From assembly GCA_950097245.1 (NCBI GenBank), contig CATNCS010000005.1, positions 5,678 through 69,677 of the forward strand: a stretch of DNA of 64,000 nucleotides, in the 5' to 3' direction. Both the position numbers and the translations under genes were made by a program. Below the pieces are notes generated by a model that was given only the letters and a program-made list of their open reading frames with translations, was not told where the DNA came from and made no database searches. The stretch is from an uncultured Oscillospiraceae bacterium. Its GTDB lineage: Bacteria > Bacillota > Clostridia > Oscillospirales > Oscillospiraceae. Shown piece by piece: positions 1 to 64,000 of this stretch; within the stretch, counting starts at the first letter, position 1, and each line of letters starts with the position of its first letter.

Positions 1-1923
1 GAGCGGCTGTTCGTGGTGGCCGAGGCCCTGCGCCGGGGTTTTTCCCCGCAAAAAATCTACTCCATCACCAAGATGGATATCTGGTTCCTGGACGGCTTCA
101 AGCGGATCATCGACATGGAGGAGGAGCTCAAGCGCTGCAAGGGCGAGCCGGACATCGACACCCTGAAGCGGGCCAAGGAGATGTGCTTTGCCGACAGCTA
201 CATCGGCGCTCTGTGCGGCATGGCCCAGGCTGATGTGAAGGCTCTGCGGGAGCGGTACCACATCATCCCCGCCTTCAAGATGGTGGACACCTGCGCCGCC
301 GAGTTCGACGCCGAGACCCCCTATTACTACTCCACCTACGATGGAGAGAACGAGGCCCGGGACGACGGGTCCGGACGGAAGAAGGTGCTGGTACTGGGCT
401 CCGGCCCCATCCGCATTGGCCAGGGCATTGAGTTTGACTACTGCTCGGTCCACTCGGTGTGGGCGCTGAAAAAGCTGGGCTGTGAGACCATCATCGTCAA
501 CAACAACCCGGAGACCGTCTCCACCGACTTCGACGTGGCGGACAAGCTGTACTTTGAGCCCCTCACCGCCGAGGATGTGCAGAACATTGTGGAACAGGAG
601 AAACCCTGGGGGGCGGTGGTCCAGTTCGGCGGGCAGACCGCCATCAAGCTGGCCAAGGCCCTCACCGACATGGGGGTGCGCATCCTGGGCACCTCCTCCG
701 ACGGGGTGGACGCCGCCGAGGACCGGGAGCGGTTCGATGAAATTCTGTCCAAGTGCAATATCCCCCGGGCCAAAGGCAAGACCGTCTTCACCACCCAGGA
801 GGCCATTACCGCCGCCCGTGAGCTGGGATACCCCGTGCTGGTGCGGCCCTCCTACGTGCTGGGGGGCCAGGGGATGGAGATCGCCTACACCGACCGGAAT
901 ATTGAGGAGTTCATGAAGATCATCAATATGACCGTTCAGGAGCACCCAATCCTGGTGGACAAGTACCTAATGGGCCGGGAGCTGGAGGTGGACGGCGTGT
1001 TCGACGGGGAGGACATCCTCATCCCCGGCATCATGGAGCACGTGGAGCGGGCCGGGGTTCACTCGGGGGACTCCATCGCCGTTTACCCGCCCCTCCACCT
1101 GGAGGAGAAGCACCGGGAGCTCATCCTCAAGCACACCAAAAATATGGCCATGCACCTGGGGGTGGTGGGCCTCATCAACGCCCAGTATATCCTCTACGAC
1201 GACGACATCTATGTGATTGAGGTCAACCCCCGGTCCTCCCGGACCATCCCCTATATCTCCAAGGTCACCGGCGTGCCCATCATCGACCTGGCCACCCGGG
1301 TCATGCTGGGGGAGAAGCTCCGCGACATGGAGTACGGCACCGGTATCTACAAGGAGGCGGAGTATTTCGCCGTCAAGGCCCCGGTGTTCTCCTTCGAGAA
1401 GCTCACCGATGTGGACACCGGCCTGGGCCCGGAGATGAAATCCACCGGCGAGGTGCTGGGCCTGGCCGAGACCTATCCTCAGGCCCTTCTGAAGGCCTTC
1501 AAGGGCTCCGGTATGCGGGCCCCCAAGAAGGGCGGACGGATCATCATCACCGTGAAGGACGAGGACAAGGAGGAGATTATCTCCATCGCCCGGGGTTTTG
1601 AGGACATGGGGGTGGAGCTCTTCGCCACCGCCGGCACCTGCCAGACCCTCACCGACGCGGGCATCCAGTGCAAGAGCGTCAACCGGGTGTCTCAGGCCCA
1701 CCCCAACATCCTGGACATGATCGCCTCCGGCACCGTGGACCTAATTATCAACACCCCCACCCGGGGGAGAAAGCACGACTCCGACGGCTTCCGCATCCGC
1801 CGCTCCGCCGTGGAGCACGGGGTGGGCTGCGTCACCTCGGTGGACACCGCCCGGGCCCTGCTCACCGTCCGGCAGCAGAGTCGCAGCGAGGACCTCACCC
1901 CCATCGACATCACCAAAATTTGA
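1..1923 (+). CDS. carB: Carbamoyl-phosphate synthase large subunit, 5'-truncated by the window edge
   Basis: Second CPS half: LVLGSGPIRIGQGIEFDYC, NNNPETVSTD, EVNPRSSRT, C-terminal MGS domain; frame is open from base 1. Confidence 0.97.
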   Translation, partial: ERLFVVAEALRRGFSPQKIYSITKMDIWFLDGFKRIIDMEEELKRCKGEPDIDTLKRAKEMCFADSYIGALCGMAQADVKALRERYHIIPAFKMVDTCAAEFDAETPYYYSTYDGENEARDDGSGRKKVLVLGSGPIRIGQGIEFDYCSVHSVWALKKLGCETIIVNNNPETVSTDFDVADKLYFEPLTAEDVQNIVEQEKPWGAVVQFGGQTAIKLAKALTDMGVRILGTSSDGVDAAEDRERFDEILSKCNIPRAKGKTVFTTQEAITAARELGYPVLVRPSYVLGGQGMEIAYTDRNIEEFMKIINMTVQEHPILVDKYLMGRELEVDGVFDGEDILIPGIMEHVERAGVHSGDSIAVYPPLHLEEKHRELILKHTKNMAMHLGVVGLINAQYILYDDDIYVIEVNPRSSRTIPYISKVTGVPIIDLATRVMLGEKLRDMEYGTGIYKEAEYFAVKAPVFSFEKLTDVDTGLGPEMKSTGEVLGLAETYPQALLKAFKGSGMRAPKKGGRIIITVKDEDKEEIISIARGFEDMGVELFATAGTCQTLTDAGIQCKSVNRVSQAHPNILDMIASGTVDLIINTPTRGRKHDSDGFRIRRSAVEHGVGCVTSVDTARALLTVRQQSRSEDLTPIDITKI

Positions 1924-1927
1924 CGAA

Positions 1928-1953
1928 AGCCCCCCGGCGCAGGCCGGGGGGCT
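1928..1953. terminator. Hairpin between convergent carB and comM
   Basis: GC-rich inverted repeat just after the carB stop; weak U-tracts. Confidence 0.6.
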
Positions 1954-1983
1954 GGTATTTGCAGGGGACATCACAGGCCAAAA

Positions 1984-3501
1984 TTATCTCCTCAGATACT
2001 CCGGGGGCCGGTATTGCAGCGCCTCAGCCAGGTGGGCGGGGGAGATGCTGCCGCCGCCGTCCAGGTCGGCGATGGTGCGGGCGACCCGAAGGATGCGGTC
2101 GTAGCTCCGGGCGGTGAGGCCCATGCGGTCGAAGGCCCCCTTCATCAGCCGCTGGCAGGTGGCGTCCAGGGCGCAGAACCGGTCCAGGCTCTCCCGGGTG
2201 AGCTGGGAATTACAGGGTACGCCGGTGTCCTTCTGCCGCCGGGTCTGGAGGGCCCGGGCGCCGTCCACCCGCTGCTTCACCTGGGCGGAGGTCTCCGCCC
2301 GCTCCCGCTGGGCAAGCTCGTCAAACTCCAGGGGGGCCACCTCCACAAACAGGTCCAGCCGGTCCAGAAGGGGGCCGGACAGTCGGGACAGGTACTTTTT
2401 CACCTCCGCCTCGGAGCACCGGCAGCGCCCGGAGGGGTGGCCGTACCAGCCGCATTTGCAGGGGTTCATGGCGCACACCAGCATGAACCGGGCGGGGTAG
2501 GTGACGGTGCCCGCCGCCCTGGAGATCTGCACCTGGCCGTCCTCCAGGGGCTGACGGAGCACCTCCAGCACCTCCTTGGGGAACTCGGGCAGCTCATCCA
2601 GAAAGAGGACTCCGTTGTGGGCCAGGGAAATTTCCCCCGGCCGGGGGTTGGAGCCGCCCCCGGACATGCCGGTGGAGGAGACGGTGTGGTGGGGGGAGCG
2701 GAAGGGCCGCAGGGCGATGAGGGGCTGCTTGGCGCTGGTCTGGCCCATGATGGAGTGGATTTCGGTGCACTCCAGGGCCTCCTGGCGGGTCATGTCGGGG
2801 AGGATGCCGGGCAGACGGCGGGCCAGCATGGACTTGCCTGTCCCCGGCGGGCCGGACATGAGGATGCTGTGCCCCCCGGCGGCGGCGATCTCCAGCGCCC
2901 GCTTCACCTGCTCCTGGCCCTTTACCTCGGCCATATCGGGGCAGTGGAAGGCGGTGGGGGAGGGGACCCAGGGCGGGGCGGGGGAGATGGGTTCCTCCCC
3001 CATCAGGTGGCGCTCCAGCTGGGCCACGTCCCGGACAGGGTAGACCACAGGACCCTCTGCCAGGGTGGCCTCGGCGGCGTTTTCCTCCGGGACATACAGG
3101 GCTGTGATGCCCTCCCGCTTGGCGGCCAGGGCCATGGACAGCATCCCCGCGCAGGGCCGGAGCTGGCCGGACAGGGACAGTTCCCCGATGAAAGCGCAGT
3201 TCTCCTTGGGCAGGCGCAGCTGCTTGCCGGCGGCTAAGATTCCCACCAGCATGGGCAGATCGTAGAGGGTGCCCACCTTTTTCAGATGGGCGGGGGCCAG
3301 GTTGACGGTGATGCGGCTGACGGGAAAGGTGAAGCCGCAGTTTTTGATGGCCGCCCGCACCCGCTCCCGGGCCTCGTTGACGGCGGCGTCAGGCAGGCCC
3401 ACCACCGTGAAGGCGGGCAGCCCCCCGGACAGATCGCACTCGGCGGTTACCAGATAGCCGGTGACCCCGTGGAGCCCCAGGGATTGGATAGATTGTACCA
3501 T
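1984..3501 (-). CDS. comM: YifB/ComM Mg-chelatase-like AAA+ ATPase
   Basis: VGLPDAAVNEARERVR, SRITVNLAPA, Walker A GPPGTGKS, RPGEISLAHNGVLFLDE; GGGAGG RBS. Confidence 0.93.
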   Translation of the reverse strand: MVQSIQSLGLHGVTGYLVTAECDLSGGLPAFTVVGLPDAAVNEARERVRAAIKNCGFTFPVSRITVNLAPAHLKKVGTLYDLPMLVGILAAGKQLRLPKENCAFIGELSLSGQLRPCAGMLSMALAAKREGITALYVPEENAAEATLAEGPVVYPVRDVAQLERHLMGEEPISPAPPWVPSPTAFHCPDMAEVKGQEQVKRALEIAAAGGHSILMSGPPGTGKSMLARRLPGILPDMTRQEALECTEIHSIMGQTSAKQPLIALRPFRSPHHTVSSTGMSGGGSNPRPGEISLAHNGVLFLDELPEFPKEVLEVLRQPLEDGQVQISRAAGTVTYPARFMLVCAMNPCKCGWYGHPSGRCRCSEAEVKKYLSRLSGPLLDRLDLFVEVAPLEFDELAQRERAETSAQVKQRVDGARALQTRRQKDTGVPCNSQLTRESLDRFCALDATCQRLMKGAFDRMGLTARSYDRILRVARTIADLDGGGSISPAHLAEALQYRPPEYLRR

Positions 3502-3613
3502 GTGCTCGCCTCCCGGTCAGGTAAAAATTGGTCAAAACCTATTGTAGCGGTTTTTGGTGGAAAATGCAACACAGGACCAAAGATTAAGATTTGATAAATT
3601 TCTATTTTGCAGA

Positions 3614-3642
3614 TTGATTTTTCTAAAAAGCCCTCGTATAAT
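3614..3642 (+). promoter_or_regulatory. Sigma-A type promoter of the lipoprotein gene
   Basis: TTGATT-N17-TATAAT. Confidence 0.7.
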
Positions 3643-3688
3643 GAATCTCACGGCCTGTGTGCCGAATGTTAAAAAAGGAGTGACTTCA

Positions 3689-4375
3689 ATGAAACTGACC
3701 CGTAGAATCCCCGCGCTGCTGCTGGCGATGGTTATGCTGTGTTCCCTGACCCTGACCGGCTGCAAGAAGGAGGCCCCCGTTGGCGGTGACCAGGTGGCCG
3801 TGGCCCTGTATGAGCTGATTTTGAAGGATGACGCCTCCAAGGCCGTGGAGCTGTTTGGCTACGCGGACGAGGCTGCGGCCCGCAAGGATATGGGCCTGGA
3901 CGGCAGCATCTATGACGAGCTGGCCGACGAGCTGGTGACCCAGTTCACCGCCAGCGGCATGACCGTCAGCACAGAGCAGATGCAGGAGTTTGTAGACGCC
4001 TTTATGAAGATGTTCAGCGAGGTGAACCTCACCGCCAAGGTGAAGGAGGCCGACGAGAAGGCCGGCACCGCCGTGATTACCTGCACCGTGAACACCTTCG
4101 ACCCCGAGGCCCTGACCCAGGCTATGACCGACGCCATGACCAACCTGGATCCCTCCATCCTCCAGGGCGGCGACATGAATGCCGCCATGGGCGCTGTCCT
4201 TCAGGCCGCCTCCGGCGCCATCTCTGAGATCAAGCCCACCGACAAGACCGCGGACTTCGACGTGGACTTTGAGCTGACTGAGATGGACGTCAACGGCAAG
4301 ACCAAGAAGGTCTGGGTGCCCACTGACGCCAACAAGTTCGGCGAGCTGATCTCCACCACCGCCATGGGCGGCTGA
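3689..4375 (+). CDS. Lipoprotein of unknown function (DUF5105-like)
   Basis: AAGGAG RBS then MKLTRRIPALLLAMVMLCSLTLTGC signal with lipobox; start moved downstream from the track's 3554. Confidence 0.75.
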   Translation: MKLTRRIPALLLAMVMLCSLTLTGCKKEAPVGGDQVAVALYELILKDDASKAVELFGYADEAAARKDMGLDGSIYDELADELVTQFTASGMTVSTEQMQEFVDAFMKMFSEVNLTAKVKEADEKAGTAVITCTVNTFDPEALTQAMTDAMTNLDPSILQGGDMNAAMGAVLQAASGAISEIKPTDKTADFDVDFELTEMDVNGKTKKVWVPTDANKFGELISTTAMGG

Positions 4376-4394
4376 TTTCTGCCCTTTACTTAAA

Positions 4395-4425
4395 ACCGCC
4401 CTGCCGGGCTGACCGGCGGGGCGGT
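4395..4425 (+). terminator. Intrinsic terminator-like hairpin
   Basis: ACCGCCCTGCCGG-loop-CCGGCGGGGCGGT after the lipoprotein stop. Confidence 0.65.
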
Positions 4426-4492
4426 CTTCAATTTTCATGAAAAAAACCCCCAAATTGAATAAATTTTTGAAGGGAAAAATGCAATAGAAAAG

Positions 4493-4521
4493 TTTACAAA
4501 CCGCTTGAAAAGTGATACACT
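4493..4521 (+). promoter_or_regulatory. Sigma-A promoter of nifJ with extended -10
   Basis: TTTACA-N17-TACACT preceded by TG; implies a leader of about 170 nt. Confidence 0.6.
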
Positions 4522-4701
4522 ACATCTGTATGAAATCCTAAGGCCGGATACCGTCTGCCAGGACCGGCGCGGGACTGCCTCCGTATAACCGTTTACCTAT
4601 GAAAAACATAACTGTTTTCAGAGTTGGCGGGGTGAGGACAGGCCTGTAAAATAGAGCAGAGAAGCACCCCAGCAAATTTAGGAAGAAAGTAGGGAACCTC
4701 T

Positions 4702-7700
4702 ATGGCAAGAAAATTCAAAACCATGGACGGAAACAACGCCGCTGCGTATGTCAGCTACGCGTTCACCGAGGTAGCCGGCATCTACCCCATCACGCCGTCC
4801 AGCCCCATGGCCGATTACGTGGACCAGTGGGCCGCCCAGGGCCAGAAGAACATCTTCGGTAACACCGTGAAGGTGATCGAGATGCAGTCCGAGGCCGGCG
4901 CCGCCGGCACCGTCCACGGCTCTCTGAACGCGGGAGCTCTGACCACCACCTATACCGCCTCTCAGGGCCTGCTGCTGATGATCCCCAACATGTACAAGAT
5001 CGCCGGCGAGCTGCTGCCCGGCGTGTTCCACGTCTCCGCCCGTACCGTGGCCGCCCAGTCCCTGAACATCTTTGGCGACCACTCCGACGTGATGGCCTGC
5101 CGCCAGACCGGCTTTGCCATGCTGGCCGAGGGCAACGTGCAGGAGGTTATGGACCTGGCTCCCGTGGCCCACCTGGCCGCCATCAAGGGCCGCGTTCCCT
5201 TCATCAACTTCTTCGACGGCTTCCGCACCTCCCACGAGATCCAGAAGGTCGCCATCTGGGACTACAAGGATCTGGCCGAGATGGTGGACATGGACGCCGT
5301 GGCCGACTTCCGCGCCCGGGCCCTGAACCCCGAGCACCCCACCATGCGGGGCTCCCACGAGAACGGCGACATCTTCTTCCAGCACCGCGAGGCCTCCAAC
5401 AAGTACTACGACGCGCTCCCCGAGATCGTCGAGGAATATATGGGCAAGATCAACGCCAAGCTGGGCACCGACTATCAGCTGTTCAACTACTACGGCGCCC
5501 CCGATGCCGACCGGGTGATCATCTGCATGGGCTCCTTCTGCGATGTGGCCGAGGAGGTCATCGACTATATGAACGCCCACGGCGAGAAGGTGGGTATGGT
5601 CAAGGTCCGCCTGTACCGCCCCTTCCGGGCCGACAAGCTCATCGCCACCATCCCCGCCACCGCCACCAAGATCGCCGTGCTGGACCGCACCAAGGAGCCC
5701 GGCTCTTTGGGCGAGCCCCTGTATCAGGACGTGATCACCGCCCTGGCTGAGAACGGCGTCACCGACAAGACTGTCATCGCCGGCCGCTACGGTCTGGGCT
5801 CCAAGGACACCCCGCCCCGCTCCGTCTTTGCCGTGTATGAGGAGCTGGCCAAGGATGCCCCCAAGAAGAAGTTCACCATCGGTATCGTGGACGACGTCAC
5901 CGACCTGTCCCTGACCGAGAAGCCCGCCCCCAACACCGCCGCCGAGGGCACCATCGAGGTCAAGTTCTGGGGTCTGGGCGGCGACGGCACCGTGGGCGCC
6001 AACAAGAACTCCATCAAGATCATCGGCGACCACACCGACAAGTACGTCCAGGCCTACTTCCAGTACGACTCCAAGAAGACCGGCGGCGTGACCGTCAGCC
6101 ACCTGCGCTTCGGCGACAAGCCCATCCGCGCCCCCTACTATATCAACAAGGCCGACTTCGTGGCCTGCCACGTGCCCGCCTATATCGTGAAGGGCTTCCC
6201 CATGGTCCGTGACGTGAAGCCCGGCGGCACCTTCCTCATCAACTGCCAGTGGTCCGCCGAGGAGCTGGATAAGCACATGCCCGCCGTGGCCAAGCGGTAT
6301 ATCGCCGAGAACGACATCCAGGTCTACCTCATCAACGCCATCGACCTGGCCCGGGAGATCGGCATGGGCAAGCGCACCAACACCATCCTCCAGTCCGCCT
6401 TCTTCAAGCTGGCCAAGGTGATGCCCGAGGCCGAGGCCATCCAGTATATGAAGGACGCCGCCACCCACTCCTACCTGAAGAAGGGCCAGGACATTGTGGA
6501 CATGAACCACAAGGCCATCGACGCCGGCGCGTCCGCCTTCACCAAGTTCGAGGTGCCCGCCTCCTGGAAGGATGCCGTGGACGCCCCCGTGGAGAACAAG
6601 CACACCGGTCCCGCCAAGCTGGTGGATCTGGTGAACAACGTGCTGGATCCCGTGGACCGGATGGACGGCGACTCCCTGCCCGTCTCCGCCTTCGAGCCCT
6701 ATGCCGACGGCACCTTTGAGCTGGGCGCCGCCGCCTACGAGAAGCGGGGCGTGGCCGTGGCCGTGCCCCAGTGGGACTCCAGCAAGTGTATCCAGTGTAA
6801 CCAGTGCTCCTATGTCTGCCCCCACGCCACCATCCGTCCCTTCGCCCTCACCGAGGAGGAGGCCAAGAACGCCCCCGAGGCCGCCAAGATTGTGGATGTC
6901 AAGGCCGGCAAGGGCAAGGGCCAGTACAAGTTCACCATCGCCGTCAGCCCCCTGGACTGCATGGGCTGCTCCGTGTGCGTAAAGACCTGCCCGGTGGACG
7001 CCCTGGCTATGGTGCCCCAGGAGCAGGAGGCCGCCCAGCAGGACGTGTTCAACTATATGGTGGCCAATGTGGCCGCCAAGGAGGACATGGCCGACCTCAC
7101 CGTCAAGGGCTCCCAGTTCAAGAAGCCTCTGCTGGAGTTCTCCGGCTCCTGCGCCGGCTGCGCCGAGACCGCCTATGCCCGTCTGATTACCCAGCTGTTC
7201 GGCGACCGGATGTATATCTCCAACGCCACCGGCTGTTCCTCCATCTGGGGCGGCCCCGCCGCCACCTCCCCCTACGCCACCACGGCTGAGGGCAAGGGTC
7301 CCGCATGGGCCAACTCCCTGTTTGAGGACAACGCCGAGCACGGCCTGGGCATGTATCTGGGCCAGAAGGCCATCCGCACCCGCCTGGCCGAGAAGACCAA
7401 GGCCCTGATTGCGGTGGAGCACACCTATGGCCCGCTGAAGGAGGCCGCTCAGAAGTGGCTGGACACCATGGAGGACGGCAAGGCCAACGAGGCCGCTACC
7501 AAGGAGTATGTCAAGCTGCTGGAAGAGAGCATTATGACCGTTGACGACATTGTGGCCTTCACCGCCAGCCCCAAGGCCGCTGAGGTCTTCGGCGACCAGC
7601 TGCCCCAGTTCCAGGCCCACGCCAAGGAGCTGAAGGAGTCCGGCGCCAAGTACTGCGACTGCGACGCCTGCAAGCTGGTCAAGGAGATTCTGGACGAGAA

Positions 7701-8376
7701 GGACTACCTGGCCAAGAAGTCCGTGTGGATCTTCGGCGGCGACGGCTGGGCCTACGACATCGGCTACGGCGGCGTGGACCATGTCCTGGCCTCCGGCGAG
7801 GACGTGAACATCTTCGTCTTCGACACCGAGGTGTACTCCAACACCGGCGGTCAGGCCTCCAAGGCCTCCAACATCGGCCAGGTGGCGCAGTTCGCCGCCG
7901 CCGGCAAGGTGATGCCCAAGAAGTCCCTCACCGAGATTGCCATGACCTACGGCTATGTGTATGTGGCTCAGGTGTCCATGGGCGCCAACCCCAACCAGAC
8001 CCTGAAGGCCATCGCCGAGGCCGAGGCCTATCACGGTCCCTCCCTCATCATCGGCTACGCCCCCTGCGAGATGCACTCCATCAAGGGCGGTATGGCCAAC
8101 TGCCAGGTCGAGATGAAGAAGGCCGTGGAGTGCGGCTACTGGAACCTGTTCCGGTTCAACCCCGACCTGAAGAAGGAGGGCAAGAACCCCTTCACCCTGG
8201 ACAGCAAGGCTCCCGCCGGCGGCTACCAGGAGTTCCTCATGAACGAGGCCCGCTACTCCGCCCTGACCCGGTCCTTCCCCGACCGCGCCAAGGAGCTGTT
8301 CGCCCTCAACGAGGAGACCGCCAAGAAGCGCTACAACAAGCTGACCCGTCTGGAGAAGATGTTCGGCGAGGAGTAA
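4702..8376 (+). CDS. nifJ: Pyruvate:ferredoxin (flavodoxin) oxidoreductase
   Basis: IYPITPSS, MQSEAGAAG, two CxxCxxCxxxC ferredoxin motifs, GGDGWAYDIG TPP motif. Confidence 0.97.
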   Translation: MARKFKTMDGNNAAAYVSYAFTEVAGIYPITPSSPMADYVDQWAAQGQKNIFGNTVKVIEMQSEAGAAGTVHGSLNAGALTTTYTASQGLLLMIPNMYKIAGELLPGVFHVSARTVAAQSLNIFGDHSDVMACRQTGFAMLAEGNVQEVMDLAPVAHLAAIKGRVPFINFFDGFRTSHEIQKVAIWDYKDLAEMVDMDAVADFRARALNPEHPTMRGSHENGDIFFQHREASNKYYDALPEIVEEYMGKINAKLGTDYQLFNYYGAPDADRVIICMGSFCDVAEEVIDYMNAHGEKVGMVKVRLYRPFRADKLIATIPATATKIAVLDRTKEPGSLGEPLYQDVITALAENGVTDKTVIAGRYGLGSKDTPPRSVFAVYEELAKDAPKKKFTIGIVDDVTDLSLTEKPAPNTAAEGTIEVKFWGLGGDGTVGANKNSIKIIGDHTDKYVQAYFQYDSKKTGGVTVSHLRFGDKPIRAPYYINKADFVACHVPAYIVKGFPMVRDVKPGGTFLINCQWSAEELDKHMPAVAKRYIAENDIQVYLINAIDLAREIGMGKRTNTILQSAFFKLAKVMPEAEAIQYMKDAATHSYLKKGQDIVDMNHKAIDAGASAFTKFEVPASWKDAVDAPVENKHTGPAKLVDLVNNVLDPVDRMDGDSLPVSAFEPYADGTFELGAAAYEKRGVAVAVPQWDSSKCIQCNQCSYVCPHATIRPFALTEEEAKNAPEAAKIVDVKAGKGKGQYKFTIAVSPLDCMGCSVCVKTCPVDALAMVPQEQEAAQQDVFNYMVANVAAKEDMADLTVKGSQFKKPLLEFSGSCAGCAETAYARLITQLFGDRMYISNATGCSSIWGGPAATSPYATTAEGKGPAWANSLFEDNAEHGLGMYLGQKAIRTRLAEKTKALIAVEHTYGPLKEAAQKWLDTMEDGKANEAATKEYVKLLEESIMTVDDIVAFTASPKAAEVFGDQLPQFQAHAKELKESGAKYCDCDACKLVKEILDEKDYLAKKSVWIFGGDGWAYDIGYGGVDHVLASGEDVNIFVFDTEVYSNTGGQASKASNIGQVAQFAAAGKVMPKKSLTEIAMTYGYVYVAQVSMGANPNQTLKAIAEAEAYHGPSLIIGYAPCEMHSIKGGMANCQVEMKKAVECGYWNLFRFNPDLKKEGKNPFTLDSKAPAGGYQEFLMNEARYSALTRSFPDRAKELFALNEETAKKRYNKLTRLEKMFGEE

Positions 8377-8387
8377 TCCTTAAGAAC

Positions 8388-8429
8388 AAAAAACCGCCCC
8401 GCTGCTTCACGGCAGCGGGGCGGTTTTTT
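8388..8429. terminator. Bidirectional intrinsic terminator
   Basis: AAAAAACCGCCCCGCTGC-TTCACG-GCAGCGGGGCGGTTTTTT between convergent genes. Confidence 0.9.
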
Positions 8430-8431
8430 GC

Positions 8432-8635
8432 TTACAGTGCGTTCCAGCAGGCATCCAAGTGTTTATGTAACGCCTGGTTTGCGTCGAACAGATAGTTGTA
8501 CAGTGCGTTGAAGCCCTGCGCATAGGGGTCCTTTGCGTAGGATAACCCCAGCGCCATCGCCTCCAATGCGTTGATCCCCCGAGATATGTCACATACTGCG
8601 GTGGACAGATTGTCTAAATCTTCTCGTAAACTCAT
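8432..8635 (-). CDS. 67-aa hypothetical helical protein (MSLREDLDNL...ACWNAL)
   Basis: AAGGAGG RBS before ATG 8635; ends at the bidirectional terminator. Confidence 0.7.
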   Translation of the reverse strand: MSLREDLDNLSTAVCDISRGINALEAMALGLSYAKDPYAQGFNALYNYLFDANQALHKHLDACWNAL

Positions 8636-8741
8636 GGTTTCCTCCTTGATTTTTACCCGAAGATGTGGCATAATTAAATTTACCATTCCTCCGGGCGTGG
8701 TTAATAACGGATTCGCTGACTTTCGAGGGTGGGCGTTTCCG

Positions 8742-8918
8742 TTATTTTTTGATTCGGCCATGCTGTTCCTTGATCCCCTTCCGGACAACCTCCGACCGGG
8801 AGAGCTGTTCCGCTTCGCAGCACTCGTCCAGCTGTTCCAGCGTCTCCTTGTCCAGCCGGACGCGGAGCATGAAGTCCTTGGGGTTGTCTGATACAGGACG
8901 GCCCATGCGTGCAACCAC
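8742..8918 (-). CDS. 58-aa CopG/ribbon-helix-helix DNA-binding protein (absent from the ORF track)
   Basis: Manual translation: MVARMGRPVSDNPKDFMLRVRLDKETLEQLDECCEAEQLSRSEVVRKGIKEQHGRIKK; beta-strand LRVRL, then helices with SRSEVVR; GAAAGGTGG RBS before GTG. Confidence 0.8.
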   Translation of the reverse strand: MVARMGRPVSDNPKDFMLRVRLDKETLEQLDECCEAEQLSRSEVVRKGIKEQHGRIKK

Positions 8919-8935
8919 GGTTTCACCACCTTTCA

Positions 8936-8976
8936 GTTGCTACAATAAGTATAGTTCTGTTGCGACAAAAAGTCAA
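8936..8976 (-). promoter_or_regulatory. Sigma-A promoter with two direct-repeat operator candidates
   Basis: TTGACT-N17-TATACT (8976-8948); TTGTCGCAAC (8959-8968) lies in the spacer and TTGTAGCAAC (8936-8945) just downstream of the -10. Confidence 0.75.
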
Positions 8977-8996
8977 GCTTTTTTTGAAAAAATTTG

Positions 8997-9022
8997 CGCC
9001 GCTGTCCCGAAGGGCAGCGGCG
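8997..9022 (-). terminator. Terminator of the pur operon after purD
   Basis: CGCCGCTGCCC-TTCG-GGACAGCGGCG followed by a T-rich tract. Confidence 0.75.
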
Positions 9023-9029
9023 TTTGCAG

Positions 9030-10289
9030 TTAAACCTTCCCAATATCGGTGCGGAAGTGCATGTCCTGGAAGGAGATGGGTTTTGCGGCGGCGTAGGCGG
9101 CGGCGATGGCTTCCTCCAGCGTGGAACCGGTTGCCGTAACACCCAGCACCCGACCTCCGGCGGTGAGGACCGTGCCGGTCTCGCCCTGCTTGGTTCCGGC
9201 GTGGAAGACAGTGGCCCCCAGCTTCTCAGCCTCCTCCAGTCCGGAGATAGGATAGCCGCTCTGGTAGCTGACGGGATACCCTCCCGAGGCCAGCACCAAA
9301 CAGCAGGCGGCCCCGGACTTCCACTTGATGTCCACCTGGTCCAGGGTGCCGTCCACGCAGGCCTGGAAAATGTCCATCAGGTCGGTGTCCAGCATGGACA
9401 GGATGGGCTGGGTCTCCGGGTCGCCGAAGCGGGCGTTGTACTCCACCACCTTGGGGCCGTCCTTAGTTAACATAAGACCAAAGTAGATGACCCCCTGGAA
9501 GGGCCGGCCCTCCGCCTTGAGAGCCGCCACCGTGGGCAGGAAAATCTCCTTCATGCAGCGGTCCGCGATCTCCGGGGTGTACTTGGGGGAGGGGCAGAAG
9601 GCCCCCATGCCCCCGGTGTTGGGGCCCCGGTTGCCGTCGTAGGCCCGCTTGTGGTCCTGGCTGGACAGCATGGGCACCAGGTGCTCCCCGTCGCAGAAGG
9701 CCAGCACCGTCACCTCCGGGCCCACCATGCACTCCTCGATGACCACCGTGGAGCCCGATTCCCCAAACTTCTTGTCCTCCATCATCTCCCGGACGGCGGT
9801 TTCCGCCTCCTCCACCGTGGAGGCCACCACCACCCCTTTGCCCAGGGCCAGGCCGTCCGCCTTGACCACGATGGGCGCGCCCTGGGCCCGGATGTAGGCC
9901 AGGGCCCTGTCCAGGTCGGTGAAGGTCTCATATTTGGCGGTGGGGATGTGGTACTTCTTCATCAGCTCCTTGGAGAAGGCCTTGCTGGCCTCGATAATGG
10001 CGGCGTTGGCTCGGGGGCCGAAGGCGGGGATGCCCGCCGCCTCCAGGGCGTCCACCATCCCCAGGGCCAGGGGGTCGTCCGGGGCCACCATGACGAAGTC
10101 CATGGCGTGCTCCCTGGCCCACTTCACCATGCCGTCTACGTCGGTGGCCTTGATGGGCACGCACTCCGCCACCTGGGCGATGCCTCCGTTGCCTGGGGCA
10201 CAGTAGAGCTCCGTCACCTTGGGGCTCTGGGCCAGCTTCCAGCAGATGGCGTGCTCCCGGCCGCCTCCGCCTACGACTAAAACTTTCAT
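9030..10289 (-). CDS. purD: Phosphoribosylamine--glycine ligase
   Basis: MKVLVVGGGGREHA, VKADGLALGKGV, EYNARFGDPE, GGRVL; start moved to 10289. Confidence 0.97.
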   Translation of the reverse strand: MKVLVVGGGGREHAICWKLAQSPKVTELYCAPGNGGIAQVAECVPIKATDVDGMVKWAREHAMDFVMVAPDDPLALGMVDALEAAGIPAFGPRANAAIIEASKAFSKELMKKYHIPTAKYETFTDLDRALAYIRAQGAPIVVKADGLALGKGVVVASTVEEAETAVREMMEDKKFGESGSTVVIEECMVGPEVTVLAFCDGEHLVPMLSSQDHKRAYDGNRGPNTGGMGAFCPSPKYTPEIADRCMKEIFLPTVAALKAEGRPFQGVIYFGLMLTKDGPKVVEYNARFGDPETQPILSMLDTDLMDIFQACVDGTLDQVDIKWKSGAACCLVLASGGYPVSYQSGYPISGLEEAEKLGATVFHAGTKQGETGTVLTAGGRVLGVTATGSTLEEAIAAAYAAAKPISFQDMHFRTDIGKV

Positions 10290-10305
10290 GTATAAACAAC
10301 CTTTC

Positions 10306-10674
10306 CTATAATTCTCCCCAATCAATACAGCCAGGTGCATTCTGAGATTGGAAAAACTCCAAAGCGCACTCCATAGCATCGGAGGCCGGTATTACCTGCC
10401 ATGCGGCAATTTCATATTGGCCGTCGCAAAACGAGACGATGTCTTCCGCTTCTTCATCGCCAAAAGAAACAAGCATCTCGCCGCCGTCCTCCGCCTCAAA
10501 ATAATTGACGACAGCCTGATCGCATTTTACCAGAATAGACAGACAGGGATATTTGGACTCCTCGCTCTGGGAACACCAGATTTCATTTTCCTGCTGAAAA
10601 CAGGTTTCTAAATGAGCCTTATATTCCTCCAAGGAATTGCAAGGAAAAGAACCAATATTACTGCTGATAAACAT
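10306..10674 (-). CDS. Imm1-like immunity protein (orphan)
   Basis: 122 aa, acidic, AAGGAGG RBS; YPCLSILV motif and C-terminal A..CALEFF...PGCIDWGEL resemble Imm1 family features; visibly more AT-rich than flanking genes. Confidence 0.65.
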   Translation of the reverse strand: MFISSNIGSFPCNSLEEYKAHLETCFQQENEIWCSQSEESKYPCLSILVKCDQAVVNYFEAEDGGEMLVSFGDEEAEDIVSFCDGQYEIAAWQVIPASDAMECALEFFQSQNAPGCIDWGEL

Positions 10675-10686
10675 GAGCTTTCCTCC

Positions 10687-11799
10687 TTAGTGATGGAAAA
10701 GCCGCATTCCGGTAAAGGCCATGACCATGCCGTATTTGTCGGCGGTCTCGATGACCTGGTCGTCCCGGATGGAGCCGCCAGGCTGGGCGATATACACTAC
10801 CCCCGACTGGTGGGCCCGTTCCACGTTGTCCCCGAAGGGGAAGAAGGCGTCGGAGCCCAGAGTGACGCCCTCCAGTTTGGCAATCCAGTCCGCTTTCTCC
10901 TTCTGGGTGAGGACGTCAGCGATGAAGGCGTCGATGGCGTTGTCCCGGTCAGGGCGGCGGACGTCGGCGGGGAAGGTCATGCCCAGCACCTTGGGGTGCC
11001 GGCGCAGCCACCAGATGTCCGCCTTGTTCCCCGCCAGCCGGGTGCAGTGGATGCGGCTCTGCTGGCCGGCCCCCACGCCGATGGTCATGCCGTCCTTCAC
11101 GTAGCACACCGAGTTGGACTGGGTGTATTTCAGGGTGATGAGGGCCAGCAGCATGTCGTTCTTGGCCCCCTGGGGCAGGTCGCGGTTCTTGGTGACGATG
11201 TTCTCCAGCAGTTTCTCGTCGATGGCCAGGTCGTTGTAGCCCTGCTCGAAGGTGATGCCGAAGATGTTCCGCCGCTCAATGGGGGCAGGCTGATAGTCCG
11301 GGTCGATTTTCACCACGTTGTAGCCGCCCTTGCGCTTGGTTTTCAGAATTTCCAGGGCCTCATCCGTGTAGTCGGGGGCGATGACACCGTCGGACACCTC
11401 CAGGGCCAGGAAGCGGGCGGTGTCCCCGTCGCAGGGGTCGCTGAGGGCCGCCCAGTCCCCGAAGGAGCACAACCGGTCGGCCCCCCGGGCCCGGATGTAG
11501 GCGCAGGCGATGGAGGAGAGGTCCCCCTGGGGAGCGAAGTACATCTGCCGCTCCACGTCGCTGAGGGGCAGGCCCAGGGCCGCCCCGGCGGGGGAGACGT
11601 GCTTGAAGGAGGCCGCCGCAGGCAGGCCGGTGGCCTGCTTCAGAGCCTTCACCAGCTGCCAGGAGTTGAGGGCGTCCATAAAGTTGATGTACCCCGGCTT
11701 GCCGTTGAGCACCTCCAACGGCAGCTCGCCTTCCTCCATGAAGATGCGGGCGGGCTTCTGGTTGGGGTTGCAGCCATATTTCAGTTCCAGTTCGGTCAT
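10687..11799 (-). CDS. purH: AICAR transformylase (PurH transformylase domain only)
   Basis: ELKYGCNPNQ, FKHVSPAG, KYTQSNS, GAGQQSRIHCT, SDAFFPF; no N-terminal IMP cyclohydrolase domain. Confidence 0.92.
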   Translation of the reverse strand: MTELELKYGCNPNQKPARIFMEEGELPLEVLNGKPGYINFMDALNSWQLVKALKQATGLPAAASFKHVSPAGAALGLPLSDVERQMYFAPQGDLSSIACAYIRARGADRLCSFGDWAALSDPCDGDTARFLALEVSDGVIAPDYTDEALEILKTKRKGGYNVVKIDPDYQPAPIERRNIFGITFEQGYNDLAIDEKLLENIVTKNRDLPQGAKNDMLLALITLKYTQSNSVCYVKDGMTIGVGAGQQSRIHCTRLAGNKADIWWLRRHPKVLGMTFPADVRRPDRDNAIDAFIADVLTQKEKADWIAKLEGVTLGSDAFFPFGDNVERAHQSGVVYIAQPGGSIRDDQVIETADKYGMVMAFTGMRLFHH

Positions 11800-11874
11800 A
11801 GTTGAGCCTCCTCCTTAAAAATCAGAATTTTGATTGGGGCTTGTTTGAAAAATGTCAATACGCCCAAACGGCGC

Positions 11875-12006
11875 CTAACGTATGAAGGTGAATCCGGCAT
11901 TGATTGCTTCCCCGCAATAGCGGATGGCATCTGACAAAATCAATGCAGCGCCGATAATGGCGGCACCAATGATAATTGAGCCAATGAGTTTTTGCCAATC
12001 TTTCAT
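11875..12006 (-). CDS. 43-aa single-pass membrane microprotein (absent from the ORF track)
   Basis: GGAGG RBS before ATG; MKDWQKLIGSIIIGAAIIGAALILSDAIRYCGEAINAGFTFIR; hydrophobic stretch at residues 7-24; AT-rich. Confidence 0.65.
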   Translation of the reverse strand: MKDWQKLIGSIIIGAAIIGAALILSDAIRYCGEAINAGFTFIR

Positions 12007-12032
12007 ATTGAGGTCCTCCATAAAATTTTGCG

Positions 12033-12737
12033 TTACCGGTGCTTGTTGATGATGGTAATATCCCGTGCCCCGGTCTTCAGATCGAAGAGCTGGACGTAGA
12101 GGGACACCTTGTTTTCCCCGTTCAGCGCGGCCCAGATTTCCTCCGACCAGGAGCAGGCGTCAACCGTGCCGATAGCCACCCGCCGGGGCTCCCCCTGGAA
12201 GGAGGGGAGGGGGTCCAGGTTCTCCTGGTAGGTGTGGATGAAGTGGCCCGTTCCGGCGATGGGGGAGTCGTACTCGAAGAAGTACCGGCAGCAGCAGTTC
12301 GGGTCGCCGTCCAGGCTCTTGAGGATGGAGAGGTTATAGCTGCCATCGGGCTTGACCACCCCGGAGATACGGGGGGTCCAGTTGGGGCTGTCGGGCTCGA
12401 AGGTCCGGGTATTCAGGGCGTGGCGGTAGCAGTGGCCCTCCCCGATGGCGTCACGGATGGTGTCGGTCTGGTCGCCGTTGGTTATCACCAGCAGGCCGTT
12501 ATCCAGCAGCCGGACGGGGTGGTAGATAATCAGGGAGGGGTCGGTCATTTTGGACTCGTCAAAGGCGCGGGTTCGGATGCCGTCCTCCGTCTGCTCAAAG
12601 ATTCGGTTGCGGCTGTTCTCGCTGCGGCCCATGATGAAGTAAGCCACCACTGCCTTTGTATTGTCGGCGGTGCGGCCAAGGACGATGCCCCGGCCGGGGT
12701 AGGGATTTTCAGCGAGGTATTTCATCAGATCGATCAT
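12033..12737 (-). CDS. Stand-alone IMP cyclohydrolase (PurO-like)
   Basis: YPGRGIV, YFIMGRSENSRNR, TNGDQTD, TFEPD..N.TPRISG; located inside the pur operon. Confidence 0.88.
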   Translation of the reverse strand: MIDLMKYLAENPYPGRGIVLGRTADNTKAVVAYFIMGRSENSRNRIFEQTEDGIRTRAFDESKMTDPSLIIYHPVRLLDNGLLVITNGDQTDTIRDAIGEGHCYRHALNTRTFEPDSPNWTPRISGVVKPDGSYNLSILKSLDGDPNCCCRYFFEYDSPIAGTGHFIHTYQENLDPLPSFQGEPRRVAIGTVDACSWSEEIWAALNGENKVSLYVQLFDLKTGARDITIINKHR

Positions 12738-12752
12738 ATTGGGTTACCTCCT

Positions 12753-12826
12753 GTAGGGGCGGCCTATAGCCGCCCGGAAAATGAAATGCAGGGTGAAAAT
12801 GGCGGGCGGCCACAGGCCGCCCCTAC
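12753..12826. repeat. REP-like inverted doublet 1 (REPIN-like)
   Basis: GTAGGGGCGGCCTATAGCCGCCC (12753-12775) and inverted GTAGGGGCGGCCTGTGGCCGCCC (12804-12826), 28-nt spacer. Confidence 0.8.
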
Positions 12827-13455
12827 GGCAAAATTCGGACGGTCCGTCCCTCCACCCGCAGCCGGTCCTGGCAGAACAGGGAGACGGCCCGGGGCAGGAG
12901 CTTCCACTCGCACTGCTCCATGATCCGGCGCTGGAGGGTCTCCGGGGTGTCGTCTGGGAGGACATCTACCGCCTTCTGGAGGATGATGGGCCCCCCGTCG
13001 CACTCCTCGTTGACAAAGTGAACGGTGGCCCCGGACACCTTCACCCCGTAGGCCAGGGCCTGCTCATGGACGTGGAGGCCATAGGCCCCCTTGCCGCAGA
13101 AGGAGGGGATGAGCGCGGGGTGGATATTGATGACGGCATTGTTGTAAACCTCAAATAACTCATGGGTAACGATAGTCATAAACCCGGCCATGACCACAAC
13201 ATCTATGGATAGAGACTTCAATTTATCTACCAGTGCCACCGTCATAGCCTGGCTGGAGGGGTATTTTTTTCGGTCCAGCACGCAACTGGGGATGCCCGCG
13301 TTTTTGGCCCGCTCCAAAGCGTAAACCTCGAGTGCGGAAGAGATTACAATGGAAATTTCTCCATTGATAATCTCCCCCCGGCCCTGGGCGTCGATGAGGG
13401 CCTGTAAATTTGTCCCGCCCCCGGACACCAGAACAGCAATTCGTTTCGTACTCAT
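12823..13455 (-). CDS. purN: Phosphoribosylglycinamide formyltransferase
   Basis: [39 protein letters not shown]. Confidence 0.96.
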
Positions 13456-14519
13456 CGGACAGGGGGGCAGACTTCGCCGAAGGAGACCCCCGCCTCTCCC
13501 GTCTGTACACAGCCCACCTCAGCTGCGTCGGTCTCGCCGGCGGCCCGGAGGATGGACAGGGCCTGCTCTGCCTGGTTCTGGGGGACAGCCAGCACCATGC
13601 CCAGGCCCATATTAAAGGTGTTGTACATGTCGTGCTCCGGGATGTCCCCCCGCTTCTGAATCAGGTCAAAAATGGGGAGGCGGGGCAGGGTGCCGGCGAA
13701 GAAGAAGGCCTCCAGCCCCTTGGGCAGCATCCGGGGGACATTTTCGTAGAAGCCGCCGCCGGTGATGTGGCTGGCGCCGTGGAGATCGATGCCGCCCTCC
13801 AGCAGGGCCAGGACGGGCTTCACATAGAGTTTGGTGGGGGCCAGCAGGGCCTCGCCCAGGGACCTGCCCTCCAGCTCGTCCATGGGAGAGGTGAGGTCGG
13901 CGTGCTCGATGTCGAAGACCTTGCGCACCAGGGAGAAGCCGTTGGAGTGGACTCCGGAGGAGGTCAGGCCGATGAGGACATCCCCCTCAGCCACCCTGGA
14001 GCCGTCGATGATTTTCTCCCTGTCCACTACGCCCACGGCGAAGCCGGCCAGGTCGTAGTCCTGGGGGGCCATCAGGCCGGGGTGCTCGGCGGTCTCACCG
14101 CCGATGAGGGCGCAGCCCGACTGAACGCAGCCCTCGGCCACACCGGAGACGATGGAGGCCACCTTCTCCGGCTCGTTCTTGCCGATGGCGATGTAGTCCA
14201 GGAAAAACAGGGGCTTGGCGCCGCAGCAGATGATGTCGTTGACGCACATGGCCACGCAGTCGATGCCGATGGTGTCGTGCCTGTCCAGCAGCTGGGCCAG
14301 GCGGATCTTGGTGCCTACGCCGTCAGTGCCGGAGACCAGCACCGGCTCCTTGATCCCAGACAGGTTGGGGGCGAACAGGCCGCCGAAGCCGCCGATACCG
14401 CTGACCACTCCGGAGATCATGGTGCGGGCCACGTGCTGTTTCATGAGCTGTACGCCCTTGTAGCCGGCCTCAATATCCACGCCGGCGGCAGCGTAGGACG
14501 CGGAATGGGAATTATCCAT
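13452..14519 (-). CDS. purM: Phosphoribosylformylglycinamidine cyclo-ligase
   Basis: [42 protein letters not shown]; start moved to 14519. Confidence 0.96.
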
Positions 14520-14542
14520 AGGAGAACCTCCAAACAATCATT

Positions 14543-14623
14543 GTAGGGGGCGGCCTCTGTGCCGCCCCGATTTATAGGGCAATAACAACGGGGAAACGGG
14601 GCGGCGCAGAGGCCGCCCCCTAC
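14543..14623. repeat. REP-like inverted doublet 2
   Basis: GTAGGGGGCGGCCTCTGTGCCGCCCCG (14543-14569) and an inverted copy with one mismatch (14597-14623), 27-nt spacer. Confidence 0.8.
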
Positions 14624-14624
14624 A

Positions 14625-16049
14625 TTATTCCCTCCCTGACCAGCAGTAGGTGCACACCTTATCCCGGTCGAGGCCGATGGCCTCCAGCAGGCCGTCCAAG
14701 GATTGGTAGCCCAGGGAGTCGAAACCGAATTTCTCGCAGATGGTCTTCAGCATGCACTGGCCCCGCTGGGTGGAGGAATCCGCGTACTCCTCCAGGTGTT
14801 GCTGACCCTCGTCGCCCTCCAGCTCCTGGATGGTGCGCCGGGCCAGCAGGTCCATATCGGAGTTTCCCCGGGAAAAGTTCAGATACTTGCAGCTGTACAT
14901 AATGGGGGGGCAGGCGGAGCGCATGTGGACCTCCTTGGCCCCGGATTCGTAGAGAAATTCCACCGTTTCCCGCAGCTGGGTGCCCCGGACGATGGAATCG
15001 TCCACAAAGAGCAGCTTTTTGCCCTGGATCAGCTCGGGGACAGGGATCTGCTTCATCTTGGCCACCTGGTTGCGCACATCCTGGTTGGTGGGCATAAAGG
15101 AGCGGGGCCAGGTGGGGGTGTACTTGACAAAGGGGCGGGCGAAGTGCTTGCCGCTGGCGTTGGCGTAGCCGATGGCGTGGGGGATGCCTGAGTCTGGGAC
15201 GCCGGCCACGTAATCCACGTCGGGCAGGGTGCCCCGTTTCTTCTCGTCTCGGGCCATAATCGCGCCGTTTTGGTAGCGCATGACCTCCACATTGACCCCC
15301 TCGTAGTTGGAGTTGGGGTAGCCGTAGTAGCTCCAGAGGAAGGCGCAGATTTTCATCTCCTCCCCGGCGGGGGAGAGGACGTCGAAGCCGTCCGGGCGGA
15401 TACGGATAATCTCCCGGGGGCCCAGCTCATAGGCGTCCTCATAGCCCAGCTTGTGGTAGGCGAAGGACTCAAAGGAGACACAGTGCCCCTTGTCGTTTCT
15501 GCCGATGAGGACGGGCAGGCGGCCCACTCGGTCCCGGGCGGCGATAATCTCGCCGTCGTCAGTGAGGATAAGCAGGGTGAGGGAGCCGGCCACCGCCTCC
15601 TGGGCATGGAGAATACCGTCAACCAGGTTGTCCTTCTGGTTGATGAGGGCGGCGGCCAGCTCGGTGGAGTTGACTCTGCCGGAGCTCATGGCCATAAACT
15701 GGTGGCCGTGGTCGGAGAAGTATTCGTCAACCAGCTGCTCGGCATTGTTGATAATTCCCACAGTGGTGATGGCGTACAGCCCCAGGTGGGAGCGGACCAG
15801 CAGGGGCTGGGGGTCGGTGTCGCTGATGCAGCCGATGCCGGAGCAGCCGTGGAACTTGGTCAGGTCCTTCTCAAACTTGGTGCGGAAGGGGGTGTTCTCA
15901 ATGGAGTGGATCTGCCGCTGAAAGCCGTCTTTGGCGTCGTGAAGAATCATGCCGCCCCGGCGGGTGCCCAGATGGGAGTGGTAGTCCACCCCGAAGAAGA
16001 TATCAAGGGAGACGTCCTGCGTAGAGACGGCTCCGAAAAAGCCACCCAT
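14625..16049 (-). CDS. purF: Amidophosphoribosyltransferase (Clostridia/Bacteroides type)
   Basis: MGGFFGA start, HSHLGTRRGG, VDDSIVRGTQ, Fe-S cysteines (SACPP, CTYCW). Confidence 0.93.
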   Translation of the reverse strand: MGGFFGAVSTQDVSLDIFFGVDYHSHLGTRRGGMILHDAKDGFQRQIHSIENTPFRTKFEKDLTKFHGCSGIGCISDTDPQPLLVRSHLGLYAITTVGIINNAEQLVDEYFSDHGHQFMAMSSGRVNSTELAAALINQKDNLVDGILHAQEAVAGSLTLLILTDDGEIIAARDRVGRLPVLIGRNDKGHCVSFESFAYHKLGYEDAYELGPREIIRIRPDGFDVLSPAGEEMKICAFLWSYYGYPNSNYEGVNVEVMRYQNGAIMARDEKKRGTLPDVDYVAGVPDSGIPHAIGYANASGKHFARPFVKYTPTWPRSFMPTNQDVRNQVAKMKQIPVPELIQGKKLLFVDDSIVRGTQLRETVEFLYESGAKEVHMRSACPPIMYSCKYLNFSRGNSDMDLLARRTIQELEGDEGQQHLEEYADSSTQRGQCMLKTICEKFGFDSLGYQSLDGLLEAIGLDRDKVCTYCWSGRE

Positions 16050-16061
16050 GGATGTTCCTCC

Positions 16062-16772
16062 TTATTTGCCCAGGAGGCGGCGGCTCATCTCCTGATAAGC
16101 GCCCTCCACGTTGCCCAGGTCCCGGCGGAAGCGGTCCTTGTCCAGCTTTTCCCCGGTCTTGGAGTCCCAGAAGCGGCAGGTGTCGGGGGAAATCTCGTCG
16201 GCCAGGACAATGGTGCCGTCGGAGGTCTTGCCAAACTCCAGCTTGAAGTCCACCAGGGTGACGCCGCAGGCGAGGAGCTCCGCCTTGAGGAAGTCGTTCA
16301 CCTGGAAGGCGTACTTCTTGATGAGCTCAATCTCCTCCCAGGTGGCCAGGTGGAGGGCCACCGCGTGGTAGTCGTTGATGAGGGGGTCGTGGAGGTCGTC
16401 GTTCTTGTAGGAGAACTCGATGGTGGGGGCGTCGAAGACGATGCCCTCCTCCACGCCGTAGTGCTTGGCAAAGGAGCCGGCGGAGATGTTGCGGATAATG
16501 ACCTCCAGGGGGACAATGGACACCTTTTTCACGGCGGTTTCCCGCTCGTTCAGCTCCTCCACAAAGTGGGTGGGCACCCCGGCCTTCTCCAGCTGCCCCA
16601 TGAGGAAGTTGGTCATCTGGTTGTTGATGGCCCCCTTGCCGGTGATGGTGCCCTTCTTCAGGCCGTCAAAGGCGGTGGCATCGTCCTTGTAGGACACGAT
16701 GACCACGTCGGGGTCCTCGGTGGCAAATACCTTCTTGGCCTTGCCCTCGTAGAGCTGCTCCAGTTTATTCAT
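16062..16772 (-). CDS. purC: SAICAR synthetase
   Basis: [36 protein letters not shown]; start moved to 16772. Confidence 0.97.
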
Positions 16773-16798
16773 GATAATACATCCTTTCAAAATTTGGT

Positions 16799-16866
16799 GT
16801 AGAGGCGGATAATATCTGCCCGTGGACAAATGCGTGTGATAGCGGGCGGCTGATAGCCGCCCCTGC
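16799..16866. repeat. REP-like inverted doublet 3 (degenerate)
   Basis: GTAGAGGCGGATAATATCTGCCC (16799-16821) and inverted GCAGGGGCGGCTATCAGCCGCCC (16844-16866). Confidence 0.7.
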
Positions 16867-16879
16867 AAAACGGACTTCA

Positions 16880-17374
16880 TCAGCCCCTCAGCTCCGATTG
16901 GAGCTTGGCCTCCTTCTCGGCGATCTGCTGAGCCATCTTCTCCCGGGCCTGGTCCAGCTTGGCGGCCAGGGCGTCGTCGGAGACCGCCAGAATCTGGGCG
17001 GCCAGGACGGCGGCGTTTTTGGCCCCGTTGATGGCCACAGTGGCCACGGGGATGCCGCTGGGCATCTGGACGGTGGCCAGCAGGGCGTCCAGGCCGTCCA
17101 TGGCGCCCCCCCTCATGGGGATGCCGATGACAGGCAGGGTGGAGTTGCCGGCGAAGGCCCCGGCCAGATGGGCGGCCATACCGGCGGCGCAGATGAGCAC
17201 GCCGAAGCCGTTGGCCCGGGCGCTTCCGGCAAAGTCGGCGGCGGCGGCGGGGGTGCGGTGGGCGGAGAGAATGTGGGCCTCATAGGGGATTCCGAACTCC
17301 TCCAGCTGCTTGCAGGCCCCCTGGACCACAGGCCAATCGCTGTCGGAGCCCATGATGACAGCCACTTTTTTCAT
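16880..17374 (-). CDS. purE: N5-CAIR mutase
   Basis: [31 protein letters not shown]; AAAGGAG RBS; start moved to 17374. Confidence 0.97.
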
Positions 17375-17390
17375 ATGTGACACTCCTTTC

Positions 17391-17430
17391 AAAAAGCGCA
17401 GGCTATCTGCGGATAGACAGATAGCCTGCG
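17391..17430 (-). terminator. Terminator-like hairpin inside the purE 5' leader
   Basis: Perfect 13-bp stem CGCAGGCTATCTG/CAGATAGCCTGCG, 8-nt loop, then CTTTTT, directly upstream of the purE RBS and downstream of the predicted promoter. Confidence 0.8.
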
Positions 17431-17432
17431 TA

Positions 17433-17495
17433 TTATGGGGCGATTTTGGGCGGATTGGGGCCATAAAAGTGAAGAAATCGGTAAAAGTTAAGCAT
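17433..17495 (-). CDS. Putative 20-aa leader peptide MLNFYRFLHFYGPNPPKIAP
   Basis: GAGGAGG RBS 7 nt before ATG; stop ends 2 nt before the hairpin stem. Confidence 0.6.
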   Translation of the reverse strand: MLNFYRFLHFYGPNPPKIAP

Positions 17496-17533
17496 GACAG
17501 GCCCTCCTCTTCCCCTGAAAAATATCAAATCCC

Positions 17534-17562
17534 ATTTTATAGGTAAATCAGGCAATTTGCAA
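17534..17562 (-). promoter_or_regulatory. Sigma-A promoter of the pur operon
   Basis: TTGCAA-N17-TAAAAT. Confidence 0.7.
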
Positions 17563-17613
17563 TAGGGAGAAAAATTTTTTGTATGTTTGTACAAGAAACA
17601 GGCGGGAATCGAC

Positions 17614-17652
17614 AAAAAAGTAGGGGCCGCCGTCCACGGCGGAACGTCCTAC
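17614..17652 (-). terminator. Terminator after the glycosyltransferase gene
   Basis: GTAGG...CCGCCGTGGACGGCGG...CCTAC hairpin followed by TTTTTT; insulates the pur promoter. Confidence 0.7.
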
Positions 17653-18737
17653 AGCAGTCCGGCCGTGGTGAGAATCCGCTCCACCTCGTTTACCCGGACG
17701 GGCCAGGCGGTCTGAGCGGCCCGGTCCATCCGGCGTCTGGCCAGGCCGGGGGCCTCCTCCAGGGCGTGGGCGCACAGGGTGACGAACTCCTCCAGCTCAT
17801 GAGCCCCGTAGACCACGTCGGGGAACTGCTCCACCTGGTCGGGCCACAGCATGGACACCACCGGCTTGCCGGTGGCCAGATACTCATACAGCCGGGGGGA
17901 GACCACCTCGTCAAAGGGCAGGTCCATCCGGGGCAGGTCCATCAGCACCTGACAGCGGTAGAGCCAGTCGGGCACCTCCGCCGCCGGCCGGGGGCCGGTG
18001 AGATACACATTGGACAGCCTGTCCAGCTGCCGCAGGAAGGGGTTACGCTTATCCACTGCCCCCAGCAGGAGAAAGCCCCAGTCGGGCCGCGCCTGGGCGG
18101 CGTAGAGCACAGGGGACAGATCCAATCCCTCCCGGACAGCCCCGGCCCAGCCGAAAATGGGGGCGGTCACCCCTGGCATGGGGTCGGGGCGGCGGAGGCT
18201 GGGGTCGAACAGGGGCAGGTTGATGCCGTTGGGCAGCAGGGCGATGTTGGCGCTGCACGGGGCCAGCCGCTCCCGGAGCAGGGGGGAGGCGGCAAAGACC
18301 ACGTCCGCCGCCTGGGCCAGGCTGCCCTCCCAGTGGACAGGGGGGCCGTCCCACACCCGGTCGCAGTCGTAGACCAGGGCGCCGTACTCCAGCCGGTCCA
18401 CCAGGTGGACGTGGCGGGGGTGGGTGGTCCACAGCAGGGGCTCCCTGAAGCGCTTGCGGGCGGCGGTGTCCTGTATAAAACGGCTGATCTTGTTCCAGGC
18501 CATCTGAAACAGGCGGCGGTACTGCTCTGAGATGGGAAAAAGAATGGGGGGCAGGGTGTAGGCCGTCACGTTGGGGCGGACCTGCCGGCCCTTTTTTAAG
18601 AAGGACTTGTCCCGGGGGGATTGGGCGGGGGAGAAGTAGAGCACCTGGCAGTCCCGCAGCCGGGAGACAATCTGCTGGGTGCGGCCGGGAAGCCGGTTGG
18701 ACCAGGGCTCGTTGGACAGACAGAGGATTTGCTTCAA
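17649..18737 (-). CDS. GT-B glycosyltransferase (TuaH-like)
   Basis: GGAGG RBS with TTG start (KQILCLSNEPW); VYDC, ADVVFAAS, LLPNG, YEYLATGKPVV. Confidence 0.8.
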   Translation of the reverse strand: MKQILCLSNEPWSNRLPGRTQQIVSRLRDCQVLYFSPAQSPRDKSFLKKGRQVRPNVTAYTLPPILFPISEQYRRLFQMAWNKISRFIQDTAARKRFREPLLWTTHPRHVHLVDRLEYGALVYDCDRVWDGPPVHWEGSLAQAADVVFAASPLLRERLAPCSANIALLPNGINLPLFDPSLRRPDPMPGVTAPIFGWAGAVREGLDLSPVLYAAQARPDWGFLLLGAVDKRNPFLRQLDRLSNVYLTGPRPAAEVPDWLYRCQVLMDLPRMDLPFDEVVSPRLYEYLATGKPVVSMLWPDQVEQFPDVVYGAHELEEFVTLCAHALEEAPGLARRRMDRAAQTAWPVRVNEVERILTTAGLL

Positions 18738-18831
18738 GAGAGATGACCTCCGAAAAATTAGTGTTGACTTGCGGAAAAAAAGCTTTATTATTATAGTATA
18801 GAATATGAAAAGGGTCAAGGGAGGTTTTTTC

Positions 18832-19380
18832 ATGTTGGAGAGCTTGCTCCAGCTGGACGGCCGGCTGCTGGTGGCCATCCAGGGGCTGCACACGGCCTGG
18901 CTGGACCCCATTGTGTCCATCTACACCAAGCTGGGGGACGCGGGTATCCTGTTTATCGCCCTGTCCCTGGCTATGCTGCTGTACAAGCCCACCCGGAAGG
19001 CGGGGGCGCTGGCACTGTGCGCCATGATTTTGGGCCTGCTGGTGACCAATGTCACCATCAAGCCCCTGGTGGAGCGGGCCCGGCCCTGGCTGGACTGGCC
19101 TATCGTCCCCCTGGTGACGGAGAAGGACCCCAACTCCTTCCCCTCGGGCCACACCTGCGCCGCCTTCGCCGCCGGGATGATCTGGCTGCGGGCCCTGCCC
19201 TGGCGGTGGGGACGAATTACTGCCGTGGTGATAGCCGTCCTCATGGGCCTGTCCCGGCTGTACGTGGGGGTCCACTACCCCACCGATGTGCTGGCAGGCG
19301 GAGTCATCGGCGCCCTGTGCGCCTGGGTGGTCTGGAGGGCATATCAGGCTTATGAGGAGAGAAGAAACCGCGTCTATTAA
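18832..19380 (+). CDS. PAP2-family membrane phosphatase
   Basis: K..V.RARP, SFPSGH, SRLYVGVHYPTDV. Confidence 0.9.
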   Translation: MLESLLQLDGRLLVAIQGLHTAWLDPIVSIYTKLGDAGILFIALSLAMLLYKPTRKAGALALCAMILGLLVTNVTIKPLVERARPWLDWPIVPLVTEKDPNSFPSGHTCAAFAAGMIWLRALPWRWGRITAVVIAVLMGLSRLYVGVHYPTDVLAGGVIGALCAWVVWRAYQAYEERRNRVY

Positions 19381-19406
19381 ACCAATATAAAATGGAGGAA
19401 AGAATT

Positions 19407-20255
19407 ATGTGGAAGAATGTCGGCTACTATAACGGAAAGATGGGCCCCCTGGAGGAGATGGAGGTGCCCATGGGGGACCGGGCCCTCTATTTCGGCGACG
19501 GCATCTACGAGGCCACCTGCGTGGCCAACCGCATCCCCTTCGCCATTGAGGACCATCTGGACCGGATGTACAACAGCCTGCGCCTGCTGGAGATCCCCTT
19601 CAAAATGGAGCGGGACCAGGTGAAGGCGGAGCTGCAGAAGGTGATTGACGCGGCGGAGGACTCCCCCGTCCACTTCCTGTACTGGCAGATCACCCGGGGC
19701 AACAGCCCCCGGAACCATGTGTTCCCCAAGGGAGTGGAGCCCTCCCTGATGATCTTTGTCAAGCCCCACACCATGAAGTCCATGGACATCCCCTACAAGC
19801 TCATCTCCCTGGAGGACAACCGCTTTAAGCTGTGCAACATCAAAACCCTGAACCTGATTCCCAGCGTGCTGGCCAACCAGCGGGCGGCGGAAGCCGGCTG
19901 CGACGAGGCGGTGCTCCACCGGGGCAGCCGGGTGACTGAGTGCGCCCACAGCAACATCTCCATCCTGAAGGACGGCGTGCTGCGCACCGCCCCCACCGAC
20001 GAGCTCATCCTCCCCGGCGTCACCCGGAAGCACCTGCTGGCCCTGGCCCGGGAGCACGGCATCCCCACGGTGGAGGAGCCCTTCTCCATGGTGGAGCTGA
20101 TGAACGCGGACGAGGCCATCGTCACCAGCTCCAGCGCCCTGTGCATGAGGGTGGAGTCCATCGACCATATCCCCGTGGGGGGCAGGGATCCCCAGCGGAT
20201 TAAGCTGCTCCAGGATGCCTACCTGGCAAAGTTCCGCCGGGAGACAGCCAGATAA
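19407..20255 (+). CDS. Class IV PLP aminotransferase, D-amino-acid aminotransferase-like
   Basis: DRALYFGDGIYE, IKTLNL, ECAHSNI, ILPGVTR. Confidence 0.85.
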   Translation: MWKNVGYYNGKMGPLEEMEVPMGDRALYFGDGIYEATCVANRIPFAIEDHLDRMYNSLRLLEIPFKMERDQVKAELQKVIDAAEDSPVHFLYWQITRGNSPRNHVFPKGVEPSLMIFVKPHTMKSMDIPYKLISLEDNRFKLCNIKTLNLIPSVLANQRAAEAGCDEAVLHRGSRVTECAHSNISILKDGVLRTAPTDELILPGVTRKHLLALAREHGIPTVEEPFSMVELMNADEAIVTSSSALCMRVESIDHIPVGGRDPQRIKLLQDAYLAKFRRETAR

Positions 20256-20260
20256 AAAAT

Positions 20261-20292
20261 ATTCGCCGGATGTCTCTGGACATCCGGCGAAT
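20261..20292. terminator. Hairpin between convergent genes
   Basis: Perfect 14-bp stem ATTCGCCGGATGTC-TCTG-GACATCCGGCGAAT. Confidence 0.8.
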
Positions 20293-20308
20293 TATGTTTG
20301 AGGGGTGC

Positions 20309-21244
20309 TCAGGAGGCCAGAAAGGCCTCGATCTGCTCTCTGGTAGGCAGGGCGGGGATAGCCCCCTTTTTCTGGACCGTGAGAGCCCCGGCGGCGTTGC
20401 CGTACTCCATGGCCCGGCGGACCACCGCCTCGGTGAGCTGCCCGGTCTGTTCCACGCCCTGGATACGCAGGCTGGACAGGAAGGCGCCCCAGAAGGAGTC
20501 GCCGGCGCCGTTGGTGTCCACACAGGTCACCTTGTGGCTGGCCACATCCCAGCAGGCTCCGCCGAAGAAGCACCGGGCGCCCGCCCCACCCAAGGTCTCT
20601 ACGACGACGGAGATTCCATAGTCTTTCATCAGGCCGGGCAGGGCCTCCTCGCCGCCCACCATGCCTACCTCCTCGTCGGAGACCTTGAGCAGGTCCACGT
20701 AGGGGAGAATCTCCCGCACCTTGGCGGCGCAGGCCCCCTGATCGTCGTTCCACATCACATTGCGGTAGTTTACATCGAAGCTGACCAGCTTTCCCAGCTC
20801 ATGGCCCAGGCGCAGGGCCTTGGCGGTGGCCTCCGCCGCGGGGGAGGCGGAAAGGGAGCAGGAGCCGGCGTGGACGATGACGCTGTTTTGGATGTCCTCC
20901 TCCTTGACGGCGGACTCCTCCAGGAACATGTCGGCCCCCGGTTTCCGGGCGAAGGTAAAGCTGCGGTTGCCGTCGGGGGCCAGGGTAACAAAGGCCAAGG
21001 TGGTAATCGCCCTGTCGCACAGCCGGGGGTTGATGACCCGAACTCCGTTTTCCTCCATGGTTTGTACCAGGAAGTGGCCGAAATCGTCGTTGCCCACGCT
21101 GCTGCAAACCCCTGCGGACAGGCCGCTGCGGGCAGCGGCGATGGCGGCGTTGCCCGGCGCGCCGCCGGGATTGCGGATATAGCTGGCCGGCTCGCTGCCG
21201 GGGGTAAAGTCAATTACAAGTTCTCCAAGGCTGTACAGGTCCAT
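20309..21244 (-). CDS. PfkB-family carbohydrate kinase (fructokinase-like)
   Basis: GELVIDF, GGAPGNAA, FDVNYR, DTNGAGDSF; start moved to 21244. Confidence 0.9.
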   Translation of the reverse strand: MDLYSLGELVIDFTPGSEPASYIRNPGGAPGNAAIAAARSGLSAGVCSSVGNDDFGHFLVQTMEENGVRVINPRLCDRAITTLAFVTLAPDGNRSFTFARKPGADMFLEESAVKEEDIQNSVIVHAGSCSLSASPAAEATAKALRLGHELGKLVSFDVNYRNVMWNDDQGACAAKVREILPYVDLLKVSDEEVGMVGGEEALPGLMKDYGISVVVETLGGAGARCFFGGACWDVASHKVTCVDTNGAGDSFWGAFLSSLRIQGVEQTGQLTEAVVRRAMEYGNAAGALTVQKKGAIPALPTREQIEAFLAS

Positions 21245-21321
21245 AGCGCATCCGCCCTTCTGATAAAATGTTGTCTCTATTATAGCAGATTCTCCCACAA
21301 TTTCAAGACGGAAACAAAACA

Positions 21322-21349
21322 AAAGGGACCGCCCGCGGGCGGTCCCTTT
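21322..21349 (-). terminator. rpoC terminator
   Basis: AAAGGGACCGCCC-GC-GGGCGGTCCCTTT followed by T-rich sequence on the minus strand. Confidence 0.85.
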
Positions 21350-21374
21350 CAAAGCGAATTGGCGGAGTTGAATC

Positions 21375-25055
<3,681 letters not shown>

Positions 25056-25075
25056 GCTTTAATCTCCTCCCTTTG

Positions 25076-28000
25076 TCAATTATAGTCGTCTTCGGCGAAG
25101 AGGGCGTCGTCGGGCTCCTCCTCCGCCGTTCCCAAGGTTAAGTCGTCGTCGTCGCTCTCACCCTTAAAGGTGAAGCCGCCGGCGGAGGCAAAGTCGTCGC
25201 CGGCCTGATAGGCAAAGTCGTCCTCCCGGTCGTAGTAGTCGTCCCGGACGGGCTGGTAGCCGTCGTCCTCGTCGTCCTTCAGCTCGATCTCGTTGCCCTG
25301 GGCGTCCAGCACCTTCATATCCAGGCACAGGGACTGGAGCTCCTTGATGAGCACCTTAAAGGACTCAGGCACACCGGGCTTGGGCACGTTCAGGCCCTTG
25401 ACAATGGCCTCGTAGGTCTTTACACGGCCGGTGACATCGTCGGACTTCACCGTCAGAATCTCCTGGAGAGTATAGGCGGCGCCGTAGGCCTCCAGGGCCC
25501 ACACCTCCATCTCTCCGAAGCGCTGGCCGCCGAACTGGGCCTTGCCGCCCAGAGGCTGCTGGGTGACCAGGGAGTAGGGGCCGGTGGCCCGGGCATGGAT
25601 CTTGTCGTCCACCAGGTGGTGGAGCTTGAGGAAGTAGACGTAGCCCACGGTGACCGGGTTGTCGAAGCGCCGGCCGGTGCGGCCGTCATACAGCCAGTTT
25701 TTGCCGTCGATGATGCGCAGCCTGCGCTGGCTCTGCCAGGCGGCCACCTGCTTTGCGTCGGCCATCTCCTCGGAGGTGAGGGGGCGCATCTCCTGGCCCT
25801 CCTCGCCGGCCAGATAGAGGGGCTTGCCGATGAGGGGCTCGTCGACGCCCACCTCCCGGGCCAGGCCCGCCAGCTTCAGGCACTCCTGAATGTCGGCCTC
25901 AGTGGCGCCGTTGAAGATGGGGGTGGCCACCTTCCAGCCCAGAGTCTTGGCGGCGTAACCCAGATGGACCTCCAACACCTGGCCGATGTTCATACGGGAG
26001 GGCACGCCCAGGGGGTTCAGCACGATGTCCAGCGGGGTGCCGTCGGGGAGGAAGGGCATGTCCTCCTGGGGCAGGATGCGGGACACCACGCCCTTGTTGC
26101 CGTGGCGGCCGGCCATCTTGTCGCCCACGGAAATCTTCCGCTTCTGGGCGATGTAGACCCGGACCACCTGGTTGACCCCGGCGCCCAGCTCGTCGCCGTT
26201 CTCCCGGGTGTAGACCTTCACGTCCACCACGATGCCCGCCTCGCCGTGGGGCACCTTCAGGGAGGTGTCACGGACCTCCCGGGCCTTTTCGCCGAAAATG
26301 GCACGGAGCAGCTTCTCCTCAGCGGTGGCCTCGGCCTCGCCCTTGGGGGTGACCTTGCCCACAAGGTAGTCGCCGGCGCGAATTTCCGCGCCCACCCGGA
26401 TGATGCCGTGTTCGTCCAGGTCCTTCAGGGCGTCGTCGCCCACGTTGGGGATGTCCCGGGTGATGGTCTCGGGGCCCAGCTTGGTGTCACGGGCCTCGGT
26501 CTCATACTCCTCAATGTGGATGGAGGTGAACACGTCGTCCTTCACCATCCGCTCGTTGAGGAGGATGGCGTCCTCGTAGTTGTAGCCCTCCCAGGTCATA
26601 AAGCCCATGAGGATGTTCCGGCCCAGGGCGATCTCCCCCCGGTCGGTGGAGGGGCCGTCGGCCAGCACGTCCTGGAAGTCCACCCGCTGGCCCGCGTCCA
26701 CAATGGGCCGCTGGTTGATACAGGTGGTGTGGTTGGAGCGCAGGTACTTGGTCAGGCGGTAATCCTTGGTTTTGCCGTTGTCGTAGGCCACGGTGATATA
26801 CCGGGCGGACACCTTGGTGACGGTGCCCGGCCCCTCGGCCAGGATGGCCACCTCGGAGTCGATGCAGTTCTTGTGCTCCTGGCCGGTGGCCACGATAGGG
26901 GCCTCGGGCCGGAGCAGAGGGACGGCCTGCCGCTGCATGTTGGCGCCCATCAGGGCGCGGTTGGCGTCGTCGTTCTGGAGGAAGGGGATCATGGCGGTGG
27001 CCACCGACACCATCATCTTGGGGGACACGTCCACGTAGTCCACCCGGTGCTTATCCACGGAGATGGTCTCGTTGCGGTGGCGGCAGGTGACCCGCTCGTT
27101 CACCAGGCGGCCCTCCTCGTCCACCGGCTCGGTGGCCTGGCCGATGATGAACTCGTCCTCCATGTCGGCGGTCATATAGGTAATCTCGTCGGTGAGCTTG
27201 CCGGTGTCCTTGTCCACCTTGCGGTAGGGGGCCTCGATAAAGCCGTACTTGTTGATCCGGGCGTAGGAGGCCAGGTAGGAGATCAGGCCGATGTTGGGAC
27301 CTTCGGGGGTCTCGATGGGGCACAGGCGGCCGTAGTGGGAGTAGTGGACGTCACGGACGTCGAAGGAGGCCCGGTCGCGGCTCAGGCCGCCGGGGCCCAG
27401 GGCGGACAGGCGGCGCTTGTGGGTCAGCTCGGCCAGGGGGTTGGTCTGGTCCATAAACTGGGACAGGGGGGAGGACCCGAAGAACTCTTTAATGGCGGCG
27501 GTGACAGGCCGGATATTAATCAGGGACTGGGGGGTGACCACGTCCAGGTCCTGGGTGGTCATCCGCTCCCGGATGACCCGCTCCATGCGGGAGAAGCCGA
27601 TGCGGAACTGGTTCTGAATCAGCTCGCCCACGCAGCGCAGGCGGCGGTTGCCCAGGTGATCGATGTCGTCAGGGGTGCCGATGTTGCTGGCCAGGCAGTT
27701 CAGGTAGTTGATGGAGGCCATGATGTCGGCCACGGTGATGTGGTTGGGGATCAGCTCCTCTCTGGCCCGGCGGACGGCTTCCTTCAGCTCATCCCCCTGG
27801 TACTGGTCCACCAGGGCGCACAGCACAGGGAAGGAGACCATCTCGTCGATGCCCGCGTCGGCGGGATCGAAGCCGGCCAGAGCGACAAAGCCCTTTTTGT
27901 CCACCATGTCGTTGGAGAAGACCACAACCTCTCTGCCGTCCACGTCCACCACAGCCCGGTTGACGCCCATGGAGTCCAGCTCCTGAGCCCGCTCCCGGGT

Positions 28001-28930
28001 AAGGACCTCGCCCGCCTCGGCGATGATCTCGCCGGTGCGGGGGTCGGCCACGGGCTGGGCCAGCCTGCAGCCGGACAGCCGGGCCCACAGGGCCATCTTC
28101 TTGTTAAACTTGTAGCGGCCCACGGTGGACAGGTCGTACCGCCGGTGGTCGAAGAAGGTGGCGTTGATGAGGGTCTCGGCGGAGTCCAGCGTGGGGGGCT
28201 CGCCGGGGCGCAGCTTGCGGTAGATCTCCAGCATGGCCTCCTCATAGGTCTTGCAGGCGTCCTTCTCCAGGGTGGCCAGCAGCCGCTCGTCCTGGCCGAA
28301 GAGCTCCAGAATCTCCGGGTCGGTGCGGGGGCCCAGGGCCCGGATGAGGCAGGTGACGGGCAGCTTGCGGTTCTTGTCGATGCGGACATAGAACACGTCG
28401 CTCAGGTCGGTCTCATACTCCAGCCAGGCGCCCCGGCCGGGGATGACGGTGGTGGCATAGGTCTTGTTGTCCGCCTTGTCCACCTCGCGGGTATAGTACA
28501 TGCCGGGAGAGCGGACGATCTGGGAGACAATCACCCGCTCGGCCCCGTTGATGACAAAGGTGCCCGAGTTGGTCATGATGGGGAAGTCCCCCATAAAAAT
28601 CTCCTGCTCGTTGATCTGATTGTTCTGGGTGTTGCGCAGCTGCACCTTTACCTTGATGGGGGCGGCGTAGGTGGCATCCCGGGCCTTGCACTCCTCCACG
28701 TCGTACTTGGGCTGCTCATCCATGGAGAAGTCCACAAAGGACAGCTCCAGGTTGCCGCCGTAGTCCACGATGGAGCCCACGTCCTTGAAGACCTCTCTCA
28801 GGCCTACGTCCAGAAACCACTGGTAGGAGGTCTTCTGCACCTCCAGCAGGTTGGGCATCTCCAGGATCTCCTGATACCGGGCGAAGCTCTTTCGAGGGGT
28901 CTTGCCGTACATTACGTCCTTGACGACCAT
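25076..28930 (-). CDS. rpoB: RNA polymerase beta subunit
   Basis: [38 protein letters not shown]. Confidence 0.99.
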
Positions 28931-29006
28931 GCTGAAAAATCAACTCACTTTCTTCAGAATTGATGGTTGGTTGTCACTTTTTTGGGCCGGATTTTGGGGA
29001 AAGGGG

Positions 29007-29125
29007 GAGAAATTGCCGTCAGTATGCACAATAAGGAAGAAAGAGGAAGAGGCGATACACACGGACGTGTGGGCGGTTTTGCCGCTCTTGCTCTTGCCAA
29101 TTTCTCAGGGGTGTGCTACACTGAC
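29007..29125 (-). promoter_or_regulatory. Structured rpoB 5' leader (candidate cis-regulatory RNA)
   Basis: Two crossing long-range helices plus an inner multibranch domain; see findings. Confidence 0.5.
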
Positions 29126-29178
29126 ACTGTAACCATGGGAATTTATCCGATTTTTGCAAGGGGACACAAAAGCATTTT

Positions 29179-29207
29179 ATTTTACCATAGATGGGAGCAG
29201 TTGTCAA
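29179..29207 (-). promoter_or_regulatory. Sigma-A promoter of rpoBC
   Basis: TTGACA-N17-TAAAAT with TG extension; implies a leader of about 240 nt. Confidence 0.85.
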
Positions 29208-29427
29208 GGCCTGCCCCATTTTTTTCTGGACTTTTTTGCCTCTGATCCGGAATTGAGGCTGGGGAGGAGGCTGGAGCGGCCTGTAAGAAATAATAAAGAG
29301 AGGGAAAATTATGAAAAAGGCCTTTCTATTTTGAAATAGATTTGTTATAATTCAGTAGAATTGACTTCCCTGCCGTCAATTGTCCGGTGCTGCGGGCTTT
29401 TGATGATGTTGTGTGAGGAGCGGAAAT

Positions 29428-30354
29428 ATGGAGCATCTGGAAAAGATTTTAGTAATTGATGACAGCTCAGTCCAGGCGGATATGCTGCGGTCCATTCTGG
29501 AGGAGGAGTATGATATCACGGTGGCCCATACCGCTGAGACGGGGCTGCACTGCGCCAGAGTGGGAAATTTTTCTCTGGTTCTGCTGGACGTGATTATGCC
29601 CGGGATGGACGGCTTTGACATGCTGCAAAAGCTGCAGGAGGAGGTCGTCACCGAGCATGTGCCGGTGATTCTGATTACCAGCCTGCGGGATGCGGAGTAT
29701 GAGGAGCGGGGACTTGTTCTGGGGGCGGTGGACTACATCACCAAGCCCTACCACGCCCCGATCGTCAAGGCGAGGGTGGACACCCACGTCAAGCTCTACC
29801 GCTACCGGGCCCAGGTGGAGCAGCAGTCGATGGTGGACCCTGTGGCGGGGGTGCCCAACCGCCGCAGCTATAATACCGCCTGCCATGACAAGTGGCAGGA
29901 AGCGATCCGGTTTCAGCAGCCCATTTCACTGTGCATGTTTGATATCGACCGCTTTAAACTGTATAACGACACCTTTGGCCATCCGGCGGGAGACCGTGTG
30001 ATCCGGGCCGTGGCCCAGACGGCCACCTCCTTCCTCCGCCGGAGCACCGATTTTTTTGCCCGCTACGGCGGGGAGGAGTTTGTGGCCATTCTGGTGGGCA
30101 GTGAAGCGGATGCTGCCTTTGAGTACATGAAAAAGGTCCGTCAGGCGGTGGAGGACCTGCATATCCCCCACGCCCCGGAGGCCTCCCGGTGGGTGACAGT
30201 CAGCATTGGAGGGGTCACCATCGCGCCTGAGACGGAGGACTCCTATGACACCTACTTAAAAATTGCGGACACCATGCTGTACGACGCCAAGCGCTTTGGC
30301 CGGAACCAGGTGGTCTGGTCCAACGAGAAGATGGAACAGCAGAAAGAAAAATAA
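29428..30354 (+). CDS. Response regulator-diguanylate cyclase (REC-GGDEF)
   Basis: REC domain LLDVIMP; DIDRFKLYND; RSTD I-site five residues before GGEEF. Confidence 0.93.
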   Translation: MEHLEKILVIDDSSVQADMLRSILEEEYDITVAHTAETGLHCARVGNFSLVLLDVIMPGMDGFDMLQKLQEEVVTEHVPVILITSLRDAEYEERGLVLGAVDYITKPYHAPIVKARVDTHVKLYRYRAQVEQQSMVDPVAGVPNRRSYNTACHDKWQEAIRFQQPISLCMFDIDRFKLYNDTFGHPAGDRVIRAVAQTATSFLRRSTDFFARYGGEEFVAILVGSEADAAFEYMKKVRQAVEDLHIPHAPEASRWVTVSIGGVTIAPETEDSYDTYLKIADTMLYDAKRFGRNQVVWSNEKMEQQKEK

Positions 30355-30375
30355 GAAGCCGGAGGAAGATGTGAA

Positions 30376-31065
30376 ATGGGACTGTTTGACGCGTTCCGAA
30401 AGAGCCCGAAGGAGAGACAGGCGGAGGAGGCCCGCAAGCGGGCGGCAAGAGAGGACCTGGACGTCTATTCCGGCATGCGGGTTGAGGTGACCAGCGGCGA
30501 CGGGCGTATTTTTCTGGTGGCCAGGCTGTCTGATCTGCGGGGGGACCGGGCCCAGCTGGAGCCGGGAGCGAACGGCAGCCTGCTCACATGGTCAGACAAG
30601 CCCCAGCCGGTGACCCTGCGGGGCTACAGCAGCAAAGAGGGACGGACGGTAATTATGGAGGGCACCATCCGCATGGGGGCCAACAGGCTGTGGCAGGCGG
30701 AGCGGCTGGGCCTGGTGGAGCAGTCGGAGCAGCGGGCCAACATCCGCGTGGGGACTGATTTGATGGGAAGCTTTACCCTCATCGACCGGCCCTCCGTGCC
30801 GGAGGAGTGCTGCCAGATCAAGAATATAGGCATGGGCGGCGCCTGCATCGGCTCCCAGGCCCGCCGGGACGTGGGCGACAAGCTTTCCGTGTGGGTGGAG
30901 CAGCTTCTGGAGCTGGAGGATGTAGCGCTGACCTGTCAAATTCTGCGCATTGATAACCGCAAGCCGGGCTATTTTGAATACGGCTGCCGCTTTGTGGATT
31001 TAAGCGAGGAGACAGAGCGCCACCTCTTCCGTGCGGTGTACGCGCTGTATCACGGGCTGTACTGA
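30376..31065 (+). CDS. PilZ-domain protein
   Basis: QRANIRV (RxxxR) and NIGMGG c-di-GMP-binding motifs in the C-terminal half. Confidence 0.85.
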   Translation: MGLFDAFRKSPKERQAEEARKRAAREDLDVYSGMRVEVTSGDGRIFLVARLSDLRGDRAQLEPGANGSLLTWSDKPQPVTLRGYSSKEGRTVIMEGTIRMGANRLWQAERLGLVEQSEQRANIRVGTDLMGSFTLIDRPSVPEECCQIKNIGMGGACIGSQARRDVGDKLSVWVEQLLELEDVALTCQILRIDNRKPGYFEYGCRFVDLSEETERHLFRAVYALYHGLY

Positions 31066-31206
31066 GAGAAGGGGGCCTGTTCCCGTCCGCAGTTCCAAGG
31101 GATTTTCTGGATTTGCAAGAAAAGTATTGAAATGTCCTCCGGTGCTGTGCTATACTGAAGCTACTGCCGTACGCAATACCTTAAATTTGAAATGAGGATG
31201 TTATCT

Positions 31207-32853
31207 ATGCGTAAAAGTATTAAGAGAACGGTATTTATTCGTGTCGTTGCGGCGCTGATGTCTATTCTGCTGTTCAGCGGAGTGACGACCTTTAACCTGC
31301 TGCGGATCAAGGGCATGCAGGTGAATAACGCCGAGACTGCGGCTGTGCTGAACCGGGCCCAGTCCGCCGAGGCCGCCCACTACCGCTGGGCGCTGAACCT
31401 GAGCAATGCCCTGTATGCCGGGGGCCAGTTCCCCGGAACCGACGACACCCAGTGTGTCCTGGGCCAGTGGATCTACGGGGAGGCCGGCACAGATGACGAG
31501 ACGATCCTGGCCCTGCGCAAGGAGATCCAGCCCCTGCACAAGCAGCTGCACCAGTCCGTGGGAGAGGTGCAGTCGCTGATGAGCGCCAGCCCTGCGCGGG
31601 CACAGCAGTATTATCAGGATACCATCCAGTCCAACCTGACCACCCTGGTGGGCAAGCTGGACAAGGTGATTGAGCGGGCAACCAGTCTGTCTGAGGAGAG
31701 CACCGAGCAGATGCGCACCACCATTGTGCTGATGGAGGTGATTACCGGTGTCTGCCTGGTGCTGGCCCTGTTCTGCCTGATCAGCCTGGTGCTCTATGTG
31801 CTGAAGAATGTGCTGGCTCCCATTCTGCACATCACCCGGCAGGTCCAGCCGCTCCACGACGGCCGCCTGGATCTGGCGCTGGACCACAAGACCGACGACG
31901 AGCTGGGCGACCTGGCCGGCACGCTGGAGAAGGCCATGGAGCTGATCCGGGGCTACATCTGGGATCTGAACCGGATTATGGAGCAGCTGGCCGGCGGCAA
32001 TTTCGACGTGAAAACGGCCACCCCCTTTATCGGCGACTTCCGCTCCATTGAGGAGTCTATCGACGCGCTTACCACCCGGCTGTCCGCCACCATCGACAAT
32101 ATCTGCCAGGCCCAGAACCGGGTGTCCGGCAATGCGGAGCATCTGTCCAGCGGTGCCCAGAGCCTGGCCCAGGGCGCAACCGAGCAGGCCAGCGCCGTGG
32201 AGGAGCTGTACGCCACCCTGGACACTCTGTCTCAGAACGCGTCTCAGAATGTGTCCGCCGCCGCCGAGGCCCAGGAGAACGCCCGTCTCACCGGCGAGCA
32301 GGTGACCATCAGCGGCCGGCAGATGCAGGATATGGTGGCCGCTATGAAGGATATCACCGAGGCCTCCCAGCAGATTGAGAAGATTATCGCCACCATTGAG
32401 AACATCGCCTTCCAGACCAATATCCTGGCCCTGAACGCCGCCGTGGAGGCCGCCCGGGCGGGGGCCGCCGGCAAGGGCTTTGCCGTGGTGGCCGACGAGG
32501 TGCGCAACCTGGCCTCCAAGTCCGATGAGGCGGCCAAGGCCACCAAGGGTCTGATCGAGAACTCTGTCCAGGCCACCGAGCGGGGCAGCCATATTGTGGA
32601 CGAGGTCTCCGATACGCTGAACAAGACGCTGGAGCTGGTTACCCGCTCCAACGAGGCCATCGGCGTGATCGCCCGGGCCGTGCAGAGCGACGCCGAGGCT
32701 ATCGCCCAGGTGACCGAGGGCATCGGCCAGATCTCCTCTGTGGTCCAGAGCAACTCCGCCAGTAGCGAGGAGTCCGCCGCCGTCAGCGCCGAGCTCTTTA
32801 CCCAGGTGCAGCGGATGGAGGAGCAGACCAGGCGCTTCAAGCTGAAGGCCTGA
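31207..32853 (+). CDS. Methyl-accepting chemotaxis protein with CZB-like sensor domain
   Basis: TM1, HYRW / CVLGQW / HKQLH zinc-ligand motifs, TM2, [24 protein letters not shown]; alternative start at 31192. Confidence 0.9.
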
Positions 32854-32875
32854 TTGATTTCAAAATGTCCAACAG

Positions 32876-32905
32876 GGGGATGGACGGCAGCTGCCGTCCA
32901 TCCCC
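32876..32905 (+). terminator. Terminator after the MCP gene
   Basis: Perfect 30-bp palindrome GGGGATGGACGGCAGCTGCCGTCCATCCCC followed by TTT. Confidence 0.8.
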
Positions 32906-32915
32906 TTTCCTGTTC

Positions 32916-32942
32916 TGCAACCCTTTTGGGAAAAACCGTACT
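32916..32942 (+). promoter_or_regulatory. ECF-type promoter upstream of ECF sigma 1
   Basis: TGCAAC-N15-CGTACT, similar to the SigW/SigV-type TGAAAC...CGT consensus. Confidence 0.55.
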
Positions 32943-32986
32943 GATAAGGTGAAAGCGCTTTTCAAAACTGAAAAGAGAGGCCTGAT

Positions 32987-33544
32987 ATGGAAGACAGACA
33001 GATTATAGAGCTGTACTGGGAGCGGGCGGAGGAGGCCATCCGGGAGACAGACGCGAAATACGGCCGGCTGTGCCGGTACATCGCCCAGAATATCCTGGCC
33101 AGCCGGGAGGACAGCGAGGAGTGCGTCAACGACACCTGGCTGGGGCTGTGGAACGCCATCCCGCCCCAGCGGCCCAGCCGGTTTTCCGCCTTTGTGGGGC
33201 GGATCGCCCGCAACCTGGCGCTGAAACGGTTTGACTATCTCACTGCGGCAAAACGAAACGCGGAGGCGGTCTGTTCCCTGGAGGAGCTGGGGGACTGCGT
33301 CTCGGGGAGGGCCAGCGTGGAGGACGAGCTGGAAAACCGGCGGATGGAGGAGGCCATCGACACCTTCCTCTGGTCCCTGGGGGAGGAGAAGCGGACGGTC
33401 TTCATCCGCCGCTACTGGTACTTCGACTCCATCGACGTTATCTGCCGCCGCACCGGCTATTCCCGGAGCAAGGTGAAGTCCATGCTCTACCACACCCGCC
33501 AGAAGCTGCGGGACTATTTGGAAAGCGAGGGATTTGAACTGTGA
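32987..33544 (+). CDS. ECF sigma factor 1
   Basis: Region 2 (DSEECVNDTW, GRIARNLAL) and region 4 (VKSMLYHTR); 185 aa. Confidence 0.92.
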   Translation: MEDRQIIELYWERAEEAIRETDAKYGRLCRYIAQNILASREDSEECVNDTWLGLWNAIPPQRPSRFSAFVGRIARNLALKRFDYLTAAKRNAEAVCSLEELGDCVSGRASVEDELENRRMEEAIDTFLWSLGEEKRTVFIRRYWYFDSIDVICRRTGYSRSKVKSMLYHTRQKLRDYLESEGFEL

Positions 33545-34122
33545 ACGAGAGACAATTTGCCGACCGTATCGGCAACATCGACGGCCAGCTGGTGGAGGAG
33601 GCGCGATACCGCAGGCGAAACAGGGGAGGTGGCTTGCGCCGCTTTCTGGCAGCGGCGGCGGTGCTGGCCCTGATGGCGGTCAGCTTCACCGTGGGGGCGC
33701 TGGCCTTCAGCCGGGAGGTCCCGGTAGAACAGGAGACCATTGAGCTGCCCGGCGTTGGGCTGAAGCTTGTCCTGCCGGACAGCTGGAAAGGACGTTACAG
33801 AGTTGTCATGGATGAGGATACGCTGGGGTGCGATGTCTATGTCAAGTCGATCTATGAGCAGGAGGGGGAGTGGGCTGAGGCTGGGCTCCTGTTCGGGGTG
33901 TATAAGGAGTATGATTACCCTCTGAGCCAAAAGGAGATCGACGAGCTTACCCCTGCCTCCAACTGGCATTTCTTTTCCACACCGGACGCGACTTATGTTA
34001 TCTCCTATGCCGGAGATGTCCAGTGGGACCCCAGCGATCCGGAACAGGAACAGGTATTCCGTCAGATGCGGGCTGAAATTGACCAGATTCGTTTTCTTGT
34101 AGATGGTATTCCGGTGCATTAG
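33541..34122 (+). CDS. Membrane-anchored anti-sigma factor candidate A
   Basis: GTGA overlap with the sigma stop; short cytoplasmic N-terminus (IGNIDGQLVEEA), one TM, extracellular domain. Confidence 0.75.
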   Translation: MNERQFADRIGNIDGQLVEEARYRRRNRGGGLRRFLAAAAVLALMAVSFTVGALAFSREVPVEQETIELPGVGLKLVLPDSWKGRYRVVMDEDTLGCDVYVKSIYEQEGEWAEAGLLFGVYKEYDYPLSQKEIDELTPASNWHFFSTPDATYVISYAGDVQWDPSDPEQEQVFRQMRAEIDQIRFLVDGIPVH

Positions 34123-34153
34123 CTGTGTGATTTGGGAAGAGAGGTATCTAGCG

Positions 34154-34678
34154 ATGGAAAAGAGAAAAGTTTACAGACAGGCTGGAATCGGGGGCTTCCG
34201 CCGGTTTCTGGCCGCGGCGGCGGTGCTGGCCCTGATGGCCGCCAGCTTTACTGTGGGGGCACTGGCCTTCAGCCGGGAGGTCCCGGTAGAACAGGAGACC
34301 ATTGAGCTGCCCGGCATTGGCCTGACGCTCATTCTCCCGGACAGCTGGAAGGGGCGTTATGAGGTGGAGAAGGATGAGGGTGAATCCTGGTGCAGGGTCT
34401 ACGCCAGGTCAGTCCTGGAAAAAAACCCGGAATGGGGAGGGGCGCTGTTCTATGTGGACAGGTCCTATGACAGACCCATGACGCCCGAAGAGTTGAATGA
34501 GATTTCTCCGATAGCCTGCCGGTACCTGTTCTCCACAGCAGGAGGCACCTACAGCATGAATTACGCCAGCGATGTCCAGTGGGACCTGGAAGACCCGGAG
34601 CAGGAGCGGGAATATCGTCAAATGCAGGAAGAAATCAGCCAGATACGCTTTCTGGTGGACGGCGTTCTGTCGGACTGA
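34154..34678 (+). CDS. Tandem paralog B of the anti-sigma candidate, lacking the N-terminal segment
   Basis: Shares the TM-linker (RRFLAAAAVLALMA...LPDSWKGRY) and C-terminal DVQWD..DPEQE..QIRFLVDG with A; GAGGT RBS before ATG 34154. Confidence 0.75.
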   Translation: MEKRKVYRQAGIGGFRRFLAAAAVLALMAASFTVGALAFSREVPVEQETIELPGIGLTLILPDSWKGRYEVEKDEGESWCRVYARSVLEKNPEWGGALFYVDRSYDRPMTPEELNEISPIACRYLFSTAGGTYSMNYASDVQWDLEDPEQEREYRQMQEEISQIRFLVDGVLSD

Positions 34679-34687
34679 CCTAAAAAT

Positions 34688-34716
34688 ACCCGGATTCTCG
34701 ATAAGAGAATCCGGGT
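34688..34716. terminator. Bidirectional terminator-like hairpin
   Basis: ACCCGGATTCTC-GATAA-GAGAATCCGGGT between convergent genes. Confidence 0.8.
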
Positions 34717-34719
34717 GCT

Positions 34720-35313
34720 TTAGTACTCAAAAGTATAGGTTTCATAGGCGTTGATGACCTGAGTATCCCTGTAGGAGGACAGCCTGGGCACGTCCTGGCC
34801 GTAGTTCATATGAATGTGACCGTGGACGAAGTAGCGGGGCTTGTATTTGTCCATCAGGCCGTTGAAGGCGTCGAAGCCCGTGTGGCACAGGTCCTCGCCG
34901 TCGTTAAGCCCCAGGGCGGGGGCGTGGGAGAGCAGGATGTCGAACCCGCCCTGACGGAACAAATCCAGCCTGCGCCTCCGCACCCGGCGGTCCATCTGCC
35001 GCTGGGTGTACTGGTGGTCGCCGCTCTGCTTGTAGCGCAGGGAGCCGCCCAGGCCCAGAATACGGACGCCCTGGTAGGTATACAGCTGATCCTCAATACA
35101 GATGCAGCCCTCCGGAGGCGTCCGGGCGTACCGGTCGTCGTGGTTGCCGTGGACATAGAGCACCGGGGCGTGGGCGAAGGTGACAATGAAGGACAGGTAT
35201 CGGGGGTCCAGGTCGCCGCAGGAGAGAATCAGGTCGATTCCCTCCAGCCGGCGCCGGTCAAAGTAATCCCACAGCCAGGGCGACTCATGGTCGGACAACG
35301 CCAAAATCCTCAT
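34720..35313 (-). CDS. Calcineurin-like metallophosphoesterase
   Basis: SD, CGDL, GNHD, SHAP, HGHIH motifs. Confidence 0.88.
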   Translation of the reverse strand: MRILALSDHESPWLWDYFDRRRLEGIDLILSCGDLDPRYLSFIVTFAHAPVLYVHGNHDDRYARTPPEGCICIEDQLYTYQGVRILGLGGSLRYKQSGDHQYTQRQMDRRVRRRRLDLFRQGGFDILLSHAPALGLNDGEDLCHTGFDAFNGLMDKYKPRYFVHGHIHMNYGQDVPRLSSYRDTQVINAYETYTFEY

Positions 35314-36137
35314 CGGCTCAGCAGTCCTTTCAGCGGGTTCAGGCCCTGGCTTTTTTTCACGGAGAAGGCCTTGTGGAGCTGGAGGAACCCGTCCTTCAGG
35401 TCGGACTGGGTAAAGGCCTTCACCTGTTCATAGCCGAAAAATTCCAGATAGAGCAGCAGGGCGTCGGCCACGGTGAGGCGGGTGGACAGCTCCTTGGCGT
35501 CCTTGTCTCCGTAGAGGGAGGAGAAGCGGGTGTAAAAGCTGAAGAATTTCCGCCGTTCCTCCTCGGTCCAGGCCTCATTCGGGGCCTTGCCCACCGCCTC
35601 CTGGAGGCGGGCGAAGCGGCCTGTGCCGCTGAACCAGAGGTAGTTGATTTTAGACAGGTTGTAGAAGTCCACAAACTCGTAGTAGATGTTGCTGGCCTTG
35701 GAGCCGTCCTTGGCGGGGAGGATACGAGTGACCTCGGCGGGGATGCTCACCGCGCCGAAGTACCGCAGAACGCTGACCCGCTTATGGCCCTCCACCACGT
35801 AGAAGGTGTGCATATACTCGTAGACCTTGATGGGATCGGTAATGCCCTCTTCCATGTGGGCCTTGCACAGGGCGGCCCATTTGAAGGAGAATTCTGAGTT
35901 CTCGTCCATCAGGGGGAGAAAGGAGTGGGAGAAGGCTTTGCTCCGTCCGGCGGAGCGGGTGCCCACGATAAGCTCAATGGGAATCTCCACCAGGCCCAGG
36001 TCGACCTCCCCGCAGGTGGTCTCCTCGGCCAGAATCTCGTCCAGTACAGGCAGGTAGGGGGAGCAGCCTCTGGCCTGAGAGCGTTTGGCCTCCTTCAAGC
36101 CCATCTGATAGGCCTTGCGATATTCTTCTGAGTACAT
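35310..36137 (-). CDS. ParB/Srx-like domain protein of unknown function
   Basis: PIKVYEY...FYVVEGHKRVSV ParB-like motif; GGAGG RBS at 36137; ATGA overlap with the phosphoesterase. Confidence 0.7.
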   Translation of the reverse strand: MYSEEYRKAYQMGLKEAKRSQARGCSPYLPVLDEILAEETTCGEVDLGLVEIPIELIVGTRSAGRSKAFSHSFLPLMDENSEFSFKWAALCKAHMEEGITDPIKVYEYMHTFYVVEGHKRVSVLRYFGAVSIPAEVTRILPAKDGSKASNIYYEFVDFYNLSKINYLWFSGTGRFARLQEAVGKAPNEAWTEEERRKFFSFYTRFSSLYGDKDAKELSTRLTVADALLLYLEFFGYEQVKAFTQSDLKDGFLQLHKAFSVKKSQGLNPLKGLLSR

Positions 36138-36255
36138 AGAAATACCTCCGTGCAGCTGAAGAATGTTCAGTTTTGCAGTATAACACAGGAGGAGAGGCCG
36201 CGCAAGGGGAAATACCAACAAAGCGAAAGAGGATGGGACATTATTCTTCTCAGGC

Positions 36256-36284
36256 TTGCGAAAAGAGGAAAGATGTATTATAAT
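36256..36284 (+). promoter_or_regulatory. Sigma-A promoter of glsA
   Basis: TTGCGA-N17-TATAAT. Confidence 0.7.
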
Positions 36285-36338
36285 AATTGTGACAAAATAT
36301 TTGCGGCTAACCGCAGAATCTTTAGGAGGAAAAACAAA

Positions 36339-37259
36339 ATGAAGCCTGAGCTGATTCAATGCGCGTTATCCCATGGCCGGCGGTTTGTCCGGTACGGAAA
36401 ACCGGCCAGCTATATCCCGGAGCTGGCCTCCAAGAATCCCTCGAAGCTGGGGATTGCGGTGTGTGATATGGAGGGAAATATGCTCACGGCAGGGGACTGT
36501 GAGGATAAGTTCACCATGCAGAGCATCTCAAAGGTGATCGCCCTGATCCTGGCCCTGGAACAGAACGGCTTTGACAACGTGTTCTCCAAGGTGGGGCTGG
36601 AGCCCACCGGCGATTCCTTCAACTCCATGGTCCGCCTGGACCACCTGATTAACAACAAGCCCTTCAACCCCATGATAAACGCCGGGGCCATCGCCGTGGC
36701 CAGCACCATCCGGGGGTGTACGCTGGAGGAGCGCAAGGAGGTCAGCCTGGCCTGCGCCCGAAAGCTCACCGGCAACCCGGACCTGGGGGTGGACTACGAG
36801 GTGTTTCTGTCCGAGTCGGAGACAGGCTTTAAAAACCGGGCCATTATCTACCTGATGCGGTCCAACGGCATCATTGAGGGCAACTGCGAGGAGCACCTGG
36901 AGCTGTATTTCATGCTGTGCTCCCTGGCGTGCAGCTGCAAGGACCTGGCGTTTTTCGCCGCCACCCTGGCCAACAACGGCATCAGCCCTGTGACGGGGGA
37001 GCGGCTCATCCAGCCCAGAGTGGTGCGGCTGGTGCGGTCGCTGATGGTCACCTGCGGGATGTACGACTATTCGGGGGAGTTTGCCGCCACAGTGGGCATG
37101 CCATCCAAGAGCGGCGTGGGGGGCGGCATCATCTCCTGCGCCATCGGCCAGTACGGCATCGCCACCTACGGCCCCTCTCTGGACGACAAGGGCAACAGCA
37201 TCGGCGGGCTGAAGATTATGGAGTACTTATCTGACAACATGGGGCTGAGCATATTCTAG
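36339..37259 (+). CDS. glsA: Glutaminase
   Basis: YIPELA, FTMQSISK catalytic SxxK, NPMINAGAI, TCGMYDYSG, KSGVGGGI. Confidence 0.96.
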   Translation: MKPELIQCALSHGRRFVRYGKPASYIPELASKNPSKLGIAVCDMEGNMLTAGDCEDKFTMQSISKVIALILALEQNGFDNVFSKVGLEPTGDSFNSMVRLDHLINNKPFNPMINAGAIAVASTIRGCTLEERKEVSLACARKLTGNPDLGVDYEVFLSESETGFKNRAIIYLMRSNGIIEGNCEEHLELYFMLCSLACSCKDLAFFAATLANNGISPVTGERLIQPRVVRLVRSLMVTCGMYDYSGEFAATVGMPSKSGVGGGIISCAIGQYGIATYGPSLDDKGNSIGGLKIMEYLSDNMGLSIF

Positions 37260-37476
37260 GCTCAGGGCGGCCCCCGGGCCGCCCTGAGGTCTCAATGACC
37301 CCACAATGTCGCAAAATCTACGGATTTTGCGGCATTTTTATTGAATTTACCATTGCTTTTTCCGGGAACTGTGATATAATAGCCGAAACATCTGGCATAT
37401 TATCCCATTCCGGCGGCAGGAGCGCCAAAAACGGCCGGCTCCTCCGCGGCGAGGGCCTGAAAGGAAGGGTTCCCCT

Positions 37477-38334
37477 GTGGACGATTTCTCCTTCTCTATT
37501 TTTCCCAACGAAAACTTTTTGGATCTGCGGCTGTACCAGTACGGCTGGGAGCAGTGCGCCCCTCTGCACTCCTTTGGCCCCTTCGTGCGCAACCACTATC
37601 TGTTCCACTATGTGATCTCCGGGCAGGGACAGCTGGATGCCGCAGACGAAAACGGAGTGGACCACAGGTATAAAATCGGCCCGGGACAGGGTTTTATGTT
37701 GTTCCCCGGACAGGTTACCACCTACAGCGCCCATAAAAGCGACCCCTGGAGATACACCTGGCTGGAATTCGACGGCCTGCGGGTGGCGGAGTATGTGGAT
37801 CTGGCGGGGCTGAGCCCGGGGCAGCCCATCTACCACCCCCAGAGCCCCGAACAGGGACAGGCGGTGGGGGACACTATGGTCTACATCTCCAGGCACTCGG
37901 ACCAGTCCCCCCTCCACCTGGTGGGCCACCTGTGCCTGTTTCTGGATGGTCTCATCCAGAGCTCAGCCACCCGCCGTGAGCTCCACGGCGGGTGGCTGAA
38001 GGACTTCTATATCCAGGAGGCCATCAATTTTATGGAGCGCAACTATCCCCGGGAGATTACCGTGGAGGAGGTGGCCGATGTCTGCAAGCTGAACCGCAGC
38101 TACTTCAGCAAAATATTTAAGGAGAACATGGGCTGTCCGCCCCAGGAGTTTCTCATCCGCCTGCGGCTGACCAAGGCGGCGGATCTGATGAAGGGCACCG
38201 GCAGCTCCATCGGCGCTATTGCCGCCCAGTGCGGCTACCCCAACCAGCTCCACTTCTCCCGGGCCTTCCGAAAGCGCTACGGCCTGTCCCCCAGGGAGTG
38301 GCGGGCGCAGAATCAGATCAAGAGAAAGCGGTGA
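37477..38334 (+). CDS. AraC-family regulator (MsmR/RafR-like)
   Basis: Cupin-type N-terminus (GWEQC.P.HSFGP..RNHYLFH) and C-terminal double HTH (GY..QLHFSRAF). Confidence 0.92.
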   Translation: MDDFSFSIFPNENFLDLRLYQYGWEQCAPLHSFGPFVRNHYLFHYVISGQGQLDAADENGVDHRYKIGPGQGFMLFPGQVTTYSAHKSDPWRYTWLEFDGLRVAEYVDLAGLSPGQPIYHPQSPEQGQAVGDTMVYISRHSDQSPLHLVGHLCLFLDGLIQSSATRRELHGGWLKDFYIQEAINFMERNYPREITVEEVADVCKLNRSYFSKIFKENMGCPPQEFLIRLRLTKAADLMKGTGSSIGAIAAQCGYPNQLHFSRAFRKRYGLSPREWRAQNQIKRKR

Positions 38335-38356
38335 CCGTCAGGCCACCGCTTTTGCA

Positions 38357-40546
38357 TTATTCCGCTGCGGAAAGATAGAGCTGCAGGGACTGGTAGTCCC
38401 CCTGGAGTACGGGCAGGGGGTAGCCGGCGTTCATGAGCACGTCGCCGGGGTAGGCGCCCTGGCCGTTGACTGAGTAGGACAGCTGGGGGTCCAGGCCCTT
38501 GAGGAGCAGGGTGCGGAAGGGTGGGGCGGCGTGGACGGTGCCGGACACCAGGGACACCAGAGCCTCCCGGCGGTCGGGGGAGACTTGCTCCCAGGCGGTA
38601 TAGGGACCGTTGGCGAAGGGGTCGGTGAGGCGGTAGTAGTCCCCCCGCTGGATCAGGTCGTAGTGCTCCTTGAAGAAGGCCACCTGCCGTCTGATGGCCT
38701 CCCTCTCCTCCGGGGAGGTTTTGCGCAGGTCCATCTCGTAGCCGAAGGTGCCCGACATAGCCACGGTGGCCCGGGCTTCAATGGAGGTAATCCGCCCGTT
38801 CTCCTCGTTGGGCACGGCGGAGACGTGGGCGCCCATAGCGGAGACGGGGTAGCAGAAGGAGGTGCCGTACTGGATGCCCAGCCGGTCGATGGCGTCGGTG
38901 TTGTCGCTGCACCAGATCTGGGGGGTATAGTAGAGCATCCCGGCGTCAAAGCGGCCGCCGCCGCCGGCGCAGCCCTCAATGAGAATGTGGGGGAAGTCCC
39001 GGCGGAGCTGGTCCAGCAGCTCGTATACCCCCAGAACATACCGGTGGAAGACCTCCCCCTGCCGGCCGGCGGGCAGGGAGGCGGACCACACGTCGGACAG
39101 ACTGCGGTTCATGTCCCACTTGACATAGGAGATATCGGCGCTGGAGAGGACGGCCTTAATCTGTCCGTAGACGTGCCGGCGCACATCGGAGCGGGAGAAG
39201 TCCAGTACCAGCTGGTTGCGGCCCCGGGCGGGGGCCCGGCCGGGGATGCGCAGCACCCAGTCGGGGTGCTCCCGGTAGAGCTGGCTGTCCTCGTTGACCA
39301 TCTCGGGCTCAATCCAGATGCCAAAGGACATGCCAAGCGCCTGAATGCGGGGCACCAGGGCCTCCAGTCCCCCGGGGAGCTTCTTCTGGTTGACCACCCA
39401 GTCTCCCAGGCCGCTGTTGTCGTCGTCCCGCCGGCCGAACCAGCCGTCGTCCATCACCAGCAGCTCGATGCCCAGGGGGGCGGCGGTCCGGGCGAAGTCC
39501 ACCAGGGTGTCGGCGTCGAAATCGAAGTAGGTGGCCTCCCAGTTATTGATGAGCACCGGGCGGCGCTTTCCCTGGCAGGGGTCCTGAATCAGGTGCTCCC
39601 GGATGGCCCGGTGGTACTGCCGGCTCATCTGGCCCAGGCCGGCGGGGGAACAGACCAGCGCCGCCTCGGGGGAGGTGAAGCTCTGCCCGGGCTCCAGGGT
39701 CCAGCAGAATTGATAGGGGTTGATGCCCATAACCAGCCGGGCGCTGTCGTACTGACTGCGCTCCACCTGGGCCTCAAAGCTGCCGCTGTACAGCAGCATG
39801 GCCCCGCAGCACAGGCCGTAGTCCTCGTTGGCGTCCCGGTCGCAGAGAACTACAAAGGGGTTGTGCTGGTGGCTGGAGGTTCCCCGGACGCTGCCCACCC
39901 CCTGGATACCGGGGCGCAGAGGGGCCCGGTCGGGGGAGCGCTCCATCATGTGGCAGCCGTCAAAGGTGATCAGGTCCAGATCGGACCGGAGGAGGTCCAG
40001 GCACAGGGAGGCGCACTGGCGCAGGCGTACCGCCTCGGTCCCCTGATTGACCACCCGGACGGCCCGGGTAATCAGGTCGTACTCGGGAAAGACGCCGTAG
40101 TACAGCTCCACCCTGACCTGGGCGGCAGTGTCCTCCAGAAAGAGGACCAGGGTTTCAGCGTCTCTGTCCGTCCCGCGGAAGGCGGGCAGGCCCTCCAGGG
40201 CATACTTTCCCTGGCGCAGCTCACAGCCGGTATAGCGCAGGTCCGCCGAACAGCTGCCGCAGGGCAGCTCCAGCTCCAGGGAGGGGAGGCGGTAGTCCCC
40301 CGTGCCGCAGGTGGAGTACTCCTGAGGGATGGTGTTCAGTGAGTAGGTCCGGTCCGGCCCCGCCTCCACCGGATTGGGGGCGCAGGCCCGGTCGGCGTAC
40401 CGAACGAGGTAGGACAGGTCGCCGCCGGCGACCCGGGGGCCGTAGTAGGTATGGGTCAGCACATGATACCGGTCGGCCTTCATCTGATAAGTGGTGTTTT
40501 GGGTGTGCAGAGTAAAAACTCTGTTTTCCTTGTCGAGCACAATCAT
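38357..40546 (-). CDS. GH36 alpha-galactosidase
   Basis: NNWEATYFDF, VMDDGWFG, FGIWIEPEM, YVKWDMNR, WCSDNTD. Confidence 0.95.
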   Translation of the reverse strand: MIVLDKENRVFTLHTQNTTYQMKADRYHVLTHTYYGPRVAGGDLSYLVRYADRACAPNPVEAGPDRTYSLNTIPQEYSTCGTGDYRLPSLELELPCGSCSADLRYTGCELRQGKYALEGLPAFRGTDRDAETLVLFLEDTAAQVRVELYYGVFPEYDLITRAVRVVNQGTEAVRLRQCASLCLDLLRSDLDLITFDGCHMMERSPDRAPLRPGIQGVGSVRGTSSHQHNPFVVLCDRDANEDYGLCCGAMLLYSGSFEAQVERSQYDSARLVMGINPYQFCWTLEPGQSFTSPEAALVCSPAGLGQMSRQYHRAIREHLIQDPCQGKRRPVLINNWEATYFDFDADTLVDFARTAAPLGIELLVMDDGWFGRRDDDNSGLGDWVVNQKKLPGGLEALVPRIQALGMSFGIWIEPEMVNEDSQLYREHPDWVLRIPGRAPARGRNQLVLDFSRSDVRRHVYGQIKAVLSSADISYVKWDMNRSLSDVWSASLPAGRQGEVFHRYVLGVYELLDQLRRDFPHILIEGCAGGGGRFDAGMLYYTPQIWCSDNTDAIDRLGIQYGTSFCYPVSAMGAHVSAVPNEENGRITSIEARATVAMSGTFGYEMDLRKTSPEEREAIRRQVAFFKEHYDLIQRGDYYRLTDPFANGPYTAWEQVSPDRREALVSLVSGTVHAAPPFRTLLLKGLDPQLSYSVNGQGAYPGDVLMNAGYPLPVLQGDYQSLQLYLSAAE

Positions 40547-40734
40547 AGGGAACCCCCCTGAAAAAGATTTATCGGGCTGATTGTACGGGATTTTTCCTGG
40601 AGAGGCAAGTGCGAACCGTAAAAAAGTTTTACAAATTGCCGCCCGGTCTCCACCGGAAAATCGTTGCTTTTAGGGGAACAGCCCCGGCACCTGTAAAAAT
40701 GTCGGGGCTGTTTCCAAAAGAAGAAGGAGAAAGC

Positions 40735-41574
40735 TTATTTGCCGCCGGTGGAGGCGATGCCCTCGATGAACTGGCGCTGGAAGATCAGGTAGAGGATGAC
40801 CATGGGCAGCATAGCCAGCAGGGAGCCCGCCATCAGAATGGGGAAATTGGTGGAGAACTGGCCCCGGAGGGTGGCCAGGCCGGAGGAGAGGGTCATCATG
40901 TTCAGGTCGGAGTTGACCACCAGGGGCCACATCAGGTCGCTGTACGCGAACACGGCGGTGAAGATGGTCAGGGCGGCCACGGAGGTGCCTGTCAGGGGGA
41001 ACATGACCTTATAGAAGGTCTGCCACTGGTTGCAGCCGTCCAGGTAGGCGGCCTCGCCGATCTCCTTGGGGATGCCCATGTAGGTCTGCCGCAGGAAGAA
41101 CACGCCGAAGGCGCTGACGATGCCGGGGAAGACCAGAGCGAAGATGGTGTTAGCCATGCCCATTTTCGCCACCATCTGATACTGGGGGATGATGAAGATC
41201 TGACTGGGCAGGGACATCTGCACCAGCACGATGCCGAACAGCAGCTTCTTGCCCCGGAAGTTCAGCATGGCGAAGGCGTAGCCAGCCATGGAGCTGAAGG
41301 CCACGGCGCAGATTACCCGGAAGAAGATGAGCAGGCCGGTGTTCAGATACAGCTTGAGGAAGGGCAGGCTCTTCATGGCGTCGCCGAAGTTGCCGGTCAC
41401 GATCTCCTCGGGGAAGATGGTGGGGGGCACCTGCATGCTCTCGGGGACGGTTTTCAGACTGGTGAGGATCATCCACACAAAGGGGAAGATCATGATGAGG
41501 GAGCCCAAAATCAGGGCCGCGTAGGTGAGGACGGTCGTTCGCTTCTGGGAGGCCTCTAAAGAACGATTTTTCAT
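40735..41574 (-). CDS. Carbohydrate ABC transporter permease
   Basis: EAA loop IPKEIGEAAYLDG; multiple TM helices. Confidence 0.93.
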   Translation of the reverse strand: MKNRSLEASQKRTTVLTYAALILGSLIMIFPFVWMILTSLKTVPESMQVPPTIFPEEIVTGNFGDAMKSLPFLKLYLNTGLLIFFRVICAVAFSSMAGYAFAMLNFRGKKLLFGIVLVQMSLPSQIFIIPQYQMVAKMGMANTIFALVFPGIVSAFGVFFLRQTYMGIPKEIGEAAYLDGCNQWQTFYKVMFPLTGTSVAALTIFTAVFAYSDLMWPLVVNSDLNMMTLSSGLATLRGQFSTNFPILMAGSLLAMLPMVILYLIFQRQFIEGIASTGGK

Positions 41575-41586
41575 CTTGTTTCCTCC

Positions 41587-42474
41587 TTACACGTCGTAGT
41601 TGACCCACTTTTTCTGCCCATAGAACTGGATCACGGTGATCATACCGATGAGCAGGACGGTCCAGATGACGATGGCGGAGCCGGTGCCGCGGCTGCCGGC
41701 GATGAAGGACTCGCGGTAGAATAAATACATCAGGCTCTGTACGCTGGTGACGGCGGGGTTGGTCTCCTCCACCATCATGTAGATCAGGTCGTAGACCTTG
41801 ACGGCGGACATCAGGCGCATAATCATCACCACGAACAGAGTGGGGGAGACCATGGGCAGGGTGATGGTGAAGAACTGCTTCACCTTGCCGGCGCCGTCGA
41901 TGCTGTTGGCCTCGTAGAGGGTTTTCGGGATGTTCTGCAGGCCGGCCAGCAGGAGGACGGCGTCGTAGCCGATGTTGCTCCAGATGGCCACGATAGCGCA
42001 GGAGACCATGACGATTTTGGGGTCGGTGATCCAGCCCACATGGGCGCCGAAGACTTGGTTCAGGATGCCGTACTCGCCGTTGAAAATCCAGCGCCACACC
42101 ATGGTGACGGCGGCGGGGGCGCAGACCATAGGCAGGAAGAAGATGGTCCGGAAGCCGCCCTTGAATTTGATCTTGGCGTTGAGGAGCATGGCCACCAGCA
42201 GGGAGAGGAACAGCCCCACGGGTACGGTGAGGATACAGAACAGGATGGTGTTCCAGGTGGCCTTCCAGAACTCGGGGGTCTGGAAGATCTCGGCGTAGTT
42301 GGCCAGGCCGATGAATTTATAGTGGCCGAAGCCAAGGTGTTCGCAAAAACTGGTGTAGATGGTCTGAATGAAGGGCCAGATGTTCAGCACCACCAGGCCG
42401 ATGATGGTGGGGGCTACCATGATCCAGCCCCAGTTTTCTTCCCGCCGGGTGGCGGGGGACAGTTTGTTGTTCAC
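41587..42474 (-). CDS. Carbohydrate ABC transporter permease
   Basis: AGLQNIPKTLYEANSIDGA EAA loop; GTG start. Confidence 0.93.
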   Translation of the reverse strand: MNNKLSPATRREENWGWIMVAPTIIGLVVLNIWPFIQTIYTSFCEHLGFGHYKFIGLANYAEIFQTPEFWKATWNTILFCILTVPVGLFLSLLVAMLLNAKIKFKGGFRTIFFLPMVCAPAAVTMVWRWIFNGEYGILNQVFGAHVGWITDPKIVMVSCAIVAIWSNIGYDAVLLLAGLQNIPKTLYEANSIDGAGKVKQFFTITLPMVSPTLFVVMIMRLMSAVKVYDLIYMMVEETNPAVTSVQSLMYLFYRESFIAGSRGTGSAIVIWTVLLIGMITVIQFYGQKKWVNYDV

Positions 42475-42488
42475 AGAAAATCCTCCTC

Positions 42489-43787
42489 TCAGTCTCCCGC
42501 CAATTTCTTGGCGGTCTCGGTATCTACGATCTTCTGCATATTAGCCAGTGCGGAGTCCAGACTCTGCTGGCCATTGTAGACCTTATTCAGCTCGTCCAGA
42601 ACGGGGCTCTTCCACTTGGGCTTGGCGGAGTTGTTCACGTTCTGCACGCCGTACTCGAACTGGTCCATGACCATTTCCACATTGATGTCGTAGCCGGCCT
42701 TGTCAAAGGCATCGAAGTAGGGCTGCTCGGTGCCATTGTAAGCGGAGATAGCTGCGCCGTAGGAGCTGGCCAGCAGCTGAGCCTCCTCAGTGCCGAAGAA
42801 CTTGATTACATCCAGGGCGATCTCCCTGGTTTTGCCGTGGGCGGCGGTGGAGTAGCACAAACCGTTGGAGATGGTGGCCCGGCCGTCGCCGCTGACGGGA
42901 TCGGGGCACTTGGGCATGGGAGCGATATCCCACTTGCCGTCCATATTGGGGAAGTTGATGCACTTGTTCATCAGCTCCCAGTTGCCCTCGATGTACATGG
43001 AGCCCACCTCAGAGAAGAAGGCGGTGCCGGGGGCGGTCTCGGCGAAATAGGCCTGCTTGGGGCACCAGTCATAGTTTTGGAGGCCCACATAGAATTCCAT
43101 GCCCTTTTTGGTGCCGGGCTGGTCGAAGCCGGCCTTGGTGAAGTCCTCGTTCAGAATGTAGCCGCCGGCCTGGTAGACAAAGCTCCAGTAGCCCATCTGG
43201 TCGTCGTTGTAGGCCATGTAGCCGTACTTGCCGGTCTTGTCATAGATGGTCTGAGAGGCGTTTACCATGTCGTCCCAGGTCCAGTTCTCGTCGGGGTAGG
43301 CTACCCCGGCGGCATCGAACATCTCCTTGTTGTAGATCAGGAAGATGTTGTCCTTGTCCTTGGGCACGCCGTACATCCGGCCGTCGGAGCCCTGGGCGTT
43401 GCCAATGGAGATCTCGGAGAAATGGTTTTGATAGTAGTTGGGCTCCACGTCGTCGTAGAGCTCCGTCACGTCGGCCAGCATACCAAAGTCGGAGTAGTAC
43501 AAAATCTGGTTGGTGTGCATCCAGAAGATATCCGGCATAGTGTTGGACTCGGCGGCGGCCTCCAGCTTGGTCCAGTACTCGTTCCAGCTGGTGACCTGTA
43601 CCTCAATGGTTACGTCCGGGTTTTTGGCGGTGTAGGCGTCGCAGATGGCCTGCATGCTGTCGCGCTGGGCCACGTCCCAGATCTGGAATTTGAGACGGGT
43701 CTTGCCATCTGACGCGCCGCACCCGGACAGGGACAGCAGCAGCGTTATGGCCAAGACAAGGGCTGTGATGCGGGGTATCTTTTTCAT
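42489..43787 (-). CDS. Sugar ABC transporter substrate-binding lipoprotein
   Basis: Lipobox LSGC; family-1 solute-binding protein features (MPDIFWM, IYNKEMFD). Confidence 0.92.
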   Translation of the reverse strand: MKKIPRITALVLAITLLLSLSGCGASDGKTRLKFQIWDVAQRDSMQAICDAYTAKNPDVTIEVQVTSWNEYWTKLEAAAESNTMPDIFWMHTNQILYYSDFGMLADVTELYDDVEPNYYQNHFSEISIGNAQGSDGRMYGVPKDKDNIFLIYNKEMFDAAGVAYPDENWTWDDMVNASQTIYDKTGKYGYMAYNDDQMGYWSFVYQAGGYILNEDFTKAGFDQPGTKKGMEFYVGLQNYDWCPKQAYFAETAPGTAFFSEVGSMYIEGNWELMNKCINFPNMDGKWDIAPMPKCPDPVSGDGRATISNGLCYSTAAHGKTREIALDVIKFFGTEEAQLLASSYGAAISAYNGTEQPYFDAFDKAGYDINVEMVMDQFEYGVQNVNNSAKPKWKSPVLDELNKVYNGQQSLDSALANMQKIVDTETAKKLAGD

Positions 43788-44175
43788 AACTCCACTCCTC
43801 TGCTTTTTTGTCGCACTCGGAAAACGTTACGTAACTGTGAACAAATGATAATACGCCCCCGGGCCGGTGTAAATGGACTGGATTATACGAAATATACCAG
43901 AATGCAATATGAGGCGCTTTTGATGCACCTGAGACAACATTCTGGTATATTTTCTGAAAATTCATTGATTCTGCACAGCCGCAAGGGTTTCAGTTTGTAC
44001 AAAATGTAAAATCCGGGGTCTGAGGCGCTGAAAGAAGGAAAATAGAACAAAAATATATGGCGCTATGCGGGCTTGCGGACAAATTCTCCCCTCCGCGGCG
44101 GGAAGTGGCTCTTGCGTGCCGGATGGGGTATGTGATATAGTATCAGCACAAAAAGCGTGATAGGAGGAAGCAGAG

Positions 44176-46017
44176 ATGGCCAGGAAAAATTCTGTATTCA
44201 AGCGCCGGCTGGAAATACACTATGACGAGCTGAAATGGCTGTATCAGGAGCTCTATAGGGACGAGCAGGCCTTTGAGTACTTTACAGCCATGCTGGAGCG
44301 GTGCTGGGAGGAGCGGAAGAAGCCCCTCCGGGATCAGGATGCCCGCCGGGAGGCCGACCCCGGCTGGTACCGCCGCCGGGAGCTGCTGGGCATGATGCTC
44401 TATGTGGACGCCTTTGCCGGCAATCTGGCGGGCGTGAAGGGGAAGCTGGACTACATCAGGGAGTGTGGAGTGAACTATCTCCACCTCATGCCCCTGCTGG
44501 ACACCCCCAAGGGCCGCAGCGACGGCGGCTACGCTGTCTCTGATTTCCGCTCTGTCCGGCCCGACCTGGGGACCATGGGCGACCTGGAATCTCTGGCCGA
44601 CGCCTGCCGGAAGCAGGGGATCAGCCTGTGTCTGGACTTTGTGATGAACCACACCAGCGAGGAACACGACTGGGCCAAACGGGCCCGGGCGGGGGAGCCG
44701 GGCTATCAGGAGCGGTATTTCTTCTACGACAGCTGGGACATCCCCAGGAAATTCGAGGAGACCGTCCCCCAGGTGTTCCCCACCACCGCCCCGGGCAGCT
44801 TCACCCAGCTGGAGGACGGGCGGATCGTCATGACCAATTTCTACCCCTACCAGTGGGACCTGAACTACGCCAACCCCACCGTCTTCAACGACATGACGGA
44901 AAATCTCCTTTCCCTGGCCAACCGGGGCATCGACGTCATCCGCCTGGATGCCATCCCCTATATCTGGAAGGAGCTGGGCACCAACTGCCGCAATCTGCCC
45001 CAGGTCCACACCCTGGCCCGGATGCTTCGGATGGTGTGTGAGATTGTCTGCCCCGGCGTGCTGCTGCTGGGCGAGGTGGTGATGGAGCCGGCCAAGGTGG
45101 CCCCCTACTTCGGCACGCCGGAGAAGCCCGAGTGCCACATGCTCTACAACGTCACCACCATGGCCACCACCTGGCACACCCTGGCCACCGGGGATGCATC
45201 CCTCTTAAAGCGGCAGATGGAGATAGTCTGTTCCCTCCCCAGGGACTTCCTGTTTCTGAACTATCTGCGCTGTCACGACGATATTGGCTGGGGGCTGGAT
45301 TACCCCTGGCTGGGGCAGAGCTTCGGCACCGACGAGGTGGCCCACAAGCGGTATCTCAACAACTGGTTTACCGGCCGGTGGCCGGGCAGCGACGCCCGGG
45401 GGGAGCTGTACAACGACGATCCCCGCCTGGGAGACGCCCGGCTGTGCGGCACTACCGCCTCCCTGTGCGGGGTGGAAGCCGCCGACTTCGAGGGGGACCC
45501 CTTCAAGCTGGAGCGGGCGGTGGCCTGCGATTTGACCCTCCACGCGTGGATGCTGTCCCAGAGCGGCATCCCGGTGATCTACAGCGGAGATGAGGTCGGC
45601 CGGCTCAACGACTACACCTACCATGACGACCCGGACAAGCGGGAGGACAGCCGGTATATCCACCGGGGAGCCTTCCAGTGGGGGCTGGCCGAGCTGCGCT
45701 CCAACCCTGATACATATCAGGGCAAGCTGTTCCAGGGCCTGCGCCGGCTGGAGGAGATCAGGGCCGGGGAGCCCTGCTTCGACGGAGACGCCGATGTGTG
45801 GGTAGAGGACAGTGGAGACAGCCGGGTGCTGGCCCTCTGCCGCCGGTCCGGAGACCGGGAGCTGGTCTGCCTGTTCAACTTCAGCGGGCAGTTTGTCCGT
45901 GCCGGCGCAGGCCGGGAGGGCAGCTATACCGAGCTGATGTACGGCACAAAATATGAGGACATCCGCTCCATTGAGCTGTGGCCCAACGGCTTTGCCTGGC
46001 TGCTGCGGGACGAATGA
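44176..46017 (+). CDS. GH13 amylosucrase/sucrose hydrolase-like enzyme
   Basis: NYLHLMP, DFVMNHTS, RLDAIPY, GEV, RCHDD catalytic regions. Confidence 0.9.
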   Translation: MARKNSVFKRRLEIHYDELKWLYQELYRDEQAFEYFTAMLERCWEERKKPLRDQDARREADPGWYRRRELLGMMLYVDAFAGNLAGVKGKLDYIRECGVNYLHLMPLLDTPKGRSDGGYAVSDFRSVRPDLGTMGDLESLADACRKQGISLCLDFVMNHTSEEHDWAKRARAGEPGYQERYFFYDSWDIPRKFEETVPQVFPTTAPGSFTQLEDGRIVMTNFYPYQWDLNYANPTVFNDMTENLLSLANRGIDVIRLDAIPYIWKELGTNCRNLPQVHTLARMLRMVCEIVCPGVLLLGEVVMEPAKVAPYFGTPEKPECHMLYNVTTMATTWHTLATGDASLLKRQMEIVCSLPRDFLFLNYLRCHDDIGWGLDYPWLGQSFGTDEVAHKRYLNNWFTGRWPGSDARGELYNDDPRLGDARLCGTTASLCGVEAADFEGDPFKLERAVACDLTLHAWMLSQSGIPVIYSGDEVGRLNDYTYHDDPDKREDSRYIHRGAFQWGLAELRSNPDTYQGKLFQGLRRLEEIRAGEPCFDGDADVWVEDSGDSRVLALCRRSGDRELVCLFNFSGQFVRAGAGREGSYTELMYGTKYEDIRSIELWPNGFAWLLRDE

Positions 46018-46023
46018 ATGTGC

Positions 46024-46056
46024 AAAACGCGCCGGCTGGAGGCCGGCGCGTTTTTT
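46024..46056. terminator. Terminator between convergent GH13 and HisD-like genes
   Basis: AAAACGCGCCGGC-loop-GCCGGCGCGTTTTTT. Confidence 0.85.
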
Positions 46057-46063
46057 GTGCGGT

Positions 46064-47332
46064 TTAGTTCAGCAGCTCCAGGCGAATCTCCGCAGCCCGG
46101 GCGTGGGCCTCCAGCCCCTCGCCGTGGGCCATACGGGATACAAGAGGGGCGATCTCCCGCATGGCATTGGGCTGATAGCGCTGGAAGGTGCACACCTTCA
46201 GAAAGGTGCCCACCCACACGCCGCCGGTGTAGCGGGCAGCACGGACGGTGGGCAGGGTGTGGTTGGTGCCTGAGGCGTAGTCGCCAAAGACCTCGCCGGT
46301 CTCCTGACCCAGGAAGAGGGAGCCGAAATTGACCAGCCTGGGCAGGATGGACTCGTCCCGGACAATGACCTCCAGGTGCTCCGGGGCGATGTGGTTGGCG
46401 ATATCCGCCGCCTCCTCCAGGCTGTCTGCAAGAATGACCTCACCGAAGGTATCCCAGGAGGAGCGGGCGATGTCCGCCGTTTTCAGGTGGTCCAGCTGTT
46501 CCTGAACCGCCTGGAGCACGGCCTGGCCCAGGGTCCGGCTGGTGGTGACCAGGATACCCTTGGCCATCCGGTCGTGCTCCGACTGGGCCAGCATGTCGGC
46601 GGCCAGGATGCGGGGGTCGGCGCTGTCGTCGGCGATGGCCAGCACCTCGCTGGGACCGGCGAAGAAGTCGATGCCCACCTGGCCGTAGCACTGGCGCTTG
46701 GCCTCGGCCACATACTGGTTGCCCGGCCCCACAATCACGTCCACCGGGTGAATCTGCTCTGTGCCATAGGCCAGAGCGGCGATGGCCTGGGCCCCGCCTG
46801 CGGTGTAGATCTCGTCGGCGCCGGCGATGTCCATGGCCACCAGAGTCTTGTAGTGGATAGAGTCCGTGCCCTTTACCGCCGGGGCGCAGGCGGCCACCCG
46901 GGCCACCCCCGCCGCCTTGGCGGGGATGATGAGCATCAGGGCGGTGGAGAACAGGGGATAGGAGCCCCCGGGGACATAGCAGCCGCAGGAGCCGACAGGG
47001 ATGACCCGGTGGCCCAGGGCGGCTCCGGGGATGTTGGAGAAGCCGTCCAGAGGCCGGAGGCACTCCTTCTGGGCCTGGGCGAACTTTTGGATGTGGCCGG
47101 CGGCCTGGCGCAGGTCGTCCAGCTCCTGCCGGGTCATTTGGGCGTAGGCCGCGTCGATCTCCTCCCGGGTGACCCGGAGGCTGGCGCGGCTGCTGCCGTC
47201 AAAGCGGGTGTTATATTCCACAAGGGCGCTGTCGCCCCGGTCACGGATTGCCCGGATGATCTCAGCCACCTGCCGGCTCCGCTCCTCCAGCTCTCCGGCG
47301 GGGCGGACGGCCGCTTGTTTCAGATATTCCAT
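46064..47332 (-). CDS. Histidinol dehydrogenase-family protein (orphan paralog)
   Basis: GCYVPGG, GPGNQYV..AK, AGPSE, AQSEH, APEHL, GDYASGTNHTLPT; no his genes nearby. Confidence 0.85.
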   Translation of the reverse strand: MEYLKQAAVRPAGELEERSRQVAEIIRAIRDRGDSALVEYNTRFDGSSRASLRVTREEIDAAYAQMTRQELDDLRQAAGHIQKFAQAQKECLRPLDGFSNIPGAALGHRVIPVGSCGCYVPGGSYPLFSTALMLIIPAKAAGVARVAACAPAVKGTDSIHYKTLVAMDIAGADEIYTAGGAQAIAALAYGTEQIHPVDVIVGPGNQYVAEAKRQCYGQVGIDFFAGPSEVLAIADDSADPRILAADMLAQSEHDRMAKGILVTTSRTLGQAVLQAVQEQLDHLKTADIARSSWDTFGEVILADSLEEAADIANHIAPEHLEVIVRDESILPRLVNFGSLFLGQETGEVFGDYASGTNHTLPTVRAARYTGGVWVGTFLKVCTFQRYQPNAMREIAPLVSRMAHGEGLEAHARAAEIRLELLN

Positions 47333-47401
47333 AGGGGAAAACCTCCTTTTGCTTCCATATCATAAGCCTAAAGTGGGAGCAGGTCAAGGAAAAGATTTAT
47401 A

Positions 47402-47446
47402 AAAGCGGACAGGACCCCCGGCCTGGCCGAAGGTCCTGTCCGCTTT
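47402..47446 (-). terminator. Terminator after the symporter gene
   Basis: AAAGCGGACAGGACC...GGTCCTGTCCGCTTT. Confidence 0.8.
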
Positions 47447-47473
47447 GCAAGGAAGATAAGGAAGAAAGCAAAT

Positions 47474-48718
47474 TTACTTGGCGGCCTTGATGGCGCGCTG
47501 GAACCAGTCCTTACCGTCCACATACCGGGAGACGATGTAGCACACCACATAGTCGCCGGCGGAGTTAATCATGGTGGCGGGAGGATCAACCAGGTTGCCG
47601 ATGGCGACCAGGATGGGGAAGGCCAGCTCCATCTGAGTGGGGAAGAAGATGGAGCAGATGATGTACTCGCCGATGTAGCCGCCGCCGGGGACGCCGCTCA
47701 TACCCACAGAGGAGAGCACGGCCACCAGGATGACCATGGGGAGCATGCCCCAGGTGAACTTCTGGCCGAACACGCCGAAGACGAAGGCGATCTTCAGTAC
47801 GCAGGAGAAGCAGGAGCCGTCCATGTGCATGGTGGCGCCCAGGGGCAGGACCATGCCGGAGATGTCCTTGTCGATGCCGGTGGCGTCGGCCTCGGCGATG
47901 TTGGTGGGGATGGTGGCCACGGAGGAGCAGGTGCCCAGAGAGACGATAGCGGGGCGGGCGATGTGGCTGAACATGGTCTTGATGGCGCCCTTGCCGCCGC
48001 CGAACCAGGCGAACAGGGGAAACGCGGTAAAGATGTAGATGAAGCACAGGGGATAGTATACGATCATGGCCCGGCCGTAGCCCGTAGCCACGGTGGCGCC
48101 GTAGGTGGCCACCAGGTCAGCGAAGATGGCGAAGAAGGCGATGGGGGCGTAGTAGGTGATGATGTTGACAAACTTCATCATGGTGTCGGTGAGGCCGGCC
48201 AGGAACTTGCCCATGATGGACTCCTTGCCGCCGGTGAGCTGCACGGAGAAGCCAAACAGCACGGAGAACACGATCAGAGGCAGCATGGCCCGGCGGGACA
48301 GCAGGCCCACAAAGTCGCTGGCGGTAAAGAAGTTAACCACCATGTCGGTCATGGAGGCGTACTCGCCGATGGCCTCGCCGGCCATGTCATGCCAGGGCTC
48401 CAGCACGGGGGGAATCAGCTTCATCAGCACGAACATGATGAGTGCGGCGATGGCGCCGGTGACCACGAAGGTGGCTACGGTGGTGGTCATGATCTTGCCG
48501 GCCTTCTGGCGGCTCTCCATGTTGGCGATGGAGCCGGCGATAGAGGCGAACACCATGGGGACCACCACGCAGAACATCATGTTGATAAACATGGTGCCCA
48601 GGAAGGCGATCTTGTGTCCAGTCTCCGGAGCGACCCAGCCCACGATGGCGCCGGCCACCATGCAGCTGAGCAGAATAGCTAGAAAGCGGTAGTTCTTCGC
48701 GACTGATTTTTTATCCAT
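47474..48718 (-). CDS. Dicarboxylate/amino acid:cation symporter (DAACS)
   Basis: GTCSSVATIP, LPLGATMHMDG, GVPGGG motifs. Confidence 0.92.
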   Translation of the reverse strand: MDKKSVAKNYRFLAILLSCMVAGAIVGWVAPETGHKIAFLGTMFINMMFCVVVPMVFASIAGSIANMESRQKAGKIMTTTVATFVVTGAIAALIMFVLMKLIPPVLEPWHDMAGEAIGEYASMTDMVVNFFTASDFVGLLSRRAMLPLIVFSVLFGFSVQLTGGKESIMGKFLAGLTDTMMKFVNIITYYAPIAFFAIFADLVATYGATVATGYGRAMIVYYPLCFIYIFTAFPLFAWFGGGKGAIKTMFSHIARPAIVSLGTCSSVATIPTNIAEADATGIDKDISGMVLPLGATMHMDGSCFSCVLKIAFVFGVFGQKFTWGMLPMVILVAVLSSVGMSGVPGGGYIGEYIICSIFFPTQMELAFPILVAIGNLVDPPATMINSAGDYVVCYIVSRYVDGKDWFQRAIKAAK

Positions 48719-48767
48719 GAATCAGTATCTCCTTTGTTTTTATTTCTCTCAATTATGTCGGTTATGA

Positions 48768-48793
48768 TTCCCGCCCCCGGAGGGGGCGGGAAC
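48768..48793 (-). terminator. Terminator-like hairpin after the L,D-transpeptidase gene
   Basis: TTCCCGCCCCC-GGA-GGGGGCGGGAA. Confidence 0.7.
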
Positions 48794-48811
48794 ACAACGC
48801 TGTGTTCCGGC

Positions 48812-49651
48812 TTAGAGGATGACGATGACAGCGTCGTTCTTCAGGGTCTGGAGGATCTCCACCATCATGTCGGTGGGAACGGCCACGCAGCCGGCGGTAC
48901 CCTTGCCGGTCTCGCAGTGGAAGAAGATGGCGGAGCCCATGCCGGGGGTGCAGGTGGTGTTGTAGTTGATGGCGATGGCGTAGTCATAGGCGGGGCCCAC
49001 GCCGATGAGGTGCTCGGTGCTGTAGTCGGGCTTGCTGTCCAGCTTCACCAGCTTGTTGTAGTTCTCGTTGGCGGGGTCGTCCACCCAGTAGTCCTCCTCG
49101 CTGACCTTCAGGTAGTCGCGGACGCTGCCGGGATCGTCCTGGATGCCGAAGGCCTGGCCGAAGGTGTAAACGCCCTTGGGAGTGCAACCGTCGCCCTCCT
49201 TCTTGTCGGCGGTGGTGCCGTTGCGGCCCACAAAGGCGTTGTCGGTGGTCATGGTCTGCTTCCAGAAGCCGTCCTGATACTCATAGACGGACACGGTGGC
49301 CTCAGGGGCGCCCTCAGCCTTGGGCTGAACCAGGATGTAGGAGGACACGCCGCTGCTGGGAGTGGCCAGCTTGACCTGCTTGTTGGCGCCGTCCCATTCC
49401 ACGGTCAGGTTCAGCAGCTCGCCGATGGCACGCAGGGGCAGGTAGGTGGTGCCGTCGATGATGAAGGGCTCGGTGGCGTTGCCGGCGCTGTCCTTCAGGC
49501 TGGCCTTGACGCCGTTGAGGGTCACGCTGTAGTCGTTGTACACGATGTCCTTGCTGATGGTACTCTGGAGAGCCAGGGCACCGGCGATCATGCTTAGAGC
49601 CATGCAGGCGGTGAGAGCGGCAGCGCCGAGCTTCTTCAGGAATTTTTTCAT
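48812..49651 (-). CDS. Secreted L,D-transpeptidase (YkuD-like) with N-terminal stalk/copper amine oxidase N-like domain
   Basis: Signal peptide; PFIIDGTTYLPLRAI stalk motif; AIFFH...TAGCV catalytic His/Cys. Confidence 0.85.
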   Translation of the reverse strand: MKKFLKKLGAAALTACMALSMIAGALALQSTISKDIVYNDYSVTLNGVKASLKDSAGNATEPFIIDGTTYLPLRAIGELLNLTVEWDGANKQVKLATPSSGVSSYILVQPKAEGAPEATVSVYEYQDGFWKQTMTTDNAFVGRNGTTADKKEGDGCTPKGVYTFGQAFGIQDDPGSVRDYLKVSEEDYWVDDPANENYNKLVKLDSKPDYSTEHLIGVGPAYDYAIAINYNTTCTPGMGSAIFFHCETGKGTAGCVAVPTDMMVEILQTLKNDAVIVIL

Positions 49652-49760
49652 TGAGTGGTCCTTCTTTCTTTATATTTTGTGGTGCCGGCCATCGGTGCCT
49701 TGAGCAGAGTCTTCCCCGCCCGCCTCAGACCGGCTGCGCCACTTGCGCACGGGTTATGGG

Positions 49761-50600
49761 TCAGAGAGACAGCTCCTCGTCGGTATACTCCCCTTTCGCC
49801 ACGATGTTGGTGGGGCCGGTGAGATACAGGTTTTGAATCTGATCGCCCTGGCGGTCGATATCAATGACCAGCTCGCCGCCGGTCATGGCCGCCCGGACAT
49901 TCCGGCCGCTCACCTTGCCCAGCAGGGTGAGGACCGTGACCACGGAGCCGGTGCCGGTGCCGCAGGCGTAGGTGAAGTCCTCCACACCCCGCTCATAGGT
50001 ACGCTCATAGAGCTGGTCGGGGCCGGTGATCTCATAAAAGTTCACATTGGCGCCCTTTGGGAAGCTGGGGTGGTACCGCAGCTTGCGCCCCAGGTCGAAG
50101 AGTTCCTGAGCAGGGTAGTCCTTCAGGTGGTCGATGGGGACCGCCGCGTGGGGCAGTCCGGGATTGCCCAGCTCCACGTAGGAGCAGGGGTAGAGCCTAC
50201 CGTCCACCTGTACCGGGCAGTCCAGCCTGATTACGGTGGGGTCGTTGAGGCGGACCCGATACATCCGCCGGCTGATCCGGAGGCCCGTCACCAGTCCCGC
50301 CGTGGTCTCTATCCGCTGGGACTCTCCGGCCAGGCCGGTTTCATAGCCGTAGCGGCAGATACAGCGGGCGCCGTTTCCACACATCTCGCCCATGCTGCCG
50401 TCAGCGTTGTAAAACAGCAGCTTGTAGTCGCCCCCCTGGTCCGGGGCCTCCACCACCATCAGGCCGTCCGCCCCCAGGGACAGATGCCGCTCGCACATGG
50501 TCCGGGCCAACCCGGGAAACAGACTGTGGTCCAGGTGCTCCTCCATGTTGTTGAGGACAATGAAGTCGTTTCCGGCTCCGTTCATTTTCCAGAATTTGAT
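49761..50600 (-). CDS. dapF: Diaminopimelate epimerase, apparently starting at ATC
   Basis: KM.GAGNDF, EMCGNG.RC, GNPGLPH, YERG.E..T.ACGTG; AGGAGG RBS 8 nt before ATC-AAA-TTC-TGG-AAA-ATG. Confidence 0.9.
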   Translation of the reverse strand: MKFWKMNGAGNDFIVLNNMEEHLDHSLFPGLARTMCERHLSLGADGLMVVEAPDQGGDYKLLFYNADGSMGEMCGNGARCICRYGYETGLAGESQRIETTAGLVTGLRISRRMYRVRLNDPTVIRLDCPVQVDGRLYPCSYVELGNPGLPHAAVPIDHLKDYPAQELFDLGRKLRYHPSFPKGANVNFYEITGPDQLYERTYERGVEDFTYACGTGTGSVVTVLTLLGKVSGRNVRAAMTGGELVIDIDRQGDQIQNLYLTGPTNIVAKGEYTDEELSL

Positions 50601-50837
50601 GCCTGTTACCTCCTTCCATCCGGGGTGCGGCCCCGGCGTTTCTCCATCAGGATATGGGCTAGGTCAGAAAAAGATTCCGTAATTCCTTGAGCCGGTAAAA
50701 TGGTTTAGCCAGACCAAAGCGGCTTGAGAAACCCGCGGCGGGACAGCCGGCGGACTTGTAACAAACGAGTCGAAATCTTGATGGCTTTCAGCTTCTGGAA
50801 TCGTTTTTCATGAAAAGCAGCGGGCTGCGGGGAGCAC

Positions 50838-51731
50838 TTACACCAGAGTCTGGATCAGGTTTTTGCGCTCGCCGGGCAGCATATCGATAACGGGTATCTC
50901 AATCATGGTGCGGGCGCCGGGGGCCTGCTTGACGGCGGCCCGGGCGCAGGAGACCATAACCTGAGAGGTCATCGCGGGGTTGTTGATGTTGACCTGGAAG
51001 GAGAGGTTCTGATTGTCGGTGGTGCCGGAGACGCCCTTCCGGGTAATCAGGCCCGCGTGGCCCCGGTCCATGCAGTCGCTGACAGATTCCACCTGGATGA
51101 CGTGGGTCTCGTCGTGGGCAAAGTAGGGGTCGGCCTTGATGGCGGCGGTGACCTCCTCCAGACTGGCACCCTCCTTCAGCTCCACATACACCATGCGGCG
51201 GTGGATGCCCTCGCCCAGGGGGATGGTCATACTCATGGCGTTGGCCACGCCGGGCACGGCCTTGGCGGCCACAGAGTGGCCCATGCTCATGCCGGGTCCG
51301 AAGTTGGTGTGGGTGATGCCCCGGGGCACACAGGCCAGCATCAGCGCGCGGACGATGCTGTCGGCGCCGGGGTCCCAGCCGGCGGAGACGATGGCGCAGG
51401 CGTTGCCCTTTTTGGCAAAGGTGTCCAGCAGCTGCAGCTGGTCCCAGACGCCGTGGACGTCATAGGGATCCACAGTGTGGATGCCCCGCTCCAGGTATTT
51501 GCCCGCGATGCTGGAAACCAGCCGGGTGGGGACGCACATCAGCGCAACGTCAATTTTGACGTCGCCCAGCTGCTCCAGCTCCTCGACAGCCCTGATGCCG
51601 GGCAGGGATATCGTCTTTGCCTCAGGGCAGATGATTCCCACAAGGTCCATGTCCGGGGCGGTCTGAACTGCCTGCACGGCAAAGGAACCGATATTGCCGT
51701 AGCCTACAATTGCAACTTGAATTTTGTCCAT
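50838..51731 (-). CDS. ddh: meso-Diaminopimelate D-dehydrogenase
   Basis: GYGNIG Rossmann motif, SAGWDPG.DS, NFGPGMSMGHS, NNPAMTSQ. Confidence 0.92.
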   Translation of the reverse strand: MDKIQVAIVGYGNIGSFAVQAVQTAPDMDLVGIICPEAKTISLPGIRAVEELEQLGDVKIDVALMCVPTRLVSSIAGKYLERGIHTVDPYDVHGVWDQLQLLDTFAKKGNACAIVSAGWDPGADSIVRALMLACVPRGITHTNFGPGMSMGHSVAAKAVPGVANAMSMTIPLGEGIHRRMVYVELKEGASLEEVTAAIKADPYFAHDETHVIQVESVSDCMDRGHAGLITRKGVSGTTDNQNLSFQVNINNPAMTSQVMVSCARAAVKQAPGARTMIEIPVIDMLPGERKNLIQTLV

Positions 51732-52044
51732 AAACGACTCTAAATCTCCTTTATCTTTTTTTCAGGTGTAGCTCTGTTGCCGGACTACCGTTTGTATGGT
51801 GCAATTTCGACTGATATTTGACTGGCTGCTGTATATAGTTTAAACAATAAAGCCGGGGAGTTCAATTGATATTTTAGTATAGAATTGCCATAGGCAATGG
51901 ACAAACTGTCCTGTTATATTTCCCATATTTACCCAGGAATTAAATGGGTAATATGCAAAAAAACGACTAAATCCACATATGCCTCCAGGGCTCTCCCCTT
52001 CCGGGGGAGGTCCTTTCCTGTATAGAGATAAGGTTTATTAGCAG

Positions 52045-52078
52045 CTTGAAGGGCCGCCCTCCGGGCGGCCCTTACAAG
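52045..52078 (-). terminator. Terminator after anti-sigma candidate 2
   Basis: AAGGGCCGCCC-TCC-GGGCGGCCCTT. Confidence 0.7.
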
Positions 52079-52110
52079 TGCTGCGAATTTTGAAGACGGC
52101 TGTAATTTCA

Positions 52111-53547
52111 TCAAAACTGATACATCAGCAGATAGTGCGTCTCATTGTCCAGGGTTCTGGCGCGGATGCTCACGGTATTGTCGTCATCCCAGCCGACGCC
52201 GCCCTCATAGAGATTCTCATAGCCCTCCCGGTCAAAGGCGAAGAAGACGCCCTTCTCCAGGTCGGCCACGCCAATCTGGGAGATGCCCAGGCCCTCGGAC
52301 TGGTTGTCCCTGGCGAGGTACAGCAGCTTGGTTCCCGAGGGATTCAGCATAAAGTCGTCCCCCTTTTGGAAGGTAAAGCCGCCCAGCATGGTCCGGTTTC
52401 CGGTTTTCAGGTCCACCACCTGGACCTGGCCCGTTTCCGAAATGAGGACACAGCGGCTGCCGAAGGTCATCACGCCGCTGGGATGTTCGTCCCAGTTCCG
52501 ATAGTAGGGGGTGGCGTCCAGCGTCTTGGTTGTGCGGCCGGAGGAGATGTCGTAGGAATAGAAGGTCACGTCCTGAATCAGTTCCTCCTCATCATTGTTG
52601 AAGCAGTAGAGGATCAGGGTATCGTCGTCCGCGAAGGCCGCCATTTTCGCGCCTATGCCGCCCAGGGTGCTCACCTCGGTCAGCGTCCCGCTTTCCCGGT
52701 CATACAGCCACTCCCGGGCGTCGGAAAACTCCTCGCTGGGCCGGCCGGAGATCAGGGCCAGGCGGAAGCTGTCGGACCAAATTGCGCCGTCAGACTGCTC
52801 CAGCACAGCGGGGTCCACCCCGGCGAACAGTTCCTCCGTCTCGCCGGTGTCCAGGTGGTAGAGGAGGGGGTACTCCCTGTAGTCCATCTGTGTCCCGGTA
52901 GACAGGCGGAGGAGCAGGGCGTCGTTGCGGCCCGGAATGAGGGAGAGGTTCCAGTCCCATGCCTGCTCCCCCTCCTCGTCCCAGGTGCGGTGGTCCCCGG
53001 AGAAGTAGTCCAGCTGCCCATCCCGGACATACCAGTAGAACTCCCCCTGGTAGTGGAGGTCTCTGAACATGATGTCAACCTGGCTGGTATGCATATCCAC
53101 CTCCACCGGGACCAGTTCCCCGTTCTTTGGCTCCCAGAACTTGGCGTCCAGAAGGATTTTCCAGTCCTCGTCCCAGGTCAGGTCGGTGAGCAGGCCGTTG
53201 GAGAAGCCGTAGCGGTAGCTGTCCATTCTGATGTACTGGGCCTTGACCAGCTGGCCGATTTCCGCGTTGCTGATGTCGGGGCCGCCCGGGCTGACGCTGC
53301 TGCTGGGCACCTGTTCCCGCTCCTCCATCTGGAAGAAGGACAGCACCGCCGTCCGCAGCTCAGGACTGGCGGCCAGGGCCACGGTAAACAGGCAGACTGC
53401 CGCCAGCGCCGCGGCCAGCAGACCGTTGACCACCCGGCGGGGGGAGAGATACTTCCGTTTTGTATTTTTCTGACTCATAATACGCTCCTTTAAGTCCGGG
53501 TCCGGGGAGATACGGTCCATCGCCCGGCGATAGTCGTTCATGTTCAT
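52111..53547 (-). CDS. Anti-sigma factor candidate 2 with large beta-rich extracellular domain
   Basis: ATGA overlap with the ECF sigma; MNDYRRAMDRI N-terminus, one TM, C-terminal region rich in predicted beta strands. Confidence 0.7.
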   Translation of the reverse strand: MNMNDYRRAMDRISPDPDLKERIMSQKNTKRKYLSPRRVVNGLLAAALAAVCLFTVALAASPELRTAVLSFFQMEEREQVPSSSVSPGGPDISNAEIGQLVKAQYIRMDSYRYGFSNGLLTDLTWDEDWKILLDAKFWEPKNGELVPVEVDMHTSQVDIMFRDLHYQGEFYWYVRDGQLDYFSGDHRTWDEEGEQAWDWNLSLIPGRNDALLLRLSTGTQMDYREYPLLYHLDTGETEELFAGVDPAVLEQSDGAIWSDSFRLALISGRPSEEFSDAREWLYDRESGTLTEVSTLGGIGAKMAAFADDDTLILYCFNNDEEELIQDVTFYSYDISSGRTTKTLDATPYYRNWDEHPSGVMTFGSRCVLISETGQVQVVDLKTGNRTMLGGFTFQKGDDFMLNPSGTKLLYLARDNQSEGLGISQIGVADLEKGVFFAFDREGYENLYEGGVGWDDDNTVSIRARTLDNETHYLLMYQF

Positions 53548-54020
53548 GTAGCACCCTCCAATTCGATTTTCAGCAGCTCACGGCCCCGTTTCAGCCGCAT
53601 TTTCACCGCTGACTGTCCCAGCTTCAGAATCCCGGCGATTTCCGCCACCGAGTAGCCCTCATAGTAGTAGAGGTGGATGGGCAGCTTGTACTTCTCCGGC
53701 AGGCTCAATACGGCGCTGAGGGCCTCCAGCTCCTCCGGCGGGGCAGCGGGGAGGGTGTCCTCCAGCTCAGTGACCCGCTTGCGCCAGAAGCCCCGCAGCT
53801 GGTCCCGGCACAGGTTGGCCGTCACCTGGAGGAGCCACCGCTTTTGGTGGTCCCCGTCGTTGAAAACGGGAGAGCGGTACAGCAGCCGGAAAAAGACCTC
53901 CTGGACTACGTCCTCCGCGTCGGCGTGCCGCCCCAGGTAGACCATGGCCAGCCGGTAGACTGCCCCGCCGTATGCGTCATAGGCCGCCTCAAACTGACAG
54001 GCGCCAATGGTTTGCTTCAT
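53544..54020 (-). CDS. ECF sigma factor 2
   Basis: DAEDVVQEVF, WLLQVTANLC, YSVAEIA.IL..G.SAVKMRL.RGR; GGAGG RBS at 54020. Confidence 0.93.
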   Translation of the reverse strand: MKQTIGACQFEAAYDAYGGAVYRLAMVYLGRHADAEDVVQEVFFRLLYRSPVFNDGDHQKRWLLQVTANLCRDQLRGFWRKRVTELEDTLPAAPPEELEALSAVLSLPEKYKLPIHLYYYEGYSVAEIAGILKLGQSAVKMRLKRGRELLKIELEGAT

Positions 54021-54041
54021 CGTTTGACCTCCTTTCACAGG

Positions 54042-54070
54042 TAAAACGATCGGGAGCGGGAAGCGGTCAC
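54042..54070 (-). promoter_or_regulatory. ECF-type promoter upstream of ECF sigma 2
   Basis: GTGACC-N16-CGTTTTA. Confidence 0.5.
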
Positions 54071-54403
54071 CGCCCCGGGATATTTTTTACAGAGGGGGAG
54101 AGAAAATGGATAATATTGGGAAAAATATCCGTTTGTTGTTACGATCATGCCAGAAAAGGGGTAAAAAGAGTCAAAAAATCTCATATTTATGACAAATGTA
54201 TATTTGTTTAGAAAAAAGGATAAAAAACTTCAAAAGAGGGGCTTTTTGGAGCCGGGGGAGGAAAAAGGGGACAAAAGCTACAATTTATTCCGTAAAAGCG
54301 GGTGAAAATCGGGGTAATATTTGTGCAATTGTCCATTGACGAAACTGGGATAAATCTGCTATGCTAAACACACATCCTAATGAATAGGGCGGAGGTACGT
54401 GAT

Positions 54404-54667
54404 ATGTATAGTCAGGAAGCCGTCGTAAACAACCAGGTCGGTCTCCATGCCAGACCCGCTACATTTTTCATCCAGAAGGCCAACGAGTTCAAGAGCTCCA
54501 TCTGGGTGGAGAAGGAGGAGCGCAAGGTCAACGCGAAGAGCCTGCTGGGCGTTCTGTCTCTTGGCATCGTAAAGGGCACCCCTATCAAGCTGATCGCGGA
54601 TGGTCCCGACGAGAAGGAAGCGGTCGAGGCTCTGTACAAGATGATCTCTTCCGATTTTTCCGAGTAA
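54404..54667 (+). CDS. ptsH: Phosphocarrier protein HPr
   Basis: GLHARPA (His15), NAKSLLGVLSL (Ser46); GGAGG RBS at 54404. Confidence 0.95.
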   Translation: MYSQEAVVNNQVGLHARPATFFIQKANEFKSSIWVEKEERKVNAKSLLGVLSLGIVKGTPIKLIADGPDEKEAVEALYKMISSDFSE

Positions 54668-54687
54668 TCACCGCACAATCATCACGG

Positions 54688-54714
54688 AAGGCGCCGCGCT
54701 GCGGCGCCTTTTTT
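54688..54714 (+). terminator. ptsH terminator
   Basis: AAGGCGCCGC-GCT-GCGGCGCCTTTTTT. Confidence 0.85.
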
Positions 54715-54733
54715 GATGTCAGGAGGGACACCC

Positions 54734-56554
54734 ATGACTTTTGACGAATTAAAAGAGAAGGCCCACAGCCTGCCGCTGAAGCCGGGGGTCTATATCATGC
54801 AGGACGCCCAGAGCACAGTCATCTATGTGGGCAAGGCCAAGGCGCTGAAAAATCGGGTGAGCCAGTATTTTCAGGACTCCGCCTCCCACACGGAGAAGAC
54901 CCGGGCCATGGTGTCTCAGATTGACCACTTCGACGTCATCATCGCTGACAGCGAGTTCGAGGCCCTGGTGCTGGAGTGCTCCCTCATCAAGCGCCACCAG
55001 CCCCGGTACAACATCCTTCTCAAGGACAGCAAGGGCTATCCCTATATCCGCCTGTCCAACGAGCCTTACCCCAAGTTTTCCCTGGCCTCCAAGGCGGCGG
55101 AGGACGGAGCCCGGTACTTCGGCCCCTACGCCGGCCGGCACAGCACCCAGGGCATCATCGACGCCCTGCGCACCGCACTGCGGCTGCCCTCCTGCAACAA
55201 GAAGTTCCCCAGAGATATCGGCAAGGAGCGCCCCTGTCTTAACTACCACATGGGCAAGTGTGACGGCTACTGCCGGGGGGACGAGCTGCGGGAGCAGCAC
55301 GGCCAGGCCATCGCCCAGGCGGTATCCCTGCTGGAGGGCCGCTTCAAGGACGTCCAGCGGGACCTGACAGCGGAGATGGAGCGGGCGGCGGAGGAGCTGC
55401 GGTTCGAGCGGGCCGCCCAGCTCCGGGACCGGATCGCTGCCATCGAGCTGCTGGGCAAGCGGCAGAAGGTGATCGCCGCCTCCCTGGCGGACACCGACGT
55501 GGCCGGCTTCTTCCGGGGGACGGCCAAGAGCTGCTTTGTGGTCCTCCATTTTATGGACGGCCAGCTGGCCGCAAAGGACTTCGACCTGCTGGAGACCCCC
55601 ATGGAGGACGAGGAGGGGGCGGTGCTGTCCTCCCTGATGCGGGAGTACTACGTGGGCCGCACCCGCCTGCCCAAGCAGATTCTCATTCCCTGCGAGCTGC
55701 CCGACCAGGTGCCCCTGACCCGGATGCTCTCCGAGCAGGTGGGATACCGGGTGGAGCTCATTACCCCCCAGCGGGGGGCCAAGATGGACCTGATTAAAAT
55801 GGCCAACCAGAACGCCCGGGAGGAGGTGGAGCGGGCCACCACCCACGAGGAGCGGCGGAACAAGCTGCTGGAGGCCCTTGGGAAGATGCTCGGCCTGGAC
55901 GGTCCCCCCAAACGGATGGAGTCCTACGACATCTCCAACCAGGGGGCCAGTGACATCGTGGCCTCTATGGTGGTCTATGTGGACGGCAAGCCCTTAAAGC
56001 GGGACTACCGCCGGTTCAAGCTCAAGGACATGGCGGGCCCCGACGACTACGCCTCCATGGAGCAGGTGCTCACCCGGCGGTTCCGCCGGTATCTGGACGG
56101 GGATGAGAAATTTTCCGACAAGCCGGACCTGCTCCTCATCGACGGCGGCCACGAGCATGTGAAGGTGGCCCGGCGGGTGCTGGAGACGCTGAATCTGGAC
56201 ATCCCCGCCTACGGCATGGTGAAGGACGACCGCCACCGCACCCGGGCCCTGGTCCACCCGGACGGCCGGGAGATCGGCATCCAGTCCATCCCGGCGGTCT
56301 TCGCCCTCATCGGGCAGATACAGGAGGAGACCCACCGCTTCGCCATTGAGTACCACCGCCAGCTCCAGGCGGGACACGTAAAAGCCTCTGTTCTGGACAA
56401 GATACCCGGGGTGGGGGAGAAGCGCCGCCAGCAGCTGTTAAAGCAGTTCAAGACCATCAAAGCCATCAAAACCGCCTCCTTGGAGCGGCTCCAGGAGGCG
56501 GTTCCCAAGAACACCGCCCAAGCGGTGTATGACTATTTCCATGGAGAAGAGTGA
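54734..56554 (+). CDS. uvrC: Excinuclease ABC subunit C
   Basis: GIY-YIG N-terminus (PGVYIM..IYVGKAK.L.NRV), ESYDISN, LLLIDGG, HhH IPGVGEKR. Confidence 0.97.
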   Translation: MTFDELKEKAHSLPLKPGVYIMQDAQSTVIYVGKAKALKNRVSQYFQDSASHTEKTRAMVSQIDHFDVIIADSEFEALVLECSLIKRHQPRYNILLKDSKGYPYIRLSNEPYPKFSLASKAAEDGARYFGPYAGRHSTQGIIDALRTALRLPSCNKKFPRDIGKERPCLNYHMGKCDGYCRGDELREQHGQAIAQAVSLLEGRFKDVQRDLTAEMERAAEELRFERAAQLRDRIAAIELLGKRQKVIAASLADTDVAGFFRGTAKSCFVVLHFMDGQLAAKDFDLLETPMEDEEGAVLSSLMREYYVGRTRLPKQILIPCELPDQVPLTRMLSEQVGYRVELITPQRGAKMDLIKMANQNAREEVERATTHEERRNKLLEALGKMLGLDGPPKRMESYDISNQGASDIVASMVVYVDGKPLKRDYRRFKLKDMAGPDDYASMEQVLTRRFRRYLDGDEKFSDKPDLLLIDGGHEHVKVARRVLETLNLDIPAYGMVKDDRHRTRALVHPDGREIGIQSIPAVFALIGQIQEETHRFAIEYHRQLQAGHVKASVLDKIPGVGEKRRQQLLKQFKTIKAIKTASLERLQEAVPKNTAQAVYDYFHGEE

Positions 56555-56560
56555 GAGAAA

Positions 56561-56983
56561 ATGGTGGAAAAGAGAGAACAGATCATCCAGCTTTGGTTTG
56601 ATATGTGGCTGAAAGGAGCCGATCTTGGTATCTCAGATATTTTTTCCCCTGATGCCGTCTATACGGAGAGCTGGGGCCCGGAGTACCGTGGCGCAAAGGC
56701 CATCCAGCACTGGTTCGCGGAGTGGAACACCCGAGGAAGGGTGCTTCAATGGGATATTAAGCAGTTTTTCCACACGGACAGCCAGACGGTGGTAGAGTGG
56801 TATTTTAAAAACACCATGAACAGTGGAACGGTGGAGGCCTTTGAAGGCATGTCGCTGGTCCGATGGGATCAGGAGGGCAGGATTTGTGCCTTGAAGGAGT
56901 TTGGGTGCAATGAAAACCGCTATGACCCATATCAGAACGGACCGGTCCCGCGATTTCGGGATGGGGCGGCAATGTGGTTTTAA
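56561..56983 (+). CDS. NTF2/SnoaL-like protein
   Basis: IFSPDAVYTESWGPEYRG, VVEWYF, FEGMSLV; more AT-rich than neighbours. Confidence 0.75.
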   Translation: MVEKREQIIQLWFDMWLKGADLGISDIFSPDAVYTESWGPEYRGAKAIQHWFAEWNTRGRVLQWDIKQFFHTDSQTVVEWYFKNTMNSGTVEAFEGMSLVRWDQEGRICALKEFGCNENRYDPYQNGPVPRFRDGAAMWF

Positions 56984-57010
56984 TCCGTTCCACAGGAAAG
57001 GAAGGTCAAT

Positions 57011-57568
57011 ATGCGAGTTATCTCAGGTTTGGCCCGGGGCCGCAAATTGAAGGAGCCCCAGGGGCTGGACACCCGGCCCACCACCGACAAGGTGAAGGAG
57101 TCCCTGTTCAACATCATCCAGTTCGAGCTGGAGGGCCGGCGGGTGCTGGACCTCTTCGCCGGCACCGGCCAGCTGGGGCTGGAGGCCCTGTCCCGGGGGG
57201 CGGAGCACTGCACCTTTGTGGACCAGCGGAGGGAGGCCGCCGCTCTGGTGAAGGAAAATATAAGGCTGTGCCGCTTTGAAGACCGGACCCGGGTGGCGCA
57301 GGAGGAGGCCCAGTGGTTTCTGCGCTCCTGCGGGGAGCGGTTCGACGTGATTTTTCTGGACCCGCCCTACAAAACTGATCTGCTGAATCAATGTATCGAA
57401 AAAATCGCGGCATTTGACATTCTTCGCGAACATGGTATAATAGTCTGCGAAAGTGGGGCGGACTGGTCTGTTCCCACCTTGACGCCCCCTTACGAGGCGG
57501 GGCGGGAGTACCGGTATGGGCAGATCAAGCTGACCGTCTGCCGCCGGGCCGGGAGCGTGAAGCGATGA
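57011..57568 (+). CDS. rsmD: 16S rRNA m2G966 methyltransferase
   Basis: MRVISG.ARG, TRPTTDKVKE.LF, LDLFAGTGQLG.EA, FLDPPY. Confidence 0.95.
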   Translation: MRVISGLARGRKLKEPQGLDTRPTTDKVKESLFNIIQFELEGRRVLDLFAGTGQLGLEALSRGAEHCTFVDQRREAAALVKENIRLCRFEDRTRVAQEEAQWFLRSCGERFDVIFLDPPYKTDLLNQCIEKIAAFDILREHGIIVCESGADWSVPTLTPPYEAGREYRYGQIKLTVCRRAGSVKR

Positions 57569-58062
57569 GCGCGGCGATCTATCCGGGCAGCTTTGACCCG
57601 GTGACCCTGGGGCATCTGAACATTATCAAACGGGCGGCCGCCTGTTTCGACAAGGTGATTGTGTGCGTTATGGTAAACTCCAAAAAGACAGGGATGTTTA
57701 CCCCGGAGGAGCGGGTGGAGCTGCTGAAAAAATCCACCGCCCGGTTCCCCAACGTGGAGGTGGACTTCTCTGACGAGCTGCTGGCGGCCTATGCCAGGCG
57801 GCGGCGGGCCCATGTGGTGGTAAAGGGACTGCGGGCGGTGTCCGACTTTGAGCAGGAGGTTCAGATGGCAGTGATTAACCGGCACCTGAACCCCCAGCTG
57901 GAGACCATGTTCCTGGCGTCCAGTGAAAAGTATACCTATCTCAGCTCCACCATCGTCAAGGAGATGGCCCGGTACGGGACCGACCTGACGGGCCTGGTCC
58001 CCCGGGAAATTGTGGACGATGTGAACCGGCGCATGAGAGAGATGGAAGGAAAGGAAGGCTGA
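57565..58062 (+). CDS. coaD: Pantetheine-phosphate adenylyltransferase
   Basis: YPGSFDPVTLGH, GLRAVSDFE, SSTIVKE. Confidence 0.97.
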   Translation: MSAAIYPGSFDPVTLGHLNIIKRAAACFDKVIVCVMVNSKKTGMFTPEERVELLKKSTARFPNVEVDFSDELLAAYARRRRAHVVVKGLRAVSDFEQEVQMAVINRHLNPQLETMFLASSEKYTYLSSTIVKEMARYGTDLTGLVPREIVDDVNRRMREMEGKEG

Positions 58063-58067
58063 AGGCA

Positions 58068-58595
58068 ATGGCAAGCGGTGTGGAAGAACTTTTGGACATG
58101 CTCTTTGAGATGATCGACGAGGCGAAAAACGCCCCCCTGTCCAGCGACAGGTGCGTCATTGAGCGGGACCGGGCCCTGGACCTCATTGACGATATCCGCA
58201 GCCAGTTCCCCATGGAGCTGACCGAGGCCCGGAAGATGATGGCCCGGCGGGCGGAGATGGAGGCGGACGCCAAGCGGAAGGCGGAGTCCATTGTCCGCTC
58301 CGCCGAGGAGCGGGCCAAGCAGATGCTGGCCGCCGATACGGTAGCCCTCCAGGCCAAGCAGCGGGCCAACGACATGATCCGTCAGGCGGAGGAGCGCAGC
58401 CGGGCGCTGAAGCGGTCGGCCAACGAGTACTGCGAGGACGCCCTGCGCCGCACCGAGGAGGCGGTGGCCGAGGCCTTTGACGAGATCAAGCAGTCCCGCT
58501 CCCGGTTCCGGGCGGCGGCGGCCGCCACCATCAACAGTACCCCCGGCGGACAGCCTCAGGGAGGCAGAGCCGTGTTTGACGCGGACAGGGATTAG
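58068..58595 (+). CDS. Conserved coiled-coil protein typically found after coaD (DivIVA-related)
   Basis: Heptad-rich helical sequence (AERKA..IV..AEERA pattern); position after rsmD-coaD. Confidence 0.7.
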   Translation: MASGVEELLDMLFEMIDEAKNAPLSSDRCVIERDRALDLIDDIRSQFPMELTEARKMMARRAEMEADAKRKAESIVRSAEERAKQMLAADTVALQAKQRANDMIRQAEERSRALKRSANEYCEDALRRTEEAVAEAFDEIKQSRSRFRAAAAATINSTPGGQPQGGRAVFDADRD

Positions 58596-58662
58596 AACAC
58601 CCGGCCTGTCACGGACGTACAGTCCTGTGGCAGGTCGATTTTTTATGAAAATTTTGGCGGGG

Positions 58663-58692
58663 TGAAAAATCTGTCCATCCTGGACCGTGTTA
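58663..58692 (+). promoter_or_regulatory. ECF-type promoter upstream of ECF sigma 3
   Basis: TGAAAA-N17-CGTGTTA. Confidence 0.5.
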
Positions 58693-58714
58693 AGGGTGAA
58701 GGGAGCTGAGGACC

Positions 58715-59194
58715 GTGGTCCCGACTGGTACCGAAGAGACCGTATGCCGCCTTGTGCGGGAGTACAGCGATATGCTGCTGCGCCTGGCCTGTGCCCGGCT
58801 GTCCTCCGTCAGTGACGCGGAGGACGCGGTGCAGGAGGTGTTCCTGCGGCTGCTGACCGCTCCCGTCTCATTCCGGGACGCCGGGCATGAGAAGGCGTGG
58901 CTGATCCGCGCGACCCTTCACCGAGCCAGCGATATCCGCCGCCGCAGGGAAAAGGGAAACCTCCCTCTGGAGGAGGCGGCCCAGCGGGCCGCACCGGAGC
59001 CGGAGCCCGACCTGCTCCAGGCCGTTCAGGCCCTGCCGGAGCAGTACGGCGCCGTCATCCACCTCTACTACTACGAGGGCTATTCCATCAAGGAGATTGG
59101 GAAGCTGCTGGGCCTGCCCGCCGCCACGGTGGGCACCCGGCTGGCCCGCGGCCGGAACCGGCTGCGGGAGATGCTGAAGGAGGAGATCGAATGA
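58715..59194 (+). CDS. ECF sigma factor 3
   Basis: DAEDAVQEVF, WLIRA, YSIKEIG.LL..P.ATVGTRL.RGR. Confidence 0.92.
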   Translation: MVPTGTEETVCRLVREYSDMLLRLACARLSSVSDAEDAVQEVFLRLLTAPVSFRDAGHEKAWLIRATLHRASDIRRRREKGNLPLEEAAQRAAPEPEPDLLQAVQALPEQYGAVIHLYYYEGYSIKEIGKLLGLPAATVGTRLARGRNRLREMLKEEIE

Positions 59195-60099
59195 ACCGAG
59201 ACGACTACCGCAAGGCTGTGGACGCCCTTCCCTTTTCCGCCGATTTTCAGGCGCGGACGGAGGAGCTGATTCGCCGGCAGGCACAATCAAAAAAGGAGTG
59301 TATTGTAATGAAGAAGAAAGGTTTTATCCGCGCTGTGACCGTTGCCGCCGCAGTGGCCCTGTTTACCGTGTCCGCCTATGCCGCCTCCCGGTGGCTCAGT
59401 CCCGCTCAGGTGGCGGAGCTGCATGGGGACCCCGCCCTGTCCCAGGCATTTGAGAGTGAGAGCGCCGTCAAGGTCAATCAGACGGTGCAGACCGATGACC
59501 TGGCCGTCACTCTGGCGGGGCTGGTGTCCGGGGAGAACCTGTCCGACTGGACCGACCAGGCCGACCAAGCCCGCACCTACGCGGTGATGATTCTGGAGAG
59601 CCTGGACGGCACGCCGCTGGACATGGAGGATTTTCCGATTACGGACTATACCCTCACGCCTCTGGTGGCCGGCTTCACCCCCTGGTCGGTGAACAACTGG
59701 ACCCTGGACGCCGGTGTGTCCATGCTGGAGCAGGACGGGGTGATCTACTATCTGCTGGACACCAGGAGCATCGAGATGTTCGCGGACCACACGGTGTATC
59801 TGGCTTTCTACCAGGGCGGAGTACCCAGCCGGGACACCTTTGTCATGGCGGAGGACGGGACGATCTCCTTCACGGAGAGCTTTGAGGGCCCTCGTGCCCT
59901 GTTTACCCTGCCTCTGGACAGGAGCAAGGCCGACCCCGCCGCCGTGGAGCGGTTTATGGACGACAGCGGATTTGACCGGGAGTGGTTCACCACCGTCCTG
60001 CCGGACGACGGAATCACCTACACCACCCGGGAGACCGATACACCGGACGGCAAGCACATTGAGATTGTGCCTGACGAGGGACAGAGCACGAAGCCCTGA
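59191..60099 (+). CDS. Anti-sigma factor candidate 3
   Basis: ATGA overlap with sigma 3; MNRDDYRKAVDAL N-terminus, TM (AVTVAAAVALFTVSAYA), extracellular domain. Confidence 0.72.
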   Translation: MNRDDYRKAVDALPFSADFQARTEELIRRQAQSKKECIVMKKKGFIRAVTVAAAVALFTVSAYAASRWLSPAQVAELHGDPALSQAFESESAVKVNQTVQTDDLAVTLAGLVSGENLSDWTDQADQARTYAVMILESLDGTPLDMEDFPITDYTLTPLVAGFTPWSVNNWTLDAGVSMLEQDGVIYYLLDTRSIEMFADHTVYLAFYQGGVPSRDTFVMAEDGTISFTESFEGPRALFTLPLDRSKADPAAVERFMDDSGFDREWFTTVLPDDGITYTTRETDTPDGKHIEIVPDEGQSTKP

Positions 60100-60217
60100 C
60101 ATGGAAAGGCCGCCCGTCAAGGACGCTGCCACAAGAAAACCTGGAAGATCTCAGTCAAATCGATGTTTTTTAAGGGCGGCGGAAAACGGGACGGCGCAAA
60201 CGAGTAAGCAACAAAAC

Positions 60218-60254
60218 GGAAACGGGCGATGTCGGCAAGACATCGCCCGTTTCC
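60218..60254. terminator. Bidirectional terminator-like hairpin
   Basis: Perfect 16-bp stem GGAAACGGGCGATGTC-GGCAA-GACATCGCCCGTTTCC. Confidence 0.8.
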
Positions 60255-60305
60255 ACCTGCTCCAAATTGTGTTAGGGCTGACTGTTACAAGAATTTTCCA
60301 TTCCG

Positions 60306-61214
60306 TCAGAAAAAGCAGTCAATTCCCCGGTCCAGAAAAATCTGCCGGTACGCAGTCAAATCCTCCGGGTGCAGAGCCTTTACGCCCGTCAGCTCATAGC
60401 TCCGGTTCAGCAGCTCATATTTTTTCTCGCCCATCTGGTGGAAGGGAAGCAGCTGAGCCCGTGTAAAGCCGATCTCTTTCAGCAGCCCGGCGATTCCCAC
60501 CCCGTCCTCCGGCGCCCCATTGAAGCCGGGAATTACAGGGATGCGGGGCAGAATGTTCAGCCCCTGCCCGTACCCCCAGCGGAGATTCTGGATGATCTGC
60601 TCATTGCCAACGCCGGTTCCCTCTCTGTGCTTTGCGCAATCCCAGTGCTTCACATCAAATAACAGCAGATCAAACCGGGGGGCAAGGCGCTGGAAAATCT
60701 CCGGAGCAGCGCACCCCGTCGTCTCAATAGCGGTATGGACCCCCTTTTCCTTCAGGCGTTGAAGGAGCGCCTCCACAAAGTCCGGCTGCATCAGGGCTTC
60801 GCCGCCGGAAAGGGTCACGCCGCCGCCGGATTCCTCATAAAAATCCAAATCCTGCATACAGATCTCAAATACCTCATCTGCGGTCTTTTCTTCCCCCTCG
60901 CAGGTGAGGGCGCGCCCCGGACAGCCGTGCACACAGACCATGCAGCCGCTGCATCTGGTGAAATCGATGCGGAGCCTTCCGCTGTCATCGGCAGAGACCG
61001 CCTGCTCCGGACAAGAGGCCACGCATTTTTTACAGTGAACACATTCGGCGCTGTGATATAAAACCTGTGGCCTGGCCGCCTGGGACTCGGGATTTGAACA
61101 CCATTTACAGCGCAGCGGGCAGCCCTTCAAAAACACGTTGGTGCGTACGCCGGGGCCGTCGTGGATGGAAAATTTCTGAATGTTGAACACGATCCCTTTC
61201 AATTCCATAGACAT
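60306..61214 (-). CDS. Glycyl-radical enzyme activating enzyme with ferredoxin insert
   Basis: HDGPG.RT..FLKGCPLRCKWCSNPE, two extra CxxCxxC motifs, SGGE. Confidence 0.95.
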   Translation of the reverse strand: MSMELKGIVFNIQKFSIHDGPGVRTNVFLKGCPLRCKWCSNPESQAARPQVLYHSAECVHCKKCVASCPEQAVSADDSGRLRIDFTRCSGCMVCVHGCPGRALTCEGEEKTADEVFEICMQDLDFYEESGGGVTLSGGEALMQPDFVEALLQRLKEKGVHTAIETTGCAAPEIFQRLAPRFDLLLFDVKHWDCAKHREGTGVGNEQIIQNLRWGYGQGLNILPRIPVIPGFNGAPEDGVGIAGLLKEIGFTRAQLLPFHQMGEKKYELLNRSYELTGVKALHPEDLTAYRQIFLDRGIDCFF

Positions 61215-61337
61215 TGCACTCCTTATTCACAGGCGGGCCGGTCCCGCCCCGGGTTTATTCACATTGTATCACAGGTTTTATTAAATGTAAATAAAAAACT
61301 TACGTAAGAAATTTTTTGGATTTTGATAATAAATATA

Positions 61338-61366
61338 TTGACATTGAAGTGGGAGAGAGTTATCAT
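61338..61366 (+). promoter_or_regulatory. Sigma-A promoter of the GRE-fsa operon
   Basis: TTGACA-N17-TATCAT. Confidence 0.75.
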
Positions 61367-61431
61367 AAAGCTACAAACGGAATAACAATTACTTGCGTTC
61401 ACAATTCATCCCGTTGTGAAAGGAGTATATC

Positions 61432-63843
61432 ATGGAAAACAAAGCGCACTTTGGTTCCCTGACACCTCGCATGCAGGCCTACCGGGAGAGTGTCCTGGAG
61501 CAGAAGCCCTACATCGACGCCCAGCGGGCGGTGCTGGCCACCGAGGCTTACAGGGCCAACCTGAATCAGCCGCCTGTGGTGAAACGGGCTATGATGCTGA
61601 AAAATATCCTGGAGAAGATGGATATCTACATCGAGGACGAGACCGTTCTGGTGGGCAACCAGTCCTCCGTCAACCGGGGCGCGCCGGTGTTCCCGGAGTA
61701 CACCATGAAGTTCATCCTGGACGAGCTGGACCTGTTTGAGAAGCGGGACGGCGACGTGTTCTATATCACGGAGGAGACCAAGGAGCAGCTCCGGGCCATC
61801 GCCCCCTTCTGGGAGAACAACAACCTGCGCGCCCGGGGGGAGGCCCTGATGCCCGAGGAGATGCAGGTCTACATGGACACCGGCTTCTTCGGCATGGAGG
61901 GCAAGCTCAACGCCGGCGACGCCCATCTTGCGGTGGACTACGAGACCGTGCTGAAAACCGGCCTGAAGGGGTACGAGGAGCGGGCCCGGAGGCTGAAGGC
62001 GGAGCTGGACCTCACCGACCCCGCCGCCATTGACAAGTACCAGTTCTACAAGGCGGTGCTCATTGTGCTGGAGGCGGTGAGGGGTTTTGCGGCCCGGTAC
62101 GCCGCCCTGGCCCGGGAAAAGGCTCAGACCGCTGCCGAACCCCGGAAGTCCGAGCTGCTGGAGATCGCCCGCATCTGCGAGAAGGTCCCCTATGAGCCGG
62201 CGGAGACCTTCCACGAGGCGGTGCAGGCGGTGTGGTTTATCCAGCTGATTCTGCAAATCGAGTCCAACGGCCACTCCCTGAGCTACGGCCGCTTTGACCA
62301 GTACGTCTACCCCTATCTGGCCTCCGACCTGGAGAAGGGAACCGTCACCGAGGACCGGGCGGTGGAGCTGCTGACCAATCTGTGGATCAAGACTCTGACC
62401 ATCAACAAGGTGCGCTCCCAGGCCCACACCTTCTCCAGCGCGGGCAGCCCCATGTACCAGAACGTGACGGTGGGTGGCCAGACCGCCGATGGAAAGGACG
62501 CGGTGAACAGGCTGTCCTTCCTGGTGCTGAAGTCCGTGGGCCAGACCCGCCTGCCCCAGCCCAACCTGACGGTGCGCTACCACAAAAACCTGAACCAGGC
62601 CTTCCTGGATGAGGCCATTGAGGTGCTGAAGCTGGGCACCGGGATGCCCGCCTTCAACAACGACGAGGTCATCATTCCGTCCTTTATCGAGAAGGGCGTG
62701 AAGAAGGAGGACGCCTACTGCTACTCCGCCATCGGCTGTGTGGAGACGGCGGTCCCCGGCAAGTGGGGCTACCGCTGCACCGGTATGAGCTACCTGAACT
62801 TCCCCCGCATCCTGCTGATGGTGATGAATAACGGCATTGATGTGACCTCCGGCAGGCGGTTCGTCAAGGATTATGGCAATTTCCGGGACATGGAGACCTT
62901 CGACGACCTGATGAAGGCCTGGGACGGGGCCATCCGGGAGCTGACCCGGGCCAGCGTCATCGTAGAGAACGCCATCGACCTGGCCAGCGAGCGGGAGGTG
63001 CCTGACGTCCTCTGCTCCTGCCTGACCCAGGACTGTCTGGGCCGGGGCAGGACCATCAAGGAGGGGGGCGCGGTGTACGACTTCATCTCCGGCCTCCAGG
63101 TGGGCATCGCCAACATGGCCGACAGCCTGTCTGCCATCAAGAAGCTGGTCTATGAGGAGAAAAAATTGAGCCGCGGCCAGCTGATGGAGGCCCTGGCCAC
63201 CGATTTCGCCGGCCCGGAGGGGGAGGCGGTCCGACAGATGCTCATCCACGACGCCCCCAAGTACGGCAATGACGACGACTACGCCGACAAGCTGGTGGTG
63301 GACGCCTACGCCTCCTACCTGGACGAGATGAAGAAGTACCCCAACACCCGCTACGGCCGGGGCCCCGTCGGCGGCATCCGCTACGGCGGCACCTCCTCCA
63401 TCTCCGCCAACGTGGGCCAGGGCTTCGGCACCATGGCCACCCCGGACGGCCGCCACGCCAAGGAGCCTCTGGCCGAGGGCTGTTCCCCCGCCCACGCCAT
63501 GGACAGGAACGGACCCACCGCCGTGTTCAAGAGCGTGTCCAAGCTGCCCACCCACGAGATCACCGGCGGCGTCCTGCTGAACCAGAAGGTCACCCCCGCC
63601 ATGCTGTCCAACGAGGAGAATGTCAAAAAGCTGGAGACCATCATCCGCACCTTCTTCAACCGCCTGGAGGGCTACCACGTGCAGTACAACGTGGTGGACA
63701 GAGCCACCCTGCTGGACGCCCAGGCCCACCCGGAGAAGCACAAGGACCTGATCGTCCGCGTGGCAGGCTACAGCGCCTTCTTCAACGTGCTGAGCAAGGC
63801 CACTCAGGACGACATCATCGGCCGGACCGAACAGACGCTGTAA
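61432..63843 (+). CDS. YbiW-type glycyl radical enzyme (not true pyruvate formate-lyase)
   Basis: Single active-site Cys in AIGCVETAVPGKWGYRCTGMS; glycyl loop RVAGYSAFF; resembles E. coli YbiW from memory. Confidence 0.88.
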   Translation: MENKAHFGSLTPRMQAYRESVLEQKPYIDAQRAVLATEAYRANLNQPPVVKRAMMLKNILEKMDIYIEDETVLVGNQSSVNRGAPVFPEYTMKFILDELDLFEKRDGDVFYITEETKEQLRAIAPFWENNNLRARGEALMPEEMQVYMDTGFFGMEGKLNAGDAHLAVDYETVLKTGLKGYEERARRLKAELDLTDPAAIDKYQFYKAVLIVLEAVRGFAARYAALAREKAQTAAEPRKSELLEIARICEKVPYEPAETFHEAVQAVWFIQLILQIESNGHSLSYGRFDQYVYPYLASDLEKGTVTEDRAVELLTNLWIKTLTINKVRSQAHTFSSAGSPMYQNVTVGGQTADGKDAVNRLSFLVLKSVGQTRLPQPNLTVRYHKNLNQAFLDEAIEVLKLGTGMPAFNNDEVIIPSFIEKGVKKEDAYCYSAIGCVETAVPGKWGYRCTGMSYLNFPRILLMVMNNGIDVTSGRRFVKDYGNFRDMETFDDLMKAWDGAIRELTRASVIVENAIDLASEREVPDVLCSCLTQDCLGRGRTIKEGGAVYDFISGLQVGIANMADSLSAIKKLVYEEKKLSRGQLMEALATDFAGPEGEAVRQMLIHDAPKYGNDDDYADKLVVDAYASYLDEMKKYPNTRYGRGPVGGIRYGGTSSISANVGQGFGTMATPDGRHAKEPLAEGCSPAHAMDRNGPTAVFKSVSKLPTHEITGGVLLNQKVTPAMLSNEENVKKLETIIRTFFNRLEGYHVQYNVVDRATLLDAQAHPEKHKDLIVRVAGYSAFFNVLSKATQDDIIGRTEQTL

Positions 63844-63861
63844 CAAAAGGGAGGATTTGTG

Positions 63862-64000
63862 ATGAAGCTTTGTATTGACGACGCCAATGTGGAAAAAATC
63901 CGCCGCATCTATGACCTCTACCCCGTGGACGGCGTGTCCACCAACCCCTCCATTCTGGCCAGGACGGGCCGGAAGCCCTACGAGATTTTGAAGGAGATCC
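63862..64000 (+). CDS. Fructose-6-phosphate aldolase/transaldolase family, 3'-truncated by the window edge
   Basis: GGGAGG RBS; MKLCIDDANVEKIRRIYDLYPVDGVSTNPSILA (D..A and GV.TNPS motifs). Confidence 0.88.
   Translation, partial: MKLCIDDANVEKIRRIYDLYPVDGVSTNPSILARTGRKPYEILKEI

Follow-up and report, generated by a model that had tools for sequence, protein, structure and literature searches.

A phage-related accessory cassette of gut Oscillospiraceae that appears to keep a 67-residue protein family under double control

Within the window, that is, the whole 64,000-nucleotide stretch of DNA analysed here, we describe a 550-bp cassette on the minus strand, located between the purD terminator and a bidirectional intrinsic terminator that the cassette and nifJ have in common (8388-8429, from sequence and motif scan). 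The cassette is laid out as a promoter with two repeats, a ribbon-helix-helix (RHH) gene, a 106-nt spacer, a 67-aa ORF and the terminator. Our main reading, to which we give a probability of about 0.5, is that it is an accessory cassette that is related to phage control regions and negatively controlled on two levels, namely by autorepression through the RHH protein and by an antisense RNA over the cargo gene. Judged from its sequence, the cassette appears to keep a 67-residue protein family under tight double control. No earlier description of it was found in the literature searched.

The promoter and the two genes

The cassette promoter consists of a -35 hexamer TTGACT (8976-8971) and a -10 hexamer TATACT (8953-8948) on the minus strand, which are separated by 17 nt and together match 10 of the 12 consensus positions. 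It is one of just two promoter-like sites found by motif scan in the region 8300-9100, compared with 0.3 in shuffles, and its TTGAC box is also found at homologous loci. The -10 is flanked on the same strand by two 10-bp repeats at a distance of 23 bp from start to start: TTGTCGCAAC (8968-8959) sits between the -35 and the -10, and TTGTAGCAAC (8945-8936) just 3' of the -10, over the expected transcription start. That these are operator repeats is suggested by the sequence together with repeat statistics across the family. We scored the strongest repeat lying between the -35 and the RHH gene's ribosome-binding site in each of 72 distinct promoters: the mean was 8.6 matched bases versus 4.2 in shuffled sequence, and 34 of the 72 lay above all 30 shuffles. 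At the inspected loci, repeats or palindromes surround the -10, each locus having a sequence of its own. On this comparison of promoter sequences, locus-specific repeats around the -10 are a trait of the family, a pattern that would be expected if repressors and operators diversify together.

The first gene, P0002 (8918-8742, minus strand), encodes a 58-aa protein from a GTG start, which is supported by the existence of homologues that have no internal ATG. The protein matches Pfam RHH_1 (E 2e-7) and PHROG 876, annotated as 'transcriptional repressor' (E 5e-16), while a weak NCBIfam match to VapB (E 0.003) stays below threshold and no informative match was found among PDB sequences. The RHH_1 domain occupies residues 20-53 of the 58 and is followed by only five residues; as far as the sequence tells, P0002 is Arc/CopG-sized, without room for a toxin-binding tail. 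The RHH proteins of the family are basic, with a median pI of 9.5, and the RHH-type genes at homologous loci encode 53-77 aa and fall into several subtypes.

The cargo gene, P0001 (8635-8432, minus strand), encodes 67 aa and has no match in Pfam, NCBIfam or PADLOC; against PHROGs the only match was weak (E 0.047), to a family without assigned function. Its relatives amount to about two dozen 50%-identity clusters among 1.8 billion representatives, the closer ones being 60-91% identical. An AlphaFold2 model made with 25 homologues is a two-helix hairpin (helices 3-33 and 39-66) with a mean pLDDT of 97. Foldseek searches with it against PDB and BFVD returned generic helical hairpins only, all with E above 0.1, and the ESM Atlas yielded only bacterial and viral clusters without a name. 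A profile search against PDB sequences matched only designed repeat proteins, which we took as spurious. With queries from close relatives, the protein was not found among cultured phages or in IMG/VR. Its family consists of acidic, non-hydrophobic proteins (median pI 4.5, net charge about -5, GRAVY -0.03) that have no membrane segment. P0001 represents a new protein family; by the model and its composition, its product is a soluble acidic two-helix hairpin. Going by charge, fold and context only, we take it that the protein may act by binding another protein, in the manner of an antirepressor or anti-regulator.

Both genes are under purifying selection (dN/dS 0.06-0.41), with values in orthologue pairs of 0.06-0.33 for P0002 and 0.07-0.41 for P0001. 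The elements of the cassette exceed chance, as seen in this selection on both genes, in the recurring layout and in the family-wide promoter repeats. The promoter, the repeats, the 58-aa RHH gene, the structured spacer, the 67-aa ORF and the terminator had all been proposed in a sequence-only reading of this DNA, and all are present on the minus strand. The autoregulated RHH layout that it described, with repeats flanking the -10 and the RHH gene placed first, is likewise upheld.

Copies, cargo exchange and phage links

The source genome carries six P0001 paralogues, and 13 of 36 other genomes of the genus gave one to seven matches; no match came from the 24 genomes examined that belong to other families of the order. 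A covariance model of the spacer, built from 16 copies, located seven spacer copies in the source genome, one of them upstream of an unrelated 69-aa ORF, and gave strong matches in three other genera of the family. About 80 distinct spacer elements were found in Lawsonibacter, Colidextribacter, Flintibacter and related Oscillospiraceae MAGs, the spacer motif scan having covered one genome per GTDB species, and four phage or viral contigs (three from IMG/VR, and MT835537.1) carry the element as well. Among cultured strains, Flintibacter muris DSM 110149 and Colidextribacter sp. OB.20 have copies. It lies directly 5' of every P0001 homologue except that of locus L008. At all inspected loci other than this one, a TTGAC promoter, repeats at the -10, an RHH-type gene, the spacer and a small ORF follow in that order.

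At L008 (1500-1900, minus strand), the P0001 homologue has its own promoter and is accompanied by neither the spacer element nor an upstream RHH gene. Its divergent neighbour looks RHH-like by eye, so the link to a repressor seems to persist there in a different arrangement. The sequence-only reading would have been contradicted by 67-aa homologues that are not linked to RHH genes; each homologue examined adjoins an RHH-type gene. Its claim of a self-contained accessory module is borne out by the nifJ/purD junction, where the cassette is present in only four of the genus genomes examined. In five of the cassette-free comparisons the place is taken by a gene for a HAD-like hydrolase or a permease, and the others show no nifJ/purD adjacency within the fetched locus; no spacer element was found in the junction region of cassette-free genus genomes. 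An alignment-based search for the locus was unproductive, since it had no conserved block to work from.

Several loci depart from a single intact copy. L027 (G095:C92) has an RHH gene and element with a cargo cut to a few codons, followed by a second, full cassette; L056 (G005:C123) has two complete cassettes about 590 bp apart; and L038/L114 is a tandem-cassette locus in which the L038 elements are fragmentary. Type II toxin-antitoxin (TA) genes adjoin cassettes at L005, L010, L015 (source genome C6) and L016 (source genome C43). These are the four of the first 17 loci with such neighbours, which are of RelB/ParE, BrnT, MNT (nucleotidyltransferase)/HepT-like and ParE type. The placement of cassettes beside TA genes suggests small accessory islets. 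In the window itself, the ORF list shows an acidic 122-aa ORF just past purD (10306-10674, minus strand).

The cargo is exchangeable. Of the 67 downstream ORFs called, 56 are P0001-family members, and the other 11 encode unrelated proteins of 41-152 aa. The RHH proteins of L141 and L143 are 98% identical, yet they lie upstream of unrelated cargos, and one RHH subtype heads three different cargos. On contig MT835537.1 of a gut phage (L091), a close P0002 homologue is followed by a P1-like hairpin (P1 is described below), a 74-aa ORF and a Bro-N/KilAC antirepressor gene, the last assigned by PHROG 130 (E 3e-78). Its operator repeats, TTGTCGCTAC and TTGTGGCAAC, are nearly the same as those of the source cassette, and TTGTCGCTAC takes the same position as TTGTCGCAAC. 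The same order of RHH gene and element, small ORF and Bro-N/KilAC antirepressor gene occurs in a related genome (L029). On the three IMG/VR contigs, at least two cassettes (L092 and L093) stand moron-like beside ORFs that resemble packaging or morphogenesis genes, by eye only. A phage- or ICE-derived switch had been among the options of the sequence-only reading, and the phage contig, with its close RHH homologue, near-identical repeats and downstream antirepressor gene, speaks for it.

Other elements were seen in the same surroundings. A twister-sister ribozyme (RF02681, 83 bits, E 9e-18) lies at L030:333-415 on the minus strand, at a distance of about 1.1 kb from a diverged element resembling the spacer, which itself sits in an apparent prophage early operon of another genus of the family. 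L030, L033 and L039 have in common a conserved 5' leader hairpin, GTAAGGCAGGGG...CCCCTTAC, with a purine-rich box, about 100 nt upstream of 40-aa ORFs; these ORFs are followed, in apparent prophage early operons, by the diverged spacer element.

The multicopy state bears directly on a type I-like addiction or abortive-infection module, in which the 67-aa protein would be a toxin, a labile antisense RNA its antitoxin, and the RHH protein a damper on transcription. If transcription stopped, for example under phage attack, the RNA would decay and the stable mRNA would be translated. A type I-like role would be favoured by copy number, by patchiness and by the TA genes beside four of the first 17 loci, and also by the fast diversification of the cargo family, by the occurrence of cassettes as independent units at intergenic sites and on phage contigs, and by the constant company of cargo and repressor gene, which extends to the element-free L008. 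The predicted antisense RNA overlies the cargo leader, and the cassette would resemble hok/sok in that a short convergent RNA, made from its own promoter, overlaps the mRNA leader of a small protein; multicopy state and patchy distribution are further points of likeness. However, the cargo is acidic and soluble (median pI 4.5, GRAVY about 0, no membrane segment) rather than a hydrophobic peptide, and it finds no match in PADLOC, Pfam or NCBIfam. Unlike type I systems, the cassette has an RHH repressor gene upstream in the same operon, and the same controller heads unrelated cargos, with an antirepressor gene included in the operon in two cases. We consider a type I-like module doubtful.

The intercistronic spacer and the predicted antisense RNA

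The spacer between the RHH gene and the cargo (8636-8741, 106 nt; about 110 nt at homologous loci) is the best-conserved part of the cassette. Among the seven copies in the source genome, the stretch from the linker through hairpin P2 to the Shine-Dalgarno box has 72% nucleotide identity, compared with RHH pairs that are mostly not alignable by BLAST and cargos that are 33-62% identical or unrelated. In the same copies, the structure of hairpin P1 is kept at a sequence identity of 47%. Rfam 15 gave no covariance-model match over 8636-8741 with E up to 10, nor did Rfam match the spacer at 15 related loci with E up to 0.1. The sequence-only reading had seen the hairpin correctly but missed both that the spacer is the most conserved part and that it can be read as an antisense gene.

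We considered and rejected a coding spacer. An in-frame N-terminal extension of the cargo exists in many copies, but its frame varies and the stems covary. Indeed, the distance from the cargo Shine-Dalgarno box, AAGGAGG (8647-8641, minus strand), to the start codon varies between copies by non-multiples of three, and the spacer is therefore non-coding. The public gene calls P0003, P0008, P0012 and P0015 (79-115 aa), which start far upstream and run through the spacer, are on these grounds probably mis-called starts of 67-aa proteins.

Hairpin P1 (8746-8703) starts at the RHH stop codon and, on the plus strand, reads as a terminator with a T-run. Both partners vary in nine of its ten pairs, and the stem occurs in at least six different sequences. 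Pairing is found in 95% of its cells, versus about 40% with slid partners, in an alignment that was fitted to the model and so favours structure. Hairpin P2 (8695-8656, minus strand) belongs to the sense mRNA and comprises an outer stem, an inner stem (P2b) with the arms UGGUA/UGCCA, and a conserved 10-nt loop.

On the plus strand lies the second of the two promoter-like sites in the 800-bp region scanned (8646-8674): a -35 TTGATT (8646-8651) over the cargo Shine-Dalgarno box, a 17-nt spacing, and a TG-extended -10 CATAAT (8669-8674; TGgCATAAT). An invariant CAA precedes the Shine-Dalgarno box, and the -35 is its complement; part of the conservation of this promoter is explained by the cargo ribosome-binding site. 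The usual -10 and -35 both depart from consensus. TTGnnn, the TG, A2 and T6 of the -10 and the spacing are kept in 41 of 43 elements, with 17 nt between the hexamers in 40 of the 41 and 16 nt in the remaining one; CATAAT, TATAGT, TATCAT and CATACT occur as -10 variants among them. The promoter is also kept by two diverged relatives in which the sequence between the hexamers has changed, namely L091 on the phage contig (TTGACT, 18 nt, TG-extended TAGAAT) and L030 (TTGATT, 17 nt, TG-extended TATCAT), the latter with a terminator-like call following on the same strand.

Downstream of this promoter, a conserved run of four to seven T residues (8745-8750, plus strand) lies over the RHH stop codon. 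In 33 of the 41 promoter-keeping elements it falls 68-75 nt past the antisense -10, directly after P1; in six of the other eight an earlier T-run was scored first, and in two no T-run was found. The A-run and TAG that form the T-run are not explained by coding constraint, because they are kept even in elements that have the RHH stop codon 6 nt farther 5'. The non-Watson-Crick cells of P1, read on the sense strand, comprise 44 C-A or A-C cells and one G-U cell, although these are non-independent and represent roughly six events versus one. C-A and A-C cells of the sense strand are G-U pairs only on the antisense strand, and the asymmetry of 44 to 1 thus favours, on pairing grounds, the antisense strand for P1.

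A promoter on the opposite strand of the spacer, followed about 70 nt on by a hairpin and T-run, predicts a cis-antisense RNA of about 68 nt (approximately 8682-8750, plus strand), for which promoter, T-run and wobble pattern all speak. It would start 6-8 nt past the CATAAT box and end in the T-run, at 8748-8750. Its predicted fold (-30.9 kcal/mol, z -5.7) consists of a long hairpin between a short 5' region and a U-tail, and the mRNA linker and the 5' half of P2 contain the complement of the RNA's 5' tail. The spacer accordingly looks like an antisense RNA gene. The predicted start near 8682 corresponds on the mRNA to a position about 35 nt upstream of the Shine-Dalgarno box, which the RNA would not cover. 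We examined a freed anti-Shine-Dalgarno model, in which the RNA would sequester the 5' arm of P2 and the 3' arm would then pair with the Shine-Dalgarno box. Masking the RNA target lowered the predicted accessibility of that box in 38 of 68 copies, raised it in seven and left the source cassette unchanged; we therefore rejected the model as a general mechanism.

The wobbles of P2 point the other way. The single varying pair of its inner stem runs through C-G, U-G and U-A, with 16 sense-strand wobble cells, and P2 is probably a real mRNA hairpin, and the target of the predicted RNA's 5' tail, because U-G wobbles of this kind pair only on the sense strand. It follows that the spacer may also, or only, be a sense-strand leader: a structured intercistronic element that binds a protein or ligand, or an RNase site, which would set cargo translation or split the mRNA and of which the antisense signals would be by-products. 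The sense-strand fold indeed consists of two hairpins (z -3.7), and almost no variation is seen in the 10-nt loop or the 5' arm of P2b, neither of which a promoter needs. In contrast, the C-A and A-C cells of P1 break the hairpin on the sense strand, and a promoter would fit the unchanging CAA, the fixed spacing of 17 nt and the invariance of A2 and T6. Likewise, the diverged relatives keep the hexamers while changing what lies between them, and no Rfam family was matched. We regard a leader that works on the sense strand only as unlikely.

Proposed working and relation to known systems

We propose that the cassette works as follows. A sigma-A type promoter would drive a bicistronic mRNA, the first product of which would be a minimal RHH repressor. 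This repressor most likely binds both 10-bp repeats around the -10 and so shuts off its own promoter. The convergent promoter in the spacer would make the countertranscript of about 68 nt, ending at the hairpin and U-tail over the RHH stop codon. Pairing of this RNA with the linker and the 5' half of P2, collision of polymerases, or both, would lower the translation or stability of the cargo mRNA; duplex-triggered cleavage and transcriptional interference at the promoter located on the ribosome-binding site are possible routes. The repressor part of the mRNA would be left intact. The cargo would presumably be a protein binder, similar to an antirepressor or anti-regulator, that needs tight silencing.

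The closest parallel for such an arrangement is the immunity I region of phage P22, in which arc, sar RNA and ant together form an 'ant moron' (PMC2629481, PMC13397905). As in P22, the operon would open with the gene of a small RHH autorepressor whose predicted operator overlies the promoter; an intercistronic, convergent gene for an antisense RNA of about 68 nt would follow, in our case predicted from sequence features; and the whole is an independent, moron-like unit. A Bro-N/KilAC antirepressor gene lies downstream only in the related cassettes L029 and L091, after the small ORF. However, the spacer has neither sequence nor Rfam similarity to sar. While sar covers the ribosome-binding site, the RNA predicted here stops short of it and only its -35 overlaps. 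The cassette also has no Mnt-like second repressor, its downstream gene encodes a domain-free 67-aa hairpin instead of Ant, and its host is a Gram-positive gut anaerobe.

Plasmid pMV158 offers a second parallel, since repB is controlled there by an RHH repressor, CopG, together with an antisense RNA, RNAII (PMC4485353). RNAII begins with a single-stranded 5' tail, folds into one terminator hairpin and ends 3' in a U-rich stretch (PMC4485353), features that the RNA predicted here would share. In contrast to pMV158, the cassettes are chromosomal and multicopy with swappable cargo, the downstream gene does not encode a Rep initiator, and the predicted RNA is longer than RNAII. Because sequence and Rfam similarity are lacking, the ribosome-binding site is left uncovered and the cargo is neither Ant nor Rep, the cassette is, on sequence comparison, a member of neither the P22 immI nor the pMV158 system.

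A classic type II TA pair, in which the RHH protein would be an antitoxin that neutralises the 67-aa protein by direct binding, is very improbable: a first RHH gene, a small second gene, operator repeats in an autoregulatory promoter, the sub-threshold VapB match and the TA genes close by at some loci recall RHH-type systems (ParD, CcdA, RelB, VapB), whereas the RHH protein has no toxin-binding extension, a long conserved spacer of 106 nt separates genes that neither overlap nor abut, 98%-identical RHH proteins are paired with unrelated, non-cognate partners, and searches of Pfam, NCBIfam and PADLOC gave no toxin family for the cargo. Of the overall interpretation put forward in the sequence-only reading, the accessory module, the autoregulated layout and the phage switch are supported, while the type II TA pair is unlikely.

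Tentatively, the controller may recombine at the conserved spacer to acquire new payloads and move between phage and chromosome, reaching seven or more copies per genome, in which the near-identical antisense tails could cross-regulate; the 67-aa acidic hairpins would then be a new class of tightly gated effectors of abundant gut Oscillospiraceae, either soluble type I-like toxins or anti-regulators.

If the double-control reading is true, the cassette would bring with it one candidate family of small RNAs and one family of small proteins, both new and absent from Rfam, Pfam and NCBIfam, and both belonging to common but poorly studied anaerobes of the human and mouse gut. The repressor-plus-countertranscript logic of P22 immI and pMV158 would then have been reused by these bacteria in a chromosomal cassette that is modular, multicopy and able to exchange its cargo.

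Follow-up and report, generated by a model that had tools for sequence, protein, structure and literature searches.

The window, the whole 64-kb stretch of DNA that was analysed, carries on its minus strand a purine biosynthesis operon with the gene order purE-purC-purF-purM-purN, followed by an IMP cyclohydrolase-like gene (12033–17374; assigned from Pfam matches), and the operon extends further downstream. It is preceded by a short leader, also read on the minus strand, for which translation-coupled attenuation of the operon had been proposed. The elements on which this original prediction was built, namely a promoter, a purine run containing a ribosome binding site (RBS), a 20-codon short open reading frame (sORF), a hairpin followed by CTTTTT and the purE RBS, are all present in the window.

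The promoter is of the sigma-70 type (17534–17562), with a −35 element TTGCAA at 17562–17557, a 17-nt spacer and a −10 element TAAAAT at 17539–17534. It is one of two promoter-like sites within 1.2 kb, where 0.4 would be expected, and its elements, CTTGCAAA and TATAAAAT, are kept among relatives. Within the 5′ untranslated region (5′UTR) lies a run of 15 consecutive purines, AGGGGAAGAGGAGGG, 10 of them G (17516–17502), with a GGAGG inside it that stands 7 nt 5′ of the sORF start codon. The sORF itself, MLNFYRFLHFYGPNPPKIAP, has 20 codons plus TAA. It had been listed with coordinates that needed correction, and runs from 17495 to 17433 on the minus strand, with its ATG at 17495–17493 and its TAA at 17435–17433. 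It has 6 G in 63 nt, a repeated CTT(A/C)ACTTTTA unit, one CGA codon and the peptide sequence PNPP.

An intrinsic terminator begins 2 nt past the sORF stop. Its hairpin (17397–17430) has a perfect 14-bp stem and a 6-nt loop, with a calculated folding energy of −25 kcal/mol by itself, and is followed by the U-tract CUUUUU (17391–17396). The purE RBS, GAAAGGAG, and the purE ATG (17374–17372) together occupy 17372–17390, which leaves only 16 nt from the U-tract to the purE start. Because this gap is so short, no second promoter fits, and purE is transcribed only via read-through. On the other side, the gene 5′ of the leader is a glycosyltransferase-like ORF that ends at 17649 and has its own terminator, and the leader therefore begins a transcription unit. 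Folding of the 137-nt leader gave z = −4.1 against dinucleotide shuffles; by this value, and by the design kept in relatives, the structure of the leader exceeds chance.

Distribution of the leader and of known purine regulators

The leader is common to all ∼24 sampled members of the same GTDB genus (family Oscillospiraceae). A wider sample was made of 100 further Oscillospiraceae genomes, mostly one per genus. A leader of the same type was present in 18 of these, and in 33 a ZMP/ZTP riboswitch stood at the same position before purE (14 Rfam-confirmed); 49 had neither leader nor ZTP riboswitch, or had purE in a different context. The conservation in Oscillospiraceae relatives that the attenuator proposal called for was found: the sORF is kept in frame, the distance from its stop to the terminator is short and constrained, and the terminator is conserved.

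In Firmicutes, control of purine operons by riboswitches and by PurR is textbook knowledge. The claim that the leader holds no known riboswitch was upheld when the corresponding Rfam search was run. Rfam 15 at gathering threshold gave no match anywhere in the 64-kb window, and between 17300 and 17700 noise alone was seen at E<10; the purine (RF00167), ZMP/ZTP (RF01750), PRPP/ykkC and further Rfam models did not match the leader. The ZTP riboswitch was not found in the whole genome of the organism, for which 150 of 517 first-look candidates were scored, and neither was the purine riboswitch in the same whole genome. The PuR_N domain of Bacillus-type PurR (PF09182) was not found in this genome, which is 95.6% complete, and controls matched PF09182.

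A further conserved DNA box, CTTGTACAAACATACAAAAAAT (17574–17595), adjoins the −35 element on its upstream side. Its family consensus is TTGTnnAAGnnTACRAAAAT, and it is kept in the leaders of the genus and of the family. The box is present as a single copy in its own genome and occurs also at pur promoters that have no attenuator (L117 and L125). It is probably an operator or an UP-like element of the pur promoter. The variant in one relative (L041), ACACGAACATT, resembles the Bacillus subtilis PurBox. A PurBox/PurR reading of the upstream box was set aside, as the genome is without a PuR_N protein and the box is present once only.

Conservation of the leader ORF, helix P1 and the terminator

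The N-terminal part of the sORF is almost wholly different between species and its length is variable, 19–34 codons overall. Over 10 different start-to-block distances, the block at the 3′ end of the sORF stays in frame with an ATG, GTG or TTG that is preceded by a Shine–Dalgarno (SD) sequence. For a test of frame that avoids circularity, leaders were anchored on the YYYAAA motif nearest the hairpin, a motif independent of frame (n = 26). An ORF with SD and start was open to the anchor in the AAA frame of 21/26 leaders, against 5/26 for each of the other frames. The first stop in the AAA frame fell exactly three codons past AAA, 12 nt from its first A, in 21/26; in the non-AAA frames of the anchored leaders stop positions were scattered. 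The distance from stop to stem was 1–9 nt in 33 of 39 leaders, with the ORF entering the hairpin in two, and in most genus members 15–24 nt remain up to the purE start. Since its reading frame is conserved, the ORF is not accidental, and these comparisons leave its translation well supported. The PxPP motif and the CGA codon that had been singled out earlier do occur in the window; neither is conserved, nor is the Pro-stop context.

The last ten codons of the sORF follow the family consensus GGN-NNN-NNN-NYG-YCC-AAA-AUC-NNN-NNN-stop, that is, G-x-x-(A/M/L/P)-(P/S)-K-I-x-x. Lys at the conserved position is encoded by AAA in every leader that bears it, where the genome share of AAA is 35%, and GCG encodes 11/12 of the Ala residues at the NYG codon, where the genome share of GCG is 18%. 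The Pro or Ser codon preceding AAA is YCC without exception. As judged from codon usage, the 3′ block of the sORF is conserved as nucleotides and not as amino acids.

A helix, here called P1, accounts for much of this pattern. It is formed between the conserved 3′ portion of the sORF and the SD region and 5′UTR of the same sORF. In the window its 5′ strand is the purine-rich 5′UTR with the SD GGAGG (17500–17516) and its 3′ strand, an anti-SD, is the block GGCCCCAAUCCGCCC within the sORF (17448–17462); the strands GGCCC...UCC and GGA-GGGCC are paired, and in the minimum free energy (MFE) fold of the window leader GGGCC, GGA and GGGG find their partners in the 3′ part of the sORF. The strands in much of the genus are GGCCCC-AA-UCUG and CAGA-AR-GGGGUC, and P1 was found in the MFE folds of most leaders. 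Compensatory changes are seen as GGCCUC with GAGGU or GAGGC (L012, L018 and L019) and GGUCCC with GGGAC (L013). Leaders of other genera use other registers, such as GCGCCC with GGGGUGC, where the pairing continues across the start codon (L038 and L116). The 15-purine run of the original prediction is thus indeed there, mainly as an extended SD that is also one strand of a conserved helix which that prediction had not seen.

RNAalifold applied to a MAFFT alignment recovered the terminator but missed P1 owing to the varying register of the SD strand, and energies of cognate and non-cognate duplexes were used instead. For 38 leaders, cognate P1 duplexes averaged −20.1 versus −16.8 kcal/mol for non-cognate ones (Wilcoxon p = 2e-5), with a mean z of −1.6 against shuffled partners. 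Most of the synonymous-site conservation in the block is due to P1 pairing. This SD-sequestering helix is a new element, outside classical attenuator models.

Directly 3′ of the P1 strand lies a run of four A (AAAA, the Lys AAA plus A; 17444–17447), the conservation of which is not accounted for by P1 pairing. An A is found at the A-run position in 24/32 aligned leaders, and there is no G at the third base of the Lys codon. An A-run of at least 3 within the 24 nt before the stem occurs in 27/37 purE leaders and is missing in ∼10. The A-run is a candidate ATP-sensitive slow site. Several other readings of the block and the A-run were tried and rejected. Neither a U-run in the 5′UTR nor the terminator U-tract is conserved as a pairing partner of AAAA. 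A programmed frameshift at CCC-AAA-A could be imagined here, where the +1 frame is open into purE (ORF 16880–17464), but it is not conserved, because the open frame before purE is short in most relatives. The consensus elemental pause G-10/Y-1/G+1 fits the block as GGN8YG, yet the same bases are explained by P1.

The terminator is conserved, with G-U pairs and some compensatory changes. Within the genus its stem, CAGGCURUCUG...CAGAURGCCUG, is almost invariant, even though neutral sites have reached saturation. Beyond the genus the sequence of the stem varies freely and the geometry of sORF, stop and terminator is kept. The original prediction had offered a weak alternative pairing, GGCCUGU with GCAGGCU, as an antiterminator. 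This pairing reaches −14.1 kcal/mol and z = −2.1 in the window leader; it is absent in relatives, with leader complementarity to the 5′ arm at a mean z of 0.05 over 34 leaders, and the idea was dropped. More generally, leader complementarity to the terminator arms was compared with shuffles and showed little excess for the 3′ arm (mean z = −0.73), and the 5′UTR had no cognate advantage over non-cognate partners in pairing with either arm. With leader and UTR pairing to both arms tested in these ways, any RNA antiterminator was rejected: by these measures none is conserved. Thus termination, if it is prevented, would be prevented by the ribosome or by a trans-acting factor.

A second leader before a permease gene

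A genome-wide scan for the same architecture was made, in which the purE leader and one other alone stood out. The second leader lies outside the window, on contig C43 of the same genome, before a gene for an NCS2 nucleobase permease. The permease scored best against the uracil-permease model, at 303–304 bits, which does not reach the cut-off of 477, and 210–218 bits against xanthine permease; from these scores the gene is described as uracil-permease-like. Its leader has a promoter with the elements CTTGCGA and TATAAT and a 17-nt spacer, a 5′UTR CGGAUAGAAAAGGAGGG, an ORF of 20 codons, MSALTFVHRTLDGALASICC, and a hairpin GACGAUUC-AUUGG-GAAUCGUC followed by seven U. The UGA stop of the ORF reaches two bases into the hairpin. 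Rfam, which includes the PyrR site, gave no match for the permease leaders.

This leader is kept in twelve genus relatives, with ORFs of 17–33 codons. Of the 13 leaders (its own and those of the 12 relatives), 8 have a stop that overlaps the stem and 4 have one that falls deeper within it. A P1 helix is also found in these leaders, where cognate duplexes averaged −23.9 versus −19.6 kcal/mol for non-cognate ones (p = 1e-4), and it covaries, with AUAGAAA:UUUCUAU in place of ACAGAAA:UUUCUGU.

The two leader types differ in the 24 nt before the terminator. U is found at 12.2 in the permease leaders versus 5.5 in the purE leaders (p = 3e-6), and A at 0.85 versus 7.7 (p = 9e-8). This contrast between A-rich and U-rich leaders fits an NTP specificity, for which it is suggestive and not proof, because the U-richness of the permease leaders is partly forced by pairing with their purine-rich UTR. 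That one genome has both an A-rich and a U-rich leader is new.

Proposed mechanism, alternatives and known systems

What holds of the translation-coupled attenuation first proposed is that a ribosome-dependent attenuator is the best reading of the leader, because the sORF frame and the stop distance are conserved ahead of a conserved terminator, no riboswitch matches and purE is reached by read-through only. On this evidence the leader is likely to be a ribosome-dependent transcription attenuator of the pur operon. Such an attenuator could work as follows. The strong promoter would give rise to a leader RNA of ∼135 nt, in which the initiation region, once made, would stay accessible only up to the moment when the anti-SD strand, some 45–60 nt further on, exits the polymerase. 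If no ribosome has started in time, P1 would close the initiation region, the terminator would form and transcription would end (OFF). A timely ribosome would instead trail the polymerase, melt P1 and reach the stop codon (ON). When a stop codon occupies the A site, the ribosome covers ∼9–10 nt past the stop, an argument made in the same way for the trp leader. In the purE leader these nucleotides would include the base of the terminator 5′ arm, which could then not close next to the U-tract, and purE would be read.

The outcome would be set by the speed of the polymerase relative to translation, and this is the most speculative step. When ATP or purine NTPs are scarce, the polymerase may linger at the A-run past the anti-SD strand, and the ribosome would gain time for loading and for catching up. 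Low ATP or purine NTP would favour read-through because slow passage over the A-run would delay the exit of the anti-SD strand from the polymerase. We put this NTP-dependent sensing of polymerase speed forward only tentatively, and would sooner doubt it than assert it. For the combined reading, a ribosome-dependent, pyrBI-like attenuator in which polymerase speed versus translation is the sensed variable, the balance is slightly favourable.

Several features bear on how much weight this scheme can take. In most genus members the stop lies 7–8 nt from the stem, and therefore a terminating ribosome would mask about 1–3 base pairs only. The A-run is short, and about a quarter of the purE leaders are without it. 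Ahead of the block the sORF is rich in pyrimidines (A 13%, U 34%), and a dependence on purine NTPs would therefore rest on very few positions. A recognisable pause signal was not found in the leaders; the NusG-type motif TTNTTT was considered as a leader signal and rejected, being present in 8/39. In B. subtilis transcription outruns translation and coupling is loose, and therefore tight coupling in the class Clostridia is not a given. Finally, the near-invariant stem sequence within the genus is unaccounted for by the attenuator model and leaves room for a trans-acting factor.

The two leaders may also be taken together as instances of a modular design in the Lawsonibacter group of Oscillospiraceae, in which protein-free and aptamer-free kinetic NTP sensors are assembled from an anti-SD timer and a homopolymer tract that chooses the NTP. 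An A-run would serve the purine operon and a U-tract the uracil-type permease, and the stop codon would let only a timely ribosome mask the terminator. On this reading the purE leader would be the first purine counterpart of pyrBI, and there would be evidence that Clostridia make regulatory use of functional transcription–translation coupling, here in genomes with no ZTP riboswitch, purine riboswitch or PurR found. This generalization is possible, but we consider it doubtful.

Four alternatives were weighed against the ribosome-dependent attenuator. In the first, the leader would serve as a sensor of translation capacity or of the stringent response, in which 30S/IF2 binding competes with closure of P1 and the outcome reflects the rate of initiation, with no NTP-specific pausing. 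The signal would be free ribosomes and IF2-GTP versus ppGpp, and the nucleotide genes would be read only in active growth. Comparable growth-linked control has been proposed for the Escherichia coli ampC attenuator. In the purE leaders and the permease leaders alike, P1 closes off the initiation region, and one design at purine and pyrimidine-type genes fits a common, non-specific signal. However, the A-rich versus U-rich contrast before the two terminators would be left unexplained, and such a sensor would leave the operon without end-product feedback, in a genome that yielded no other sensor of purines. We regard this alternative as unlikely.

In the second, an RNA-binding protein or small RNA would act in trans by binding P1, the CCAAAA stretch or the stem of the terminator, with the sORF in a preparatory role only; in a variant, the palindromic terminator DNA would double as an operator for a repressor that blocks the polymerase. 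The almost invariant stem within the genus and the conserved yet unpaired AAAA would both be explained in this way, and the separate conserved DNA box upstream points to protein control of the promoter. No candidate factor has been identified, though, and outside the genus the stem changes freely while the geometry is kept; the permease leader, too, has a different stem. A trans-acting sensor is accordingly rated as distinctly unlikely, and its variant likewise.

The third alternative is a nascent-peptide sensor of the TnaC or SpeFL kind, in which a purine compound would trigger ribosome arrest by the C-terminal G-x-x-(A/M/L/P)-(P/S)-K. Arrest at P/S-K, four codons before the stop, would leave the terminator free (OFF), and an unarrested ribosome would mask it (ON), a geometry that yields the correct sign of feedback. 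The C-terminal motif and the three-codon spacing from K to the stop do hold across genera. Conservation at the nucleotide level, with Lys as AAA only, Ala as GCG in 11/12 and Pro/Ser as YCC only, tells against such a sensor, and most of the conserved bases are accounted for by P1 pairing. The three residues nearest the stop vary freely and the permease leader has no K; we know of no arrest motif that resembles the C-terminal motif of the sORF. An arrest peptide is thus improbable. The last alternative, that there is no switch and that the leader is either an independent micro-gene with constitutive leakage to purE, as a terminator with only five U after C might allow, or an undescribed riboswitch with an accidental ORF, is very hard to credit, since the 15–24 nt before purE leave no room for a promoter in most genus members, frame conservation rules out an accidental ORF, a 5′UTR of ∼30 nt and a P1-enclosed region unconserved in sequence and length offer no aptamer-like core, and the ZTP riboswitch that takes the homologous place in sister genera points to a regulatory function.

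A full-text literature search found no leader-peptide attenuator described for purine genes, nor the purE leader itself. If the attenuator proposed here is real, P1 would add a design element to attenuators, a time window for translation of the leader. The ∼135-nt leader would give a compact, mutable system for studying coupling in gut Clostridia, and the A-rich and U-rich leaders of one genome are natural material for swapping specificity.

Among known systems, the ZMP/ZTP riboswitch (RF01750) is a functional analogue, giving terminator-based pur control from the same position before purE. It differs in that the purE leader has no aptamer, and control would act via translation and not through a ligand-binding RNA; the distribution of the two would show that, at one locus, a lineage has replaced a ZTP riboswitch by a switch based on translation. 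The amino acid leaders trpL, hisL, pheL, thrL and leuL share the order of promoter, SD, short ORF, terminator and structural genes, as well as the masking of ∼10 nt by a ribosome at the stop. Unlike them, the purE leader has no run of regulatory codons (Phe is enriched, at 15%, but is scattered and unrelated to purines) and no 2:3 antiterminator, and its conserved upstream helix involves the SD itself. The tlrB (yxjB) leader of B. subtilis is likewise a Gram-positive leader peptide with a terminator, where synchrony of ribosome and RNA polymerase is needed. It reportedly works by antibiotic-dependent stalling of the ribosome and a NusG-dependent TTNTTT pause, whereas a motif of the TTNTTT type occurs in only 8/39 purE leaders.

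A further parallel is mgtM, the leader ORF of Salmonella mgtCBR, whose peptide is not conserved while its adenines and their position relative to the stem-loops are (PMC3641672). In the mechanism proposed for mgtM, low ATP slows RNA polymerase at the A-run and the ribosome is kept close (PMC3641672). Similarly, the AAAA of the purE leader adjoins a P1 strand and stands 12 nt before the stop in 21/26 leaders, and the N-terminal peptide is variable. The sign would be opposite, as high ATP promotes read-through in mgtM and low ATP would do so in the purE leader; the target genes and the stem-loop architecture also differ, and there is no sequence relation.

The pyrBI (pyrL) and pyrE attenuators of E. 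coli depend on UTP-sensitive coupling of transcription and leader translation. As in these, the leader ORF of purE is translated up to or into a terminator that immediately precedes an operon for nucleotide synthesis, a dedicated RNA antiterminator is lacking, and the ribosome would itself block the hairpin. A homopolymer-rich stretch just ahead of the terminator may be a further likeness, in the form of the A-run in the purE leader, which has only 4 nt and is missing in ∼10 leaders, and of a U-rich tract in the permease leader. The purE leader differs in that it serves a purine operon, in a Firmicute of the class Clostridia, and in that its ORF usually stops 1–9 nt before the hairpin, whereas the pyrBI ORF runs through. 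It differs further in having a conserved helix that sequesters the SD of the ORF, and NTP-sensitive pausing is putative in its case. If the proposed mechanism holds, the purE leader would be the purine counterpart of pyrBI.

Conserved terminator stem and an open frame upstream of purE

The stem of the purE terminator hairpin (17397-17430) is nearly invariant across the genus (the window and relatives L002-L031), reading CAGGCURUCUG...CAGAURGCCUG, whereas the non-coding DNA that flanks it has fully diverged. The substitutions within the stem are mainly A/G swaps that result in G-U pairs. This invariance may reflect a binding partner, either protein or RNA, or an operator in the DNA. An open frame also runs through the terminator into purE (16880-17464, minus strand), extending the purE reading frame upstream by 30 codons to an ATG at 17464 that lies inside the leader sORF, in the +1 frame. 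Most relatives have a far shorter open stretch ahead of purE, so this extension looks accidental.

A second leader, upstream of a permease gene

The purE leader architecture of sORF plus terminator recurs on another contig of the same genome (C43, locus L251, about 1142-1400, minus strand), outside the window. This sORF also has 20 codons, encoding MSALTFVHRTLDGALASICC, its stop codon overlaps the terminator hairpin, and the leader carries a helix that sequesters the Shine-Dalgarno (SD) sequence of the sORF. The downstream gene encodes an NCS2 permease, for which the closest model is uracil-permease. The permease leader is kept in 12 genus relatives (among loci L252-L264). The two leaders differ in base composition, the permease leader being U-rich and the purE leader A-rich.

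Purine sensors and a conserved promoter box

The usual Firmicute purine sensors appear to be absent from this genome (95.6% complete), since neither a purine riboswitch, nor a ZMP/ZTP riboswitch (RF01750; 150 of 517 first-look candidates scored), nor a PuR_N-domain protein such as a PuR_N-type PurR was detected in it. A DNA box at 17574-17595 (minus strand) is conserved family-wide at pur promoters, where it precedes the -35 element by 13-26 bp, with the family consensus TTGTnnAAGnnTACRAAAAT, often including the palindrome CTTGTACAAG. The box occurs once in the window's own genome, and is also carried by pur promoters that have no attenuator (L117, L125). Its probable role is that of an operator or an UP-like element.

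Other leaders upstream of purE

Within the family, two loci (L046, L054) have leaders of unclassified type. Further short leaders combining an ORF with a terminator were seen about 100-150 nt upstream of purE in other families of the order (L029, L030). The L030 ORF has 17 codons. The ORF of L029, which encodes MFVCRCETAYGNKH, stops 8 nt 5' of the hairpin. The L029 SD region is apparently complementary to the 5' arm and loop of the terminator, and the wiring of this leader looks different from that of the purE leader in the window.
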